This document shows positions 1-10,605 of a stretch of DNA of 10,605 bases, piece after piece (position 1 is the first letter of the stretch; each line of letters starts with the position of its first letter). The position numbers were made by a program, and so were the translations under genes. The notes beneath the pieces were generated by a model. It saw nothing but the letters and a program-made list of their open reading frames with translations. It was not told the origin of the DNA and ran no database searches. The stretch is from Candidatus Heimdallarchaeota archaeon (GTDB lineage: Archaea > Asgardarchaeota > Heimdallarchaeia > JABLTI01): positions 1-10,605 of the forward strand of contig DXJV01000093.1 in assembly GCA_019056785.1 (NCBI GenBank), read 5' to 3'.

Positions 1-90
1 TTATAAAGAAGCAAAAAGAATGCTTCTGATTTCAAAATGCTTAGCAAGTTGGTTAGCTCTTTTTTCTTCCTCTCTTGGCACTTCTTTCAT
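1..90 (-). CDS. Possible small ORF (29 aa, MKEVPREEEKRANQLAKHFEIRSILFASL) or interrupted 5' end of a gene
   Basis: Manual translation: ATG at 90, TAA at 3-1, divergent from the zinc-ribbon gene. No recognisable domain, and it lies at the window edge. Confidence 0.25.
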   Translation of the reverse strand: MKEVPREEEKRANQLAKHFEIRSILFASL

Positions 91-100
91 TCAATTTCTG

Positions 101-115
101 GCAAAGATATTTAAG
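101..115 (+). promoter_or_regulatory. Candidate archaeal BRE/TATA promoter (GCAAAGA-TATTTAAG)
   Basis: A purine-rich element precedes TATTTAAG (108-115), upstream of ATG 182. The same octamer occurs at 5298-5305 upstream of the plsY-like gene. Confidence 0.3.
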
Positions 116-181
116 CTTTTAGCGGTATTTTCTTGTTAGACTGTAATTCATTTATTGTCTTTTTTTTATAGAGATAATTGT

Positions 182-649
182 ATGTCAAAAGCCGTTAAGA
201 TTTGTGAATTTTGCGGGGCTGAAAACAAGGCTTCTGCAAAGTTTTGTAATGAATGTGGTAAAACGCTGGCTGTTTCTGGCCAACCCGCTAAGCCATCTCA
301 GACTTCTTCCTCTAAAGCCGCTCAGGCTTTTGGTTTAGAGATTGTTTCTTTAGTTGCGAGCATTCTGGGTTTTACTTGTTTGCCTTTCTTTGGTTTTATT
401 ATTGCCCTTGTGACCGGTTTCATGTCTGCCAATCCCAAGGAAAACAAATACGCTAAGGTTGGTATTATCATTGGCTCGTTAGGTTTGATTGTGCCTGTTA
501 TTGTTTTAGGCATTCTTGGAATTTTTGCTGGTGCTACAGCGAACACTGATGATTTAATCTGGATGTTGATTTTAGGGATCATTGGCTTGCTTGCTGCCGG
601 TGTTAGTTTGTTCTTTTTCATTCGTTGGCTCCGAAAACCCGCCGCTTAA
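182..649 (+). CDS. Zinc-ribbon domain membrane protein (N-terminal CxxC-x10-CxxC, about 3 hydrophobic segments, DUF4190-like)
   Basis: CEFCGAENKASAKFCNECG zinc ribbon, Ser/Gln/Pro linker, then hydrophobic helices (LVASILGFTCLPFFGFIIALVTG; AKVGIIIGSLGLIVPVIVLGILG; LILGIIGLLAAGVSLFFFI) and a basic tail. ATG 182 is preferred over TTG 155. Confidence 0.85.
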   Translation: MSKAVKICEFCGAENKASAKFCNECGKTLAVSGQPAKPSQTSSSKAAQAFGLEIVSLVASILGFTCLPFFGFIIALVTGFMSANPKENKYAKVGIIIGSLGLIVPVIVLGILGIFAGATANTDDLIWMLILGIIGLLAAGVSLFFFIRWLRKPAA

Positions 650-793
650 AAGCACTCGCTATTTGGAGGTTATTCCTTCCTCCCATTTTTTCCTTGTAGC
701 ACTAATGCCGGTTTTGATTTTTTCGCTGATAATCCCTCTTGGAGAAGCTGTTTGTCTTTTGCAAATGAACATTTAGCCCTCAACTCACTCTCC

Positions 794-2071
794 TTAAACA
801 CTAAACGGTGGTATCCTTTTTCGTTTATAAAGTAAAATTACTGTCACAAGTAACATCAATCCTGCTGTAGGTGTTAGAATTGCTATTAGCAGTTGTTTTT
901 GCCCAGCTTCAGCGTTTGATTGGAAATTTACTTTGAAGATAAATATCCCACCAAAACGACTCTCTAGATAGAGTATGCTTCTAGCTGCATCGAAATGGAC
1001 TCCAAAGCACATATGACTGGAAAATACTCCGATGATTTTCAAGTTTAAGAGGTTCGTAGCGTCCAGGACATAGAGCCAATCTCCTGCTGCTTCGAAGACA
1101 TATTGCTGATAGATGAAAATATCCATCACGTTTTCATCATTTAGCGGTCCCCCCATTGGTTCTGTATTGAAATAATGTTGAGCGATTTTTTGTGGGTTTG
1201 TAATATTGGTTATATCTAAGATAAACAGCCCGTAACCACGTGTCCCCAGATATAATTGTGAATTATTAAGAGCTACACTATGCCCTGACATTTCTTTGTA
1301 AATTTTGTCCTCAAAATGTCCTATTTCCCTTGGCGCTTTAGGGTTGCTAATATCTAAAATCACAAGTGCATTGCCGTTTTCATTACTATTTGCAACAAAA
1401 GCGATATTACCTGCAACTCTAACATCCATAGCAAATAAGTCATTTGTATTGTAGTTTCCGATTTCTACTGGATTTTCGGGAACACTAACATTTACAATTA
1501 CTAACCCTTTATTTCCCGACGCAAGAAAAGCTAAATCCCCATCAAAGACAATCTCCCAAACTATTCCCGTTCCTGACATATTCCCCACTTTTGTGATATT
1601 TGTTGGGTCGCTTACATCCAGAATTTCTAAATCGCCATACCTCCCCCCAAGAAAGAGGTAATTGTCACGCAAGGTGATGGCATTGAAGATGCCACTATCA
1701 TAGACAAATTCTCCAAGTTTAACGGGATTGCTTGCATTGCTTACATCAATAATCGTGGGATTGTAACCAATGATCGAGTAGAGCTTTGTCTCTCTTACCT
1801 CCAGGCCCAATGCAACACTATATTTATCTTGTGGATAATGTGAGAGTAATTCTAAAACGCTTGTTTCATTGCTTTCTAATTGCGACTTTTGGTTTGGGTT
1901 TTGTTGATAAGCATAAGTGTTTACCTGCAGCACGGCAGTAGCGCTTGTCAGCACTAAAAAAAGAAGGAAGGATGTGATAAGGCGAGATTTTACCACACCT
2001 TTTAACAAGCCCTTTGGTTGTCGCATCGCTAATTCCTTTTGTGATGTAGGGGTATTTTTTATCGCACGCAT
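794..2071 (-). CDS. LVIVD-repeat beta-propeller cell-surface protein with signal peptide and C-terminal membrane anchor
   Basis: Repeats such as LEILDVSDPTN, GLVIVNVSVPENP, ALVILDISNPKAP and GLFILDITNITNP. N-terminal K/R plus hydrophobic signal, C-terminal TM followed by KRKR, several NxS/T sequons. Start could be ATG 2026. Confidence 0.9.
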   Translation of the reverse strand: MRAIKNTPTSQKELAMRQPKGLLKGVVKSRLITSFLLFLVLTSATAVLQVNTYAYQQNPNQKSQLESNETSVLELLSHYPQDKYSVALGLEVRETKLYSIIGYNPTIIDVSNASNPVKLGEFVYDSGIFNAITLRDNYLFLGGRYGDLEILDVSDPTNITKVGNMSGTGIVWEIVFDGDLAFLASGNKGLVIVNVSVPENPVEIGNYNTNDLFAMDVRVAGNIAFVANSNENGNALVILDISNPKAPREIGHFEDKIYKEMSGHSVALNNSQLYLGTRGYGLFILDITNITNPQKIAQHYFNTEPMGGPLNDENVMDIFIYQQYVFEAAGDWLYVLDATNLLNLKIIGVFSSHMCFGVHFDAARSILYLESRFGGIFIFKVNFQSNAEAGQKQLLIAILTPTAGLMLLVTVILLYKRKRIPPFSV

Positions 2072-2473
2072 AATTCTTCAATACATCCTTGTTTTATTTC
2101 TTGATAGTAGGTTTTAACTATTTTTAGTTTAGTTTAGCACAAACTCTATTTTCACCCACTCACTAACGACTTCGTCAATGCAGTCACTTCGTGTATCTAC
2201 ATATTGTGCTCGATATCTGAATTTCAAGCCGAGGGTACGACCAATAAGAAAACAAACAAATAATTTAAGATAATCTTGGATTTGAAACCCATAATTAATT
2301 TCATTCCTTTTCTATTTGTTGTTAAGTCTTTAAAGACTTAATTAATAATAGCCAGGAAGATTTTTAAAAATAACGTTTTTTTACAGTTAAATAGCTCTAT
2401 CGAACATAGAGGGTTTTTCTAGAAATTTTTTTGAAGGGGGGTTTACTTATCTACCTAGCTTTAGTTTTTACAT

Positions 2474-2654
2474 GGCTTGCGGGGGTTGATTATGTTTGTA
2501 ATTGTCTTAAGCGTTCTTGAATTTTTTTTCCGGCACTACAGCGAACACTGTTGATTTACTTTGGCTGTTGATTCTAGGGATCATTGGTTTACTTGCTGCC
2601 AGTGTTAGTTTGTTCTTTTTCATTCATTGGCTGCGAAAAAAACCGGCTGCCTAA
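2474..2654 (+). pseudogene. Orphan diverged duplicate of the 3' end of the zinc-ribbon gene (direct repeat of ~473-649)
   Basis: 2532-2654 translates GTTANTVDLLWLLILGIIGLLAASVSLFFFIHWLRKKPAA* versus GATANTDDLIWMLILGIIGLLAAGVSLFFFIRWLRKPAA* at 530-649 (15 mismatches in 120 nt plus one extra codon). Weaker similarity continues upstream across a +1 indel in the T8 run (2522-2529). No 5' half is present. Confidence 0.9.
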
Positions 2655-5020
2655 AAACGACTTCCTTTTTTGTTGGTAGTTGTTTTTTTTCTTTTGAAGA
2701 GTCCAATGGTTACAAGAATGCTTCCTATGGCGGTGCTTATTGCAAATGCTTCGATGATCATTCTTTGTCTCATTCCTTTTCCTATTGGCGCCTCGTTATA
2801 GTGGAGCAGTATTAATCCTTCTAGTTCTGCTGCTAAGTAGATAATATTGTCTTCTACTGTTAGTCCTTTTAAATTCACTCCGTATACTTTTCTTTCTATT
2901 GCTGTTTTTTCACTTATCTGGTAGTACTCTCCTATTTTTTCTGGATACGTTTTCTTTAGGTTGTAGATCATCAATCCTTGTTGGACATCTATCATGTAAA
3001 TGTAGCTGTTTTCGTAAGTGATACTTTCGAGCAGGCTTTTTCCGTTCTTCGTTTTTAGGTAATATACTTTTTCTGTTTTGAGTTCTGCTGGTGCCTTCGT
3101 TACGTTTAACAGTACTTTTTCTAATCTTCCTTCGACAAAGGCTACATAGAGGTTATTCCTCTCTCTTGTTATCGCTGTTATTCTCGCTCCTTCCCAACCT
3201 TCGTAAGCTATTTTTTTTATTTCTGCTCCGTTTGTTGCGTTGAATATTTCCAGCCGGTTTTCTTTTAGTAGGTAGATTATTTTATCTTTTACTTCCAGCC
3301 TTTTTGTTAGTTCCCCTTCGAATTGGTATTCGGCTATTTTTGTCGGCTCCTTTTTTACTTGGCTAATATTTACTATTGTTAGTGTTGAGCTTACTGACAA
3401 GGATATCGAGTGATGATTTGTCAGTAGGTAGAGCCTTTCTCCTTCTATTAGCATTTTTGTATTTGTATATGTGAATGGCTCTACTTTGAGGTTGGTTGCC
3501 AGTTTCACCGGTTTAGCTGGTTCTTTCACATCGTATCGTATCAAGCTGCAAGTTTTCAAGTCTAGTACATAGGCTATGTTCTTATGTACTATCACGTCAT
3601 AATAGAAGTTATTTACTTCGCTGATCCTTGCCAGTCTTTTTGGCTTATAGCTATTGCTAATATCCAGCACTTCTATTCCTCCCTTTCCATTCACTAAGTA
3701 AGCCACTGTCCCTTCCACGAAGGTTTTAAGCGCCCCACTGCCGCTGTATAAAGAGCCTTGCAGTTGGAACTTCTCCGGGTCGCCCTGTGTTTCGACAATT
3801 TTCAGTCCTTGCGAGTCTATGAAATAGAGATGTTCCTCTGTTATAAAGCTCCCCCTAATTCTTGCCCCCTCACATAAGTAGTCTCCCAGCTTTCTCAATT
3901 GTTCTGGCGTGGTGAAATTATAACACTGTATTCCTTGCTCCTCTGTACTCAAGTAAAGGATATTGTTGCTGATGAACGCACCATTTGGGTTATAGCTGAA
4001 GGCGTATTCTTTTTCAAGTATTTCTGGTTGCTCCGGCTCTGTCACGTTTATAATTGAAAGTTTATTATTCGTTAGTACTCCTACATAGTCTTCATTTCCC
4101 ACTAAGAAGGTATTATAGCGTCCATAGACTGTTCCTACAGCCGCTTTTAGTTGTATCTTTTGTATATTCCTTATATCCAGTATTTCACTGTAACCTGTAA
4201 GGTTTACGTACAACAGCAAATCATTTTTCAAGAAGATGAAATGTCCCCCCCAATTACAAAAGCTGGCATCTTGATATTGTCCCGCTATTTCCGGCTTTTT
4301 CGGTTTTGTTATATCGAAAACGATTAGACTGTTGTTGTAATTGCCCACAAACAAATAATCATCCCTACAGGCTATTTGAATGCCACTATTATATCCTAAA
4401 GAAAGAGTTGTGGCTATTTTTGGAGTGCCAGCGATTCTTACATCTATTATGATTATTTCGTCTTGTCCGCTAGACTTGGTGTGGACCATATAAAGAAAGC
4501 CTCTGTGTACTTGCATACTTGAGTACAAGTAGTCGTCCAATGGCAAACAACTTTTAACATAGGGGTTACTTGGTTTTGAGACATCTGCTATTACCAGTGA
4601 GTTATATCTTCCTGGGAAACTTTCAGTAAGCAGATAAGCCATTGTTCTCTCCCCTAGACGTTTCTCTATATATAGCTCGTTTGGGGTGCCGAAATTGCTT
4701 CTATATTCTGACAGCTTTTTGCAATAAAGATTCCTCTCTTTTACCTCATAATGTTTTATCCCCGGCTCCTCCAAGAGCAAACCCCCTTCTACACCGCAAC
4801 ACCCTATGGCACTCGCCTTACCTCTTGCTAAATCACATGTTAGAGTAAATGTTAAGACTAGCAGAATGAACATCTTCTTCAAGAAGAAGCTCTTTTTCCA
4901 GCTCTTCACTCTCTTTCCTCTCCCCTTTTCACCATTGCCTTTTTTCTTTCTGTAGGTGATTGTTTTAGTGCTTTTTTGATAATTTGCTCTTCGCTTGTTT
5001 TGTTCCCCGATCAATCTCAT
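2651..5020 (-). CDS. Large LVIVD-repeat surface protein (probably two propellers), signal peptide and C-terminal anchor
   Basis: Many LVIVD repeats (LVIADVSKPSNP, LIVFDITKPKKP, LSIINVTEPEQP, GIEVLDISNSYKP). Hydrophobic MFILLVLTFTL signal and C-terminal TM plus KRKK. Start uncertain: ATG 5020 (GGGAG upstream), GTG 4909 or ATG 4873. Confidence 0.9.
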   Translation of the reverse strand: MRLIGEQNKRRANYQKSTKTITYRKKKGNGEKGRGKRVKSWKKSFFLKKMFILLVLTFTLTCDLARGKASAIGCCGVEGGLLLEEPGIKHYEVKERNLYCKKLSEYRSNFGTPNELYIEKRLGERTMAYLLTESFPGRYNSLVIADVSKPSNPYVKSCLPLDDYLYSSMQVHRGFLYMVHTKSSGQDEIIIIDVRIAGTPKIATTLSLGYNSGIQIACRDDYLFVGNYNNSLIVFDITKPKKPEIAGQYQDASFCNWGGHFIFLKNDLLLYVNLTGYSEILDIRNIQKIQLKAAVGTVYGRYNTFLVGNEDYVGVLTNNKLSIINVTEPEQPEILEKEYAFSYNPNGAFISNNILYLSTEEQGIQCYNFTTPEQLRKLGDYLCEGARIRGSFITEEHLYFIDSQGLKIVETQGDPEKFQLQGSLYSGSGALKTFVEGTVAYLVNGKGGIEVLDISNSYKPKRLARISEVNNFYYDVIVHKNIAYVLDLKTCSLIRYDVKEPAKPVKLATNLKVEPFTYTNTKMLIEGERLYLLTNHHSISLSVSSTLTIVNISQVKKEPTKIAEYQFEGELTKRLEVKDKIIYLLKENRLEIFNATNGAEIKKIAYEGWEGARITAITRERNNLYVAFVEGRLEKVLLNVTKAPAELKTEKVYYLKTKNGKSLLESITYENSYIYMIDVQQGLMIYNLKKTYPEKIGEYYQISEKTAIERKVYGVNLKGLTVEDNIIYLAAELEGLILLHYNEAPIGKGMRQRMIIEAFAISTAIGSILVTIGLFKRKKTTTNKKGSRF

Positions 5021-5297
5021 CCTTTTACTCCCGTTTTTATCTTTGTGAAGAAAAACATATAAGTTTTACGATATATAGTGCAAGCGACATATTCCCGCCA
5101 AGAAAGCAAAAATCGAAAAAATTGAAGGTGAAACATGATAACACAAAAGGCGACTGTTCTATAGGGAGGAATGATTTGTACATAAAGGGGGGTTACCTCA
5201 AATTTTTAATGACAGGCAGAAACCATAGATAAAAGAGAGTTAGCAAAAAAGGCTTCTATGAGGAAAGGTAGTATTTGCTAACGATTCACTTATTGAT

Positions 5298-5305
5298 TAT
5301 TTAAG
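5298..5305 (+). promoter_or_regulatory. Candidate TATA box for the plsY-like gene
   Basis: TATTTAAG in the divergent intergenic region, 78 nt upstream of ATG 5383. Confidence 0.25.
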
Positions 5306-5382
5306 TAAGAAATAAAAGTAAGGGTAACAAGAGAAGATACTAAAAAATCTTTCCAACAATTTCTAACAATGTGAGAATAGAA

Positions 5383-6093
5383 ATGCTACTAGCAATAAAT
5401 ATCCTTTGGATTATTCTAAGCTGTTTTTGTGCTTACCTTATTGGTGCTATTCCTTTCTCTGTCTGGATTGGGCGTCTTGTTAAAGGGGTAGATGTTCGAG
5501 ACTACAATACCGGCAATCCTGGAGCGATCAATTCCATCAAGACTTTTGGCTTTGGTTTGGGGCTTTTTATCATGCTTCTCGACATTTCCAAGGGTTCTCT
5601 TGTTATATTCCTCATTGATCAGCTTTTTTCTCACTCGTCTTTTATCTCTCAAGATGGTAGTAATCCTTCGTATACTCTCATGTGCCTACTTGGCCCTTTC
5701 TTTGCCATTTTGGGACACAACTATTCTGTTTGGCTGAAATTCAAAGGTGGTCAAGGAATGGGTGTTTTTATGGGTACTCTTCTTTATGTTAATCCATTAA
5801 TTTTCATAGCCTGTGGTTTGCTCATGCTTATTCCCTCCGGCTTGTTTAAGGCATCTGGCAGAGTTTCTGGAGCGACCGGTGTTCTCTCGAGTATTCCCAT
5901 AGCGTTATTTCTACCTCTTGGCCCTCCCTGGTCCGGCGTTCATACTGACTGGCTTTTAGGTTCAGGTGGTTTTGTCCACTTAACCCAAGGCTTCTTAGTT
6001 GCTGCGATGGTTTTAGCTATGTTCTCTTCTTTGCTAATAGTTCTCTTCACAAGGTCACGTAGAGGTTCCACTAATTGGTTTTCAAAAAAATGA
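5383..6093 (+). CDS. plsY: PlsY-family (glycerol-3-phosphate acyltransferase-like) membrane protein with atypical motifs
   Basis: AYLIGAIPF, DVRDYNTGNPGAINS (motif 1), LLDISKG and AILGHNYSVWLKFKGGQG (motif 2), with multiple TM helices. Motif 3 (HxxNxxRL) is absent. Start is ATG 5383 or GTG 5371. Confidence 0.88.
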   Translation: MLLAINILWIILSCFCAYLIGAIPFSVWIGRLVKGVDVRDYNTGNPGAINSIKTFGFGLGLFIMLLDISKGSLVIFLIDQLFSHSSFISQDGSNPSYTLMCLLGPFFAILGHNYSVWLKFKGGQGMGVFMGTLLYVNPLIFIACGLLMLIPSGLFKASGRVSGATGVLSSIPIALFLPLGPPWSGVHTDWLLGSGGFVHLTQGFLVAAMVLAMFSSLLIVLFTRSRRGSTNWFSKK

Positions 6094-6177
6094 GAAAGGT
6101 GAAAGAGCTCTAGAGGAATCACGCCTTTTAAATCTCTTACCTTTCTATTGCTTCTAATTACACAGTGTTTGTGAATT

Positions 6178-7068
6178 TCAGCCAAGCCACTTCTTGTCAA
6201 AGTCACCAATGTAGCTTATGCATATTGCTTTTGGCCCTGTATAGACCCCCATGATTGGGCTTGCTTTTGAAAAGTGAATGTTCACACCATTCTTGTTTTT
6301 TTCTTTCAAAACCTCGAACATTTTTTGTGCCACTTTTTCGTGGTTAATATGGGTAATGAAGATATCATTTGTTTCACAGTGGTCTAATATTTGTGTACAT
6401 AAAGCAGTCATTCCGGCTTCTAAGCCGCTTTCTCCTCTGAAAGCCTTTAAAGAATTGATCGTTCCCTCTTGAAAGTGTACTGTTGGGATAACATTAAAGG
6501 CTGCTCCCATTAGTCGCTTAGCGCCACCAATCCGGCCGCTCTTATAGAGATAGCGCAGATCGTTCATTACAAAAATTGTTCGGACTTGTGAATTAAGCGA
6601 ACGCAATCGCTCCAAGATTTCTTCTTTGTTTTTACCTGCTTTGGCCATTTTTGCTGCTTCTAGCGCCTGGATTCCTGTACCGACCATTGTGTGCTTTGAG
6701 TCAAAGACAGTAATGTCCTTCTCGGGAAATTTCATCCTCGCAACTGTTATCGCTGTTTGGATAATCCCCGACATTGCTGCACTTAAGAAGATGGCAATCA
6801 CTGAATCAGCTTTTTTTAGGGCTTCTTCAAATGCCATGGCAATTTCTCCAGGAGGAGGTAAAGAAGTCCGTGGAAAGTTTTTTTTCGTCACAGTCCTCAG
6901 CTTAGCGCAAAACTCTTCCAGAGAGATCGTACTTTTTTCATTATGCCAGACCCTATATGTCTCTTCACCAAAAAAAAGCCGGTATGGGACAATTGAGAGG
7001 TCATATTCATTAACCATTGTTTGTGAGAGGTCACAAACACCATCTGTTACAATTGCTACCTTTTGCAT
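6178..7068 (-). CDS. degV: DegV/FakB family fatty-acid-binding protein
   Basis: Complete DegV motif set: KVAIVTDGVCDL, PRTSLP, LSAAMSG, VFDSK, LRYLYKSGRI, SPIMGVYTGP. Typical length (296 aa). Confidence 0.95.
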   Translation of the reverse strand: MQKVAIVTDGVCDLSQTMVNEYDLSIVPYRLFFGEETYRVWHNEKSTISLEEFCAKLRTVTKKNFPRTSLPPPGEIAMAFEEALKKADSVIAIFLSAAMSGIIQTAITVARMKFPEKDITVFDSKHTMVGTGIQALEAAKMAKAGKNKEEILERLRSLNSQVRTIFVMNDLRYLYKSGRIGGAKRLMGAAFNVIPTVHFQEGTINSLKAFRGESGLEAGMTALCTQILDHCETNDIFITHINHEKVAQKMFEVLKEKNKNGVNIHFSKASPIMGVYTGPKAICISYIGDFDKKWLG

Positions 7069-7479
7069 AGTTGCGTAAAGCTCCTTATAGTTAGTAATGG
7101 TTGAAAATCAAGCAGAAGCTTGTTACAAATGAGCTTTAGACAACCCCCTATTTATGTCTTGCGAGTTTGTACCTTTAGTAACGCCAATACTCTACAAAAA
7201 ATGGATTGTAATAAAAATGATTTGTGTAACTGATCTTTTATTTGAGACTAACGCTTCCCCCTGTAATCTCTCTTAGCTTTTTCTTTTGAGAAACAAAAGA
7301 TACTTTCGGTTTATCCCAACTATAATTTAGCTTGAAAAAACTTTCAGAGAGAATACTCGTGAGCTTTATTGTGCCAGGTTCATCGATTTCTTGTATAATT
7401 TAGTACCCTACCATAAATTTTATTTTAAAGAAGAGTGTCTCCTTTTCTTATTCAATAAAGAAAAAGCGTTGAATTAAGT

Positions 7480-8832
7480 ATGATGCATAAACTAAGAAAC
7501 TCTACTCTACTTGTTTTTATCTCCCTTTTGATCTTAGGTCAGTTAGGTGCTCCTCTTATGGTTTCTGGTTATGAAATTAGTGACATAACCGTTACTACAA
7601 AATGGACCTTTGATACTGGGACCCAAATTGAAACTTCTCCGGCAATAGGGGATTTATTGGGAGATAGCCACTACGAAATTGTTGTAGCAGATAACTATAA
7701 CAAAACTATTTATTGCCTTGACTATCAAGGAAACTTACTTTGGAATGTCACTCTTCCGAAGATTATCGAGAGCAGTCCTGTTGTCCGGGACATAAATGAA
7801 GACGGGAACAACGAGGTTCTAATTGCGGCAACCGATTTCCTCTGTTATTCGAACCTTGGTGTCTTGCTCTGGAATGTTTCTATCTCGGGTGAAATTTTTA
7901 GAACGGAAGCCGCTGTTGCAGACATTAATAATGATGGTCATGATGAGGTAATTGTTCATACACAAAAATTTGTTTTTTGTTTGGATGGACAAGGCCACCA
8001 GCTTTGGAACTACACAACAACCGGCTCATTACAAGGAACGGCCCTTCTAGTTGATTTAAACAACGATAATCATCTCGAGGTTCTCCTCGGTAATGAGAAT
8101 ACAAATGTCACTTGCTTGAATGATGCCGGCAGCTATGTTTGGCATTATTATTCTAGAAAGTATATTAGTGGTTCAATCCAAGCAGCTGATTTAGGGAATG
8201 ATGGGAAAATTGAAGTCCTTTTTGGTGCGCAAGATACGTTCTTTTGCTTAAATGCTACCGGTTTCCAACAATGGAACTATACTATTCCTTCAACCACTTG
8301 GGGTTTTAGTAAGAGCACTCCAACTATTGGCGATTTGACAAATAATGGAAAGTTTGAGATCCTCATTGGTGATTTAGATGGGTATCTCTATTGTATTGAA
8401 GAGAATGGCTCTCTTCTTTGGCACTATGATTTAGGGAACCTCCTCATAACTCAACCTCGGCTTTACGACTTTAATGCCGATGGTACCTTTGAGATTGTTA
8501 TAACAAACGACCGTCTCCATTTCCTCTATGCTAATGGTACCACAATTAGCGACTATTCGATGTCACCTATTTATTCCGACCCCATCCTTTTTGACTTTGA
8601 TTTGAATGGCAAGGTGGACCTTGTAATTAACTCCTACCCACATTCGACTATCCTAACTGACTTAACTGTCGAAGAAAATACTCCCAGCCCCACTCCCAGC
8701 CCGAGCCCGAGCCCCAGCCCCAGTCCAAGCCCTTCAACCAGCGACACAGGTATAGGTGCTGCTGTTGTTATAGCCTCGCTTATTAGTAGTATGGCTCTAT
8801 TCGTCATCTTACGTAAAAGGAAGTACCTTTAG
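7480..8832 (+). CDS. FG-GAP/VCBS-like beta-propeller surface protein with Ser/Pro linker and C-terminal anchor
   Basis: About 8 repeats of W..I.SSP.(I/V).D(L/I)NxDG..E(V/I)....YCL...G...W with Ca-binding-type DxNxDG loops. Signal peptide, TPSPTPSPSP linker, and TM plus RKRK tail. Confidence 0.9.
   Translation: MMHKLRNSTLLVFISLLILGQLGAPLMVSGYEISDITVTTKWTFDTGTQIETSPAIGDLLGDSHYEIVVADNYNKTIYCLDYQGNLLWNVTLPKIIESSPVVRDINEDGNNEVLIAATDFLCYSNLGVLLWNVSISGEIFRTEAAVADINNDGHDEVIVHTQKFVFCLDGQGHQLWNYTTTGSLQGTALLVDLNNDNHLEVLLGNENTNVTCLNDAGSYVWHYYSRKYISGSIQAADLGNDGKIEVLFGAQDTFFCLNATGFQQWNYTIPSTTWGFSKSTPTIGDLTNNGKFEILIGDLDGYLYCIEENGSLLWHYDLGNLLITQPRLYDFNADGTFEIVITNDRLHFLYANGTTISDYSMSPIYSDPILFDFDLNGKVDLVINSYPHSTILTDLTVEENTPSPTPSPSPSPSPSPSPSTSDTGIGAAVVIASLISSMALFVILRKRKYL
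8680..8736 (+). repeat. Coding hexamer tandem repeat (CCNAGC-type) encoding a (Ser/Thr-Pro)n linker
   Basis: actcccagccccactcccagcccgagcccgagccccagccccagtccaagcccttca translates to TPSPTPSPSPSPSPSPSPS. Confidence 0.9.
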
Positions 8833-8875
8833 ACGAGAACATTTTAAGTAACAGACTAAAAAACATCTTTAGATT

Positions 8876-8920
8876 AGAGAAAAAGTCTCATCCTCTTTTT
8901 CTCTTTCTTTTCTTCTTTTT
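8876..8920 (+). terminator. Putative terminator: 10-bp inverted repeat plus T-rich tract between convergent genes
   Basis: AGAGAAAAAG (8876-8885) and CTTTTTCTCT (8895-8904) with a 9-nt loop, followed by ttcttttcttcttttt. Confidence 0.5.
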
Positions 8921-9001
8921 CAAAAAAAGCCAATTACTTGTTTTATTTTAATCATTTCTTTTAATTGAGCTTTTTCGAGAAACTTTTCTGAAAGATGCGT
9001 A

Positions 9002-9415
9002 TTAATCATCAACAACAACTTCATGACCGAGCGGGCAAATAGCAGTAGCATAATCAAAGAAACCATCGTCGATGATCATTTGGTAATTAGTCCAATGGTC
9101 TTTACAATAAGCCGCTTGGCACTTCGGGCAGTAAAACGAAATATTATCTCTGTAATCTCTGTAAAAGTCAAGAAACCGTTCGGTCAGTAATAATTGCCTT
9201 ATTCTCTCACTCTCCTGTTCGCTGATGGCTCTTGTTGCTCTTTGGAACGGGCCAATAATCTCGAGTGTCCAATTATTCTGAGGTACGTTTTGCATCTGTT
9301 TTTTATCACTTATTTTTATTGCTCTTTTTCTTGTTCTTTTTCTTTTCAGTCGGATTTTTCCGGCATTCCTCTGACAGAGAGCACATTTGTATTTGTATTG
9401 TATCCTTTTTGTTAT
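9002..9415 (-). CDS. Small Cys/His-rich zinc-binding hypothetical protein (CALC...CPKC-x4-CKDH...CPLGH)
   Basis: The ORF track gives 9002-9295, but the frame is open upstream to TAG 9430-9428 and includes YKCALCQRNAGKIRL. ATA 9415 is a tentative start. Confidence 0.7.
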   Translation of the reverse strand: MTKRIQYKYKCALCQRNAGKIRLKRKRTRKRAIKISDKKQMQNVPQNNWTLEIIGPFQRATRAISEQESERIRQLLLTERFLDFYRDYRDNISFYCPKCQAAYCKDHWTNYQMIIDDGFFDYATAICPLGHEVVVDD

Positions 9416-9522
9416 TGTTTTGCCCTTCTATTCTTACTCTTCGTTTATCTCTAGAATGGTTATCTAAATGATTTTCAGCACATTTTTTTGAGTAATTATT
9501 CTTTTTTATTTTTTGTGTATAA

Positions 9523-10179
9523 ATTGATGAGGTGTGAGAGGTTATCCGACTAATCACTTTTCGGGAAGGGCTCGGGGATAAACTCGTCCTTGGCGCTAAA
9601 CGGTTCTCTGAATAATTCAATGAAGATATGCAAAAATTAGTCAAGCATGTGAAAGGGCTCGATTTAATCAATGGTGATCCCCGAAGCATAAAGGCTTATG
9701 GTTTAACGTATACAATTGCTTCTTGCGGAGGGAACCATTTGTGCGCTTAACCCTTTTTCGAGTTAACTGGTAGAAAAGCAAAGAAACGATTTGGTACTGA
9801 AAAAGCAGTTGAGCAGCTGGTGGAAGAAGGAATGGTGGCGTTGGTGGTCTATTCAGAAAAGATCGCTTTATTGACCGACTTGCTCACCACGTGTAAGAAC
9901 ATTGGCCTTTGTATGGACATTCTCAACTTTGAGAATACTGCCAGACTTTAACTGATGCTACAGGAATATATTACTCACTCACCTACCTTCAAAAAAACAT
10001 GAACGATTCAATCGATCTCCGAAGAAAACTCAATGAAGAATTTGGTTTGAAGCCGGATGATGACGCCTTAATTGAACGCTTTTAAAAGAGCCACTCAAAT
10101 ATGGATCAACAAAAGGTTTGCTTGTGGACGGTGAGAGAATGTTAAAAAATACTATCAATTACATAATTGGAAGAGATAG
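9523..10179 (+). pseudogene. aor: Aldehyde:ferredoxin oxidoreductase (tungsten-pterin AOR/WOR family) C-terminal remnant
   Basis: Manual translation gives ITFREGLGDKLVLGAKR, HVKGLDLINGDPRSIKAYGLTYTIASCGGNHL, DLLTTCKN, DATGI, DDDALIERF/KEPLKYGSTKGLLVDGERMLK/YYQLHNW, which are AOR C-terminal motifs. Stops at 9535, 9613 and 9748, frameshifts near 9949, 10083 and 10148, and the 5' half is absent. Confidence 0.9.
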
Positions 10180-10514
10180 TCGATCGGTTCTGCTGTTTTG
10201 TAATTCATATTCTGTTTCATACGTTTTCTTCACCACCTCAGAAACCAAGTTGGTGAAAACTTCTTTAGTATCTTTTGTTACAACTCGAGATAATTTTTCT
10301 CCAAGGCCCACTTTTTCAACTTCAGTTATTTCTTCTTTGGTGTGTTTTGCGATTAATTTTGCAATTTTTTTCCGGCTTTTTTTTGAATGTTCGTTATTAT
10401 TGCTTGTAGTTTTTCTTTAGTAATAATTGTTTCTAAACCATCTTCAAGTTCTTCTTCAATTTCTTCCATCACTTCATCAAAGATGGTTTTTGCCAATCCT
10501 TCGAGTTCAGACAT
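10159..10514 (-). CDS. Frameshifted alpha-helical hypothetical protein (~118 aa if joined); pseudogene, recoded gene or assembly error
   Basis: MSELEGLAKTIFDEVMEEIEEELE...IQKKAGKK continues in the -1 frame as IAKLIAKHTKEEITEVEKVGLGEKLSRVVTKDTKEVFTNLVSEVVKKTYETEYELQ... to TAA 10161-10159. The switch lies in A8/A7 runs at 10384-10365. Confidence 0.65.
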
Positions 10515-10605
10515 TGTAGCAACTCGTGGGTGATTTTCATGGGAGATGTTCAATTATACGCGATAAACTTTTTTATTTATCCATGCTCGCTGAAGTGAAG
10601 GACAA

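Follow-up and report, generated by a model that had tools for sequence, protein, structure and literature searches.

The capacity of Asgard archaea for fatty-acyl ester lipids bears on the origin of bacterial-type membranes in eukaryotes, and the 'PlsY' genes of these organisms have been scored merely as present or absent in published surveys (PMC6431249, PMC6737245, PMC13400652). Neighboring genes of the PlsY and DegV families in the window (the whole stretch of 10,605 nucleotides analyzed here) raise the question of whether such a pair makes ester phospholipids or transfers acyl groups to some other molecule.

The gene of the PlsY-like membrane acyltransferase paralogue (PF02660, TIGR00023, predicted model) is located on the forward strand (5383..6093) and encodes 236 amino acids from its ATG. 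An in-frame GTG at 5371 would yield a protein of 240 residues (P0001), but translation likely starts at the ATG at 5383, since a 96%-identical homologue (P0006) begins at this codon. The gene of the DegV/FakB-family fatty acid-binding protein paralogue (P0002, 296 amino acids; PF02645, TIGR00762) is located on the reverse strand (6178..7068). When we read the sequence, the stop codons of the two genes faced each other across a spacer of 84 nucleotides (6094..6177), just as the initial annotation had described. From the ORF map and the sequence it can be seen that a non-coding region upstream of the PlsY-like gene (5021..5382) is shared with a divergent LVIVD-repeat gene (2651-5020, reverse strand) and that a second one upstream of the DegV gene (7069..7479) is shared with a divergent FG-GAP propeller gene (7480-8832, forward strand). 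These regions are putative promoters and suggest that each of the two genes forms its own transcription unit. Since the genes converge they are not co-transcribed, and the earlier remark that convergent genes are no operon fits these separate upstream regions. A terminator scan of the spacer (6094-6177) gave no intrinsic-terminator-like hairpin, and sigma-70 and terminator scans over positions 5000-7500, types of scan that are ill-suited to an archaeon, remained at or below the shuffled expectation. The anchored beta-propeller proteins noted previously are present in the window as the LVIVD and FG-GAP repeat proteins, but an AOR gene, which had been named as further context, was not seen there in the ORF map or by Pfam.

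The DNA had been ascribed to an Asgard-type archaeon, and we found that the host belongs to the Heimdall group. Orthologous pairs are located on Candidatus Heimdallarchaeota contigs, and the eukaryote-type topoisomerase IB, CarS and FTR encoded by the host genome count toward an Asgard placement. A bacterial origin of the contig was not borne out; its nearest relatives are Candidatus Heimdallarchaeota MAGs.

To describe the PlsY-like protein, we compared it with family models, predicted structures and the well-characterized enzyme of Aquifex aeolicus. The protein matched PF02660 (G3P_acyltransf) with 110.6 bits (E 1.1e-31), which is above the gathering cut-off of 24.1, but its score of 94.8 bits against TIGR00023 was under the equivalog cut-off of 137.2. 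An AlphaFold model (pLDDT 90.9) predicts the PlsY membrane fold, and the only PDB matches of this model at E ≤ 0.001 were the PlsY structures 5xj5-5xj8 (TM 0.72-0.76). With bacterial PlsY (EC 2.3.1.275; PF02660, TIGR00023; Aquifex aeolicus 5XJ5-5XJ9; PMC5700162), the window protein has in common the Pfam family, the seven-helix fold and the donor-side equivalents of His92, Asn37 and the Loop3 GGxG. In the Aquifex enzyme the acyl-phosphate site consists of His92, the backbone of the Loop3 GGxG, Asn37, and Thr41, the hydroxyl of which binds the acyl-phosphate carbonyl (Li 2017, PMC5700162). The motifs of the window protein read NTGNPGAINSIK and FKGGQG, and the equivalents are H116 for His92, N49 for Asn37 and G126-G127-x-G129 for the GGxG of Loop3. 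When the paralogue clade was aligned (alignment A1), H116, G126, G127 and G129 were invariant and N49 was nearly so. The position of Thr41 is taken by Ile53.

On the acceptor side the window protein differs from its bacterial relatives. Aquifex PlsY clamps the phosphate of glycerol-3-phosphate (G3P) with Ser35, Arg45, Lys104 and Asn180 and binds the 2-OH with Ser142 and His177 (PMC5700162). The first three of these clamp residues are replaced in the window protein by T47, K57 and Q128, respectively. Motif 3 (HxxN[IVLM]) is absent from the C-terminal part, where the aligned segment reads SSLLIVLF and where the alignment is less certain than for motifs 1 and 2. Because of this absence the equivalent of Asn180 is missing, and the 2-OH binders (Ser142 and the His177 of motif 3) were not found either. 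In Aquifex PlsY, S35T left 17% of the activity, R45K cost more than 90% of it and raised the Km 14-fold, alanine at Lys104 or Asn180 caused a loss of more than 92%, and His177 tolerated no substitution (PMC5700162). In all eight PlsY-family copies of the host genome the G3P clamp (Ser35, Arg45, Lys104, Asn180) and His177 are replaced. The subfamily of the window protein carries an extra conserved PPW loop and is rare (about 8 clusters among 1.84 billion representative proteins). Judged from its residues, the window protein has retained the fold of PlsY and, for the most part, the acyl-phosphate site, yet it is not a canonical glycerol-3-phosphate acyltransferase, and the eight PlsY-family genes of the host probably do not encode glycerol-phosphate acyltransferases at all. 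The loss of the residues that hold glycerol phosphate suggests that the window protein probably acylates some other molecule, and since the changes to T, K and Q are conservative, this acceptor may still be phosphorylated.

The DegV protein matched its family over the full length (PF02645, 221.2 bits over positions 1-278 of 280; TIGR00762, 238.3 bits), and among solved structures it is best matched by B. subtilis DegV and S. aureus FakB1. Compared with the Firmicutes FakB/DegV proteins (S. aureus FakB1/FakB2, B. subtilis DegV; 5UTO, 6MH9, 3FYS), it is likewise a full-length member of the family and keeps T68, S96, S177 and R179 at the positions of FakB1 Thr62, Ser95, Ser171 and Arg173. In FakB1 these residues, together with His270, make up the carboxylate hydrogen-bond network and the lid arginine (Arg173). 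In contrast to the Firmicutes proteins, the window DegV carries a tyrosine (Tyr276) at the position of His270, scores below the cut-off of the FakB1 equivalog model (139 bits, cut-off 350) and has a PlsY-like gene of its own as partner. The exchange of His270 for tyrosine was found in all DegVs of the tight-pair clade (8/8), whereas the DegVs of the cassette described below retain the histidine. In bacteria, too, one FakA serves more than one FakB paralogue of the genome; in the host genome we counted about 10 DegV paralogues, and sister genomes yielded up to 24 matches.

To explore how firmly the two genes are linked, we looked at 12 genomes of the family. Here, about 27 of the 97 PlsY-family genes had a DegV gene within 1.5 kb, compared with about 1.6 expected by chance, which is an excess of about 17-fold. 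The spacers of tight pairs, orthologous and paralogous ones, measured 3-87 nucleotides, and one genome (G005) carries two pairs in tandem. At orthologous loci the flanking genes differ and the pair alone is in common. For 26 pairs, the PlsY tree and the DegV tree matched clade for clade (Mantel r 0.77), and their co-divergence went beyond that of partners shuffled within genomes (p = 0.0005). For both genes we obtained dN/dS values of 0.12-0.30, which indicate purifying selection. The comparisons of synteny and of trees that had been proposed for this locus thus gave a clear outcome: conserved linkage and co-evolution across genomes, as expected of a gene module. The PlsY-like/DegV pair has been copied and has evolved together as a unit, and the pairing is not chance.

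These data bear directly on the explanation that two expanded families have become chance neighbors without functional meaning, or that the contig is bacterial contamination. The convergent genes with their separate upstream regions and the contamination estimate of 4% for the bin (82.5% complete) would be in line with it. However, the excess of adjacency and the co-divergence, which holds even against within-genome shuffles, are not, and the same pair was recovered in independently assembled MAGs, two of them titled Heimdallarchaeota. Moreover, the PlsY homologues that come closest, at 193 bits, bear the label Asgard group archaeon, far ahead of the bacterial ones at 93 bits. We regard this explanation as very improbable and as already largely refuted. 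Genes that recur next to the pairs include a family of 'choice-of-anchor S' surface proteins and another one without a family match; these neighbors are unrelated or uninformative.

The same two families also adjoin in a canonical module of the genus, which consists of a short FakA-like kinase, a DegV and a canonical PlsY and is organized as an operon in eight of the ten sister genomes (G010:C6, G009:C47 and others). The kinase comprises a Dak2 and a FakA middle domain, and this combination (FakA_NL) of the S. aureus protein restores kinase activity (PMC9136124). The PlsY of this cassette in G010 passes the TIGR00023 cut-off with 154.6 bits and keeps all clamp residues as well as His177, which makes it the obvious G3P enzyme; it is the single canonical PlsY copy of the genus. 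According to the trees, the window pair evidently derives from the same stock. However, the genes of the cassette, among them one for a kinase, all run in the same direction as an operon, its PlsY is canonical and its DegV has His270, whereas the window pair is convergent, includes no kinase gene and has both partners altered.

Next to the acyltransferases, we searched for the enzymes that would supply their substrates. Pfam Dak2, tblastn and an HMM derived from the FakA-like protein of the genus detected no FakA-like gene in the 82.5%-complete host assembly, and PlsX and PlsC were not found there either, so that the lack of these three genes noted for the window holds for the whole assembly. 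The host assembly also gave no GpsA, G1PDH, GGGPS or confident glycerol kinase (GlpK), and neither PlsC nor GGGPS was detected in any of the 12 family genomes. Two Fe-ADH_2 matches were rejected as G1PDH because they are generic iron alcohol dehydrogenases, and an FGGY kinase was rejected as GlpK because it passes the xylulokinase cut-off and fails that of GlpK. A PlsC and a source of G3P, for which a search had been recommended, were thus not obtained (PlsC in 0/12 family genomes, no confident G3P source in the host assembly). As for the source of acyl phosphate, a FakA-like kinase does exist in the genus, where one operon encodes it together with DegV and PlsY, but the host assembly did not yield it. 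Since 8 of 10 sister genomes carry this kinase, its absence from the host may reflect an assembly gap. An APH-fold kinase located directly downstream of another PlsY-like copy (C98) was considered as an alternative kinase and dismissed, as it occurs at that one paralogue only.

With these results the reading of the initial annotation can be weighed. Spelled out, it would have the two proteins act as a FakB and a functional glycerol-phosphate acyltransferase and turn fatty acids, whether scavenged or made by the cell itself, into ester-linked lysophosphatidic acid with G3P or glycerol-1-phosphate (G1P) as the acceptor. The assignment of both proteins to their families is sound, bacterial PlsY accepts G3P as well as G1P (PMC13400652), the clamp substitutions of the window protein are conservative (S-to-T, R-to-K, K-to-Q), and a megasynthase with a KS domain encoded by the host genome could supply fatty acids. 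However, four positions critical in Aquifex differ simultaneously, and the protein has no motif 3. The window protein fails TIGR00023, whereas the cassette PlsY passes with every residue kept, and GpsA, G1PDH and a confident GlpK were not found in the host assembly. Lacking G3P-binding residues and scoring below the cut-off, the window PlsY gives no indication of ester phospholipid synthesis by the pair, and we consider this reading quite unlikely.

Instead, we propose that paralogous units of carrier and acyltransferase, several in number and with the window pair among them, radiated in this genus of the Heimdall group from a canonical FakA-DegV-PlsY operon and serve an acceptor other than G3P; our confidence in this proposal is about evenly balanced. 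The DegV paralogue would bind a fatty acid or a closely related compound by the carboxylate, and the single short FakA-like kinase of the genus would phosphorylate the bound fatty acid to acyl phosphate. The cognate PlsY-like membrane protein would then take the acyl phosphate into its conserved phosphate hole and transfer the acyl group to the acceptor. The acceptor may be a membrane lipid, for example a lyso-lipid, given that PlsC was not found in any of the family genomes, or else another polar alcohol. The hand-over between the two proteins would be direct. Channelling from FakB to PlsY has been proposed before, and two bacterial PlsY-DegV fusions were reported (Li 2017, PMC5700162). These Anaerolineae proteins (UniProt A0A0P6X7I7, A0A0P6XUK7; compared here as cited in Li et al. 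2017) speak independently, at the genomic level, for a joint action of DegV and PlsY, but they are single bacterial polypeptides, whereas the window genes are separate and convergent. An unusual PlsY that co-evolves with its own DegV adds new genomic support for a direct hand-over from carrier to acyltransferase. A complex prediction for P0001 and P0002, each with its alignment, gave a score of 0.00, which is uninformative on binding either way. When we searched the clade for longer PlsY-like forms, we obtained a TPR fusion and one protein of 599 amino acids but no fused DegV-PlsY form, which is weak evidence. The replacement of Thr41 by isoleucine, the failure to find FakA in the assembly or a Dak2 domain in two sister genomes, the convergent gene order and the lack of a fusion form speak against our proposal.

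Some of these points would also fit a PlsY-like protein that has lost catalysis and provides a site in the membrane for docking or exchange, at which the cognate DegV loads or unloads lipid. The acceptor site and Thr41 are lost, and the DegV has changed His270, which is part of the carboxylate network; in FakB this network comes apart upon opening at the membrane (PMC8892158). The pair-specific co-evolution suggests physical recognition. In addition to the host, no Dak2 domain was detected in two sister genomes of 85% and 90% completeness, in which many pairs persist. Since the kinase was thus not found in three genomes of the genus, the pairs may work without acyl phosphate. On the other hand, the equivalents of His92, Asn37 and the GGxG loop vary little or not at all within the clade, which would be difficult to account for unless a ligand with a phosphate is bound, and to our knowledge there is no example of a non-catalytic PlsY. 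We therefore judge a mere docking function to be unlikely.

Our proposal of paralogous units with an acceptor other than G3P can be extended in a tentative way. The DegV/PlsY-like pairs of the family might represent lipid acyltransferases of a new class that depends on acyl phosphate, each with its own fatty acid carrier, that together with the cassette build or remodel ester-linked lipids on non-G3P acceptors. We regard this as possible but rather doubtful. In bacteria the second acylation is carried out by PlsC, and members of such a class could take over a PlsC-like second acylation or acylate archaeal-type lipids. If true, close archaeal relatives of eukaryotes would own an elaborate fatty-acyl lipid metabolism. 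The pair itself is a small cloneable two-protein system in which a new acceptor can be sought. For genome surveys, counts of PlsY as present or absent can be misleading, since 8 of 8 PlsY-family genes found in the host genome have a rewritten acceptor site, and the canonical copy of the genus sits in the FakA-DegV-PlsY operon elsewhere.

The PlsY-family reading frame of the window (5371/5383-6093, +) matched Pfam PF02660 with 110.6 bits, and the DegV frame (6178-7068, -) matched PF02645 (221.2 bits) and TIGR00762 (238.3 bits). The two stop codons face each other with 84 nt between them, which confirms the adjacent convergent gene pair of the initial annotation. Because a database homologue (P0006) that is 96% identical to the PlsY-like protein begins at the position matching ATG 5383, this previously chosen codon is likely to be the start of the gene. 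Upstream of each gene lies a separate region of 360-410 nt, which is divergently shared with a beta-propeller surface-protein gene. The pair is flanked by two LVIVD-repeat beta-propeller paralogues (794-2071, - and 2651-5020, -) and by an FG-GAP/PQQ-like beta-propeller protein (7480-8832, +), but this neighbourhood with the pair was not conserved in other genomes. All three are large, with a hydrophobic stretch at the N terminus, numerous N-x-S/T sites and a membrane anchor at the C terminus; in the FG-GAP/PQQ-like protein, a (PS)n linker precedes the anchor. The earlier description of the window was otherwise correct, with the sole exception of an AOR gene named as context: no AOR-family match was found among the window ORFs of at least 60 aa.

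An Asgard-type archaeal host had been proposed, and our data bear this out. Searching named genomes with the DegV query yielded three loci (62-72% identical), all on 'Candidatus Heimdallarchaeota archaeon' contigs (isolates CSMAG_1263 and 12F4_9). In a collection of 5.8 billion proteins, the closest PlsY homologues were labelled 'Asgard group archaeon', and 18 close matches of at least 193 bits were followed by bacterial PlsY at 93 bits or less. The assembly of which contig C92 (10,605 bp) is the complete window (G000; 2.87 Mb, 102 contigs, 82.5% complete, 4.1% contamination) encodes elsewhere a eukaryote-type topoisomerase IB, FTR, a PCI/HEAT protein and CDP-archaeol synthase, and the window-type gene pair recurs in independently assembled sister MAGs. 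Taken together, these findings indicate that the contig is native and archaeal. The topoisomerase IB gene, 2.4 kb away from the second DegV/PlsY-like pair of this genome, is full length (N-terminal, core and C-terminal domains; G000:C93:4762-6606, +; locus L021).

G000 carries eight members of the PlsY family and about 10 DegV matches, one of which is a gene split into two ORFs, and the 12 genomes of the family contain 4-13 and 6-24 matches each, respectively. For about 27 of the 97 PlsY-family genes in these genomes, a DegV gene lies no more than 1.5 kb away (manual reading of match tables and fetched loci), whereas a simple density estimate predicts about 1.6 by chance. The adjacency, for which conservation had been put forward as a check, is thus conserved across related genomes, and it is very improbable that it lacks meaning. 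Five architectures were observed. In architecture A, found in 8 of the 10 sister genomes of the genus, a FakA-like kinase, DegV and PlsY form a co-directional cassette. Architecture B comprises tight convergent pairs whose stop codons are 3-87 nt apart (the window, contig C93 of G000, two in tandem in G005, two in G004 and one each in G009 and G010). In architecture C, DegV is followed by a weakly alpha/beta-hydrolase-like gene convergent with the PlsY-like gene; in D, the PlsY-like gene follows DegV in the same direction after a 28-30 nt gap; and in E, a gene of about 290 aa separates DegV from the PlsY-like gene. One further co-directional and one divergent pair fall outside these classes.

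In maximum likelihood trees of 26 linked pairs, the PlsY-family and DegV phylogenies agreed clade for clade, with SH-aLRT supports (PlsY tree/DegV tree) of 100/100 for clade A, 98/99 for B, 99/99 for C, 99/100 for D and 99/100 for E. Within clade B, the subclades window, G005a and G004a (100/95), G005b and G004b (100/99), and C93 and G009 (96/100) were also shared, and G005:C70 was the single re-assorted locus. Patristic distances were correlated (Mantel r 0.77 overall, 0.64 without cassettes), and when partner shuffles were confined within genomes as species-tree control, the observed correlation was reached in 0.05% of trials. The window and its orthologous loci have the PlsY-like and DegV genes in common but differ in their flanks, and both genes are under purifying selection (dN/dS 0.12-0.30). 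These data indicate that the two genes have been inherited, relocated and duplicated together. Being convergent, they do not form an operon, but their orientation is compatible with a functional unit.

The confident AlphaFold model of the window PlsY-like protein (33-sequence alignment; pLDDT 90.9, pTM 0.89) had Aquifex PlsY structures as its only significant PDB matches (TM 0.72-0.76). In Aquifex PlsY, His92, Thr41 and the Loop3 backbone form the acyl-phosphate site with Asn37 for the oxyanion (Li et al. 2017, PMC5700162); Ser35, Arg45, Lys104 and Asn180 clamp the G3P phosphate, Ser142 and His177 bind its 2-OH, and the S35T and R45K mutants lost 83% and over 90% of activity (PMC5700162). In our alignment, the window protein (numbered from the GTG at 5371, P0001; subtract 4 for the ATG start) keeps H116 (His92), N49 (Asn37) and the GGxG loop, carries T47 for Ser35, I53 for Thr41, K57 for Arg45 and Q128 for Lys104, and lacks the HxxN motif. 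The clamp is rewritten in all eight PlsY-family copies of G000, differently in each clade. In contrast, cassette PlsY of the sister genomes retains every donor, clamp and 2-OH residue (GSGNTGFSNVYR, FKGGKG, TSLAN, HRxNI) and passes the TIGR00023 equivalog cut-off of 137.2 (154.6), which the window protein fails (94.8). The window copy can therefore not be upheld as a canonical glycerol-phosphate acyltransferase, and a true G3P/G1P acyltransferase is quite improbable. When 1.84 billion representative proteins were searched exhaustively with a profile, only about 8 clusters of the window protein's subfamily were found before scores blended into canonical PlsY. Since the residues invariant across the non-cassette clade are those of the donor side, together with a new PPW loop motif, and the clamp is rewritten, we read these paralogues as having probably retained the donor chemistry and changed the acceptor. 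A non-catalytic docking role of the PlsY-like protein appears unlikely.

The window DegV aligns along its full length with B. subtilis DegV and S. aureus FakB1, in which Thr62, Ser95, Ser171 and His270 form the carboxylate network and Arg173 the lid (PMC8892158). The Thr, Ser and Arg residues are kept in all paralogues compared. The His270 position is occupied by Tyr in all eight tight-pair-clade DegVs, by Phe in clade D and by His in cassette DegVs. With the clamp changes of the PlsY-like protein, both partners of the window-type pair thus carry clade-specific changes at their predicted ligand sites. Channelling between FakB and PlsY, with two bacterial fusions, has been suggested (PMC5700162), and Asgard PlsY/PlsC presence calls are in print (PMC6431249, PMC6737245, PMC13400652); our literature search found no published work on DegV in Asgard archaea. 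New here are the pairwise co-duplication and co-divergence with DegV, the matched site changes on both sides of the pair and the placing of the canonical cassette within sister genomes. We consider it an even call that the window encodes a specialised pair in which the DegV paralogue would serve as carrier and the PlsY-like protein as cognate acyltransferase, taking acyl-phosphate as donor and passing the acyl group to an acceptor other than G3P. The fatty-acyl transfer module of the initial annotation stands as regards archaeal genome, conserved adjacency and a fatty-acid kinase in the genus, but the PlsY copy is non-canonical and no kinase was found in the assembly.

Dak2/FakA, PlsX, PlsC and GGGPS (PcrB) were not found in the G000 assembly (82.5% complete), and neither tblastn nor HMM searches detected the FakA-like gene of the genus there. 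Exactly one Dak2 gene is present in 8 of the 10 sister genomes, always first in the cassette; its product (313-330 aa) has Dak2 and FakA middle domains and spans positions 1-299 of the 530-position YloV model. In S. aureus FakA, kinase activity returns when the N and middle domains are combined (PMC9136124). An acyl-phosphate source is available in the genus but was not found in G000. An assembly gap is plausible, since the whole 20-kb neighbourhood of the cassette is without orthologues in this assembly, but the gene may also be truly lost. PlsC-family acyltransferase and PcrB/GGGPS were found in none of the 12 family genomes, and GpsA had no G000 match above cut-off. Two Fe-ADH_2 matches considered for G1PDH were both generic alcohol dehydrogenases, and an FGGY kinase considered for GlpK failed the GlpK cut-off and passed that for xylulokinase. 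G000 does encode CarS (CDP-archaeol synthase) and a DGGGPS-like UbiA prenyltransferase (G000:C100:15080-15571 and G000:C90:31124-31876), and none of the genes found covers the initial steps of archaeal lipid synthesis. A type I FAS/PKS-like megasynthase, encoded by an open frame of 3,612 aa, contains a ketoacyl-synthase domain (G000:C70:15477-19649, -).

Several loci showed additional features. In four sister genomes (L061-L064), DegV and the PlsY-like gene are separated by the gene for a 320-334-aa protein that has a G-x-C-L-S/C-G-G elbow and resembles alpha/beta-hydrolases weakly; in G000 this gene adjoins the C94 PlsY-like copy (G000:C94:27599-28570, +; L018:7600-8571), and the roughly 290-aa protein of the clade E clusters is related to it. 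These neighbours may hint at lipid remodelling. The DegV gene at G000:C80:26753-27579 (-) is broken into two ORFs that overlap, suggesting a frameshift or pseudogene, and a DegV/PlsY pair at G005:C52:56289-57853 is decayed with stop codons. Two PlsY-family matches inside one 511-aa open frame (G011:C288:5452-6588, +) could represent a tandem PlsY-PlsY fusion. 'Choice-of-anchor S' surface proteins adjoin a DegV gene (G000:C75:22157-23110, +) and a PlsY-like gene (G000:C95:10633-11517, -) and are probably unrelated neighbours. At G000:C98:134356-136119 (+; L017:8357-10120), a kinase gene of the APH/choline-kinase fold comes 10 nt after a PlsY-like copy (GDGNPGAYNTGR, GGNG).
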